Position numbers and translations under genes: made by a program
The notes under the pieces: generated by a model
What the model saw: the letters and a program-made list of their open reading frames with translations, nothing else
Database searches by the model: none
Told to the model about the DNA's origin: nothing
Assembly (NCBI RefSeq): GCF_009914755.1
Contig: NC_060927.1
Length of the DNA: 64,000 nt
Source: the human T2T-CHM13v2.0 reference genome, Homo sapiens
Strand: one strand, 5' to 3'
Shown here: positions 1 through 64,000 of the stretch, piece after piece
How the letters are laid out: each line of letters opens with the position of its first letter
Position numbering within the stretch: the first letter of the stretch is position 1

Positions 1-3380
<3,380 letters not shown>

Positions 3381-3383
<3 letters not shown>

Positions 3384-4250
3384 AAATGCTCAACATCACT
3401 AATTATCAGGGAAATGCAAATTAAAAAGCATATGGAGAGATCATCTCATCCCAGTTGGAATGGCAATTATCAAAAAGACAAAAAAATAAATGCTGGTGAG
3501 GATGTAGAGAAAAGGGAAGTCATACATGGTTGGTGGGAATGTAAACTAGTGGAGCCATTATAAAAAACAATATAGAAGTTCCTCTATACCGAAAAATAGA
3601 AATACCATATGATCCAGCAATCTCACTACTGGATACTTATCCAAAGGAAAATAAATCAGTATATCAAAGAGATTATCTGTACTCCCACGTTTATTGTAGC
3701 ACTATTCACAATAGCTAAGGTCTGGAATCAACCTAAGTGTCTATCAATATTCAATGAAATACTATTTATCTATTTATAAAGAATGAAAGCCTATCATTAA
3801 TGGCAACATGGATATGTCTGGAAGACATTATGTTAAGTGAAATAAGTCAGACACAAAATGATGAATACCTCATGTTCTCACTCGTGAGAGCTAAAATAGC
3901 TGAGCTCATAGTAGAAGAAGAGAGGAGAATTGTGGTTACTAGCGGCTGGAAAGGATAAAGGGAGGAGATAATAGGGAGAGAATGGTTAATGAAGAGCTGC
4001 AGCTAAATAATAGGAATAATTTCTAGCACTCTATAGCACTGTAGAATGACTATTGTTAATAATCATGATGTATATTTTCAAATAGGTAGAAGAGAAGATT
4101 TTGAATGTCCCCAATACAAAGGAATGATATATATTTGCAGTGATTAATGTGTTAATTACACTAAGTTGATTATTACACATTGTATACATGTATTAATGTA
4201 TCACCATGTTCTCCATATATATGTACAATTATTACGTTTCCATAAAAATG
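3381..4250 (+). mobile_element. Old L1MA-type 3' end (ORF2 tail and 3'UTR) into which the L1PA is inserted
   Basis: AAATGCTCAACATCACTAATTATCAGGGAAATGCAAA... is a degenerate ORF2 C-terminus; L1MA-type 3'UTR ...ATTACACATTGTATACATG...TACAATTATTACGTTTCCATAAAAA. Confidence 0.85.
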
Positions 4251-4339
4251 TTTAAAGGCAGGAAGACAGGGGAGGGGAGGGTCAAACACACTATGTAAAG
4301 GAATTCAAGCAGCATAGCATTCTAGTACATTTAGATTAG

Positions 4340-4667
<328 letters not shown>

Positions 4668-5689
4668 AACCCTTTACATTTTAATAGTTTCTGAATCTGT
4701 GTTAAGAGCAGAGTACACTAATCAATTTCACAATCATGAGCCATTTCATAATGATGGTAAAGTGCTCTGTTGTGGAAGTCATAAAAATATGATATATTTG
4801 GAAATATTGCCATTCATAATAAAAATTAAAGTTTGGGCACCCTAAATAGAATTTTTTCAGTTATTAAAAAACTTCCATTTTGATGAGTTTCTTTCTAGTA
4901 ATGGTGACTAAATTAAGTTTATTTCCAAATGAGAAACATTTTAGACATTAATCAATTCAAAGCCATAGAAAGGTCAGTTTATTTCTCTGAATTACAAAAA
5001 ATTGGTTTCCTTAATCCATTTAAATTTCTGATAAAGTCAAGAGTTAACTTGTTATCTGTTTCTAATCTTTTTAAAGGGTGCACAAAATCGTAATGTAATG
5101 GATTTTGATATCATTATGATTTCCTTCAAATTTACATTCAATTATTTATGAAAAATAAGTATTCTGCCTATTTTGATGTCTTACAGAAATAAGGACAGTC
5201 TTAAAAGTAATCTGACAGTGGATCTAATGAAGATCTGGTAATGAAACCTAATGAAAATATAATATATTTAATTGGTCCTTTTATTTGCCATTTGTTAGAC
5301 TTTCTAAAATGAAATATATATTTGTGCATGAGGCTGCTCTGTACAGACAGATGCGTGTATTTTTTTTAACCATGTGAGAATAAGAACAATAGGAGGAGAC
5401 AGAAGAAAACAATAGGGAATAGGGTAGAATTCATGAATGTGAATAGAGGCGATGCTAATTTTACAGACCAAACACTACTTTTACGGATAGAACGCTTTCA
5501 GGTGATTTGCGAAGCTAACTAAAGATTTTCCTACTTTCGCTTTCTCAGTGTAAGGCAGTAAAATGCTCCATTAAAATTCCTGCAGCATTTTTAATGTAAT
5601 TTTCCTTTCCAGTAGAAACAAAAGCATGGGCATGCATTTTCATTTACTTGAATTTTTTCAGATGATGTAAAAAGAAAAAAAGAGACCTG

Positions 5690-5830
5690 TTGCTTATTAG
5701 CTGTGTGAGCTTCAGTAAGGCATTTAATTATTCTGGGACTCAGGTCCCCCATTTATAAACTAGACATTATAATATCTACCTTATCAGATAATTATGAGAA
5801 AGTGTTTATACAAATATTTGCAAGTTCTAA
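5690..5830 (+). mobile_element. MIR fragment
   Basis: TTATTAGCTGTGTGAGCTTCAGTAAGG...CTCAGGTCCCCCATTTATAAAC matches the MIR core. Confidence 0.6.
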
Positions 5831-6819
5831 AATATACAAATGTGAATTCATGTTATTATCTTTGGCTTTTCACATAGCCGAAGGGTTTATTTCTGTTCTG
5901 ATTCAATTATAAAAAGAATAAATCCACATGTAGCAAACGTACACACAGAGCTGAGCCAGGGTCTACCCAAAAGATATATGTATATTATTAAATAAGGCTC
6001 CTGATAGCAAGTCACTCATATTTTTCAGTCTCTGTAATGAGGGACCAAAATCAAATGCCTTTTGGATCCAGGAGAAGAGCATAAGGGTATGAATGCCCAA
6101 TGTATAGTGACAGGATACAGTGAAAAAAAATGAAAAGAAAAATGTGTTCTTCATAAAGAAAATCAAGTTTAATTTTACAGTTAATGTGCTGGCAAACACA
6201 CACATCTGCCCCCTGCCAGTGTGTGGCTCTCATATGGTGAAAGAGTTAAATACATATAAAATAAGAAAACAATCAAGATCACAATGCTGTAGATGAATGA
6301 CATTCAATGGAAGTTTAGTAAAGGGAGACCTGAGAGTAGATGGAGCATTCAGAAGTCAGATCAAAAAGAGGGCACTAGAAAGTGACTTTGAAGATTGACT
6401 AATGTCTACAGAGATGGATGAGGGAGGGGAGAGGCCAGAGGAGAAGAAGCAACTTCTGAGAACTCACGCACCAAGCATAAAATGAATGAGTTTTCTTTGA
6501 GAGCTATCCTATCTTACAATACTGAAAAACTATTGAGGATAAGCAAAAGACAATGTTAGAAGATAGAACACAAATAAATGTAAAGAAGATTGATAAACAA
6601 GGAACATAAATAGGATGTGGTAGGGTATAGGGTGCCAGTGCACATCTGGGGAAAGAGAGGTTTTGGTAAGAAAATTGTTGCAATAACAATGGACTGAAAA
6701 TAAAAAGTGAAACGTATTTCAACACAGGAATTTATTTCAAATGAGTAACTTATGGGTAATTTATCATTGATCAATTTTCTGATTTTGATTAAATTATAAA
6801 AAGACATTGAAAAGGCAAA

Positions 6820-6865
6820 AAAGAAAGAGAGAGAGAGAGAGAAAGAGAGAAGAGTGGAGAGAGAT
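6820..6865. repeat. (GA)n microsatellite
   Basis: GAGAGA run seen directly. Confidence 0.85.
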
Positions 6866-7084
6866 TACTGGGCATCCTATGGTGTCCACCACAGGTTGTC
6901 CCAATCTATAGATATCTGCACCTTTTCATTTTTGGATTATTTTTTGACTCTGTATATTGTAGAATCCTAATTGCATCATAAACAATTCTTGTCCTTGGAG
7001 ATGTAAATGAATTTTGTCTGGAGGAAATAAAACAATTCTCCTTCAAGAAGGTACATTTACATCACTTTAAAAAATTAATTTTGG

Positions 7085-7993
7085 GATGTGATAGCAGCCA
7101 AGATGGCCGAATAGGAACAGCTCCAGTCTACAGCTCCCAGCGTGAGCGACCCAGAAGACGTGTGATTTCTGCATTTCCATCTGAGGTACCGGGTTCATCT
7201 CACTAGGGAGTGCCAGACAGTGGGCGCAGGCCAGTAGGTGCATGCACCGTGCGCCAGCCGAAGCAGGGCGAGGCACTGCCTCACTTGGGAAGCGCAAGGG
7301 GTCAGGGAGTTCCCTTTCTGAGTCAAAGAAAGGGGTGACGGATGCACCTGGAAAATCGGGTCGCTCCCACCCGAATATTGCGCTTTTCAGACCGGCTTAA
7401 AAAACGGCGCACCACGAGATTATATCCCACACCTGGCTCGGAGGGTCCTACGCCCACGGAATCTCGCTGATTGCTAGCACAGCAGTCTGAGATCAAACTG
7501 CAAGGCAGCAGTGAGGCTGGGGGAGGGGCGCCCGCCATTGCCCAGGCTTGCTTAGGTAAACAAAGCAGCCTGGAAGCTCGAACTGGGTGGAGCCCACCAC
7601 AGCTCAAGGAGGCCTGCCAGCCTCTGTAGGCTCCACCTCTGGGGGCAGGGCACAGACAAACAAAAAGACAGCAGTAACCTCTGCAGACTTAAATGTCCCT
7701 GTCTGACAGCTTTGAAGAGAGCAGTGGTTCTCCCAGCACGCAGCTGGAGATCTGAGAACCAGCAGACTGCCTCCTCAAGTGGGTTCCTGACCCCTGACCC
7801 CCGAGCAGCCAAACTGGGAGGCACCCCCCAGCAGGGGCACACTGACATCTCACACAGCAGGGTATTCCAACAGACCTGCAGCTGAGGGTCCTGTCTGTTA
7901 GAAGGAAAACTAACAAACAGAAAGGACATCCACACCGAAAACCCATCTGTACATCACCATCATCAAAGACCAAAAGTAGATAAAACCACAAAG
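7085..7993 (+). promoter_or_regulatory. L1 5'UTR internal sense promoter (YY1 site CAAGATGGCC ~7099) and antisense promoter; short form lacking the 129-bp ZNF93 site
   Basis: CpG-rich ~900-bp UTR; CAGCAGGGTATTCCAACAGACCTGCAG at ~7855-7881 is the deleted junction typical of L1PA3-6030/PA2/HS. Confidence 0.85.
7323..7538 (-). CDS. ORF0: L1 antisense ORF0 (71 aa), intact
   Basis: MAGAPPPASLLPCSLISDCCASNQRDSVGVGPSEPGVGYNLVVRRFLSRSEKRNIRVGATRFSRCIRHPFL* matches primate L1 ORF0. Confidence 0.85.
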   Translation of the reverse strand: MAGAPPPASLLPCSLISDCCASNQRDSVGVGPSEPGVGYNLVVRRFLSRSEKRNIRVGATRFSRCIRHPFL

Positions 7994-9010
7994 ATGGGGA
8001 AAAAACAGAACAGAAAAACGGGAAACTCTAAAACGCAGAGCGCCTCTCCTCCTCCAAAGGAACGCAGTTCCTCACCAGCAACAGAACAAAGCTGGATGGA
8101 GAATGACTTTGACGAGCTGAGAGAAGAAGGCTTCAGACGATCAAATTACTCTGAGCTACGGGAGGACATTCAAACCAAAGGCAAAGAAGTTGAAAACTTT
8201 GAAAAAAATTTAGAAGAATGTATAACTAGAATAACCAATACAGAGAAGTGCTTAAAGGAGCTGATGGAGCTGAAAACTAAGGCTCGAGAACTACGTGAAG
8301 AATGCAGAAGCCTCAGGAGCTGATGCGATCAACTGGAAGAAAGGGTATCAGCAATGGAAGATGAAATGAATGAAATGAAGCGAGAAGGGAAGTTTAGAGA
8401 AAAAAGAATAAAAAGAAATGAGCAAAGCCTCCAAGAAATATGGGACTATGTGAAAAGACCAAATCTACGTCTGATTGGTGTACCTGAAAGTGATGGGGAG
8501 AATGGAACCAAGTTGGAAAACACTCTGCAGGATATTATCCAGGAGAATTTCCCCAATCTAGCAAGGCAGGCCAACGTTCAGATTCAGGAAATACAGAGAA
8601 CGCCACAAAGATACTCCTCGAGAAGAGCAACTCCAAGACACATAATTGTCAGATTCACCAAAGTTGAAATGAAGGAAAAAATGTTAAGGGCAGCCAGAGA
8701 GAAAGGTCGGGTTACCCTCAAAGGGAAGCCCATCAGACTAACAGCGGATCTCTCGGCAGAAACCCTACAAGCCAGAAGAGAGTGGGGGCCAATATTCAAC
8801 ATTCTTAAAGAAAAGAATTTTCAACCCAGGATTTCATATCCAGCCAAACTAAGCTTCATAAGTGAAGGAGAAATAAAATGCTTCACAGACAAGCAAATGC
8901 TGAGAGATTTTGTCACCACCAGGCCTGCCCTAAAAGAGCTCCTGAAGGAAGCGCTAGACATGGAACGGAACAAACGGTACCAGCTACTGCAAAATCATGC
9001 CAAAATGTAA
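7994..9010 (+). pseudogene. L1 ORF1 with a single premature stop (R110*)
   Basis: MGKKQNRKTGNSK...LQNHAKM split by CGA>TGA at 8321-8323. Confidence 0.95.
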
Positions 9011-9058
9011 AGACCATCGAGACTAGGAAGAAACTGCATCAACTAACGAGCAAAATAA

Positions 9059-12900
<3,842 letters not shown>

Positions 12901-13207
12901 ACAATGAGATCACATGGACACAGGAAGGGGAATATCACACTCTGGGGACTGTGGTGGGGTGGGGGGAGGGGGGAGGGATAGCATTGGGAGATACACCTAA
13001 TGCTAAATGACGAGTTAGTGGGTGCAGCGCACCAGCATGGCACATGTATACATATGTAACTAACCTGCACAATGTGCACATGTACCCTAAAACTTAAAGT
13101 ATAATAAAAAACAAAATTAATTTTGGCATTCCTGATTGCCTGAATATGATTATCTGCTCTTTGTGTTTTCCTTAAAACTGGTTTTAGGTGTTTTACGAGT
13201 GCCCTCA

Positions 13208-13667
13208 TGTATTAATTTCCCAGGGCTGCTAAAGCAAAGTGTCACAAGCTTCGTGAGTTAAGACAAAATAAATTTATTATCTTAAAATTCTGGAAGCTAG
13301 AATTTTGAAATTAGGTGTCAGCAGGGCCACGCTCTCCATGAAAGTTCTAGGTGAGAATTCTTCCTTGCCTTTTCCTAGCTTCTGGTGGTTGCTGGCAATA
13401 TTTGGCCTTCCAGAGCTTGCAGCTACATCAATCCAAACTAAGCCTCTGTTGTCACATGGCCGTCTCTCCTGTGTCTGTGTCCCTGCCTTCACATGGTCTT
13501 CTTATAAGGACACTAGTCATTTGATTTAGGCCCCAGCCTAATCCAGTATGACCTTATCTTAATTTGATAAATCTACAAAGACCCTATTTCCAAATAAAGT
13601 TATTTTCACAGGTATACAGATTAGGACTTCAACATATCTTTTTGAGGGCACGATTCAGCCCACAACA
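13208..13667 (-). mobile_element. MLT1C-like solo LTR (ERVL-MaLR)
   Basis: TGTATTAATTTCCCAGGGCTGC...GATTCAGCCCACAACA; TSD-like CCTCA/CCTAA. Confidence 0.85.
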
Positions 13668-13740
13668 CCTAATTAATTAACAAATTAAGTAAAACTTGTA
13701 ACATGTTCATTTTATGTTTTGTTTGAATCATGGTTATACC

Positions 13741-13741
<1 letters not shown>

Positions 13742-13776
<35 letters not shown>
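13742..13776. repeat. (TG)n microsatellite
   Basis: Seen directly. Confidence 0.95.
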
Positions 13777-13779
<3 letters not shown>

Positions 13780-14351
13780 ATATATATATTTCAACAAAAT
13801 TAACATTCTGTTAAAGAAGCATTAACCCCTCCCCCCCCAAACCCTTATATATTTTCAACAGCTAAAATCTAAACTGTGGACCTTCCAAGGACAGGGTCAA
13901 TATCTTTCACTGTTTCATCCCCAACATGTAATGTCTAGTAAAATAGTACACACTTGGTAAACATCTGTTGGACTTAAACCAAAATAGGGGTATTTTAGTT
14001 TACTTTTATGTGTTTACTTTGTTAACAATCCATTCTACTCTCAGAAGGTTTCACTAGTAATAATTCTTTCTTTGTAACAATTCAGCATAAAAAGGATGAA
14101 TTGTTCAGGCCCTAAGGAGGTTGCCACCAGTGCTCCAGCTGTGAAGTCATCAGGCCTGAGTCAAAACAGCGTGGAGGAGAAAGAGCAAACTTGAGTATAA
14201 TGTCAGAGGAAAAAAATTCAGAATTTGGTTATACGCATTAGGAAAGGTGAAGGAAGAATCTAGTGTGACACCAAAGTCTGGGATAAATAAAACAAGGATA
14301 AGGTGGTATCAATTTACCAGTGATAGAAAAAACCCTGTGATAGAAAAACTC

Positions 14352-15180
14352 TGTGATAACTCTAATATAATGAGAAAAACACATATCTGGACTCTGCCCC
14401 TGGTTCCTGGCACTTAGCTCCTAAACCCTTGGAGTCTCCCAAGTGGTAAGAGTTTTGTATGCTTATGAAATGACTGGCAGCTGGGGGGGTCCCTGGACAT
14501 CTTCAGGCTGAGGCTGGTCACCAGAAAGACCAAAGTCTGAGAAGAGGATTAGCACTTTCAGCCCCACCCTCCAACCTCCGGGAAGAAGAGAGGGGATACA
14601 GGTTGAGCTGATCACCAATGGCCAATGATATAATCAATCATGCCTAGGTAACAAAGCTTCCACCAAAAGGACAGAATTCAGACGGCTTCCAGGTTGGATA
14701 ACACATAGAGAGGGCAGCATGCACGGAAAGGTCATGGAAACTCCATGCCACTCCCCAGTATCTCCTTTATTGCATCTCTTCCATCTGGCTGTCCATCTGT
14801 ATCCCTTGTAATATCCTTTCTAATAAAGGGGTAAACATAAATAAGTGCTTCCCTGAATTCTATGAGCTGCTCTAGCAAATTAATCAAGCCTGAGAAAGTG
14901 ATTATGTGAACCCCCAATTTATCGCTGGTCCGTAAGAACCACAAGTCACAACCTAGAATTTGCGACTGGCATGTGAAGTAAGGGGTAGTCTTATGAGACT
15001 GAGCTTTTAGCCTGTGGGATCTGATGGTATCCAGAATGGAAGTGAATTAGAGGGTACTCACCTGGAATCTGCTGGATAATTGCTGGATGTGTGGGGGAAA
15101 ATCCCTGACATTTGGTGTCTACAGTATCGTTTGAATGGTGTGTGAAAGTCGGAAACAATTTTGCTTTCCTTTCCATTCAG
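14352..15180 (+). mobile_element. MER21-family solo LTR
   Basis: CCTGGCACTTAGCTCCTAAACCCTTGG...GGCTGGTCACCAGAAAGACCAA...GATCACCAATGGCCAATGATATAATCAATCATGCC matches MER21; AATAAA at ~14822. Confidence 0.85.
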
Positions 15181-15629
15181 AAATAAACTCATAACATTTT
15201 AAAACCAGAGACTTTTTAGAGTCAAGCCTTTTTGTTTTATAGCATGTTAACTGATTTTCAGAGAAGTAGCCAAGTCACACAATCCAGCCAGTGGCACAAC
15301 AGGACACCTTGACTCCCAAGAAAATGATATTATACCTAAATCTTGATTTCTCCCCATGAACATACCTTCGAGTTTTCTGCTATTAACAGGGTTTCCTACA
15401 TATCAACCTTTCCCATCTACTCTCAAGTAGTAAAGAGAACACCAGAAGCAAGTAGTGCATACCCAGATTGGCATACTGTGTTAAGATTAAATTTTTCCCA
15501 CTGGAATGGCTGTATCTGTAGCGTCATCATGCACTCCCCTTCTTTTGCATGAAGTAAGCTTTCACTCATCATTGCTCTACTGGCTTGGATCAGTGGAAAG
15601 AGCTATGTGATTCTTAACCTCTGATATTG

Positions 15630-16165
15630 CAGCGGAAATTCTTTATCTTTTCAGTTTCATCTTCCATCTTTTTTCTGTCTTGCTGGTCCACAGGTGGTGG
15701 GCCCTTATAAAATGTATCACCCAGATTTCTTGTTGTTTAGTTTTCAGTGGATTTGGCCAAAGGAAGGCATGGGCAGGAGATTATGGAGGGGAGGAGAAAG
15801 GTTGGGGTATTAGGGTAATTTTTTTTTCCCATAAATATATTTTTTGACCTCCCCACCCCCAGCACACAAGGTCAATGTTTCCTGGCATTGCCTCCGTGCC
15901 GCTATGGTTGCAGCCCCTAAGAGGCGGTCCTTTATCCATGGTTCTACTTCTTACCAGGTCTTCAGTGCATTATTTTCTCCTTTTGTCCCTTCAGGCCTAG
16001 GAGTAATAACAGTTTTCCATTGATTCACAATGATCTCTGCTTGCCTCCATCTTACTCGTTGACTCCCTTGTCCCTGCCCTTACCTCGGCAAGCAGTCCTT
16101 ACATTAAAGTCTTCAGTGGAACCAACTGAATGGAATTCTATCTCACACTGGGACACTGATAGAGT
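15630..16165 (+). mobile_element. LTR33-like ERVL solo LTR
   Basis: Hallmark CCCTTCAGGCCTAGGAGTAATAACAG...CCCTGCCC...CATTAAAG. Confidence 0.65.
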
Positions 16166-18328
16166 GATCTTTCAATAACATTCAACATTAATCAGCACTG
16201 AATTTTCAATACTTTAAATGCATGTGCACGTAATCATAAGCTACTTAAAGCTAGCTATTTGTAAAATAAAAGGTTAAATAAAAGAGTAAAAGAAAAAGTC
16301 AATGTTTCCAGATGGGTTTAATCATAGAATTCTGAGACATCCTTCTTACTCCATTTTTATGTATTTTTCTATGTTTACCACATTTGTTTTACTTTCTAAA
16401 GTCTTCTTTCATCTTTTTAATGACATCTTGATGAAGCGTAGATGTGTCATTATTATAGAGAACCTCAGAGTAATAGGCGGGTCTAAAAATAGCATATGCA
16501 GTAGTACGGAATTACACAATACCCTCTGTCTTTCAGTACCATACAATCACATGCATCAGTTCATGTAAGCGGTCAGAGGACCACCCGTGACTTCCAGTTT
16601 CCCAAATAGTAACTTTTTTTGAAAACTGCCTACGTATCTACAATATGTGTCTCTGGAAATAATACTAGGTAAAAGCACCTACAAAACAGTTAGACATAGA
16701 AAACCATTTTAAAAACCGAACCTTCTAATATGTGAGCCTGTGGAAGCCCTGGTCAGTTACTTGGAAAATCAACAAACTTACTTCTATTATGTTCATTTAC
16801 TACTTTTTTTTTATGGAACAAGATTTGTTTCTCAATTTTCAATGTGGGTTTAATGACAAAGTGAGAAAACACATGTCTCATAGGGATTTTAACAAGAAGA
16901 AAAAAATTTAAATAACATAGAGGATACAGAAATGTTTTTGTTCGGGTTTTTTTTCCATTCCACCTCTTCATCACTTCTCAGACAAGGGGTAGAGTACATT
17001 ATCCTGCAAATGAAGTAAGAAACTATAATTTTCATCCGTGCTCTCTTTAACTGTAGCAATGTATAAGAAACAACTTTTCTAGGATAGTATTTTCTCTGAG
17101 CGAGTTGGAATATAAATTTTTTAAGATCCCTTCCAGATTTTGATTTGCATATATACAAATATTTACCATCTTAGGGGAAGGCCTATGGGATTCTTAGTTT
17201 CATGGAAGGGAATTGCCTGGGTACAGAGAAGGGAGAATTTGATTGACATTTAAATACAGTTTTAAATGCTTAGTGGCTCCAAATAAATACATTCACTCCT
17301 TTAGTAGTAACATACTTAATTCAAACAGCTGTGGATGGCCACCTGCCATGCAAACATGGTCAGAGAACATGCAGGATCTACAGCTTTAGTTTCATTGTGA
17401 AGACCTTCCTCAGACTAGTTCCGTTCCTTCTGTCTATTAATAATGATGAGTCCAATCTCTCTTCACCCATTACCTAATGAAACTCTGAAAAAATGCCTTC
17501 CAGCTGTCTCTAGACTGGTACCTGAATTCTCTTGTGATCTCCAAGGGGGTTTATGCTCACCTTTAACCTTATAAAATATATAATTACTTAACCATCCTTT
17601 AACCTTTGATCCTTCCAACCACTTGGTAAATTTGTGCTGTACCTGTTAACATGCCTGATTCTCTTTAGCACTGCTGTGCTAAATAACATTTGAGCCACTA
17701 CCCAAGCTGAAATGCTGCTCCCTCTGCCCCTCTCCTTCTGTCATCAGGAATGAGTAGAGAAAAATCCAACTGGATTCTTTTTGATTCCCAAATGTCACAC
17801 CGTTTAACCAGCGAATGTGGAAGTTTTCAGTTGATCCTGTGATCTATGATCTTCACACAGTGTCTCTGTTATTCACTGTTCTCCAGTGATATGTACAAAT
17901 GTAGTGAAGATCAATATTCCAGATTTTTCAAAAGCAAGCATAGGCCCTGTTAAGAGAATAAAGTACTCCCTCATGATAATAGAATTTTTACTAAACTTAT
18001 AAAAATAATGAGTTTAATATGATTATTAAAGGGGTGAATTATCTAAAATCCTATGAAACCTCATAGTTGGTCCTTCACCTTAGAAAGATCAGTAGCAAAG
18101 GCAAAAAAGCAGACCCTGTCTCATTCATCAAGAAGGATCAGATCCTCTGAGAGAAATAGAATTTGGGAGATCAAAGTCATATGTAAAAGTGATTTTATGA
18201 TTACTAAAGTATATAAAATATAAAAGTTATTTTATGTATTTCAAGATATTAAAATTAATTTCTATTCATTATCCCTATATTCACTAGGTGATAGCTGTAG
18301 ATTTTCTTTCACCAAAGCCTTCAGCAAA

Positions 18329-18329
<1 letters not shown>

Positions 18330-18381
<52 letters not shown>

Positions 18382-18383
18382 TG
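18330..18383. repeat. (TG)n microsatellite
   Basis: Seen directly. Confidence 0.95.
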
Positions 18384-19649
18384 TTGGCTGCAGAAAATAT
18401 GCATGTTTAGAAATGTTTTTATTTTCCAGGATCTGAAGCTTCTATCCAAATGTTAATGGCTATTTGATGTACAGTTTAGAGTTATTGATTCCCTCTTTAA
18501 TTTTCTCATAGTCACAGAAATAAGTAATAATTTGCTTCATATAGAAAATTTGGGAGTAACTTTATCTAATATACTCAGCTATGGTAAATAGAAACTTTTC
18601 AACAGCTCTTCCCAAGAGTTGTTGGGGGTTATAGAATCTTAGTTCAGTCAAGGATGACTTTAGACAAAGGGTTTGTTCTGAGTCTGTCTTTCCACAGAAT
18701 GTACTGAGTGCATCTTTTCTGATAATCTGAGGGGTGCAGATCTAACTCACTGTTTGACTTTCATAGATTCCAAGCTTTATTGCAAAATCCTTTATTCCTA
18801 CTCTGTCATCCGTTTTATTTCTCTATTATATTTCCAGTTCTCTCTTTTTCCAATTATTCCCCAATAGAAATGAGTCATGATTTGGGGGAATTGACATGCT
18901 CTCAGCCATGGAAAAGTAAATAGAAGTAAATCCTGGAATAAATGTTTCTGCTGAGTGGAGTTACATAACTGGCACACATGCGCAGGGACATGGGAAGGAT
19001 TTAGCGGAAGGTTGAGACAGGAGCTTTCACATTTGTTTATATAAAGGGGAGGGGTAGAAAGAACTAATGGACAGAAACAGGTTATGGCAAGGTATCTGTT
19101 TCCTGCCCAGTCATTTGGACTAGGTTTCAGCCCTTTATGCAAAAATAGCTTAAGGCCAGAAGAGCTATTATGATTTCTAAGAGACCCTGGAAAGAAATAT
19201 TGCTGCTAATGAACTGAGGTGACATAGGACAATGCAGAGTTGAAGAGAGGATAATTTCTCCTTGTCTGCACAGAACGCAGCACACCTTCAGCCCTTCAAA
19301 GACGGGCAGCTTTGGCTGCACCCCTGGGCAGTTCCCTGGGTATGCACATTGATGCAATTATAATGTCCTCGCTATGAGATTTCCCACCACCCACGCTGGT
19401 GTTCACATCTAGCGGCATCACAGAGAGGTAGAACTAAAGGGAAGAAGTTGATGGATGCCATCTGGTATTGCAGATGATGACAGGTATGTGAATCTCCACA
19501 ATGCACTGCTGTCAGCCCACAGAAACACCTGAGAAAGCTATGTGGAATTTGCATATGCCGTTGGAAGTAAGGAGAAATTCTGGGTTATTGAGATTAATAT
19601 GATTTCTTTCATGTTTATATGTAGTTTAAGTGTGATGCCTGAATAGCAT

Positions 19650-19955
19650 AATGCCTTGTTTTTTCCTTCTTTCCTTTTAGGTACTATAAGCATGACTGTA
19701 GTACAGATGATGTTTTAGTATTGAAAACAGAGAAATCATTTTACATTCTAAAGTATATTCATTACTTTAAAAATCATAATTGTTAGTTTCTTCATAAGTA
19801 TATATATTTTAATTTAGTTACTGTATGCAGGCTAATTCCATGCATTTTACATATATTAGTTAATTTAATCATCATAAAATCTTGTGAGATTGATGCTATT
19901 GCTATCTCTAGTTTACAGGTAGAGAAACTGAGAGTGCCCAACTAGAAACTGATTA
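19650..19955 (+). repeat. Inverted repeat IR-A, left arm (includes a truncated minus-strand MIR at ~19815-19955)
   Basis: Reverse complement of 20943-21250 with ~14 differences in ~306 bp (hand alignment). Confidence 0.95.
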
Positions 19956-20151
19956 TCTACACTTAACAAAGGTTCAGAGATGGGATTAGTTATTCTAATT
20001 AGGATGTTTCTATGTGAAATTTAGTAGGAGCGTAAACACTTTCCATAAATGTATTTCTCACCAGTTCCAACTTACGTATTTTGTTGCAAAACAAATTAAT
20101 AAAACTTTAGGACTTCTGTTTTTTAAAAGGGCAATTAGAAAAATTTATCAT

Positions 20152-20482
20152 GTCTGGGTGCGGTGGCTCACACCTGTAATCCCAGCACTTTGGGCGGCCA
20201 AGGCGGGCAGATCACCTGAGGTTGGGAGTTCAAGACCAGCCTGACCAACATGGAGAAATCCCGTCTCTACTAAAAATACAAAAAATTAGCCAGGCATGGT
20301 GGTGCATGCCTGTAATCCCACCTACTCGGGAGGCTGAGGTAGGAGAATCACATGAATTGGGAGGCGGAAGTTGTGGTGAGCCAAGATCGTACCATTGCAC
20401 TCCAACCTGGTCAACAAGAGTGAAACTCCATCTCAAAAAAAAAAAAAAAAAAAGAAAGAAAGAAAGAAAGAAAGAAAAGAAA
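20152..20482 (+). mobile_element. AluSp, in the loop of IR-A
   Basis: Diagnostic GGTTGGGAGTTCAAGACCAGCCTGACCAACATGGAGAAA; A/(GAAA)n tail; TSD-like AGAAAAATTT on both sides. Confidence 0.92.
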
Positions 20483-20879
20483 AGAAAAATTTTAAATGTT
20501 GAGTAGCTGCTTAAGAAGCAGGAAATAAAGATGGAGATTTACTATACAGAAAATCCTCTAAGTGGAAGGGTCTTTTCAAGGAAAAAGTATCTCAGAAGAA
20601 AAATTGAGATCCAAAGAAATACACTGTATTAGAGGAACATGACTTCAGATTGACTGTTTTGAAAACTTAAAAAAAAACCTTAATTATTGATAGCATGATA
20701 ATGATCAGGGTCCTTCTGGTGGGGTACCTCTCAACAAAATTAAATTTTTAAAAAAAGTGAATCCAATAGCAATAGTATTAGTGTTTGACAGTGTTTAAAT
20801 GCCAGAAAAAAATAAAAGTGAATTTGTTACATGCTGTTAGAAAGGGCATTATTATGTTTGTAAATCATTGCTGCTGTTA

Positions 20880-21085
20880 GTAAGGTATAATATTAAAGAG
20901 CTCATTTTCTGGAGCTAGATAGCCCACATTTAGATCTTGTCTTAATCAGTTTTTAGTTGGGCACTCTCAGTTTCTCTACCTGCAAACTAGAGATAGCAAT
21001 AGCGTCAATCTCACAAGATTTTATGATGGTTAAATTAACTAATATATGTAAAATGCATGGAATGTAGCCTGCATACAGTAACTAA
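20880..21085 (+). mobile_element. MIR (partly inside IR-A right arm)
   Basis: AAGAGC...CTGGAGCTAGA...CTCAGTTTCTCTACCTGCAAAA...GTAAAATGCATGGAATGTAGCCTGCATACAGTAA. Confidence 0.75.
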
Positions 21086-21250
21086 ATTAAAATATATATA
21101 CTTATGAAGAAATTAACAATTATGATTTTTAAAGTAAATGAATATACTTTAGAATGTAAAATGGTTTCTCTATTTTCAATTCTAAAACATCATCTGTACT
21201 ACAATCATGTTTATAGTACCTAAAAGGAAAGAAGGAAAAAACGAGGCATT
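20943..21250 (-). repeat. Inverted repeat IR-A, right arm
   Basis: Reverse complement of 19650-19955, ~95% identity. Confidence 0.95.
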
Positions 21251-22074
21251 TTTATCAGATATTTTTAAACTCATATACAGTGAAAACACTCATATACAGT
21301 GAAAGGGACATTTCTAAATATTTCTGTCCCAGCAAAGAGGTTTTTGTAGCCAAGGTATTTGCTCATAAGCATCTATAGTTGGATGATGTCACATACTTGC
21401 TCATCTGCCATTACTTGGGAACAGTAGCTTGTGGCAAGCAAGAACCTGAAGCTTTTACATGGCCATGGTTATGAACCAGGAAATAGGGAATTAAATAAAA
21501 TCAGAAAAACGGTTGTTGGATCTAAGTTAGGAATCAGTACAAGACCTCATAGAATGATAGGATGACTCATGGTTCTGTGCCTCCTAGAACAATGTTCAAT
21601 ATGACTAACCTGCCACCAAATTAAATGTTTGCTCCAGGATGGTCAGTAAGACAGGCTTGGATTTTCTAATGGACATTTTAGTAAGCAGGTCTGAGGCAAG
21701 GTAGAGAGATTCAGGAATACTGGGCCATCAGGGATTATAAAGGTTTGAGGGGATAGGAGGGTAGGAATAGAAGAAAGATTCTGTAAATCTTTCTTCTTCA
21801 CATTTGCAAGTCTTTTTACTCTCTATTATGCCTAGGAATGTGTGCTAGTGCCAAGCAAATCAGAGTAAATTCCTCTCTAAAAGAGCCATCCAGTTAATTA
21901 GATTGCAATACATAGATGATATATATCATTTAGCATTCTTAGAGGTTATAAATTAAGACATTACATTCAGTGAAAAACAGCTATATAGTTTACCGATTTT
22001 CTACATGTCTCATAATTTGATGAAAATAAATTAACCCATGATCTGCCTTTATTCTAAAAAAAAAAAAAAACTAA

Positions 22075-22310
22075 AGTTTATTGAGATGGTCACAATACGC
22101 CAACCACTATGCTAAGGAACATGTATGCATTGCTAAGAGATTATTGTGCATATCTATAAAACCAGAGGAAGTATTATTATCCTCGGTGTACAGACAAGGA
22201 AACTTGAAGCTGAGGAAAGAAACATGAATTTCTAAAAATCACACAGTTCATATGTGTGGGCCTGTGAAATCAAACCCAGGTCAACGTGACTTCATCCTGG
22301 GTGTGTAGGC
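22075..22310 (-). mobile_element. MIR
   Basis: TATTATTATCCTCGGTGTACAGACAAGGAAAC...AATCACACAG...AATCAAACCCAGG. Confidence 0.7.
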
Positions 22311-22351
22311 TTCACCATAAAGCTACCCTCAAGTTAAGCCCTGAATTTTTC

Positions 22352-22526
22352 CAGTGTTGCCAACCCTATGTGCAAATTAAAAGCATCTGGACAACTTTTC
22401 TAAATCCTGAGACCAGGCCATACCCAGAACCAATTTAGTAAGATCTTGGGGATAGAATCCAGGCACTCGTAAGTTTAAAAAATTCCCCAGGTGATTCCAA
22501 TGTGCAGCCAAGATTGAGAACATCTG
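22352..22526. mobile_element. MER5-family hAT-Charlie DNA transposon (MITE)
   Basis: CAGTGTTGCCAACC...TCCCCAGGTGATTCCAATGTGCAGCCAAGATTGAGAACATCTG. Confidence 0.8.
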
Positions 22527-22809
22527 TCATATATTCCACTCAAAAAAAATTTCACAACTTTGAATTTTGTCCTTTACATAAAATTGCCACAAAGTATCTG
22601 TGGTTCTCATGTTCTACTATTTTGATAAATGAAAAAATACTTGTATTAAAAATATATTCCAAATACCCTTCTAACCATTCTCAAAACTGAAATACTCCTA
22701 GAAAGACTTAATCTAAATGTTTGTTTGCCACTAGCATTTTTTTCTAAGTTCATTAATTTTTACTTCATGAATTAGAATATTTCAATAGCATGTAAATGTA
22801 CAATTCTCT

Positions 22810-23060
22810 GTAGTGTGATGGTTAAGCATTGGGGATTTGATGCTGGCATGTCTAGGTTTGAATCCTGGCTCTATAATTACATTAGAGCAACTTAAATTCT
22901 TTGTGCTTCAGTTTTATCATGTGTAGAATAAGGTCAACATTAGTACCTAACTTGTAGACCTTAGAATTATGTCATAATTAAGTTACATATAAAGAAGACT
23001 TAGAATAATGCCTGTTACATAGTAAAAACCCAATGAATTTTAGGTATTTCTATTGTTATT
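22810..23060 (+). mobile_element. MIR
   Basis: GTGATGGTTAAGCA...GGTTTGAATCCTGGCTCT...CTTCAGTTTTATCATG...TTAGAATAATGCCTG. Confidence 0.8.
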
Positions 23061-24904
23061 TTGTGTGTAACAGGGGAAAACAAGAGAATGCATTTTCCTC
23101 TGTCACACAGACATCCACTGATGAAATAAGAATCTAATTATGTCTCATATACCTGCCCCAGATTTGAAAGGTCATTTTTTCTCATCAGAATGAGTCATTT
23201 CATTACCCTCTTTTCATTGCTGGAAAACTTGGTGCAGGCTTTTTACTTTTGCCATTGAATATGCACTTAATACTTGGCCTGAATCAATTCTTCTGACTTG
23301 TGATCACTACTATCTATCCATTTTTCTGTCTCAGTGCAGCACTAGAGAAATTCTGCTCTACTCCTCAGTAGACACAGTAGTAATTAAGATAAGTTCAAAG
23401 TCTGCTGTAGCATATGGAGCTAAAGTCTGTTTCCACCTATATCACTATGGGCTGCCTCTCACTTGCATCAGAATTCAGAGACTGACATTAGCAAGCCTCC
23501 TTCCAGCTTGCATGTAAGAGAGACCTCGCTGGGGATACAGTGGTGAGGCTTCAGCTTTCTGCAGTGCACATTCAACATGGCCACAGCTCTCAGCTGACAC
23601 ATAGCATTTATACCATAATCTAGCACGTTTTTCAATTCAGCATTATATGTTTTTTCAATATATGACACTAACACATATTTGACAACTATACTCCCTTTTT
23701 TCTTCTGCCTTTCTTTTTCCCTATAGATCTCAGCTATAGACTTTTTTTGAGTGACAAAGAGTTTTCTCTACTTTGTCTTCTTATCTCTGGGCTACAGTAT
23801 ATTTTGCTTACGCCATTTATTTGCTTCCTTTCACTATTCCTTTCAACACATGCTATTCCATTTTTTCTCTGAGGTGCAGAAAAAATTTAAAAGAGAATGT
23901 AAATTGAGTCTCACATACAAAAATGATTGGTTGGTTTCATTTTGGAAATTGAGAGAAATCATAAAAATTTCAACAAAGAAATAGATAGGGATACTCAGAA
24001 GGCTGGTCAAACTCTAGAGGCTGTCTGCATATTCCTAAACAGAAGTGAATGGATGAACCAGGCAAGTCCAGAGTCAGTGAAGCATGATATCAATAAGGCC
24101 ATTTAACAACAAAATGTGTTAGTTCAGATGGACCTAATTGATGAGGGATATCTGATGGGGCAATCTTTGTACAGAAGGTCAAAACCAAGGTAGCCTGCTC
24201 AGACCTATGGCAGAGGCAGACTGATATCTTCTCAGTGTGGGCCCAGCCAGAAGTTTTTCAAAGTAAGGTGGTAATAAAGCTCCCTGGGAAATCAACCAAT
24301 TGGCATTGAAAAAATTTGTCACACATTATAAATAGAGTACCCAGGAGTAAATTGTGCATACTTGTGAAATACATCAAGCATTAAATGGGGCCTCAGTGCA
24401 GTAACATGTCCTGGTAACCTTAAACACGTCATATAATTATTTCCGAATTCCCCCACACACTGAGTAGCTTGACTATCTTACACATTTAGATAAGATACTA
24501 CCATTTCATTTATTATATATATGAAATGTACCTCCACTGTTATATATGCAAGATCAATGCTTCGAATTTTATAAAACCTACATTTGTGCCCATTCTTTGG
24601 AAGTACACATTTGGTATTATGATAAAAGTATTAAAATATTATTACTCCAATACTCGCAGCCAAAATTTCTGTTGTTAGATATCAGACACTGGCCACCTTG
24701 TACTAAAACATATCCTATCTATGATTTGTACTGCTTAAATAAGACTCAATACTTTTACATTTCATGATAATGATGGATATAATGAAGTATTACACCAGGA
24801 CAGAGCTGAGCTATTACTACCAAGCCTATTATTATTTAGGTCCATGTGAGAACTTGGAAGAAAATTTCAGTAACTCAGTGGTCTTCAAACATTTCAAGTA
24901 GTGT

Positions 24905-25050
24905 GATCTATTTAAAGGAACCACTTAGAACCTCAGTTTCTCAAAATCTCAATAGAATAATAGCAAGCCTCTATTCTTCAAATAATTATAGTGAGGTTAA
25001 AATGATATGGTACAAGTTGTATAAAGATGTACAACTGTGATATTATTATT
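24905..25050 (+). mobile_element. MIR fragment
   Basis: CCTCAGTTTCTCAAAATC...AATAATAGC...GAGGTTAAAATGA. Confidence 0.55.
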
Positions 25051-26822
25051 TCTGGTATTGGTCATACAAACAGCTATTTTATAGTATGATAAATGAGGTT
25101 TTCACAGCTTCATCAGAAACTCTTTTAAGTCATAATTATATAAATATAACCATTGTATGATTTTGTGAAACTATTCTTTTTAATGTAGTTCTTTACCTGG
25201 TAGATATCAATTTGTCAATTGCTTTCTCACACGATATATTCAGAAATTAAAGATGTATGGTTTCTCCAATCCCAGTATGAGCTGAGATTCTAACAGTTTC
25301 CTACTAAGAGGGCATGTTTCTCCATGGAAGCTTGATCTTAGCAAATAGGACTTTGTTATTTCAAACTCTTTATTTGAAGGTATTATTACATTCAACGTAC
25401 CAATGAAGGAACTGAAAGAAAAAAGCATCAAATTCCCTGTTTCTGGTTCAGCTGCTCTCCACAGCTCCACAGGATTTCTCACATCCATGGCTCATTTCTC
25501 CTTTGGTTTTTAGAACTTGCAATTACATTATTTAAGGTTATCAGTTCTGCCAACCAAAATCCTTTGTTTGTTGTAGGATAAATAGATAAGTAGTCTTTAA
25601 TTAACAGAGGCTAATAAAACAATGTCACCTTATTGTCAGCGGTCTAAAATCTTCAGAAGGCTCTCTCCAGAGACGCATAATCCGTGTTTTCTTACTTCTT
25701 GACATTGTGTTTCTCTCCATATGCAAACCAGGAAGTGTGGAGTGAAGGATGCCGTGACACGCTTTGGTCCCTAACAGTGTAAGCGGCATGAGGCAAGTTA
25801 TCTTCTGTGTCACTGACTTCACCACATGAAAACCAGGTCACTGTCTCATTGCCCTCCCATGGATAACTTAAGGAAGAAGCCCTCAAAAGGATTCTAAAGT
25901 TATTGCAAATACAAGGTGTTTTCTTAATTCTCCCTGATAGTCATACCAGGTAAATATGAAAGTTTGCCAATGAAAAGTGGTTTCACTTCAATAAATTCTC
26001 TGATTAGTTAAACTATAGAAGGAAAAACACAGGGATTTCAGACTTTCACTAACTGATTTTAATTTTGTTCATTCCTTCCTTCCTTCATTTACATGGACAG
26101 CAGCTGCAACACAGTGATTTTATTTTTACTTCTCGTACCATGGCATTTTATTATTACCTGTCTCTGCATAGCTTTTTATGTTTCACCATTTTCCCTTCAT
26201 CCCCCATCTCAAGTACTATTCCTCTTCCCTCATGAAACCCACCTTGATGTATTTAATATATGTCCTCAAAGCTATCTGGCATAAATTAGTTTACCCGTAT
26301 GTATGTCTCTGATACTTATGTAGCTTTCAGTTTATAATTTATATAAAATAATTATTCTGCTTGTTTTCCTCAATCTATGCTTTGGAAATCTATTTATTCT
26401 GTAACATGTAGATCTATTTCATGTCCTATAACCACTGCACAGAATTACAATTATATCATAGGCACATTCCACATTTTGTTGCCTATCATCTTGATGAACG
26501 TGGTGATTTCGGGAGAGCTCACCTATGATTAAAACACGACAGTTACACTGTATCTGTTCTCCTTCCCATTGGAAACTAGGAATTGAGCAGCAGTTGACGA
26601 GTGCTAAGATAGAGAAACTATTTCTTTTTACCAGAGGAAGAAAAAGGAAGGGAAGTATCATTTATTAGGGCCAATTCTACTGAAATGGAGATAGGGAAAA
26701 ATATCATCTCCCAGGATTAATTACAGTGAAGCTACTCCTCTCTACCTATGCAACTATGTGAGTCTTGCCTGGCCTTGCTCTCTTAGCCTACCCGAGCAAG
26801 TCAGGCCAAGAAGCTAACTTTT

Positions 26823-28813
26823 TGTTTTCATTAACTTTTATTTTAAGTTCCTGGGTACATGTGCATGATGTGCAGGTTTGTTACATAGGTAAACATGTGC
26901 CATGGTGGTTTGCTGCAGAGATCAACTTACCACTCGGGTATTAAGCCCAGGACCCATTAGCTGTTGTTCCTGATGCTCTCACTTCCCTGCCTGACAGGCC
27001 CCAGTGTGTGTTGTTCCCCCATGTGACCATATAGTCTCATCGTTCAGTTCCCACTTATAGGTGAGAACATGTGATATTTGTTTTTCTGTTCCCGCGTTAC
27101 TTCGCTGAGGATAACAGCTTCCAGTTCCATCCATGTCCCTGCAAAAGGACAAGATCTTGTTCCTTTTATGGCTGCATAGTATTCCATGTGTGTGTGCATA
27201 CCACATTTTCTTTATCCAGTCTACTGTTGATAGGCACTTGGGTTGATTCCATGTCTTTGCTGTTGTGAACAGTGCTGCAACAAAAATGTGCATGCATATA
27301 TTTTTATAATAGAATAATTTATATTCCTTTGGGCATATACCCAGTGATGGGATTGCTGGATCAAATGGTATTTCTGCCTCTAGATCTTTGAGGAATCGCC
27401 ACACTGTCTTCCACAATAGTTGAACTAATTTACACTCCCACCAACAGTGTAGAAGTGTTCCTTTATCTCCTCAACCTCACCAGCATCTATTGCTTATTGA
27501 CTTTATAATCATCATCATTCTGACTGGTTTGAGATGGTATCTCAATGTGGTTGTGATTTGCACTTCTCTAATGAAAGAAATAAAGATATTCAAATAGGAA
27601 GAGAGGAAATCAAATTATGTTTGTTTGCAGATGATATAATCCTATATCTAGAAAACCCCATCGTCTCAGCCCAAAAGTTTCTTAAGCTAAGAAGCAACTT
27701 CAGCAAAGTCTCAGGATACAAAATCAAAGTGCAAAAAATGCTGACATTCTTATATGCCAACAACAGGCAGGCAGAGAGCTAAATCATGAATGAACTCCCA
27801 TTCACAATTGCTACAAAGAGAATAAAATACCTAGGAATACAGCTAACAAGGGAAGTGAAGGACCTCTTCAAGGAGAACTGCAAACCTCTGCTCAGGGAAA
27901 TCAGAAAGAACACAAACAAATGGAAAATCATTCCATGCTCATGGGTAGGAAGAATCAATGTCATGAAAATGTCCATATTGCCTAAAGTAATTTAAAGATT
28001 AAAGGCTATTTCCATTAAACTACTATTGACATTCATCACAGCATTAGAAAAATATATTTTTAAATTCATGGGGAACCAAAAAAGAGCCTGTATAGTCAAG
28101 ATAATCCCAAGCCAAAATAAAATAGCTGGAGGCATCACACTACCTATTTCAAACTATATTCCAAGCCTAGCATAACCAAAACAGCATGGCACTGGCACAA
28201 AAACAGACACATGGACCAATGGATCAGAATAGAGAACTCATAAATAAGACCACACAACTACAACCATTTGATCTTCGATAAATTTGACAAAAACAAGCAA
28301 TGGGGAAAGGATTTCCTATTTAATAAATGATGCTGGGAGAACAGGGTAGCCATATGCAGAAAACTGAAACTGGACCGCTTCCTTACACCTTATAAAAAAA
28401 TGAACTCAGGATGGATTAAAGCCTTAAATGTAAAACCCAAAACTATAAAAACCCTCGAAGAAAATCTATGAAATATCATTCAGGATATAGGCATGAGCAA
28501 AGATTTCATGATGAAAACACCAAAAGTAATTGCAGCTAAGCAAAAATTAGCAAATGGTACGTAATTAAACTAAGAGCTCCTGCATGGCAAAAAAAAAAAA
28601 AAAAAAAAAAAACTATCATCAATGTGAACAGACAACCTACAAAATGGGAGGAAATTTTTCAATCTATCCATATGACAAAGGTCTAATATCCACAGTCAAC
28701 AAGGAACTTAAACAAATTTACAAGAATAAAACCAACAACCCCATTAAAAAGTGAGCAAAGGACATGAACAGACACTTCTCAAAAGATTATATTCATGCAG
28801 CCAACAAACATAT
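26823..28813 (-). mobile_element. 5'-truncated, 5'-inverted (twin-primed) older L1PA (about PA10-13)
   Basis: 26823-~27572 is 3'UTR and ORF2 end on the minus strand; ~27573-28813 is upstream ORF2 on the plus strand. Degenerate TSD GAA(G/T)CTAAC(T/A)TTT at 26810-26822 and 28814-28826. Confidence 0.92.
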
Positions 28814-28888
28814 GAATCTAACATTTAAAAGGACTGAAACTTTATTGACTTTATTCACTGAATAATTCTTAACCCTCTTTATTTTCCA

Positions 28889-28975
28889 TTTTCAAATTTG
28901 TTTGATATTCCATACTCCATATTGCTGACCTTGGCTTCAGCAATATGGAGTATGAAATATAAAACAGTTTGAAAA
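28889..28975. repeat. Short inverted repeat/hairpin: 18-bp perfect stem, 8-nt loop, extends imperfectly to ~40 bp
   Basis: CATACTCCATATTGCTGA (28911-28928) pairs with TCAGCAATATGGAGTATG (28937-28954). Confidence 0.95.
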
Positions 28976-30099
28976 ATATATATATTTTTCAGCTATATAC
29001 AGCTTCACACATGCACTTGGAGTTTGACTTTTGAGAACACTCGGTCAGGGCTCATATAATCTTTTATCTATGATTTGCATTTACCTGTTAGATCATTGGC
29101 TTTAAGCTGTTCTGGGGAGCAACAAAGATGTCTCCAATTAAGGCTTAAGGGTTGCCCCAAGTAATCAATATTTAGCTTTAATTTGCATCCTTAAAAGGAA
29201 CAAAAAATATATATAAATTGAACAAAATTGATAGCAATTCACTTTCAAGGTTTGGGGAATATGAATGGTAAAATGCCATTCCCCTAGCAAAGAAAATCAA
29301 TGGATAGTACATTACTTTCCAAATATCTGATTAGCTTACTTTAATATGACTAGCATAAATCCACAAGAGAGTTACTGTAATATCGTATATTTCATCTTCA
29401 GTGCCCATATTAGGCTATTTGATTAATTGTCCTACATTTTCAGTAATCCTTAAAAATTTTCCCAAAATGAACTCCTTTCATTCTGGTATTTTCAACATAG
29501 ATTTTTCTTCCCTGGGTTTTTCAATAATGAGACTCTGTGTGAAAGTAGATATAGCTTTCAGGAGCACAAAGAATATTACATAAAAGGACATTTTAATACT
29601 TGTAAATGAGTTGTAGATGCAAACTTCTCTCATGATCCACAGGAAACATTCTAGTTACTATATCACATATGCAGATCCTGTTTTGAATATGAAGAACATG
29701 GAGATAACCTAGCACAGCATGATTGGATTGTCAACTTAATGTTTTTATTCATTATTCCCAGCAATTTCAAATCAGATTATAACATGTGTAAACTACAATT
29801 ATTATAATGCAGTTTTTATGAATAGATGCTATGCAATTTAATATGGTCATTAATTATCAAAACAATCATTTTTATAAAATACAATTATGCAATAGGAAAG
29901 ATGCGTATTTTAAAGTACACACATGCAATATGCAGAAGGAAGAAATGAAATAAAGAAAATATAAAAAAAACAAAAGGACATAGGAAAACAACTTTAAATG
30001 GCTATTGATATTCACCCATCAGTAGTTACTGACAAAAAAAATCTTATATTAAAATAACTAATAAGCTTAATTTATATGCTGGCTTAATATACAGACAAC

Positions 30100-30359
30100 A
30101 TATATATATATGTAAATCCACATTGTTTACATGTATATGATATATGTATATGTTTGTATGGTGTGCGTGTGTGTATACCCATAGATATTCACATATGCAA
30201 TCCAAATATATCTCCAGATGTATATATATCCATGCATATCTCTCCATATATATCCATCTCTCTATATTATATATAATATATATATAATAATATATATATA
30301 TCTGCCTGCTTTGAGCTGCTTTGAAGGCTCGCACTCTCTTTCTCTCTCTCCATAGATAG
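30100..30359. repeat. TA/TATC-rich low-complexity tract
   Basis: Seen directly. Confidence 0.8.
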
Positions 30360-31014
30360 ATGGATATTTCAACGCAGATCACAATGGTGTAGGCACTCGA
30401 TCTTCCAGATGTTTTAGAGGTGAGCCCACTGGAATTATATTAGTTTCGAGTTTTCTTTGATTATTTTAGTAGCATTTTGAGAGGGCCTAAGATAGAGTCC
30501 TTACTTTCCAATTCTTCTTGGTTGTAAAACTGAAAAATTGACTCAAAAAGTCAAATGGAGCAAATTATAATATTGGATTTATCGCTGGTAACATTGGATT
30601 GTAGAGATTGGGTGGACTTGAAGTCAAAACAGGGCCTTCTCTTTTAGGACCACAAGCCCATAGAGTAGGGTGGACACACCCCTTCACTGAGTATCAGAAG
30701 GGAAGACAAGACAGAGAAGAGGCCTTGATGGGCTGCAGAAGGGAGGTGCATTTTGTCTGTTCCTGGCATGGTGACTACAAGAGCAAGTTCCACTATGCTT
30801 GAGTTCTGGGAAGCCATAAGTAAGATAAAAGGCTATGTACTATCAGCATTGTTTCTGTAGAACTCACTGGTAACATAAGCCAATCATTATTCACTCCCTT
30901 GGGGAGGAACAAGTATTAGGATGAAGATAAAACTGGTCACTCCTTCCTCAGAATGTAGAATTATTGGCAAAAGTTTCCTTTTCGGGACCTCAGTAGCAAT
31001 GCAACAGCATCATC
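30360..31014 (+). repeat. Inverted repeat IR-B, left arm
   Basis: Reverse complement of 31946-32603, including a 36-bp perfect match TGAAGTCAAAACAGGGCCTTCTCTTTTAGGACCACA. Confidence 0.95.
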
Positions 31015-31945
31015 ATGCCAACAGTAGTTTGTGGAATCCATTCATCTTCCTACCAGACTCTAGGGGTGATATCATCAAGATTCCCAGAATATAGAGGCAG
31101 AAATATAAAAAGTGATATGGAATCGAAACATAGGTCATTTTCTCAGCTTAGGATCAGAAACTGTATTATTTAATGGTTGTCTTCTATTTTCTTAGTGGAT
31201 TTTATCTTGGGCTACTTCATGGTAGCTGATGCCTGTATCCCACCCCTGACATGGACACATACATTTTTACAGTTCTTATGTGATTCGATATAGATTGGTT
31301 TCTCACCTAAATAGAAAAAAGAATTATAAAACTTCCTAATGGTGGTGAAGGAAGCAACTTCCTTGGTAAGTACAAATGTATCAGAAGTGCTTGATTCAAA
31401 ATGTAAACCTTTCCTGTTCAGGGAGTAACAGGCTATAAAAGGATTGGCAGGACTCAGGACTTACTGGTTGGCAAACCTATTACAATTAACTGTTTCCTGA
31501 AAGTGTCATTCAGCCTTGTAGAATAGATGCCTCTGTTGGGGCTGTGTTCTCTTGTCTGTCATGAACAGACATAGAGAAAAATAGCCTCAGTATCTCAGTC
31601 TTATATTGTTGAGAATAATCTTATTGTATAAGAATATTGAAGCAGGAGTGCTGTAAAGGATTTTAATATTTTGACTATAATACAAAACTGTCTTTTACAT
31701 TTATACACATGTATTTAATAAAGGCAATGGTTTCAAACTGATTTTTATGTTGCTACTATTGTATTGTCTGTGATATTTATGCTGTTGTGGGTCATCTATA
31801 CAGTCTCTAGTGAGCTGCTTTGGAGAGTGTGGCTGAGCATAATTTGATGAGAAAAATAGAAGAACAGAGGATTTTTTATTCAGATTCTATGTGAAAATAG
31901 GTTAAAAGAACATAGCACATAACATTAGAGATAGAGGAGGACTCG

Positions 31946-32603
31946 GATCATCTTACTACATTCCCATTGTGGTCTCCAAAAAGGAAACTGCTGCCAATAA
32001 TTCCAGATGCTGAGGAAGTGTCCACATTTTTCTTTATCCTATTAATTGCTCCTTCCCAAGAAAGTGAGTAATAATTGGCTCATGTTACCAATGAGTTCTG
32101 TGGAAGCAATGCTAATTGCACATAGCCTCTCTCTTACTTGTGGCTTCCCAGAACCCAAGCATAGTGGAATTTGCTCTTGTAGTCACCGCACCAGAGGCAG
32201 AAAAAATGCACCTCCCTTCTGCGGCCCATCAAGGCCTCTTCTCTGTCTCACCTTCCCGTCTGATACTCAGTGAAGAGGTGGGTCCACCCCACACTATGGG
32301 CCTGTGGTCCTAAAAGAGAAGGCCCTGTTTTGACTTCAGGTCCATCCCACTCTCTACAATCTAATGTTACCAGTGATAAACCTATATTATAGTTTTCCCC
32401 ATTTGACTTTTTGGGTCACTTTTTCAATTTGTTAGAGCCAAGAAGGATGGGAAAGGGAAGAATCCATCTTAGATCCTCTTCCACAAAATACTACTGAAAT
32501 TAACTAAATGAAACTAAAAAATAATTTACTTCCAATGGGCTCACCAGTAAAATATTTGGAAGCTCAAATGCCTGTACAAATATGATCTCATTGAAAGATC
32601 CAT
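31946..32603 (-). repeat. Inverted repeat IR-B, right arm
   Basis: Reverse complement of 30360-31014; core ~90% identical, ends ~65-80% (hand estimate). Confidence 0.95.
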
Positions 32604-32732
32604 ACATATAAATATATAGATATATATTTGTATAGATATAGATATGGATGATGTAGAAGATATATATATGGATTATATAGATGATATATACATATAGTCA
32701 CATAGATATAGATAGATATAGATGTGGATATA
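32604..32732. repeat. GATA/TA-rich low-complexity tract
   Basis: Seen directly; compositionally the mirror of 30180-30359. Confidence 0.8.
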
Positions 32733-33429
32733 GGTAGTCCTTCAGGAAAAAGATGGCATTTTTTACCCAGCCTTGGATAAATACCCCAACCCTCTCTGCA
32801 GATGACGTCTAATTGCCAGAAAAGTATTTCCTTTGTTCCACCGACCACGCTATGAACATTGACTGTGGCTAAAGTTATTTTGTGGTTTTATATGAAGGTA
32901 CTGAGTCAAAAGTCCTCTAGCACTCTTGTTGGTTTGAAGATGAACAGACTTTTTAGTTCATCTAGAACTAAACTAGATTAACATCTAGACTTTTTAGTTC
33001 ATTTAAAAACCTGTATCCTTTGTCTCATCTGCAAAAAAAAAAGTATTAACAAATGCCTTACCAAAGAAGAATTATAGCAAAGCTTTAGTAAATTGAAAAG
33101 AATTAAATCCTTACGTAAAATTCAAAAGGTTATGCAATTGGTATTTTATTTATTTTCATTAACAACAAATGAGGGCTTAAAATAAATACCCGATTCTTTA
33201 CCCCAGCTGTCCATGATTTTATCAATCATTGAGAAATGACAGTGCAACTTAATAAACTTATCTAGAAAAGTAAATATTATTAAAATGTTATATTTTTATA
33301 AAAATTGTAGTGCCATCTGCAAATGTTTTAACCCTATTACTGAATAAATTACCTAATATGTGTTCACCTCAGCACACAGAAAGTTTGTGTAGTTTTCACA
33401 GATAAAAGAGTTTACATCCTACAACTGGA

Positions 33430-33568
33430 TAGTCTTGGTTCAAATCCCTTGTTAATTGTGTGTCCTCCATTGAGTAACCATATGTAACTTAGTTTAATCA
33501 TCTATAAAATAATGCCTACCTCATAGGGTTGTTTGAAGGATTAAATGTGACAAGCATATATTGATCAT
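33430..33568 (+). mobile_element. MIR fragment interrupted by MST
   Basis: GGTTCAAATCCC...CATCTATAAAATAATGCCTACCTCATAGGGTTGTTTGAAGGATTAAATG. Confidence 0.7.
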
Positions 33569-33950
33569 TGATATGGTTTGGCTCTGTGCCCCTACCCAAA
33601 TCTCATGTTGAATTTTAATCCCCAATCATGGGGGAAGAACTTGGTGGGAGGAGATTTGATCATGGGGGCAGACTTTCCCCTTGCTGTTCTCTTGACAGTA
33701 AGTGACTCCTCACAAGATCTGGTTGTTTAAAAGTGTGTGGCACTTCCCCATTAGCTGTCTCTCTTTTGTCACCATGTGAAGATATGCTTGCTTCCCCTTC
33801 ACTGTCCATCATGATTTTATGTTTCCTGAGGCCTCCCCAGCCATGCCTCCTGTACAGCCTGCAGAACTGTCAGTCAATTAAACCTCTTTTCTTTATAAAT
33901 TCCCTAGTCTCCAATAGTTATTTATAGCAATGTGTGAATGGACTAACACA
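33569..33950 (+). mobile_element. MSTA-like solo LTR (MaLR)
   Basis: TGATATGGTTTGGCTCTGTG...AATTAAACCTCTTTTCTTTATAAAT...GGACTAACACA; TSD-like ATCAT/ATAAT. Confidence 0.9.
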
Positions 33951-35029
33951 ATAATTTAATGCAGTACATGGCACAGAAGACACAGCTCTTATTTTTATAA
34001 AAAAGTGTTTGTTTTGTTATTAATATTGCTTTTTTATTCATTCCAAACTGTTACGAATATGCTTAAAAATTTTAATGTGTTCGTAATTTTGCAGTCCTCC
34101 TTGAACATTTCTTTCAAATCTAAGCTCAAATCATAATCACTCAATTAAAAATGTAATAGTTCAAAAATTGCAGACAAAATGGAAAAAGGAAACAAAATCA
34201 GCTAACCAATTATTCTCTTGCTCTTTATGTCACCATGTAACCTAAGTGACACTTTTTTTTCATCAACTTGTCATTTTTAAGTTTACATGACTAAATTGTA
34301 TAGTTCTTTTGGCAGCTTATGGGCCAAACTTAGATACTGCTGTGAGTGTCCAAATCACAAATCTATATAAAGGTCCACTTGTGTCTTTAACCACATGCAG
34401 TAGATTTATAATCCCTTCAATGCAAAATAAGCGCTTCTGAAAGTCCTAGAAGATCCAAGCATCTGTCTGTTCTAAAAATGATCACATTAGTGTGCTGATG
34501 AATAGTAAGGGACTTAAGCCAACTTAGAAATATTGTATGGCAGAGACAGAAAAAAACAGAGAGAAAGAAAGAGACCAACCTTATTGAGCCCCAAAACTCT
34601 TTCTTCCTCCCCCTCTTCTTAAGAAGAATGTTTACTGTTTTATCACAATTCACTGAGGATATACCTATTTCAATGTGTAGATTTTCCTAACGTAATTCTA
34701 CCCAATGAGATAATATATATTGTCACCAAGATCTACAACACTATTTCAGTTTCCAAATTTATTCTTAGAAAGCTAAAACTAGCTTTAAAAGGTACCTCAT
34801 TACCATTTGCAAGGTTCAAATCCTGGAAATATAAAATGACGAGTGAGTTTATGAAACTTTTATTTTGGAATTCAGATGAAGTGATAAATGACTACAGTAA
34901 GGCCATACTTAAAATACACTACACCTTCAGGTTCAACTAAAGAAAAACTTACTGAAATATAAAAATAGGACTAAACTAATAGAATTTTTTAACCAAATCT
35001 GATACATACTATACAATAATGTTGTTTTT

Positions 35030-35412
35030 ACCTGCTAATCTGCTAAGGCTGCCATGAAATATTACCACAGACTAGGTGGCTTAAACAATAGAAATGTATT
35101 TTCTTACATTCTGGGAGATGGAAGTCCAAGATCAAGTTGTTAGAGGGTTTGGTTTCTCCTGTGTCCTCTCTCTTTGGTTTGCAGATGACAACTTTCTTGC
35201 TATGATTTCACATGGCATAACTCTGCCCTTGCACACTCGTGATGTCTCGTCCTCTTCTTTTAAGGACAAAAGTCTTATTGGAATAATGCTCCACCATTAG
35301 GAAATACCACATTTAACTTTAATTACCACTTGAAAAGCCCTAGCTCCAATTATAGTCGCATTGGGGTCCAGGGCTTCTATCTTGGGGAGGACACAATTCA
35401 GTCCAAAACAAC
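35030..35412 (-). mobile_element. MLT1A-like solo LTR
   Basis: GGCTGCCATGAAATATTACCACAGACTAGGTGGCTTAAACAATAGAAAT...GGACACAATTCAGTCCA. Confidence 0.85.
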
Positions 35413-36479
35413 ACCTTTTATCAGAGTAAAATGCCTAAGCAGATATATTATCAATAACCTCATTTTATTTTATCCCAATTTTCAACCTTTAGAATATCAG
35501 TGTTGATTTATACAAGTAATAATTCAGTAAAAATCATAAATTCAAGATGTGTTAATTACAAATATAGTTAAGAATGAAGATGTCAAAGCAGAAAATGAAA
35601 GTTCTAATTAATCAAGTATTCTTTATCAGGTTATACGACTCAAGGAGTTAATAAAATCTTAAAAACTTATGTATTAAAAGTTACAAGATATAAACATAAA
35701 ATATATGATTAGTATTCTGGTAGTAGATATATCAAGGAAGATGAAAATAATTGACATAAACTAATGTATAGAAATGGCATAATCTATATTCATAACCTCT
35801 CAAAAATAAGTATTGCATGTGTATGTAAAAATGCTTTTCAAAGCATTGATGAAAGGGTATGAAATGGCTTCATAAGAACTGATTAAATCTGTATAACTTA
35901 ACTCTTAAAGTTAATAATATTCAATCTAATTTAAACTCTTTACTAAATGTGTAGTAGATTTTTTGCCCTTATGAGTTATTTTCCAATGAATGATATCCAA
36001 AATACAACCAACAAGTTGCAGTTTGTGACTCCTACAGATAAGCACACAAAAAAATAAACAAATAAAATATAAACAATATTTGACAACACTATAAACAATA
36101 AAATCATTTGGAGTTCAAAGACAAAATAAAACACCATGGACTAGAATTGTCAATAACAGTGTTTTAAAATGGTTAGATTTTCGAAGGTTACTGAGGGATG
36201 GATTGGAGTATTTATAACACTTTTACAAAAGAGATGAACATAGTAGAAATGAGACTGGTGGCATAATAAAAACAGTTATCTAGTTTTTATTTTATTTTAT
36301 TTTATTATCCCCCTTATAAGGAGACTAATTATTAGACTAGTGTAATTGGATCAATGTTTCAGAAAGTAAAATAATCAGGACCTTGAATACCTCATTTCAG
36401 AAGTCAAATTTTATCCTGAAGAAATGAATACATTGAAAATTTTAGTAGAAAAATATCCACAATGAACACTTCCTTGAGG

Positions 36480-37000
36480 ATTATATATTCATTCCCTCTT
36501 TTTCTAATATCAATAGCCAAATTTTCCTAGGAAAACTACTATTCCTGCACTCTTAGACCACTGGTCCAAAGTAAATGTGGGGTTCATTTAATCTTCCAGG
36601 CTCCTGGTATAGGCATCAGTACCAATTAACGCATTGCAACTCCTTGGCCTACAATGAACTCTGGAGGCAGACAAGGCCGGTATGAAAGAGTGCAGTGAAA
36701 TTAATAGAGAATCTCATTCTGCTAGGTTTTCTCAGCTATGAAGAGGAAAACTAACAGATTCCTGAGTCAGCAACACAACCTGCTTGAGAATGAGGACAAC
36801 ACAGAACAGAGCATAACTGAGACATGGGAAAAATAGCTTTCAGGTAACAGATTTTTGAGCACCTTGATACATCTGAGCCTGAATACAATTTTGCCACGGA
36901 GATGTTGAGTTATATCAACCAATAAATTCTCTTTTGGGTTTTATGGCAGTTTTCAGAATGTTTTCTGATTCTTGCAACCAAAAGAGTTCTTATTAACTCA
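36480..37000 (+). mobile_element. Old MLT1 (J/K-like) LTR
   Basis: 3' end CCAATAAATTCTC...CTTGCAACCAAAAGAGTTCTTATTAACTCA. Confidence 0.6.
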
Positions 37001-37972
37001 CTAATAAAATGAACACGTAGGATTGTGTCAAAAAACAAAATCTGTAACTATGGAAAGAGAACACCCTAAGTTACAAAGTGAGTATTACTCCAGTGATTTA
37101 CCACTGAAAAAGGAAAGCACTTCCTCAGTGTGGCACTTTCCTGAGAGGGAATGAGGGGTGGAGTAGGAAAACTATGGAATAGAGAATTAGTTTAACAGAC
37201 AGCATTGGAAAGCAAAATAAATGACTTCAGAAAATTACCGCTAAACATGAGGCCTGAGCCATGAGTCCAGGGAAAGTGGTCAGCCATAAATTTGTGGTAG
37301 AAACATGTAGTTTACTGTTAAAAAATATAGTTTTTAAATGTAGCAAACATGATTAGAATATAAAAGAAACCAAACAGACAAACATCTTGAATAAATATGT
37401 GTTCGGGAAATAATGTCGTTTTTTGCACACAAAACTGAAGTGTGAAATCCGTGGTTCAGAGCGTGAAAGCAGATGCAATGGCTTTACAATAATTGATTAA
37501 AATTCTTGTAAATATTGGAAAACTAGTATTTTACATCAAATATTTCTCCTATCCATTCTATAAACCAAGTACATAGAATTCACTCTAAGCTCAGCCTTTA
37601 AAAGGAGACTTTAAATGATAAATATAAATTGAAAAATTATTGTCAAAGGAATTTTGAAAAAAAAAATGACCACCTAAGCAGATTTCATGTGAGCATTTAA
37701 CATGAAAAATTTTAACAAATTATCTTCCACTATGCTGCTGAAAAATTGCTATTTTGTCCAACACTAACCTAAGAAAGTAGGCAAGAACAACCCAATTTGG
37801 CCCCCAAAAAAAGCATAAATTGTTAAAAGCAACGAGATTACAAAGGAGAAGCAAACAAACAGTAAGACAAGAATATAAATGTCACTGAAGCTCTAGATAA
37901 TTTGGTCCAATATTAAGACTGAGCCAAACATATTTATATCACTTAACTCTCTGGCTTAATTTAATTAGGACC

Positions 37973-38160
37973 AAAAAGAAAGAAGGAGAAGAATGGAAAA
38001 AATGGCGAAAGGAAGGAAAAAAGGGAAAGAAGGAGGGAAGAAAAGAAAAGAGAGGGAGTGGAGAATAAAGGAAGGAAGGAAGAAAGGAAGGAAGGAAAAA
38101 AGGAAGGAAGGAAGGAAGGGAGGGAGGGAGGGAGGAAGGGAGGGAAGGGAAGGAGGAAAT
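37973..38160. repeat. Polypurine (GGAA/GGGA)n tract
   Basis: Seen directly. Confidence 0.9.
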
Positions 38161-38439
38161 TTCAATCCTTGCTCTGGAAAACCAAATAGATTTATTTACT
38201 TGCAAAACCTCTGAGTGAGAAAGGTGAGCTAAATTAAAAGGTAATTGTGTCTTTAAGGACACTATCCCTTCATCAGGCATAGTTGAAAGGTATTTACTAA
38301 ATTAAGTTTTTCTCATTGCCTTCCACAGTACCCAATGCCAGAAGCTTCATAAAAGTATACAAAGGTATGAATTGAAGTGGGCTCTGGAAACTTTTTAAAG
38401 TAAATTTAGCTCCCCTTAGGGGTCAAAAAAATCTAAATT

Positions 38440-38780
38440 TTAACATATATAATATATATATCTACATGTATGTATAGATTCAGATACATACATGTAAAGA
38501 TACATATTATGTATGTAAAAATATCTGTATATATATACATGTGTGACTATACAGATACATATTATGTATACATACATATACATCATATGCATACATAGAT
38601 ATGTATATGTAAGTACATACACATATTATGTATACATACACATATTTTTGTATATGTAAATATATACATTTTTGAATCATATACATATATGCATATGCAC
38701 ACATGTACCACACATGCATGTATGCATATACATATGTGTATGTATACATTCATACATACACATAATATGTATGTATATAT
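38440..38780. repeat. (TATACA)n-like alternating purine-pyrimidine low complexity
   Basis: Seen directly. Confidence 0.9.
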
Positions 38781-40859
38781 GGATCAAAAAAAGAATAGCG
38801 ATTTGTTCTAGAACAAGAAATAGAAAATGAAAAACCTCAAATAAGGAAGTTCATCCAAAAATGGATATTCTTTGTACCACGAGAATTTTGAATGACTGAG
38901 TAAAGGTGCCATGAAATCTTATGTCATTGCTGAGGAATAAAGTTAGTATTTTGTTCATTCATTTTGTTTCATTTTTAACATTTGCTTTGGTTTCTGTTTT
39001 GCCCATGGCAACTAAGGCAATAAGTTGGGGATGCCAGGGACAAGATAGTGAAAAGAGAGTGCTCCCTAGTCCAATCCCATGCATTTAGTTTTGAGCAGTT
39101 GAGAGATACCAGTCTTTTAAAAGAAGCTGAAAAAGTGGTATCATTTGGGATTTTAAAAGACAAAGATTAAGGAGCAAACAGAGCTGCTCTTGACCAAGTC
39201 AGCCACATAATTAAGAAGAGTGTTTTCCTTTCAGTTTCTGTGAGGAACATAACTTGGTTTGAACAAAGTGATTATATAAGAAAATGCACTTCTATATGTG
39301 AGTTCAAAGTTTTGTGCTTTAGGAGTTTCCAAAAAGCTGAAACCCACAAAAAAAAAATGGGGGGAGAATTCTTACAAGGAAAAGATGCTCCCATGGCAGG
39401 GATGAGTCATATCTCCCACCAAAAATAGTTTCTGGGAAGCAGAAAAGGAGGTCAGAGTGAAAGAATAAGGAGGACCCTACTTGATCACACTTTAGACATG
39501 GTAGAGACTCCCAGGAATAATTAATCAGTCCTCGAGTGAAGACCCTACAAGGATGCAGTTGGGGACTACATAGCAGTAAAATGTGGATATTAGTGGCATG
39601 GCCCAAAGCCAGTGAATCTCAGAAAAATGTCTATTTTTTAATAGCCATTAGTTAACAAATCACAGTAAAATGTATAGTTACGCTTTGCATAGGAAAAGAA
39701 GTATTAATGGAATCAGATATCTTACACAAAGATTTGAACAAATGATAAACAACTAGAATGTACTGGAAAGATTTATTTTGGTAACTATATATATGAACAA
39801 ACATAAGCATATTATTTATCTATCGTAGGTAACTGAAAAGTACAATCCATCCGTGCTTGTTTAAATTTAGTCTTCAGTAGATAGAAAGTTTACTTTCCTG
39901 ACAACTCTGCATTTAGAAAAAGTTTGGCTTCATTGAAAACTGCTGACACTCTCTCAACCACCAACAATATATCTTCTGTAGAGAGTTATACCACAGACAT
40001 ACATATAAATGTAAGCAAAAATAAAATGCCAACTCAGACATGCCTTGAGTTTTTTAGTATTTTTCTGATGTATTTCAATGTATTCATCTTCAGAGTAAAT
40101 TTTCTTTCCATATTTTAACCTTCACAGTTAAAGTCGAACTTCCAAAAATATTGGACTTATGAAACAATTCGCTCTAAGTGTGAATCATTTCTTGAAAAAT
40201 TTTGATTAAACAGGAAATAAATTTTTAGGATTAAAACAGAACTCCTCTGCACATTTGACTCCCACTTTCTCCCCAAGGCAACAGTCAACTTAAGACCTTT
40301 TCTCTGTGTCAAGTCCAGCTAGAAATACAGATAGAGAAATCAGTAAGTAGCCAGGAGCTGTTTGAGCTTCAAAACTATTCTACATGCACTGTGAAACTGC
40401 CCATTCAACAAGCTAGATAGAGTCATTAAGGGAAAGGACTGTGGCATATTCTTATGCCCCCTTCAGTGTTAGAACACCAGCCTCTAATTTCCTTCCCTAG
40501 TTATGTGCAAATTTCAGATATTCAGGATATCTTGTTTCTAGTTAATAGAAAAATTTTGTTAATTAGACATAATCTAAGTTAAAAGCATTTAAATAACTCT
40601 TAAGTAATAAAAATATAGCTGACATTTTATCTTTACTTTTTACCAGATCTATAAAAAAGAAGAGGAAACATACATGGTTTAAGGTAGGAGAAACAAGCTA
40701 AAGAGGAAAAACAAAAATGACCATAGGAAGCCAGGCCAGAGTAAGAAGAGTCTGTTGTTTTTAACAGAGTTTCTCTATATTCCAGAAATGTGTATAGTAC
40801 CCATATATCCCTTGCAAGATTGTTTTGGAGAAATTGTTCCAACTAAATAAATAAAAAAT

Positions 40860-42240
40860 CAGTCAGAAATGGTTCTGCTTGCAGAATATGGGGTGAAAAT
40901 TAGAGATAACATGCCTGAGAATAACCAGAACATATGTTTAAAAATATATTTAAAAATACATTTGAGTTCGTCAAAGAGATAATATGAGAAATAATTAAAG
41001 AGTTAAGATCAAGAAAGAAAGGTAACCTAGATCAATGAACTCAGATTTCAGGGCCAATTCTCCCATCACAGCACCTGGCATTTCTAGCAGAGGTGTGTGA
41101 AAAGCAGAGCAACGCAGCAGCCAAAATGATCTTGAAACTACTCAGATAGAGTAATTCCTCGACTCAAAAATATACAGCATATTTCCGTGTCATTTAGAAC
41201 AAAAGCCACAATTCTTAGAATAGTCTACAAGGTTTAACATAAGGGTGATGTCTTAGACTTTTCAACAGGTCACAAGGCTGGGAACATGGGAACTGGATTT
41301 GAGGGCAGGCTAAAGTGGGAGAAAGCTATAGTAACACGCATAGTCTTTGGGTTGAGACACAAAAGGTCTACCCCTAGGAATAAGCAGTAAAAAGTAAGAA
41401 ATCGGCTGATCCTGGGAAGAACTGAAGACCACTTAAAATTAAATCTACATGACTCTACATCTGGGATGCTGGATTTCCTCACAGCCTTAGAGAGAAGTTG
41501 AGAACCAAACAAGTGAGCTTCATTCTCTACTTCTGGGAGTTGGATAATACGTATGTTAGTTCTGTTTACTTCATTCCTTATGTTTCTTTAGTCTTCTTCC
41601 GTATTTGCCTTTCTTTGATGTCTCAGTATTTCACATGATAGTTTCTAAGCTGATATTTACCCATCCTTAATCTCAGTTACTGTATTTTTCAGTTTTGAAA
41701 TTCTAAAATTTTTATACTGTTTTTAGTCCCCTCTCCAACTTCTCAAGATTGTCATGTATTTTAGACACGTATGAATATTTTTATTTTAAAATTGTTGAGA
41801 ACACCATTATCTGGATATACTATATGTTTATCTCTACATTTTTTCTCTCAATTTTAAAATATCATAAACAAAAACTATGGAGATAAATTAAGGTATAGAC
41901 CTAACATGACCATTATCAAGCCAAAAATTTAATAAGCATTACAAACCACAAATATGAGAAATACAACATTATATTAAGACTAATAAAAACTAATAACAAA
42001 GAAAAATCTTAAAGTCAGACTGACAAAAAAGAAAACAAAACATATAACATTTTAACTTGTGTAAACCTAATAAGATAATCCTTCATGAAACAAAAATTTG
42101 CAGATCTAAAAGAGTAGGAGATTTTAATAGATCGCTCTCATTTGCTCATAAAGCCAGCAGGCATAAAAATCAGTGAGAATACAGACGACTTGAATAATAT
42201 GATGAAACGATTAGATCTAATAACCATTGTCTATCACAAT
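40860..42240. mobile_element. Degraded ancient L1M fragments
   Basis: For example 42120-42225 (GGAGATTTTAA...AAAATCAGTGAGAATACAGACGACTTGAATAA...TTAGATCTAATA) resembles the L1 EN region; boundaries uncertain. Confidence 0.45.
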
Positions 42241-42440
42241 AATCCACTGAAGTAGGTGAGATTGCTTTTTTTCCTAAGTACAGCATTGACTTTGAACTCC
42301 CTCATAGCATGAAAGCAAGGTGCCTGCTTTGTCTACTCCCACTTATCCTTGAGATAACCACATACAAGGTCCTTCACAGAACAGAAGAAAGGTTTTACTT
42401 GGGGAAGTAAAAGAATATTTCACTAATACGGTGAAGGTGG

Positions 42441-42821
42441 TGTCTTAGCCTGATTTCTGCTGCTGTAACAGAACACCACAGACTAGGTAATTTATAAAGA
42501 AAAGTTCATTTGGCTCACAGTTCTGAAGTCTGAAAAGTCCAAAGGTATGACAAAGGCTTCTTGAAAGGGTTTTCATCCTGTATCATAACATGCAGAAAAG
42601 CAAAGGAATTAAAGAGACCACAAAAGCAAGCTAAGCTCACTGTTATAACATCCCTCTCTTGCAAAAAAAACGAACTCCCATAATAAAGGCGTTAATCCAT
42701 TTATGAGGGCTCCACCCTCATGAACCTGTCACCTCTTAAAGACCCAACCTCTTAATCATGTTACATTGGCAATTAAGTTTCCAACAGTTGAGCTTATGGG
42801 GGACACATTCAAATCATAGTA
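42441..42821 (-). mobile_element. MSTC/MSTD-like solo LTR
   Basis: TGTCTTAGCC...TGCTGCTGTAACAGAACACCACAGACTAGGTAATTTATAAAG...GGGGACACATTCAAATCATAG. Confidence 0.85.
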
Positions 42822-44864
42822 GATGTATTAAATGTCTGTTTTAATTAAAGGTACTGCAGGAACATAGAATTAACAAGCAAAAATCCAGAAGGCAGCAAAA
42901 ACCAAGCAGTGTGGCCGAATCATTAGACCGGCGAGAGGTGAGAAGAAACATACAAAAAAGGAAAAAAGAGGGGAAAAGACTGGAAACATTAATTGGGGTC
43001 ATATTGATATCATATTGAGAAGTTTGAACATTTTCCTATAAACATTGGTTCCCAAATTATTCATAAATTAGGAGCCCTTTTTTCCCATCAGAAATAATTG
43101 TGAGCTTAGTGTGCTTATATTGCTCGGGCAGCATCCTCCCCTTTGGGTAGCTAACCTTTCCACTTTCTATTGGAAAAACCAAGCGACTTCATTCCTCCCA
43201 TCCCTAATTACCAACCCCAGTATATATTCCATGATTAAAAAAGTAAACCAGACCCTTCTCTAGGCCTTTCCTTTTTTCTTTTCTTTTTTTTTTTTTTTTC
43301 AAGCTGGAGCAGTAGTGAGGAAAAGTGCTCTCTTAAACTTGAATTAGAAGCTATAAGGACAATGTAAGCTGGAACTCTTTGCAACCATATTTCCAACCAT
43401 ATAAAGAAAGCCTTCTACACTAGGCCAGTGAAGACTGAGAAGCAGAGCTCAAATAAGGCAAGAGAGAGCCCTAAAGGCCAAACCTGAGGGTTTAAGCCTC
43501 TAAATTCAGCCATTATATAGAAGTCCTTTCTTATCTCTATTTGTGACAAAGTTTGGAAAATATATATAAGACATGTTGTTTTTCTGGTATAAATACAATG
43601 CTTGATATGCTTTCAAACTTTCATAATAAAATTATTATTCTTCATGGCATCAGTAGTCCATGTTTGGAATAGAAAAAAAAAAATGGGAATCTAACAAAAT
43701 TATAGAATAAAGTCAAATAAAATAGCTAGCTTTATTTCTAAGGCCAATATGTATTTTAACAAAGTAATTATGGTCCTTTTAATCCAAATTCAGTATTATC
43801 TGACTTCACTCCTTTTCTCTCAATTTTTGTCAGAAATATATTTATATATTTAACTTATTTATTGGCACAGAGCTGTAAGTGATGTTTAACTTAGTTCTCA
43901 ATTATCCTGTCAAAAAAGAACTGATTTAGTTGAACTGCATAGACACACATCTTAATACAATTATTTTCAGTATGTTAAAAATGGAGAAGTTTTTTCAATA
44001 AAGCTAAAATCTATAGGGATGTGGTTGTAATTCACCCAGACCATTGCAAAATCATTGGTTTCATGTCAGTTTTTAACTACCTGATATTCTAAGCAATTTT
44101 TTAAATTCAAAGTCAACATTCTGTGAAATTATTCATTTTGAGAATCAAAAGTCATCCCTTGTCAGACGCTTGGTTTCTCGGGAAACGGAATGTTCAAGTT
44201 CTTTGATTTTGCCATCTTTAATTTCCTAAAGTGGAGCAGATGTTCTCTGGATATAATAGATATGTGTCTAAGTGAATCTTTCCTTTCTAAATATAAACTT
44301 CCAGAAGTATTTGTCTTTATGAACAAAAATAATTTTGCCATAATTGTTTTTCATAAGTATGAGGATGAAGCTTTGTCAACAAAGAGAAATTTGATTAAAG
44401 ATTTAAAGTGTTACTGTTGTTACTGTTGACGTTGTATTTGTGATTACTTTGAGCCTATACCTTTAAATAATCATTATTATATCAAGGAGACGATGCTTAA
44501 TTTTCTACGTTATTAATAAGAAGCCCTTGAAGACAATAAGCAAGGCGACAAAAGATATAAGATCAAGTCTCTGAGAAAACTGTTTCTTCAAAGATATCTA
44601 TTTTGTCACCAAGTGCTATCAATTCTCTTTACATCATTCACAATTCACCTTTCATATTTTGCTCCCTATTCTGATTAAACTACCACTCCTATAGGTTGTC
44701 AGACATTTTCTATTTCATTGTCATCACTGCCACAGCATCCTCATTACTCATCCTGCCTATTCTCAACTTACTAAATACCGCAGCTCGATTCATCTTTCCC
44801 AAATACTGTTTTAATTGAATAAACTTTGCCACCACACAACATATTTCTAAAAGTACAAATTATT

Positions 44865-45192
<328 letters not shown>

Positions 45193-46889
45193 CTACTCTC
45201 TTATTTGAAGACTTCCTCTAAATCATGTCAGTTTGTCACTTCTAAAAGATACATGTCCTTTTCCAGTGCTTTCTTCTTTCTTATTCCCTTCTTTTGCCAC
45301 CCAACTGCTATCATCTCCACATATTGCATATCCAGTTATACTTTAGGGTTTAGGAAATATTAACCTTCTGCAGGACATTTAATCTCACTCTCTCCAGCTT
45401 TTATTGGCCATAGTTTTCTCATTACAGACTTTAAAAAAATATTTTGTAAATATTTGTGTAAATATCTCTTATTATGTGATAAGCTTTCAAATAATTCATT
45501 ATAATTCTCATGGTATTAACACTTGTGTTCTATAAATATATCGAATTATTGAAACAAAGAACAGATGATCTTTCAATCTATGCATTAAGCTACTAGGAGA
45601 AAATAAGGTTTCCAAGCCAAATGTCACAACTTAAACCTTAATTAATTAGCTTCAAAATTTTGCTTTCAGTAATTTCCAGAAGGTACATATGTAATTTATC
45701 TTCTAAAAATATTATCAGAATGAATAGGTTTGGACAGATGTGCCAGACAAAATTATTTTCATGGTCATAGACATATCATGAATATTTCATTCCATTTATA
45801 TGTCCCCATTTCAACTGTATGACTCAGAGAATTTGTTAAATCTATTTGCTATTTCTCTTACTTGTTTTAGTTCAGATGTAAATTACCAGATACCTTACAA
45901 AGCCATGAATAGCAGTATCCAAATAACGTAAAATGGGCAATTTGAGTTTCATATTCAAAACACTGTCATTTAGACCCCAACTCAATTATACTTCCTCTCA
46001 CCTTGGTAGCTTAGAATTCCAGGTTTCCATTATCAAAAACTCCTTTAGTTTACCTATCACTGCAGATTCTGTCAACTGGCTGCAACTAAGGAACATTGAT
46101 AATACTGACAAAAATCGTTTCCAACAGTTAATACTAAAGGCAAGGATTTTAAAAATCCTTTTAAAGTCATTACAAAGCTGCCTTAATCCTTCTGGTGCAA
46201 GGTAGGATATAAATGAATTCATCTTGTTTGTTTCCTTAGGGAAGGAATGCATACAGATCATTTTTCCATAATTTGGAAAGTATATTACTTATTTATTTTC
46301 TCTTGAAGGGCTTTATCTTTCTCTGCTGGCAAAAATAGTTGAAGATACAACTTTCTTTGTAGCATACAAATTATGAAATCTGTATTCCTTCCTACAAACA
46401 GTAAAATATGGTTTGATATCACGATAGCACAAAAGTAAAAATACATATCAGTGAGATGGCAAAGAGTGTGAAATTCCTAGAGAGGTACTAAGGGCCCTTA
46501 GGAGGCCCAAATTCAATTGATTGAACCGTTTTCCAACCCCTCACCAATGTTTTCTCCCATTAATTAATTTTGATGACTAGGCAACTGCAGCCCCATAGAG
46601 TAGTCACGTCCAACAAAATGGATCCAGGCTACAAAGCAGACAAGATCTCCTTAACTTTCCTCCATACAGGAAAGTCTGCCTTCCCAGTCATTTTCTCCAA
46701 TTAGAAGAAGTAGAAAAGCCTTTGGCTTGGGAGAGATTTATTCTAGAGTTCCTGAAGAGGATCATATATGTGAAATGAATATTTTTTAAAAAGACAAAAA
46801 AATTAATTTTGAAGAGTCTTAATAAATTTGATATCTGAGACCTAACATCTTACAATCCAGCTGTCTGACAGGAACCAATGACTATCCAT

Positions 46890-47000
46890 GTATCTATTCA
46901 ATAAATATTTATTAAATGCCTAAAATGTTTCAGGCAATGTTCAGTGAATAAAGCAGAGGATGGTTCCTGATGACACAGAACTCAGTATTTAGCGGGAAAG
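46890..47000 (-). mobile_element. L2 3' end fragment
   Basis: ATTCAATAAATATTTATTAAATGCCT...CAGGCA. Confidence 0.6.
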
Positions 47001-47270
47001 ATATTTCCCCGTATTAACACATCATCCCCTCCATTATCTGGGGCTCTTTCTCACATCTCAGATATTGAATTATTTTACTGCCAGACACCTGTGTTCATTA
47101 TATATCTCCCTCTTTCTCCTACTCTTACATCTTCTTAGCAATCAGCTTTTGTTGATCCTAACTCCTAAAGCTTCCTCTGTCTGTGCAAACAAATGACAAT
47201 TGGGAGACTCCATATTCCCACCCCACATGAAATTGCTGGTACCTGGAACTAGATTTTAAAACAATACATA

Positions 47271-47413
47271 TGCCTGTAGTCCCAGCTACTTGGGAGGCTG
47301 AGGCAGGAAAATCATTGAACCCGGGGTGCAGAGGTTGCAGTGAGCCGAGATTGCGCCACTGCATTCCAGCCTGGTGACAGAGACTCCAACAAAAAAAATA
47401 AAAATAAAAAATA
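47271..47413 (+). mobile_element. 5'-truncated Alu (right monomer only)
   Basis: Right arm plus tail; TSD ACAATACATA at 47261-47270 and 47417-47426. Confidence 0.92.
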
Positions 47414-49149
47414 AAGACAATACATAATCTGTTTTCTGACTACATACACACGTTTTAACTTGCACTCTTGTCAAGGCAGGGCAACATAAGATGAGTTTAA
47501 CTTTCAGGAGATCTTGTGCCAATAGTTCTGCATTTTTCTTATCTCCTCCTTTTCTCTTTTTGCTAGGGTCTCATTTATTTTCTATAAATGCCTCCAGATT
47601 CTTTCCATTTTCCCTTGATTACAGAAGTCTTCTTTTCTCTGCCCTATTAGCCACACTACTTTAAACAAAGAGAAGAAATAATTTCCAGATGGAAACTGTG
47701 GCAGATTATGTTTTGTGTTCCTATGCCAATCACCACTTTGTATGCTTGTATACCCAAAGCCTATTTCAGCGTTCCTGAAATTTTAAAGCTAAAGAAAATA
47801 GACTCAACTCTAAAGTGAGTTTTGAGATAATGTACCAATGTATTGAAGAATTTTCACCAAGAACTCCCAAAAATATGGAGGGAAACAGAGCTCACTAGAG
47901 GGAAACCTAAGAATGGCGTAACTATACTGGGAAGTAGGCACTGTTTTTTCTTGCACAAATGCTTTATTGATTTGGTGTACCTGTGCATGCCAGGCACTGA
48001 CAAAATAGAGGTAAAAAGCTCTTGTACTTTCATGTTCTAGTCTTGGAAACAACTGATAAATGTGTAAACATATACAAATGCCTATATTCTGTTTCCAAAT
48101 TTAAAGTGCATTGAGTTTTTAATGTTTAAATAACCTACAAATTGTGTTTCTAGATAAAGACTTAAAGAAAATATTACCAATAAAAGGAGAAAAAGTTAAC
48201 ACTACGTATCTACTCTGTATCTACATTAAGTGTTTCATTTAATCTTCCCACCAATAACAAAAATAGTAATACCTGCTGATAAAAAAAATCGTATATTGGT
48301 TCTTTGAACTTTGTTGAAACTTATGTTAAGACCTAGGACCTGAACAATTTTGATAAATGTTTGTTTTCTAGGTTGACTTTACCTTAATGTTTTGCTCAAT
48401 GATTTGTACTTTTGATAATATTTATATTTATTATATTATAAACTTAACCTATATTATATAGAAAAATATATTTTTAATGGTTGGTTATTTATAGGATGAT
48501 CTAACAATGGGAATAATACATAAGAGTTATTAAACATAAAGTGAATTGGTCAGCTTCTCTTATACTTGTAACAAGTATTGTTAATACTTGCTTTGTGTAC
48601 TTGGTGGTTATCTTATTAGGTTCACATAAGTTTAGCCTTTTCACCTGTGATCTTGGTTAAGTGACTTTAATTCCTTTGTCTCAGTTTCCTCCCCTATAAC
48701 TTTGAGGTATTTGATTCTGCCAGGTGCCCAGGGCTACTATCATCCTAGATTCACTTTAAATTTTCTATTGGAGGTAGCTGAGGTCACAAAAATTAAGAGC
48801 CAAAATCCAAATAAATGCTGTCTTATTATGGCTAAGAAATCTCCAAGTACACATCTCCTCTGCCTTCAACCCTGTTCCACCAAGGACTCATGATCAGAGG
48901 TATGTATCTTCATAGTCTCTTGCTCTGCTTTTTTATCAGATTCACCCACTGAAGGTATGATATTTGAGAACTGTGGAAGTGTTTCCAATCTGAGTTTCCA
49001 CTCTGCTCAGTTCCTAGGACTTTTTACACTCTCCTCTTCCTGAGAGACTATCAATAGCCCATCTCTATGCCCTCTGATATTTGAAACTCACCAGCTCAGC
49101 TATTGATTAAGACTATTTTTTTAATTGTGACATATTTGTGTATACATAG

Positions 49150-49172
49150 ACACACACACACACACACACACA
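49150..49172. repeat. (CA)n microsatellite
   Basis: Seen directly. Confidence 0.9.
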
Positions 49173-51749
49173 TACGTGAAGTTATTTTTTGTATTGCCCC
49201 AAAACTTCTTGGTGTGTGCTATACAAGGAGAGTTTTTATTCTGAACAGCTAAGCTTCTATTGTCAAAAATGGAAGCTTTTTGCCTCTGTGCCCTGCTATC
49301 TTCTTACTCTTATCTGCTGCGCTGTAGGAAATGATTGATTGAAATTAATATAACTGTATCTAAGTATTAATTTATAGATTAGAATCTTATACTTTCTTCA
49401 TTATAATTTTCACATTGTCTTTTGTTTTCTAACAAGTTATAACTTTTTTGTAATATTTTCTTTAAAAATAAAACATGACTACATGATCTCATTGGTATAG
49501 TATTTCCTTGACTTATGCAAGTTCCAATATAAAGTGAGCCTCTAACCCGATATTGTCTTTGACAAATATTTTGCTTATGCCATAAGTTTCCTAGTCACTA
49601 AAGTGTGTGTATGTGTGTGTGCATGTGTGTGTATAAGGAACATATGTGGTACAATGGGGTAAAGAAGTTTGGAGATTTGTAATCTACGGAATCTCTACTT
49701 CATTTACATTTATACACACACACAAACACACTTGCATACATATATACATAGATGGTGATGATAATGATGAAAACAATCATGGCAGCAACATTGGATGGGA
49801 ATAATGCAAATGAAGAAAAAAATTGTTTTGCCCATAACACTTTGATAAATCATTAAAAAAAATTACAAATGTCAACAGAATTTCCCAATGGAATAAATAA
49901 TAAATGTCCATTACAGCTATTAGAGTCTTTCAGTAGGCCCATATAACTAAATACCAAAATGACATCTAATAATTTTTATTAAAATAATTTATAATGAATT
50001 ATACATCATACAGTGAAGTCCTCCAGGTCTTTAAAATTTGCATATCTAATTTTCTGGATATTTAGTATCACCAAATTTGTGTACATGTATAGATAGATAG
50101 ATGGATAGAGTATACTGTATTTAAGTGCATATGTATACACATAAATACACATGCGTATGTTTTAAATTATATATTACTCTTTACATATATGTATCTTAAT
50201 TGTTTTTGTTTTATCATTTCTCTTGTTGCCAGGTCATTGACAATTATTTTATTAATGGTATGCCAGATCATAATCCTACGGATTTAATTAAGAACAACCA
50301 GATAACCATGATTTTTAGAATTATAAATAAGCCAGAGTAAATAAGGTATTTAGTGAGAAAATGTGAACTCTCCTTCGAGGGCAGTATCTAAGTTTTATTG
50401 CGTGGAATAGGTGAACATCTCTTTGGTTGTATGGAAGCCTCTATTACTTAAATTTTAGTTTTTGGAAAAACCTAAAAGTTTATTTGAATTCAATAGTAGT
50501 TTTTAAATCACTGTGTTTCTGTAAGTAGCAAATGACACACAGGAAAAGAAACAGAACAGCAAAAACCTTTTAATCAGCAAAATTTTCTGTTTACTGATAA
50601 TTCATTGCCAGAAAGTAAAATGTCCCTTGAAGATTAAGATAATAGCTTTACATTGATAGATGTCAGTAGATAATGGAATTGTGTACTCTCATTACCATTG
50701 CTCAAGCTGCTAAACCTTTAGCCAAAAATAAACAAAATGGCCTTTTGGTCATTTGTTAAATTGTAATGAAGGAAAAATTCTGTGAAAATTGTGTAAGACA
50801 TTCCTTGGAATGGGGACATTTTCCCATTTTTCATTCCAAGATGTCAAAGCAATTAATATTATTTTCCACAGCTGAGACATGTTTTAATACATTAAAGGTT
50901 TCCAGTAGCAACAATTGATTGAAAAGTACTGAGGATATAAATAAAATGTAATTAATTTGGCAAAAAAAAAAGCCTGAAAATGTTTGGAGATGTTGGAGAT
51001 ATGACTTTTACCAGTTTAGAAGAACAGTGTAAGTCTGGAGAGCAGAATGTTTGCTTATGAATTCCAGGCTCTAACTTCTTACACATTTATATCCAAGAAA
51101 ATGTCAAGAAAACAAAACCCAAGATTTATGTACATTTCATTTTTGATATCACAAATTTTATCATTTTTATGAGGTATACCTCATAAAGTTTATCTTTTCA
51201 TAACATTTAAAGCTCTCAATATAACTTTTCCTTAACTCATACAGATAAAATAAAATTATACTTAGAAATATTTCCTCCTTGCCTCACTCCAGAAAACCAT
51301 GCTGGTGAGAGAGGAAAACATTTTACAGGTTTTCCAGGGATTGTGTTTAAAGTCACAGTTGAAAGGAAACAAACCTATTTTCCCAGCAACAATCTTCCAA
51401 GACATCCTAATTATTAAAGTATCTTATGCATTGTCACTGATAAATGAGGCTAACTGCTCAAAAGGCTAATTTTTAGACCTTCTCTCGTATTAAGATTTAA
51501 GGCAATAAATTATACATGTTATTTTCGCTATAAACAAATGTTAAATGGTACTAACTACATATAGTTCAAAATTGCTATTAATACAAATTTAAATTTTTTT
51601 TCTAAAACCATTAGATACATTTGATTATTCTGCACCATGTCTTATGAGAAAGAAAATAGCAAACACATAAAGGCATTCACCTTAAAATCCTACATTTTAT
51701 CCCATGAAGTGTTCAACTAACATTGGAGTCTTGAAAATACTTGACTAGC

Positions 51750-52286
51750 TGTGATGGTTAATATTGTGTCAACTTGATTGGATTGAAGGATGCAAAGTAT
51801 TGTTTCTGGGTGTGTCTGTGAGGGTGTTGCCAGAGGAGATTAACGTTTGAGTCAGAGGACTGGAGGAGGCAGACCCACCCTCAATTTGGGTGGGCACTAT
51901 TCAATCGGCTGCAGGCAGAAGAAGATGGAATGAGCTGATTTGCTGAGTCTTCTGGCTTTCATCTTTTCCCTGTGCTGGATGCTTCCTGCCCTTGGACATC
52001 AGACTCCAGGTTCTTTGGCTTTTGGACTCCTAGATTTATGCCAGTGGTTTTCCAGGGGCTCTCAGGCCTTGGGCCACAGACTGAAGGCTGCACTCTGGGC
52101 TTCCCTACTTCTGATGTTTTGGGACTCAGACTGAGCCACTCCTGGCTTCCTTGCTCCTCAGCTTGCAGACAGCCTGTCATGGGACTTTACCTTGTGATCC
52201 TGTAGTCAATTCTCCTTAATAAACTCCCTTTCATATATACATATACCCCATTAGTTCTGTCCCTCTAGAGAACCCTGACTAACACA
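51750..52286 (+). mobile_element. MLT2A (A2-like) HERV-L solo LTR
   Basis: TGTGATGGTTAATATTGTGTCAACTTGATTGGATTGAAGGATGCAAAG...CTAGAGAACCCTGACTAACACA; TSD-like CTAGC/CTGGC. Confidence 0.92.
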
Positions 52287-53544
52287 CTGGCAAACTGCAA
52301 ATTAATAGTAGGACAGTTGAGGCAAATATTTAAAGTAGACTTACTTAAGAAATTCCTCATCAAGTAATTGCATCGCTTGCAATTTAATCTAGAAGCACTG
52401 ACTCAAAAACCCACAATTTGCTAGTCTACCACAATTCCACTTTAATTAGGTTAAAGAATGAAGAATCTCATTTTGCACACAACATTTTTCAAATTTTTAT
52501 GTTTTACTATATTCTGTCTATATTTTTATCAATATTAAATTTTTAGAATAGGCTATTAATCTGAGATAATTTTGTTTAAGAGTTTTAGTTTATACAACAA
52601 GCCAATCTAGGAAAGAACTACCAGGCCAACATTTTAATTTTTAGATAACTGGGGACTGAGATGAGCAAGAATCAGAACATGATTAAACAGTGTGAAAGCT
52701 AATGCTTTCCTAAGTCACTTACAGTACCTCTCTTCTAGCTTTTCCAAGTGTGTTCTAAAGTAAAGAATCCATAAATACAGAACTTGTTCTGAATGTCAAG
52801 TAACTAAAAGAAGGAGTCCTTTATCACTTCAGGGTTGGTAGAAGTTAGAGGAGAGAAATAAGTAGGCGGGATAAGTCAGGAACATTCATGAAGATAATGA
52901 AGCTCTAAGAAAAAAAGAGTGAAATTAAATTTGGTGAACAAAGAGAATTCAGGACCATAATTCTGCATAGAACCCAACAGACTAAGAATATGGTGAGTAG
53001 AGCCCTGTGGGTCGACTGGGTTAATCAAATGATATCCCAGATCCCAGAATGACACTTTTCCATCTAATATATTCCCTGAGTATATGTCAGTGGCCTTACA
53101 TTCACTGGTCTTGGTAATTAATTAAATAATATCAAATATATTCTTATAAATTATACCCTTAACTGAGGTGGAACCAGATAGAGCAGGATTTCTACTTACT
53201 GTTTTTGAAAATTGCTTTTTAGTCAGAAATTTCATGTGCTCAAATCCTCTTATCTATTGCCCTACCCAAATAATTATCATTGTCATCAACTAGAAATATT
53301 AATAATTTGTTAGGTTTTTTCAAAAAATAAGTATGAAGAATTTAAGGAAGAAAAGATAATAGATTGACTTTGAAGAGGTTACTTTGTTTTGTTTATTTCT
53401 GAAACAATGCTTAAAATGTTTTCTTAAGTAGGAAGGGAAATAACAGGGGGACTTGGGCATATAAATTGTTCACATATGCACTAATATTAACAAATTTATA
53501 TGAATTACATTTAAAAATATGAAGCAATCACTCATTTGTGAATC

Positions 53545-53700
53545 TTTCATGCAACAAATGTTTAATGAGCATCAACCATGTGTCAGGCACCATACTGAGC
53601 ATCAATGATAGAACAAGAGTAGTTTCAGTCCTCCTCTGAGACTAGAAGCTCAGAGTCTAGTTCTGTGAGACAGAACAAATTTTCATACAAGTAATTAAAA
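53545..53700 (-). mobile_element. L2 3' end fragment
   Basis: CAACAAATGTTTAATGAGCATC...TGTGTCAGGCACC. Confidence 0.6.
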
Positions 53701-53872
53701 TTTCACTAACTGGCTGAAGCAATATAATCATTAATCATGTCATACATCAAAAGCTTCAAGATATACAGTTAATCCTTTTGTCCTGTGCTCCATCAATTCA
53801 ATGTTTTCACCAGGTTTTCCATTCTGCTCCACTATCCTTATAGCATGGCTTTTGGACCTAATGGGACTTCTT

Positions 53873-54176
53873 TTTTTTTTTTTTTTTTTTTTTTTTGAGA
53901 CAGAGTCTCACACTGTCACCAGAGCTGGAGTGCAGTGGTGCGATCTTGGCTTACTGCAACCTCCGCCTCCCAGGCTCAAGCAATTCTCCTGCCTCAGCCT
54001 CCTGAGCAGCTGAGATTACAGGTGTCCACCACCCGCCCAGCTAATTTTTTGAACTTTTAGTAGAGATGAGGTTTCACCATGTTGGCCAGGCTGGTCTCAA
54101 ACTCTTGACCTCATGATCTGCCCGCCTCAGCCTCCCAAAGTGCTGGGATTACAGGTGTGAGCCACCACGCCTAGCC
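53873..54176 (-). mobile_element. AluS (Sg-like)
   Basis: Full Alu; perfect TSD ATGGGACTTCTT at 53861-53872 and 54177-54188. Confidence 0.95.
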
Positions 54177-54289
54177 ATGGGACTTCTTACCATATTGTTG
54201 TACGGTTGTTGCAGAGGAGTAGCATAAGCTAGTACTTATACAGTACTTGAAAGAAAGCACACATTGAATAAATGTGGTCTCTGAGGTTC

Positions 54290-54460
54290 TATTAATGTTG
54301 TTCAATCCTGAGAACAATCTCCTGAGGTAGATACTATAATTCTGCACACTGAGGTCCAGCAAATTTAGATGTTTTAAAAGATGATTCAGTTACTAAGTTA
54401 ATAAATGCACTAGAATTCATACCCAGGCTTTTCTGAATCCAGAATCTTTGCTTTTATTAT
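54290..54460 (-). mobile_element. MIR fragment
   Basis: AATCCTGAGAACAATCTCCTGAGGTAG...ATTCATACCCAGG. Confidence 0.6.
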
Positions 54461-56899
54461 TGTGCTATGATGTACGTCAAGTACTGTATAAGAACAATGC
54501 TATAAGTATCAATGTCCTATGATTGTTAGCTACTATTTTCAATAAGATTATTTTTTATGATTTCCATTTTCTCAGCAGGCCTGCTGCTACTATGATCCAA
54601 AATTGTTTTCTTTCCTCATTGTCAGAATTCCGGAAATTGAAGATATGAAAAAAATAACCTCAATAGATTCTGTCCTCATTAGTTTTGTCATTTATAAACT
54701 AAAATATTGTTTCAAGTTTAAAATAAAGGGTATGAAACTTTTGTAAGACATCTAAAGTTAACCAGGTGATAAATATGTGCAAATGTATGGTGGGATTTCA
54801 TCTATACAATAGTAACAATTGTTCTTTAGATGCTCATTCATAAGCTACCTTGTGGTTTTCAAATATGCTCGTTTGTGAATATCATAGTTAAAATTTAGAT
54901 AAAGTTACTAAAAGATGGGAATCCTTTTTGTTTATTATATATCTTTCAGCACCATATAATAGGTGCACAAATATTTGACTAAGGATTTATTCTATGTTCT
55001 TGTCAATAGCAGGCTTTCAGGGCTACTCTGTCAGTATGACCCCCCCCTACCATCAGGCTGTGCTGGCTCTGTAGGGCTAGCCAATATCCTTAAAAATCCA
55101 TATTTGGTGAAATCTAGTAAAATAATTGATCTAGATACGAATAATATTCCCCACAGTATTTCACTGGCTGATTCCGGCCAATTCCAGTTATCAATAGAAG
55201 CTCCAAAGGCTGGAGAGAGTTCTGTGGCCCCCAAAAATGGGAAGAAGGGGTATAATCTTCACCTTCCCAAGCTCAAAGAAACCCCTGAACTAAATGGGAA
55301 CTGAAAAACTTTACAATATCAAAAAAGGATATCATGATAAGCTTTAGAATATCAAAAAAGGATATCAAACTACTTCAGGTTCTTTGTTTCTTGGATCTTG
55401 ATTCAAATCTTAGAACAGAATAAAAAAATGATATAGCCAGTGCCATTTGTACATGCTGTGGCCAGGGAAAATGAAATCCTAGTTTCGTCCCAATAATCAG
55501 TGATGATGAAGTGGTCAACTCATGGGGGAAAGTGAGAGTGCTGTTTAAAAGACCAAATGAATGTGAGGCAGCCAAAAACCAGGTAATGTCTACCTCTGTC
55601 TGATTTGATTTTAGATTTCTTCTTGTATAGCTATCAAACTAAAATTACGTAAAAGAATTACCATTCTAACATAGTTGTTACTACTTCTTTTCAAATAATT
55701 TTGCTACCTTTGCCTTGGACTCTCCAGAACTGTCATTATGGGTAAAATAAATACATTTCTTAATACCTCAATACCTCTAGCCTACCTATACTATGTGTTG
55801 AGGTAAGCTGTTTCCTCATGATACAGTTCAGACACTAAAATGCACACTGACTTATAATCCCATGCCATTCACCAGGATTTGAAACGAACACAATACCTTT
55901 TCAGTCAACCTTTCGCTAAGAGCAAGATCTAACTTCCTACTTCCAGAAGCATTTAAAAATTACACTGAAGAGGATAGAAATGTAAGTATGTGGAGAATGT
56001 GCAGATCCATTCAAATACAACAGGAATGTTTTCAAGCATATTTTAAATGTAATAGAGTTCCTATTCAAACTCAATAAAATCATTTATGACTATTAAGCTG
56101 AATGCTAACATTATTGCTTCCACAAACAAATCCAGTCAAATTTAGTAAAGAAACCTTACAGCAGGAGGGAAAAGGACTTACTGGGAAAATTTTAAATAGG
56201 TCAGTTTTACTGGAATAATACTGAATAGAATAATCTGCTTTTTCCCACTAAGAAATAGGTCTTATAAATAGCCTAAATGGCTTTATGAAAGATAGAATAT
56301 TCAGACTAATGTGTCTCCTTATACTTGCCCAAGAAACTAGCAAATCAGTATAAACAGACCCAACAGAAAACATCCAATAGATGCATGATATGATTTTAAC
56401 TGTCTCTGCAAACCACAGACATGTAAGTATTCACACTCAGCATAACAGAGCATTATTTCATATTTGTTTTACATTGAAAATGAACTGTTTTAGTGGGCTC
56501 GTTCATAAACACTGTTCCTATTAAACACACATATATACACTTAATATTTGGCAAAGTTTGCTTGTCTAATATATAAATGGAAACTTAAGACCAAAGTAAC
56601 TGTTTTGTTTAATTTGTACTTTGTTATGTATTTACTTATCTTTGCAAATTAAATATATCAAAAGTTATTTTATGTTACCTTGAAGAAAAAGGATATGGAA
56701 CATTAACAATTGTTGTACTGAACTGTCACCCCAAATCATATTGTTTAGTTAAATGCACTACTTTTCATTCATTTCTCTCAAAATGCCTGTGTAAAATTTA
56801 TATAGCTATCTAAAAATTCACATAAATAACATACCAGCCTTCATACAAAATTACTTATTGAATCAGTGGATGTTTTGACTTTCACACCACTTTCTGGTT

Positions 56900-57790
56900 C
56901 CTGAGATTATTACTCCTTTCTTTGGTTTTTTGAGTTCTTCCCCTAGTTATCTCCTCATCACTGGAACCCTCTTTGCTCCATTCTCTGTTCTCTTCTCAGT
57001 CTGTGTAGATTCTGTGACAGCTCTCATGTTGCCGCTGTAGAACGATGACCTTTACACCAGTCTTCTGATCTCCACATCTCAAGAGCCAGCTGCCTTGTAG
57101 ATGTTACCATTTAGGTGCCCCCAAACACGTCTGATCTCCACACATCCACAAAGAAGTCCTCATCTGCTTTCCTCACCCCACTCCCATTTGCCACCAGCAT
57201 CATCACCCAATCAGGAACTCAGCTCATATTTTATCCCTTTCCTTATTTTATCCTCACATTCAATTCATAACAAAGTCCATCTAACTCTATCCTCCTAAGA
57301 TCTTTCGATCTCCTCTCCTACCCCATTTTCATCCTCAAGACCTCCTTCATTTAGGCATCATTATTGTCACCTTGAATACTGTCTTTCCATGATTAAAATC
57401 AATAAACAGCTCCCCAAAGCCTTTTAAAACCATTTATGTTACTACAACTGGCTCACAAGTTTTCCTCAAGATGCACCCTACATGTACTTCTATCCTACTT
57501 TCCTGAAGCAGCTCACTTCACCTAATGCACATCAAGTCACTTGCTGATCCTCTACAAGGCGATTCTCTCTTGCCTGTCTTCCTTTGCTCATGCTACCTTC
57601 TCTTCATGAAAGACCCTTCCCGCATCTTCTTCTTGGCTAGACTAATTCTGACTCCTTCATTAAAAAGCAGGCTTGTAATAAATATCCTCTAATTATGCAT
57701 TTGTCTATCTTTTCTTACTATAATTTTATGTCTTTGCTCTCATATCTTTGTTTTTGGCCCTTACCCACAGCAATTATTATGTAGTAAATA
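56900..57790 (+). mobile_element. L2 fragments
   Basis: Pyrimidine-rich degenerate L2 3' region; boundaries approximate. Confidence 0.55.
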
Positions 57791-57809
57791 TGTTATTTTA
57801 ATGCTAAAA

Positions 57810-58020
57810 AATTCTACCCAAGTAGTCTGACTTGAGCAAATTGTTTCACCTCCCTTTGAATCAGTTTCCTTACTGGTAAAATAAGGATATTTAATAATAT
57901 CTGTCTTATAGTGTCTTTGGGAAAAATAAACTCAGTTAACAGACATAAAGCATTTATAAACATACTTGGTACATAATAAGTTATAAAGTTATTAAATATT
58001 ATCATTATTGTGAGAATTAT
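57810..58020 (+). mobile_element. MIR
   Basis: GACTTGAGCAAATTGTTTCACCTCCCTTTGAATCAGTTTCCTTACTGGTAAAAT. Confidence 0.7.
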
Positions 58021-58259
58021 TATTATTTCCTTGCTATTCCTTTTCAGCCCCTTCTTCTGGAGTCGTTCACTGAACACTTAGTGCATTGTTTCCCTTGCAG
58101 AACCTCCAATGCTCTCCTGTGTGGCTTTCCTCTTTAGAGCAGCACTAAACACCCTTAGCTTTCAGCAGTATTCAACGCTCTTTTCTAGCATCCCTAACCA
58201 TGTTCAACTTCCTTTCTACTCTCAACATACCACTCATTTGAATAAACACTTCAACACTA

Positions 58260-58520
58260 TAGCATAGATGATAAGAAAGCAGCTTCTACAGCCAGACAGG
58301 TTGGGTCTGAGTTCTGGCTTCTCCATTTTTAACTTTTTAATGAAAAAAGGTTGTTTAATTTCTCTATGCCATAGCTTTATTTATCAAATAGGGCTGAGAA
58401 TAGTATTTACCTCATAAGATCACTGTAGGGTTAAATGAATTAGTAGTTTTTACTACTACCAAGTTTACTTAGAATATTACATGAGAATAGTATGCTCTTA
58501 ATAAATCATAGTAGTAATAC
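58260..58520 (+). mobile_element. MIR
   Basis: GCCAGACAGGTTGGGTCTGAGTTCTGGC...TAGTATTTACCTCATAAG...TTAAATGA. Confidence 0.65.
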
Positions 58521-58969
58521 ATCTATTCAAGTGGCACAGCTTACTCTATTAGGAAACATCATTGCCTTATATACCTTTAGAATATGGCCACTTATGCCAA
58601 GTTGCTCTTTCAAAACTACAGCATCAATAGAGTATATACTTTTTGTCAGAACACAAGACCTGCAAGGGACATGAGAAATAGAACTTCCAAGGCCTTGTTT
58701 GACAAAGAAATAAGGGCACATATTTATTAGTTAGCTCGTCTTGTTTAACTGAGCTAGTTCATAAGCTTCTATACCAGTCCTCAATGTCTGATCTTTGAAT
58801 AGTGCTGGCAAATTTTATTGCACACAGAGAGAACACTGGCCTTCTGATACATACCAGACCATCACTGCACATAGGAAAGTGCTGGCTTTCTGGTGTCCAT
58901 CAAACAATCATAGGTAATGCTGGCCTTCCACTGGGCACCAGACCAATACAGCACAAAGGAAGAAAGGCC

Positions 58970-59230
58970 AATAGAGGGAAGCAGTTAAAAGCACAGAGCC
59001 TGAAGCTGACTACCTGGGTGCAAGTCTAGGTTCTATCACTTCAGAGCCATCTGACCAGGGGCAACTTACCAAGTTCTCTGTGCCCCCATTTCTTCTTCAT
59101 ACAGAGGATATTAGAAGTGTGGAACCAATAGCTTGTGGAAGTTAAAATAAATTGATATGAATAATGAATTAATACATATAAAGACTTTGAACCACACTCT
59201 GCATGTAGTAGCAATATATGTTTTCCTTGC
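58970..59230 (+). mobile_element. MIR
   Basis: GCAGTTAAAAGCACAG...CTACCTGGGTGCAAGTCTAGG...CTCTGTGCCCCCATTTC. Confidence 0.65.
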
Positions 59231-59509
59231 TATCACTGCAAACACATACAGCTACATGAACATTACTAAAATTTGTTATTACTTCAATGTCACCACTGTA
59301 TATCTTGTACTAAAATTCAAAATACCTCCTCCCTTTCTTGAAGAACCATAGGAAACTAGCAACCAATGCCCTTTCTATTCTAAATAATTTAAAAATAAGT
59401 CTTATCATATTCATTCCTTATAAAAATGAAGATTAGTTTTACCTAGGTAGTTCATCTGCCTTAAGATTCTGGAAAGCAGTAAGTCACTTATCAAGGTAGT
59501 AGTACCAGA

Positions 59510-59710
59510 AAATATAATCACCACGAAGCTGATGAAGCTTAAATTTCTGAACCCTTCAATTTTACAGGCTCCTCTGAAATGCGGGAGAGTTTAAAAATAT
59601 GTTCACTGAGTACCTTTTTTCAGTTTTCAAGAGTTGTATATTTTATGTTCTCTTTTTAAAAAAAAATAAAACATACAAAATTATGTAAGGTGCATGTCCC
59701 AGAAAACATG
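59510..59710 (+). mobile_element. Possible hAT-Tip100 (MER115/Zaphod-like) fragment
   Basis: CACGAAGCTGATGAAGCTTAA resembles the left end of this family. Confidence 0.4.
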
Positions 59711-61004
59711 GTTTTATTCTTAGATAATATTGACATCACTGGCATATCTCTACACAAGTGGGATAGGAGAAACTTCCATGGCAGTGATCCCTTCCACATA
59801 GAGAATATGGGAAGATTTTCATTTTTTGGTTTGAAGCCACAGCTATCATTTCAAGAAAATTCTTATCCTGGTACCTCAGATGGAGCCTCGTCGTCCTTGA
59901 GATAATCACAAGCCTTGTGCTTTGTGCATTGTTTTCCTGCAGCCTATAGATTTGGCAGACCGATTGAAGAGGTACTTTAGGTCAACTGCATTGTAGTTCT
60001 TTCGTGCATCCTGCCACCAATAGCCTACTATAGCTGCTGTTTGATTACCCTGTTTTCATGATGATTTTAGAGTCCTCAGATAAGTACCTGTCCCTGCAGG
60101 CATTTTCACAAGACAGTTGATCCTGAAGCCAAGAATTACATTTTACACAAACATGTGCAGACATACACATACATAGATAATTCACTGTGTTTTCCATTGC
60201 CTTTCTTTGAATTCTTTGTACTATGTAGAAAATATCCATCCACCCAACATATTTCTATTACCACTTCTGACACTGACACTACAATCTTTGAGCTGTTAAA
60301 TTAAAGACAACCATCATGAAACATTCTATGCATTTGCAATGAAAAGTATGAGAAGTCTTAGTCCACAAGCTGTTATGTATTAAATTGAAGCTACACCTGT
60401 TTTCCTCTTGCCTGTACCAGGCATTAGAAAACTCAGAACCAGATGAAGGCCACTATTGCATTGTGAACTATTATTCTGTTCTGGCTATTAGTACTCAGAT
60501 ACTGTCAATCACACCATTGTAACAATCTTGCATCTGCAAAATTTGCTCCAGGGAAACATCAGCAATTCCATTACTGTGAAAGGTATTAGAAGATTGTTTG
60601 TGGTTAGCTGCCGGCTCCTGTTCAGCTGGTTATGTTCTCAGATTCTACAGGCCTCACAGAGAAAGTTTTTATTGCTGAATAAGAAACAAGGAATTTGTCA
60701 TAACATACGAAACAGAGGAGAAGGAGAATCATCTTGACTGAAAATTCTATTTCTTTAACGTTAGCCTATAGGCAATGTTATCATATGGAATCAATCCCTG
60801 AAACTTTGTCTTGCCCTTATGGAGCATTACATTATTGTTGAACTGAATGCCGTTACATGGTTTCTCCAAACTCAGGTAGCCACAAGTTAGAAAACACATT
60901 ACTATCGATGTACCAAGAATGGTCTATAAACCAATTATTACCATGGTTCTGCTTAATTTAAAGAATTAGAGAATCAAGAAATATTTTTAGAAGTAAATTT
61001 TCCC

Positions 61005-61302
61005 AGCTGGGCGCAGTGGCTCACGCCTGTAATCCCAGCACTTTGGGAGGCCGAGGCAGGCAGATCACAAGGTCAGGAGTTCAAGATCAGCCTGAACAAC
61101 ATGTGAAACCCCGTCTCTACTAAAAATACAAAAATTAGTCAGGCATGGTGGCGCATGCCTGTAATCCCAGCTACTCAGGAGGCTGAGGCAGGAGAATCAC
61201 TTGAACCTGGGAGGCAGAATTTAAAGTGAGCCCAGATCATGCCACTGAACTCCAGCCTGGGCAACAGAGCAAGACTCCATCAACAAAAAAAAAACAAAAC
61301 AG
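61005..61302 (+). mobile_element. AluS (Sg-like)
   Basis: Full dimer; TSD AAATTTTCCC on both sides. Confidence 0.95.
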
Positions 61303-61328
61303 AAATTTTCCCATATATTAATATTCAT

Positions 61329-61820
61329 TGTAACTGTTAATTTTAAGTGTCAACTTGACTGAGCCACAGCGAACCCAGATATTTGGTCAAGCATTATTAT
61401 CAGCATGTCTGATGATGGTGTTTCTGGATGAGATTAACATTTGAATCAGTAGACTGAGTAAAGCCTTCCTTAATGTAAGAGGTCCGCATTCAGTCAGCTG
61501 AGGGCCTAAAGAGAAAAAAAGGCTGATTTTCCCTCTGGTAAGAAGAAATTCCTCCTGCCTGATTGCCTTGAACTGGAACATCAGTTCTTGCCTGCTTTTG
61601 GACTCAAACTGAAACATCAGCTTTTTCTGAGTCTCAAGCCTGTTGGCATTTGAAATGTAACTACATCATCAGCTCTCCTGAATCTCCAGCTAACTGAATA
61701 AAGATCTTGGGTCTTTTCAGCTTCCATAACTACATCAGCTAATTCCATAAAATAAATCTCCTTACACACACATACACACACATATTCATAAATTCTGTTT
61801 CTCTGGTGAACTCTAATACA
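61329..61820 (+). mobile_element. MLT2D-like ERVL solo LTR
   Basis: TGTCAACTTGACTGAGCCAC...CCAGATATTTGGTCAA...GATGAGATTAACATTTGAATCAG...CTCTAATACA; TSD-like TTCAT/CTCAT. Confidence 0.85.
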
Positions 61821-62499
61821 CTCATATTTTCATAATTATCAGACTTTACTAATTCTTTGCAACAAAAGAAACCTTCTAGACATACAAAGAGAGAGACTAA
61901 TGTGATAGATCAGCATGATCAAGCTTGTCTAATTTCCTTTGTATGTTCCCTTGTACACCTTTTTTAGGTCTAAATATCTAGAAACCTCATTGCTGCTACA
62001 TGCATGCTCTACCATGGTGGCCCCTTGGGATTGCTAGGGATACATCTTTGTAACTTCAAAGAGCTATGAGAACACACTTAAGTTTGAGTTATTTCTGAAT
62101 CTGGGGGGTCAAAGGTGTCCTGTACATATTAAAACACCATAAAATAGTGACTTGCCTTTTAAACTTTTAATGAAGTTTTCTCCTCTCACTTGAAGAACAC
62201 TTTTACAATTAAAAAATTGTACCTCTACATAAGTCATATGCCTGGAAGTATATGATGTACATATATGTAATGCACAAATATTTTACATCTAAAATATTTA
62301 TTTATTTATATTACACTTATATATTTAAATGCATTTATGAGAGATAAAATAACTATATATTCATATCAAATTTTATTGTTTATATTACTCTGTATTTATT
62401 ATAATTTATATTATTAATATATGATGTATGTTATTAACATATAATATGTAGTATATTATATGTTACTAATATACTATGTCAGTATATGAATATGACCAC

Positions 62500-62880
62500 T
62501 TTTCCCAGGGCCTGAGACTTGGCCAACCCAACTGATGCCATCACAACCGATACCCACCCACACGGGCTTATGTAAGCCTTCTGCTTACATAAAGCAGCAG
62601 TGTTACGACATCCAAGAAGAAGAGAGATACAAAGCTATCCATAGTGGGCTGAGTGATGAGGTTCTGCCCTGAAAGCATTCCCACAGAAAGCCGCAAAACC
62701 ATTTCCAATGGCTCTCAATCACATTGTGGTCTGGAGAGAGACTACAGTGTGTGCCTGAACTAGCAATCATGTGCCCCTGGAACAGGGATGAGATAGAGAA
62801 ACATATCACATTCCTGCCTGTCTAAAATGAAGGGCCAGTGCAGTTTACCTCCACTTCTGCCCATCCCTGCCCACCCCACG

Positions 62881-62926
<46 letters not shown>

Positions 62927-64000
62927 CTTTTTCAGGGCTGGTGCCTGCACTTACCATTGGGGTATTCATGAGAAAGCTAGGGGCTCCAGCTCTCCCTAGC
63001 TGTGTCTCCTCACTTCTGTAGAACAGGAAGATCAGGCACCAATTAGCCCACTGTGCCACCAATCACTAGAAACCAAAAAGAGCACTTCATAGTAAACAAA
63101 GATCAGGTACCTATATATCTGCTGGTCTCACAGATGGCTTTTACCCATAATCACCATATACTGGCCTATAGATTGAATTGCAATATAGAACTGGATGAAA
63201 GTGTATAGGGCTATAGAAGCAAAGCCAAAAATCCCTACCCAATGTACACTATAGTCACATCCCCTCAGGAGGGAGGGAAGGGAAAGAAAAAGTAACTCCT
63301 ATCACATTAAAATAATTACAAAACTTAAAAGTGCCAGCATCTTAAGATGAGAAGGAACCAGCATAAGAACTCTGGCACCACCAAAAAATCTGTATGTTAT
63401 GATGCCACCAGAGAATCATACTAGCTCTTTAGCCATGGACCCTAAACAAAATGGAAACTCAGAAATGACAGATAAAGAATTCAAAGTATGGATAGCAAGG
63501 AAGTTCAAAGAGCTCCAAGGCAAAGTTGAAAATCAATATAAAGAAACTACTAAAGCAATACAGGAAATAAACAAAGAGATAAACATTTTTTAAAGTCAAT
63601 CAAAACTACTGGAATTAAAAAACTCATTTAAGGAATTTCAAAATATAGTTGAAAGCTTTATAAATAGACTAGCCCAAGCAGAAGAAAGAATTCCAGAGTG
63701 TGAAGACTGCTTATTTGATCTAACCCAATTAAACATAGAAAATAATTTTTAAAAATAATAATCTTCAAGAAAATGAGATTATGTAAATCAACCAAACCTA
63801 CAAATTATTGGATTTTCTGAAGGAGAAAGAGAACGGAAAAACAACATGGAAAACATATTTGAGGAAATAATTCAAAAAAAATCCCTAATCTCGTAGAGAT
63901 ATAGATATGTAGGTACAAGAAATCCAAAGTACACATGTGAGATAATTTGCAAGATGAACATCAGTAAGGCATATAGTCACCAGACTGTCCAAGATCAAAA
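62500..64000 (+). mobile_element. 5' part of an old L1 (L1PA13-16/L1PB/L1M1-type): 5'UTR and degenerate ORF1 from ~63348; continues beyond window
   Basis: ATGAGAAGGAACCAG..., EMTDKEFKVWIARK, RLAQAEERI and CCAAACCTACAAATTATTGG are ORF1 motifs; (CA)n at 62885-62923 lies inside. Confidence 0.8.

What the first reader, a model, noticed from the sequence alone, without database searches (positions are those of the whole stretch)
19650..21250. Second inverted repeat: ~305-bp arms at ~95% identity around a ~990-bp loop
Seen: the arms differ at ~14 positions and contain unique sequence plus the same diverged MIR piece, so this is a local inverted duplication rather than two MIR insertions. The MIR continues into the loop beside the right arm but is cut at 19955 on the left. 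By hand count 7 of 11 substitutions give G:U pairs in a plus-strand transcript (small numbers). Each arm begins with a strong acceptor-like TTTTTTCCTTCTTTCCTTTTAG, on + at 19680 and on - at ~21221. Inference: near-perfect 300-bp dsRNA stem and a candidate ~1-kb polymorphic or recurrent inversion.
Basis: partly seen in the sequence, partly recalled or inferred. Interest (0 to 1): 0.7.

Follow-up and report, generated by a model that had tools for sequence, protein, structure and literature searches.

The report
Old local inverted duplication, chromosome 3
A 306-base stretch of human chromosome 3 occurs twice, facing itself across a 1-kb gap; it likely arose from one DNA-copying slip in an ape ancestor, the inversion catalogues checked do not list the gap as flipping, and it is likely an ordinary example of a common kind of small duplication.

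Summary
The repeat is real: arms 19650-19955 and 20943-21250, 95.8% identical (11 substitutions, two 1-bp gaps), around a 987-bp loop with an Alu. The arms occur nowhere else in CHM13. A MIR profile built from other genomic copies crosses the right arm's inner edge into the loop and stops at the left arm's, so this is a local inverted duplication. It fits the known 'Inverted Dup' class (<1 kb copied within 5 kb; PMC4617611). Arm divergence of 3.6% (CI 1.8-6.5%) suggests an ape-era origin, or a reset by conversion; a weak ~50-bp outer fringe (p 0.007-0.03) keeps that open. The inversion idea found no support: no row here in two human inversion tables, a human-chimp table or a 1,972-row human-macaque table (non-CHM13 coordinates estimated from recall). 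In one study, 6 of 319 uncalled inverted pairs proved polymorphic. The G:U excess is chance-level (7 of 10, p=0.34). The two acceptor motifs are one motif copied, and the listed RefSeq exons do not use it. A ~300-bp stem is predicted if the predicted lncRNA intron is transcribed; expression and editing were untestable. Verdict: likely fixed and neutral, new member of a known kind, interest low.

The parts
19650..19955 (-). Left arm, 306 bp; inferred to be the newer, inverted copy
   Evidence: its MIR piece is cut at the inner edge
20943..21250 (+). Right arm, 308 bp; inferred donor, continuous with the loop
   Evidence: the MIR profile runs across 20942|20943
19956..20942 (.). Loop, 987 bp; its non-Alu part 20480-20942 is single-copy
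20152..20489 (+). Alu with A-rich tail (subfamily not tested); possible 15-bp target-site duplication 20137-20151 / 20483-20497, 12 of 15 alike, read by eye
20896..21081 (+). MIR-like element: 5' part in the loop, remainder in the right arm
   Evidence: 76.7 bits, E 1.5e-23
19818..19954 (-). Copied MIR piece in the left arm, lacking the 5' part
   Evidence: 60.6 bits; alignment 19934-19818, envelope to 19954
19597..19649 (-). Outer fringe, left: weak gapped similarity (about two thirds of columns) to the reverse complement of 21251-21295
   Evidence: p 0.007-0.011 (+1/-1), 0.03 (HOXD70), absent under +2/-3
21251..21295 (+). Outer fringe, right; overlaps a 17-bp tandem duplication at 21269-21304
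19659..19680 (+). Acceptor-like pyrimidine tract plus AG, 197 nt after the annotated donor at 19484; not among the listed RefSeq exons
   Evidence: hub gene table
21220..21241 (-). The same acceptor-like motif in the other arm

Best explanation
Two 96%-identical copies of one single-copy 306-bp stretch face each other across a 987-bp loop; they likely arose once, by a replication template switch in an ape-era ancestor that copied the right arm backwards into the left position, and the structure is likely fixed and neutral today. Inferred steps: (1) the nascent strand left its template near 19649 and annealed to the opposite strand about 1.6 kb ahead, perhaps helped by the weak 50-bp similarity of the two outer fringes; (2) it copied about 306 nt in reverse, starting in unique DNA and ending inside a MIR; (3) it returned to the original template at 19956, leaving the loop in its old orientation; (4) the arms then drifted apart at a neutral rate. 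Side effects, predicted and untested: a ~300-bp intronic RNA stem that ADAR would edit if the lncRNA is transcribed, and very rare loop flips by arm-to-arm recombination.
For: Shown: arms unique in the genome apart from MIR-like hits. The MIR is continuous from loop into right arm and cut on the left, so 19955|19956 is a new junction. Differences are spread evenly (KS p=0.73) and are 10 transitions to 1 transversion, as expected of real neutral change from a single reset. Size and spacing match the 'Inverted Dup' class: <1 kb inserted within 5 kb, 54% of 229 validated sites (PMC4617611 passages); median 284 bp, 277 events (PMC12350158 passages). Loop orientation: no human-macaque inversion row between hg38 145,693,280 and 146,730,117, in a table that lists many ~1-kb events; none in the human-chimp list; 0 of 11 chr3 rows in the CHM13-based table of 44 samples; none among 612 candidates. 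Base rate: 6 of 319 inverted pairs without an earlier call were polymorphic in 54 people. Age: 3.6% (CI 1.8-6.5%); 1.5% per arm against 3.4% non-CpG divergence of the loop Alu (p=0.07).
Against: No primate or pangenome sequence could be aligned, so donor arm, age and fixation are indirect. hg38, hg19 and hg17 positions were estimated from recalled PLOD2 coordinates. No significant junction microhomology was found; the best is a 5-bp match one base off the diagonal, and it favours the inversion-plus-duplication rival. The outer fringe (p 0.007-0.03 under two of three scorings) may mean that the repeat is much older and was homogenised later. All 4 substitutions polarisable with the MIR profile look derived on the right arm (read; p=0.125 by hand), slightly odd for an even clock. 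Catalogues under-call ~1-kb inversions inside repeats, and the inversion list of the 1,019-genome study was not in the held supplement.
Confidence: 0.62

Rival explanations
1. Old repeat, reset later: the inverted repeat is far older than 3.6% implies, and one long arm-to-arm gene conversion (or template-switch 'perfecting') homogenised 306 bp, leaving the outer ~50 bp diverged.
For: Outer fringe similarity on the same diagonal, p 0.007-0.011 (+1/-1) and 0.03 (HOXD70) against composition-matched genomic and shuffled nulls. The neighbouring inverted repeat 30360-32603 has such a profile, with a ~90% core and ~75-80% edges (permutation p=0.023). Conversion of near-perfect into perfect inverted repeats by template switching is described (PMC5453318 passages), for much shorter lengths.
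Against: The fringe vanishes under +2/-3 scoring, is AT-rich and overlaps a tandem duplication. There is no fringe at the inner edge (score 0), and identity is uniform up to both edges.
Confidence: 0.2
2. Inversion with duplication: the left arm is the original, and one event inverted arm plus loop while leaving the old arm behind, so the loop is reversed relative to the ancestor.
For: It also predicts MIR continuity at the right arm. A 5-bp match between the left arm's inner end and the reverse complement of the right flank lies one base off the junction diagonal. This event type (inverted repeat with inverted spacer) exists at small scale.
Against: No human-macaque inversion row here among 1,972. 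The 5-bp match is within chance given the several junction pairs examined.
Confidence: 0.08
3. One reading: the loop is a polymorphic or recurrent ~1-kb inversion in living humans, flipped by recombination between the arms.
For: Validated inversions have inverted repeats as short as 140 bp; most recombination-mediated inversions recur, and a higher repeat-to-inversion length ratio goes with higher frequency (PMC6748972 passages). The ratio here is about 0.3. Of 37 polymorphic inversions missed by one large study, 56.8% were rare and/or small.
Against: Absent from a CHM13 table of 44 samples whose 11 chr3 rows include five of 0.3-1.2 kb, and from 612 candidates merged from five studies of 195 people. 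Base rate is 6 of 319. The longest perfect run between the arms is 48 bp (from the differences), short for homologous exchange (recalled).
Confidence: 0.06
4. Not a duplication: two independent MIR or other transposon copies, the terminal repeats of a DNA transposon, or an assembly artefact.
For: The arms contain MIR sequence, and inverted pairs of repeats are common: 85 inverted self-matches of 150 bp or more in 71 held loci, 84 of them Alu-based.
Against: About 170 bp of each arm is non-MIR single-copy DNA. Other MIR copies match at 74-78% against 96% for the partner, and 0 of the 85 background matches reach 93%. An assembly echo would not carry 13 differences with a 10:1 transition bias.
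Confidence: 0.02

Closest known systems
'Inverted Dup' structural variants (Sudmant et al. 2015, PMC4617611; Schloissnig et al. 2025, PMC12350158)
   Same: A stretch <1 kb duplicated in reverse within 5 kb of the other copy, not retrotransposition-linked; 306 bp against a median of 284 bp.
   Different: Those are young polymorphic events; this one has 3.6% arm divergence and is likely fixed (not tested).
Inversions mediated by inverted repeats, InvFEST type (Giner-Delgado et al. 2019, PMC6748972; Moreira-Pinhal et al. 2026, PMC13629690)
   Same: Same anatomy: >90%-identical inverted arms within the size range of validated cases (140 bp upward) around a short unique loop.
   Different: No evidence of two orientations; not among the 612 candidates.
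Long near-perfect inverted duplicated sequences in pre-mRNA (Barak et al. 2020, PMC7006430)
   Same: >300 bp, both arms in one predicted intron, predicted stable duplex.
   Different: 95.8% is just under their 96% cut; the host is a predicted XR model; only 20 of their 197 human cases had both arms expressed above FPKM 0.01.
Four-point template-switch events (Loytynoja and Goldman 2017, PMC5453318)
   Same: Switch-and-return copying creates an inverted repeat with the spacer kept or inverted.
   Different: Their events span tens of bases; this one copies ~306 bp from ~1.6 kb away, at FoSTeS/MMBIR scale.

Membership tests
Local inverted duplication ('Inverted Dup') | Duplicated stretch <1 kb, reverse orientation, within 5 kb of the other copy | tested here: met
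   306/308 bp, 987 bp apart; definition
Local inverted duplication ('Inverted Dup') | Not two independent transposon insertions | tested here: met
   Arms single-copy genome-wide; MIR cut at one junction
Local inverted duplication ('Inverted Dup') | A one-copy ancestral allele exists, with the spacer in the same orientation | tested here: inconclusive
   Indirect only: no human-macaque inversion row; no primate sequence available
Local inverted duplication ('Inverted Dup') | Replication-error junctions (microhomology or templated inserts) | tested here: inconclusive
   Only 5-9-bp matches within chance; weak outer fringe
Repeat-mediated polymorphic or recurrent inversion | Inverted repeats >90% identical at both breakpoints | tested here: met
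   95.8%; criterion
Repeat-mediated polymorphic or recurrent inversion | Both orientations seen in humans | tested here: inconclusive
   No row in two catalogues; no direct genotyping; one catalogue searched with estimated coordinates
Repeat-mediated polymorphic or recurrent inversion | Orientation differs among primates | tested here: inconclusive
   No row in the human-chimp or human-macaque tables; coordinates estimated
Long near-perfect pre-mRNA dsRNA (Barak set) | >300 bp and >96% identity | tested here: not met
   308 columns at 95.78%, a near miss; not in their Table S8
Long near-perfect pre-mRNA dsRNA (Barak set) | Both arms transcribed on one RNA and edited | not testable with these tools
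   A predicted intron spans both arms (hub table); fold predicts 302 of 306 left-arm bases paired; no RNA data
DNA transposon with terminal inverted repeats | Multi-copy element in the genome | tested here: not met
   Arm, non-Alu loop and both flanks are single-copy in own-genome searches

The most novel reading that the evidence does not exclude
One lncRNA intron holds two single-copy inverted repeats 10 kb apart, each around a ~1-kb loop, both old and kept alike by arm-to-arm conversion. The 96% pair forms an uncatalogued, heavily edited non-Alu RNA stem that hides a strong splice acceptor 197 nt from the first donor, and its loop flips at low frequency in humans or apes.
Probability: 0.07. 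Interest if true: 0.5.

Novelty: new member of a known kind. Interest (0 to 1): 0.17.

Why it matters
As it stands it matters little: small local inverted duplications were the commonest inversion-type class in two population surveys, and this is one likely fixed example in an intron of an uncharacterised predicted lncRNA (0 papers name LOC107986138). It would matter more if primate alignments showed old arms reset by conversion, since the two neighbouring repeats would then give a datable test of arm-to-arm conversion in sub-kilobase repeats. It would also matter if nuclear RNA showed a strongly edited non-Alu stem, as few long near-perfect stems are expressed (20 of 197).

Tried and rejected
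G:U bias as a sign of selected RNA structure: rejected, 7 of 10 transitions, p=0.34; 29 of 65 in the neighbouring repeat, p=0.46. Patchy conversion inside the arms: no sign (KS p=0.73). Inner-edge homology: none. Ancient repeats spanning the outer junctions, to decide which arm is original: none found in own-genome searches (1 match of 1 each, self) or by sensitive BLAST of six junction-side stretches against the window plus 71 loci (only short weak hits). AT and GC skew to orient the loop: uninformative. Cassette exon from the 19680 acceptor: no donor with 7 or more of 9 consensus matches in 19681-20150, and no branch-point-like motif in the 60 nt upstream on + (consensus motifs recalled). 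Structured RNA family: 3 Rfam hits, all on the Alu and below gathering score. A first attempt to collect MIR copies drew Alus instead. The background for how often such repeats occur is small and biased: 71 loci, 222 kb, picked around Alus and MIRs; it gives no genome-wide rate. The supplement of PMC12350158 holds no inversion table by its index, so the blank for that paper says nothing. The blank in Barak Table S8 was expected and is uninformative. Two papers sought (a 2022 inversion paper, a 2017 breakpoint paper) were not held. Text searches for the gene id, six coordinate strings and 'small inverted duplications' gave 0 papers; main text only, so unseen supplements (editing atlases, ape inversion tables) may list the locus.

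Full report
1. Observation. Self-BLAST of the window gives an inverted match of 19650-19955 to 21250-20943, 308 columns, 95.78%, E 1e-138 (pieces also). Global alignment shows 13 differences: 11 substitutions (10 transitions, 1 transversion) and two 1-bp gaps; the loop is 987 bp. This is CHM13 chr3:148,695,650-148,697,250. The left arm has 5 matches of 5 candidates in the genome: itself, the right arm (96%) and three MIR-like pieces at 74-78%. The non-Alu loop and both flanks match only themselves; that search skips very common words. In 71 held loci (222 kb, biased to Alu and MIR sites) there were 85 inverted self-matches of 150 bp or more, 84 Alu-based, and 0 at 93% or above. The feature is real and beyond chance. 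The transition bias argues against an assembly echo.

2. Anatomy. A MIR profile built from 66 copies in other loci aligns to 20896-21081 (+), across the inner edge of the right arm, and to 19934-19818 (-) in the left arm. The loop piece next to the right arm scores 7.8 bits alone; the best of 500 shuffles is -0.6; the piece next to the left arm gives no hit. So 19955|19956 is a new junction and right arm plus loop are continuous. About 170 bp of each arm is non-MIR. The loop holds an Alu from 20152; 'AluSp' was not tested and agrees only with recalled diagnostics. Differences are evenly spread (KS p=0.73). Outside the arms, 19597-19649 resembles the reverse complement of 21251-21295 with gaps: p=0.007 and 0.011 with +1/-1 scoring, 0.028 and 0.032 with HOXD70, and no extension with +2/-3; the inner edge shows none. 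Junction microhomology is not significant: a 5-bp match of the left arm's inner end to the reversed right flank, one base off the diagonal, and 8-9-bp matches at chance level.

3. Age. Arm divergence is 11 of 305 sites, 3.6%, Poisson interval 1.8-6.5%. Against recalled species distances (human-orangutan about 3%, human-macaque about 6.5%) this is roughly 10-30 million years, if no conversion occurred. The loop Alu differs at 8 of 232 non-CpG sites (3.4%) from the majority line of its 11 fetched nearest copies, against 1.5% per arm; the arms look younger, p=0.07 one-sided. Choosing nearest copies biases the Alu figure low. All 4 substitutions polarisable with the MIR profile look derived on the right arm (read; p=0.125 by hand).

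4. Is the loop an inversion? No direct genotyping was possible. Catalogues: (a) PMC10150506 Table S1, CHM13 coordinates, 44 samples: 0 of 11 chr3 rows lie here, the nearest at 134.7 and 165.6 Mb, and five rows are 0.3-1.2 kb, so the size is within reach (supplement rows only). (b) PMC13629690: 612 candidates, merged among others from five studies of 195 people and screened for inverted repeats >90% (passages); no number starting 14593-14595 in its supplements. There, 6 of 319 inverted pairs without an earlier call were polymorphic in 54 people. (c) PMC1270012, 1,576 human-chimp inversions from 23 bp (abstract): no hit at prefixes 14713-14715 on chr3. (d) PMC11092980 Table S7, 1,972 human-macaque inversions from 51 bp (passages): no prefix 14592-14596; in rows 69-98 of 117 the neighbours are 145,693,004 and 146,730,117. 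For (b)-(d) the position (hg38 about 145.94 Mb, hg17 about 147.14 Mb) was estimated from recalled PLOD2 coordinates. The supplement of PMC12350158 has no inversion table by its index, so its blank is uninformative. PMC7605249 was read in passages only and its tables were not searched. I put human polymorphism at about 6%.

5. RNA. Both arms lie in intron 1 (19484-36725) of the predicted model XR_007073230.1 (hub table). Folding 19650-21250 pairs 302 of 306 left-arm bases with the right arm, longest stack 80 bp, duplex -468.7 kcal/mol on + and -453.5 on - (junction region). This follows from the duplication and is no evidence of function. G:U on +: 7 of 10 transitions, p=0.34. PMC7006430 (passages) counts 197 human intragenic repeats >300 bp and >96%, of which 20 have both arms expressed above FPKM 0.01; this one narrowly misses the cut and is not in Table S8. 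The acceptor-like tract is strong (2 of 1,999 plus-strand YAG sites have 19 of 20 pyrimidines) but has no good donor within 470 nt and is not among the listed exons. Rfam finds only the Alu. No held paper names LOC107986138 or six coordinate strings; these searches cover main text only.

6. Mechanism. Best (0.62): a single switch-and-return replication error copied the right arm backwards to the left site and left the loop unflipped; neutral decay followed. Shown: uniqueness, MIR polarity, even divergence. Inferred: donor arm, mechanism, age, fixation. Rivals: an old repeat reset by conversion (0.20; the fringe, and the core-edge gradient of the neighbouring repeat, p=0.023); inversion with duplication (0.08); living polymorphism (0.06); transposon pair or artefact (0.02). 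An edited stem is compatible with any of the first four.

7. Comparison. It works like, and on tested features belongs to, the 'Inverted Dup' class: 54% of 229 validated inversion sites, nearly all <1 kb within 5 kb of the other copy (PMC4617611 passages); 277 events of median 284 bp in 1,019 genomes (PMC12350158 passages). Template switching that creates inverted repeats with or without spacer inversion is described at small scale (PMC5453318 passages). About 628,000 inverted pairs of 200 bp or more at 80% or more exist in CHM13, at a median distance of about 31 Mb (PMC11794170 passages); that count is not a rate for close single-copy pairs. It has the anatomy of a repeat-mediated inversion but is not shown to be one.

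8. Verdict. Observation confirmed; interpretation partly supported; new member of a known kind; interest 0.17. Most novel open reading: two old conversion-maintained repeats in one intron, with an edited stem and rare flips (probability 0.07, interest 0.5).

Noticed in passing
window 30360-31001 / 31959-32603: A second single-copy inverted repeat in the same predicted intron: ~640-bp arms at 82%, ~960-bp loop, TA-rich sequence on both sides, no other copy in the genome. Identity is ~90% in the core and ~75-80% at the edges (permutation p=0.023), which suggests partial conversion. The catalogue searches also covered it and found no row.
   Followed up: partly
window 1-3369 and 9753-13120: Direct repeat at 96.5%. 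The 39 other listed genomic matches to 300-1300 are 97% identical, so these are two independent copies of a high-copy family (L1-like; name recalled), not a local duplication.
   Followed up: yes
window 21269-21304: A perfect 17-bp tandem duplication with 19-bp period, 18 bases outside the right arm and within the weak outer fringe.
   Followed up: partly
window 19626-19633 and 19959-19966: An 8-bp perfect inverted match brackets the left arm; if the arm is an insert, the empty site held a small hairpin. Within chance for AT-rich DNA.
   Followed up: partly
window 19869, 19894, 19915, 19945: All four arm substitutions inside the MIR part match the MIR profile on the left arm, so they look derived on the right arm (p=0.125).
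   Followed up: partly
window 38437-38784 and 28889-28975: Low-identity self-inverted stretches in the self-BLAST; probably simple-repeat palindromes.
   Followed up: no
L019 194-400 / 1615-1813: The one non-Alu inverted match (207 bp, 73%) among 85 in the background loci.
   Followed up: no

What the first reader, a model, noticed from the sequence alone, without database searches (positions are those of the whole stretch)
30360..32603. Large inverted repeat (~650-bp arms, ~930-bp loop) with a better-matched core
Seen: 30360-31014 is the reverse complement of 31946-32603. Identity is uneven, about 90% over a ~240-bp core (30580-30820 vs 32140-32380, with a 36-bp perfect run) and roughly 65-80% toward both ends. 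Both outer ends run into mirror-image TATC/GATA tracts. Clustered mismatches (ACA/GTG, CAT/TGC, TGT/CAC) look like CpG decay on opposite strands of a once CpG-richer ancestor. I do not recognise the arm as a known TE. Inference: an old inverted duplication whose core is homogenised by arm-to-arm conversion or constrained as a dsRNA stem. If transcribed it would form a >600-bp hairpin (ADAR substrate, endo-siRNA source or splicing/back-splicing element), and it is also a substrate for recurrent inversion.
Basis: partly seen in the sequence, partly recalled or inferred. Interest (0 to 1): 0.8.

Follow-up and report, generated by a model that had tools for sequence, protein, structure and literature searches.

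The report
Old single-locus inverted duplication, human chr3
A real pair of roughly 640-base inverted copies around a 957-base spacer, found only at this one place in the human genome, that looks like an old local duplication decaying neutrally inside a predicted non-coding RNA intron rather than a mobile element or a proven functional hairpin.

Summary
The inverted repeat is real. Arms 30363-31001 and 31959-32597 align over 630 bases with 102 mismatches (83.8% identity), around a 957-bp spacer. The local alignment score is 705, against a maximum of 32 for 182 random window segments. A better-matched core (30531-30825 / 32132-32426) has 89% identity against 75% outside it. That contrast was reached in 1 of 300 and 1 of 5000 permutations.

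Arm, core and spacer occur nowhere else in the 3.1-Gb genome. A control repeat gave 11,763 candidates. So this is not a pair of interspersed-repeat copies and not a propagated transposon. I found no Pfam domain, Rfam family, tRNA or protein-level paralogue.

Nothing points to selection for an RNA stem. Wobble-compatible transitions are balanced between strands (29 vs 36) and no CpG is shared between the arms.

Best reading: an old local inverted duplication, with a later conversion tract of about 300 bp. Constraint on the core cannot be excluded without orthologues, which these tools do not hold. Recurrent inversion today is unlikely, because the longest perfect run is 36 bp. Interest is low to moderate.

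The parts
30363..31001 (+). Left arm of the inverted repeat (639 bp)
   Evidence: Global alignment with the reverse complement of 31959-32597: 630 aligned bases, 102 mismatches, 18 gap columns. Collinear blocks also found.
31959..32597 (-). Right arm (639 bp), reverse complement of the left arm
   Evidence: The own-genome search lists it as the only other match of the left arm (82% identity, query 1-642 of 655).
30531..30825 (+). Better-matched, GC-richer core of the left arm
   Evidence: Two-rate change-point fit: 32 differences in 296 columns (89.2%) against 88 in 352 (75.0%) outside. 2dlnL is 22.3, reached in 1 of 300 permutations. GC over 30565-30825 is 46%, against 36-39% in the rest of the arm.
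32132..32426 (-). Better-matched, GC-richer core of the right arm
   Evidence: GC over 32132-32393 is 48.9%, against 34-40% in the rest of the arm.
30619..30654 (+). Longest perfect run between the arms (36 bp); partner at 32303-32338
   Evidence: A pattern search of the whole genome allowing up to 3 mismatches finds only these two places; the reversed-pattern control gives 0.
31002..31958 (.). Single-copy spacer (957 bp, GC 35%)
   Evidence: No internal inverted homology (best self reverse-complement score 40). 31015-31945 matches only itself in the genome at E <= 10. No Pfam hit on its open frames.
30201..30301 (.). TATC/TA-rich low-complexity tract outside the left arm, separated from it by about 58 unmatched bases (30303-30360)
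   Evidence: Tandem Repeats Finder rows; sequence; alignment.
32602..32733 (.). GATA/TATA-rich low-complexity tract abutting the right arm
   Evidence: sequence. The hub's table lists 32599-32726 as masked.

Best explanation
A short stretch of unique sequence, at least about 640 bp and perhaps including an adjoining GATA-type microsatellite, was copied once in inverted orientation about 1 kb from the original. The most likely route is a replication template switch or fold-back repair event. This left two arms around a single-copy 957-bp spacer.

Since then both arms have decayed neutrally, with CpGs lost independently in each arm. At roughly half the age of the duplication, one arm-to-arm gene-conversion tract of about 300 bp reset the central core, which is why the core is twice as similar as the rest.

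The element sits in intron 1 of a predicted lncRNA. It would fold into an imperfect hairpin in that pre-RNA, but it has no demonstrated function.

Shown here: the repeat, its uniqueness in the genome, the significant two-rate pattern, and the lack of coding, RNA-family or strand-biased signals. Inferred: the mechanism of origin, the conversion event and neutrality.
For: 1. Single locus.
- The arm has 2 of 2 scored places genome-wide: itself and its partner.
- The right core has 2 places at E <= 10.
- The 36-mer with up to 3 mismatches has 2 places, and its control has 0.
- The spacer has 1 place.
- Positive controls show that the search does see repeat families: 11,763 candidates for 27102-27465, and weak hits at 74-78% over 88-118 bp for another arm.

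2. Architecture fits an inverted duplication with a spacer. There are two inverted copies, a unique spacer and sharp inner junctions. The 957-bp spacer lies inside the 766-70,466 bp range of spacers in sequenced human fold-back inverted duplications (PMC3907307, passages).

3. Decay looks neutral.
- Of 102 mismatches, 65 are transitions and 37 transversions.
- There are 9 CpG-type sites.
- The arms hold 5 and 3 CpGs, and none is shared.
- There are no Pfam domains in 11 open frames, no Rfam family inside the arms or loop and no tRNA.
- Protein-level searches return only self and partner; the rest have E > 1.

4. The core fits a conversion tract. It is about 296 columns long with step-like edges, matching the 'few hundred base pairs, rarely longer than 1 kb' quoted for mammalian conversion tracts (PMC3961182, passage). 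K2P is 0.109 in the core against 0.235-0.252 outside it.

5. A second, younger and unrelated inverted duplication lies 10 kb away. It also has uneven arm identity, 98% near the spacer falling to 90% and then 72% outward. So uneven identity is not special to this repeat.
Against: The core is GC-richer (46-49%) than the rest of the arms (34-40%) and the window (36%). Conversion between two copies acts only at mismatched sites and can hardly create a 10-point GC difference. So the core was probably a compositionally distinct element from the start, which leaves room for constraint on it.

A GC-rich patch in AT-rich DNA would, if anything, be expected to decay faster. This is from recalled knowledge and was not tested.

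The strong/weak asymmetry at core mismatches (8 vs 16, p = 0.15) gives no significant signal of biased conversion.

No orthologous sequence could be examined, so neither the conversion nor the neutrality is demonstrated. Junction microhomology cannot be read after this much decay.
Confidence: 0.55

Rival explanations
1. The duplication is the same, but the core is better matched because both copies are under purifying selection at the DNA level. An example would be a duplicated regulatory element of about 300 bp, kept in both orientations in the gene-poor region beside PLOD2.
For: The core is compositionally distinct, with GC 46-49% against 34-40% in the rest of the arms. It diverges at less than half the rate of both flanks, K2P 0.109 against 0.235-0.252. 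Its boundaries are step-like, as for a discrete element.
Against: None of the CpGs in the core is retained in both arms, and 5 of the 9 CpG-type decay sites lie in the core. Divergence of 10% between copies is still high for a constrained element. According to the hub's table, RefSeq lists no functional element here; the only enhancer feature in the window is at 7397-7979. There is no family, motif or structure match. The core of the left arm alone folds no better than shuffles, z = 0.07 and -1.28.
Confidence: 0.2
2. A functional long hairpin RNA. The intron of the + strand lncRNA folds into a stem of about 640 bp that serves as an ADAR target, an endo-siRNA source or a processing signal. The core is kept paired by selection on the RNA.
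For: The repeat lies inside intron 1 of predicted lncRNA LOC107986138 on the + strand (hub gene table). The predicted fold is -1062 kcal/mol, against -601 for a control with the right arm reversed. In it, 546 of 639 arm bases pair arm-to-arm and the longest uninterrupted helix is 46 bp. A second, unrelated inverted repeat (306-bp arms, 96% identity) lies in the same intron. Dense pairing of that kind could be a locus property.
Against: There is no strand bias in wobble-compatible transitions: 29 on + against 36 on -, p = 0.46, and 10 against 10 in the core. The - strand folds almost as well, at -1039 kcal/mol, as any inverted repeat must. Rfam gives only sub-threshold hits in the flanking TA-rich tracts, 38 bits against a gathering score of 90 and 22-27 bits against 100. 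The lncRNA is a predicted model with no paper in the library (0 papers). Long inverted repeats in introns are common by-products: 5.1 million predicted dsRNAs, about 1 million of them over 300 bp (PMC11838218, section 10).
Confidence: 0.08
3. A lone, decayed DNA transposon with unusually long terminal inverted repeats (a fold-back-type element), or two independent opposite copies of an ancient repeat family.
For: The overall shape is long inverted termini around a short unique middle, with simple-sequence flanks that could hide a target-site duplication. I could not compare the arms with Dfam or Repbase. NCBI's mask lists only high-copy repeats, so being unmasked does not prove the sequence is unique.
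Against: There is no other copy of arm, core or spacer in 3.1 Gb at the DNA level, and none in this window with a profile of the two arms. Copies of a family as young as the arm divergence implies (about 84% pairwise identity) would be found, as the control at 86-89% was. There is no transposase-like domain (0 of 11 frames) and no protein-level paralogue. Two independent copies of an ancient family would not be 84-90% alike while lacking any third relative.
Confidence: 0.05
4. The duplication is the same, but the uneven identity reflects only local differences in mutation and indel rate, or alignment noise in the AT-rich, slippage-prone outer and inner parts. No conversion or selection is involved.
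For: Sixteen of the 18 gap columns lie outside the core. The flanks are AT-rich and show a lower transition/transversion ratio (45:31) than the core (20:6), as misaligned columns would give.
Against: The contrast holds in aligned columns only: 10.0% mismatch against 19.8-21.2%. It was matched in 1 of 5000 and 1 of 300 permutations. The difference in transition/transversion ratio is not significant (p = 0.16). By recall, twofold neutral rate differences over 300 bp are not usual.
Confidence: 0.12

Closest known systems
Human inverted duplications with a single-copy spacer formed by fold-back or template switching (Hermetz et al. 2014, PMC3907307; passages read)
   Same: Two copies in inverted orientation are separated by a short unduplicated spacer. 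The 957-bp spacer falls within the reported range of 766-70,466 bp.
   Different: Those are de novo pathogenic events with kilobase- to megabase-sized duplicated segments (10 kb to 41.7 Mb in the table rows seen) and terminal deletions or translocations. This one is a fixed, interstitial copy of about 640 bp that is tens of millions of years old. Its junction microhomology can no longer be read.
Non-repetitive predicted dsRNA-forming inverted repeats of the human genome (dsRNAscan, Andrews and Bass 2025 preprint, PMC11838218; abstract and sections 9 and 10 read)
   Same: An intronic inverted repeat not made of interspersed repeats. That class is reported as sparse, about 2 per Mb.
   Different: I could not check whether this locus is in their tables, because the tables are not held. 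With about 85% of arm bases paired, it fails their 'long and highly paired' class of over 300 bp and over 96% paired, which holds 2,018 cases.
Inverted repeats that mediate recurrent polymorphic inversions (Aguado et al. 2014, PMC3961182; passages read)
   Same: Inverted arms flank a short invertible segment. Gene conversion between arms is a known process there.
   Different: The breakpoints there lie in tracts of high identity, for example 782 bp at 99.9% within 7-kb arms of 94% identity. Here the arms are 639 bp at 84%, with a longest perfect run of 36 bp.
The younger inverted repeat in the same window (19597-19955 / 20943-21295)
   Same: A local, genome-unique inverted duplication with a spacer of about 1 kb (987 bp), in the same lncRNA intron, with uneven arm identity.
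   Different: The sequence is unrelated (alignment score 24-30). It is much younger, with 11 mismatches in 306 bases. By recall of their consensus sequences, its arms carry a MIR-like piece and its spacer an Alu.

Membership tests
Interspersed repeat pair (two independent opposite copies of one family) | Further copies elsewhere in the genome at similar or higher identity than between the two arms | tested here: not met
   Arm: 2 of 2 places, self and partner. Right core at E <= 10: 2 places. 36-mer with up to 3 mismatches: 2 places. A control repeat gave 11,763 candidates.
TIR DNA transposon with long terminal repeats / fold-back element | Multiple copies, or a match to a described consensus | tested here: not met
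   No other copy in the genome. Comparison with Dfam or Repbase consensus sequences is not possible with these tools, so that half is untested.
TIR DNA transposon with long terminal repeats / fold-back element | Target-site duplication directly outside the termini | tested here: inconclusive
   Both ends run into TA/GATA-type low-complexity sequence, and the left has 58 unmatched bases. No direct repeat can be read there.
TIR DNA transposon with long terminal repeats / fold-back element | Transposase remnant between the repeats (autonomous form) | tested here: not met
   0 of 11 stop-to-stop frames of 51-82 aa hit Pfam at E <= 1. The loop frame has no protein-level relative in the genome; the best non-self hit has E = 5.
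Segmental duplication (operational definition recalled: at least 1 kb and at least 90% identity) | Length at least 1 kb and identity at least 90% | tested here: not met
   Arms are 639 bp at 83.8% identity. Only the 261-296-bp core reaches 89-90%.
Fold-back / template-switch inverted duplication with spacer | Inverted copy adjacent to the original, with a single-copy spacer of hundreds to thousands of bp | tested here: met
   The 957-bp spacer is unique in the genome and has no internal symmetry. The reported spacer range is 766-70,466 bp (PMC3907307).
Fold-back / template-switch inverted duplication with spacer | Short inverted microhomology (2-8 bp) at the spacer/inverted-copy junction | tested here: inconclusive
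   The inner junctions were read. With about 20% divergence, the original junction bases cannot be reconstructed.
Long, highly paired dsRNA (putative MDA5 substrate; >300 bp and >96% paired, PMC11838218 section 10) | More than 300 bp and more than 96% of nucleotides paired | tested here: not met
   The length criterion is met. Pairing is 546 of 639 (85%) on + and 557 of 639 (87%) on - in the minimum-energy fold.
Hairpin-RNA / endo-siRNA or ADAR-edited locus | Transcription through both arms, with small RNAs or clustered A-to-I sites | not testable with these tools
   No expression, editing or small-RNA data are available here. Only the predicted lncRNA model spans the repeat (hub table), and no paper in the library names it.
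Hairpin-RNA / structured RNA under selection | Substitutions biased towards pair-preserving changes on the transcribed strand | tested here: not met
   G:U-compatible transitions number 29 on + against 36 on - (p = 0.46), and 10 against 10 in the core. Compensatory changes need orthologues and were not tested.
NAHR-competent inverted repeat (recurrent inversion) | Tract of near-perfect identity of hundreds of bp | tested here: not met
   The longest perfect run is 36 bp, and the best 250 columns still hold 26 differences.
mir-297 / mir-3149 microRNA precursors (Rfam RF04217, RF04176) | Score at or above the family's gathering threshold | tested here: not met
   Scores are 38.3 bits against 90, and 22-27.2 bits against 100. 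All four matches lie in the TA-rich tracts at 30089-30212 and 32598-32649, outside the arms.

The most novel reading that the evidence does not exclude
The first intron of the predicted lncRNA LOC107986138 has twice, independently and at different times, acquired a long genome-unique inverted duplication with a spacer of about 1 kb. The older one has 639-bp arms and the younger one 306-bp arms at 96% identity. On this reading, the locus is maintained as a producer of long intramolecular dsRNA (a mammalian hairpin-RNA gene, ADAR or Dicer substrate), and the well-matched core of the older hairpin is kept paired by selection.
Probability: 0.07. Interest if true: 0.65.

Novelty: new member of a known kind. 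Interest (0 to 1): 0.25.

Why it matters
As it stands, this is a clean, datable example of a small fixed inverted duplication in unique human DNA. It shows a likely conversion tract and is useful as a test case for how such repeats arise and decay. It does not change any current view.

It would matter more in two cases. If primate orthologues showed concerted evolution or compensatory change in the core, it would be evidence for a selected long hairpin. If the two unrelated inverted duplications within 11 kb turned out to mark a locus prone to template switching, it would be a natural hotspot for that mutational process.

Tried and rejected

2. Sensitive profile search of the whole genome for old, diverged copies. 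I built a sequence-only model of the two arms, but this genome cannot be searched with a model. The model found only the two arms within the 64-kb window. Very old relatives below about 74% identity therefore remain untested genome-wide. The control shows the DNA search picks up only a few such weak hits.

3. Coding potential. There are 16 stop-to-stop frames of at least 50 aa. The longest, 131 aa, lies largely in low-complexity sequence. None of the 11 frames tested hit Pfam. Two frames searched at protein level in the genome gave only self and partner.

4. RNA families and tRNAs: nothing inside the repeat.

5. Local folds of the core alone. The right core folds better than shuffles on both strands (z = -2.8), but the left core does not (z = 0.07 and -1.28). 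There is no consistent local structure.

6. Further inverted homology beyond the arms or inside the spacer: none, with best scores of 38 and 40.

7. Similarity between this repeat and the second inverted repeat, arms or spacers: none, with scores of 22-32.

8. Biased gene conversion signal at mismatches: 8 vs 16 in the core (p = 0.15) and 39 vs 45 overall. Not significant.

9. Literature. 'LOC107986138' gave 0 papers. The dsRNAscan tables that might list this locus are not held; only an 11,065-character PDF text without the tables is available. One search failed on an over-long phrase.

10. Editing and small-RNA catalogues could not be queried by coordinate. I did not try to convert coordinates to older assemblies, because that would have rested on recalled gene positions.
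Full report
**Observation**

The inverted repeat exists as described. A seed-and-extend search of 29500-33500 gives six collinear inverted blocks. The largest is 30610-30825 against 32132-32347 (216 nt, 90% complementary). It is flanked by blocks of 117 nt at 79% and 92 nt at 75%.

A gapped local alignment runs from 30225-31001 against 31959-32732: 789 columns, 621 identical. Its outer 140 columns lie in low-complexity sequence at 56-76% identity.

I take the arms as 30363-31001 and 31959-32597. Their global alignment has 648 columns, 630 aligned bases, 102 mismatches (83.8% identity) and 18 gap columns. K2P distance is 0.185. The spacer is 31002-31958, 957 bp.

The arm-to-arm local score is 705. 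For 182 random 655-nt segments of the same window, either strand, the mean is 23.5 and the maximum 32.

Arms that differ by 16% cannot be an assembly artefact of the kind that makes false palindromes. This last point is my inference.

**Uneven identity**

- 30565-30825: 26 mismatches in 260 aligned bases (K2P 0.109).
- Outer part: 42 in 198 (K2P 0.252).
- Inner part: 34 in 172 (K2P 0.235).
- Fisher's test gives p = 4e-4. A 250-column window with as few as 26 differences arose in 1 of 5000 permutations of the columns.
- A free two-rate change-point fit puts the core at 30531-30825 / 32132-32426. There are 32 differences in 296 columns (89.2% identity) against 88 in 352 (75.0%). 2dlnL is 22.3, reached in 1 of 300 permutations.
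- The longest perfect run is 36 bp, at 30619-30654.
- The core is also GC-richer: 46.0% and 48.9% in the two arms, against 34-40% in the rest of the arms, 35% in the spacer and 36% in the window.

**Substitution pattern**

Sixty-five of the 102 mismatches are transitions. Nine sites are of CpG type. At six of them one arm keeps CG where the other has TG or CA. At the other three one arm has CA and the other TG.

The arms now hold 5 and 3 CpGs, and none is shared. So the ancestor was richer in CpG than either arm today, but not a CpG island. The expected CpG count from composition is about 26 per arm.

**Flanks**

The right arm runs directly into a GATA/TATA-rich tract at 32602-32733. On the left, a TATC/TA-rich tract (30201-30301) is separated from the arm by about 58 bp with no counterpart on the right. 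That piece includes a 10-bp tandem duplication at 30306-30324.

The mirror arrangement suggests the duplicated unit included a microsatellite. The tracts themselves cannot be aligned meaningfully. Beyond them there is no further inverted homology, with a best score of 38.

**Is it a repeat family?**

The window's own genome (3.1 Gb, 24 contigs) could be searched.
- The left arm matches only itself and the right arm: 2 candidates, both scored, with the partner at 82% over query 1-642.
- The right core at E <= 10 gives the same two places.
- The 36-mer with up to 3 mismatches gives one forward and one reverse place. The reversed-pattern control gives none.
- The spacer matches only itself at E <= 10.

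Two positive controls show what the search can see. The masked repeat at 27102-27465 returned 11,763 candidates, of which 40 were scored; the 39 other than the query itself are at 86-89% identity. The arm of a second inverted repeat returned its partner plus three weak hits at 74-78% over 88-118 bp.

A family young enough to give 84-90% identity between two of its copies would therefore have been found. Two independent insertions, or a propagated transposon, are excluded at that level.

Relatives below about 74% identity cannot be excluded genome-wide. The profile model I built is not accepted for this genome. Within the window it found only the two arms. No Dfam or Repbase library is available.

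**Other content**

- There are 16 stop-to-stop frames of at least 50 aa. The longest lies largely in low-complexity sequence.
- None of 11 frames across the arms and spacer hit Pfam at E <= 1.
- Protein-level genome searches with a spacer frame and a core frame gave only self and partner; everything else had E > 1.
- Rfam at E <= 1 gave four matches. All are below the gathering score and all lie in the TA-rich tracts outside the arms: mir-297 at 38.3 bits against 90, and mir-3149 at 22-27 bits against 100.
- No tRNA was found.

**Hairpin**

If transcribed, the 2235-nt stretch folds at -1061.7 kcal/mol on the + strand and -1038.7 on the - strand. The control with the right arm reversed gives -600.6, and five shuffles give -541 to -584. 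In the folds, 546 and 557 of 639 arm bases pair arm-to-arm, and the longest uninterrupted helices are 46 and 45 bp. This follows from the complementarity and is not evidence of function.

The test I could make for RNA-level selection is negative. Transitions that leave a G:U pair number 29 on the + strand and 36 on the - strand (p = 0.46), and 10 against 10 in the core.

The core alone shows no consistent local structure: z = -2.8 for the right copy on both strands, but 0.07 and -1.28 for the left copy.

According to the hub's table, the repeat lies in intron 1 of the predicted lncRNA LOC107986138 (+ strand, exons 19170-19483 and 36726-36843). No exon lies in the loop. No paper in the library names this gene.

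**Context from the literature**

- Andrews and Bass (PMC11838218; abstract and sections 9 and 10 read) predict 5.1 million dsRNA-forming structures in the human genome, about 1 million of them over 300 bp. Non-repetitive ones are sparse, about 2 per Mb. Only 2,018 are both over 300 bp and over 96% paired. This repeat, at about 85% paired, is not in that last class. Their tables are not held, so I could not look the locus up.
- Barak et al. (PMC7006430; abstract only) report selection against long, nearly perfect dsRNA in mRNAs but not in pre-mRNAs. That fits an intronic location being tolerated.
- Hermetz et al. (PMC3907307; passages) found that all 21 sequenced human inverted-duplication junctions have a single-copy spacer of 766-70,466 bp, and that 13 have 2-8 bp of inverted microhomology. 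The present architecture, with a 957-bp spacer, fits that pattern on a much smaller and older scale.
- Aguado et al. (PMC3961182; passages) place the breakpoints of repeat-mediated inversions in tracts of high identity. They quote mammalian conversion tracts as a few hundred bp, rarely over 1 kb.

**Interpretation**

The simplest account is a single local inverted duplication of unique sequence, followed by neutral decay.

With a recalled neutral rate of 1-2.2e-9 per site per year, the flank distance of about 0.24 suggests 55-120 Myr. The core distance of 0.11 suggests 25-55 Myr. These are rough figures and rest on recall for the rate.

The core's size (about 300 bp) and its step-like edges fit one conversion tract, laid down when the arms were still about 88% alike.

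Against this, the core's higher GC content is too large to be a product of conversion. The core was probably a distinct element before the duplication, so purifying selection on both copies stays a live rival. The complete lack of shared CpGs and the 10% divergence argue against strong constraint.

Telling these apart needs orthologues. No vertebrate genome other than this one is reachable with the tools.

Present-day inversion or conversion is unlikely, given a longest perfect run of 36 bp.

**A second inverted repeat**

The only other local inverted repeat in the window (arms at least 45 nt, within 6 kb) is 19597-19955 against 20943-21295.
- Its inner 306 bp differ at 11 positions (JC 0.037).
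- Arm identity falls from 98% near the spacer to 72% at the outer end.
- The spacer is 987 bp. By recall of the Alu consensus, it holds an Alu.
- The arm is unique in the genome apart from its partner and three weak hits, MIR-like by recall.
- It is unrelated in sequence to the first repeat.

Two independent inverted duplications with spacers of about 1 kb, 10 kb apart in one intron, are worth noting. Uneven arm identity in the second shows the pattern is not peculiar to the first. Whether two in 64 kb exceeds chance I could not test.

**Verdict**

This is a real, single-locus, old inverted duplication. It belongs to a known kind, with no evidence of function. Interest is low to moderate.

Noticed in passing
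window 19597-21295: A second, younger inverted repeat lies in the same lncRNA intron, 114 bp downstream of exon 1. Its arms are 19597-19955 and 20943-21295 (332 of 362 columns identical; inner 306 bp with 11 mismatches), and its spacer is 987 bp. The arm is unique in the genome apart from its partner and three weak hits at 74-78%. It is unrelated in sequence to the repeat under study.
   Followed up: partly
window 20150-20470 (within masked 20085-20504): The spacer of the second inverted repeat holds an Alu-like element with a poly-A and (GAAA)n tail. The identification is by recall of the Alu consensus. It matches 44876-44997 at 85% and 47270-47390 at 74%. Since it lies only in the spacer, it cannot date the duplication.
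   Followed up: no
window 1-3430 and 9753-13127; 27003-28819: Two direct copies of a high-copy interspersed repeat lie 9.75 kb apart at 92-100% identity. Judged by length and masking, this is probably a LINE-1 3' part and a near full-length copy at 7252-13127; that identification is a guess. An older rearranged third copy at 27003-28819 has parts direct at 83-87% and parts inverted at 73-82%. The stretch 27102-27465 has 11,763 candidate relatives genome-wide.
   Followed up: partly
window 30089-30212 and 32598-32649: There are sub-threshold Rfam matches to mir-297 (38.3 bits, gathering 90) and mir-3149 (22-27 bits, gathering 100) in the TA/TG-rich low-complexity tracts flanking the repeat. They are most likely compositional.
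   Followed up: no
window 30303-30360: About 58 bp between the left microsatellite and the left arm have no counterpart beside the right arm. The piece includes a perfect 10-bp tandem duplication at 30306-30324 and a CT-rich run. It is either an insertion on the left or a deletion on the right after the duplication.
   Followed up: no
window 32132-32393: The right core alone folds better than shuffled sequence on both strands (z about -2.8), while the left core does not (z = 0.07 and -1.28). I read this as noise rather than a conserved local structure.
   Followed up: no
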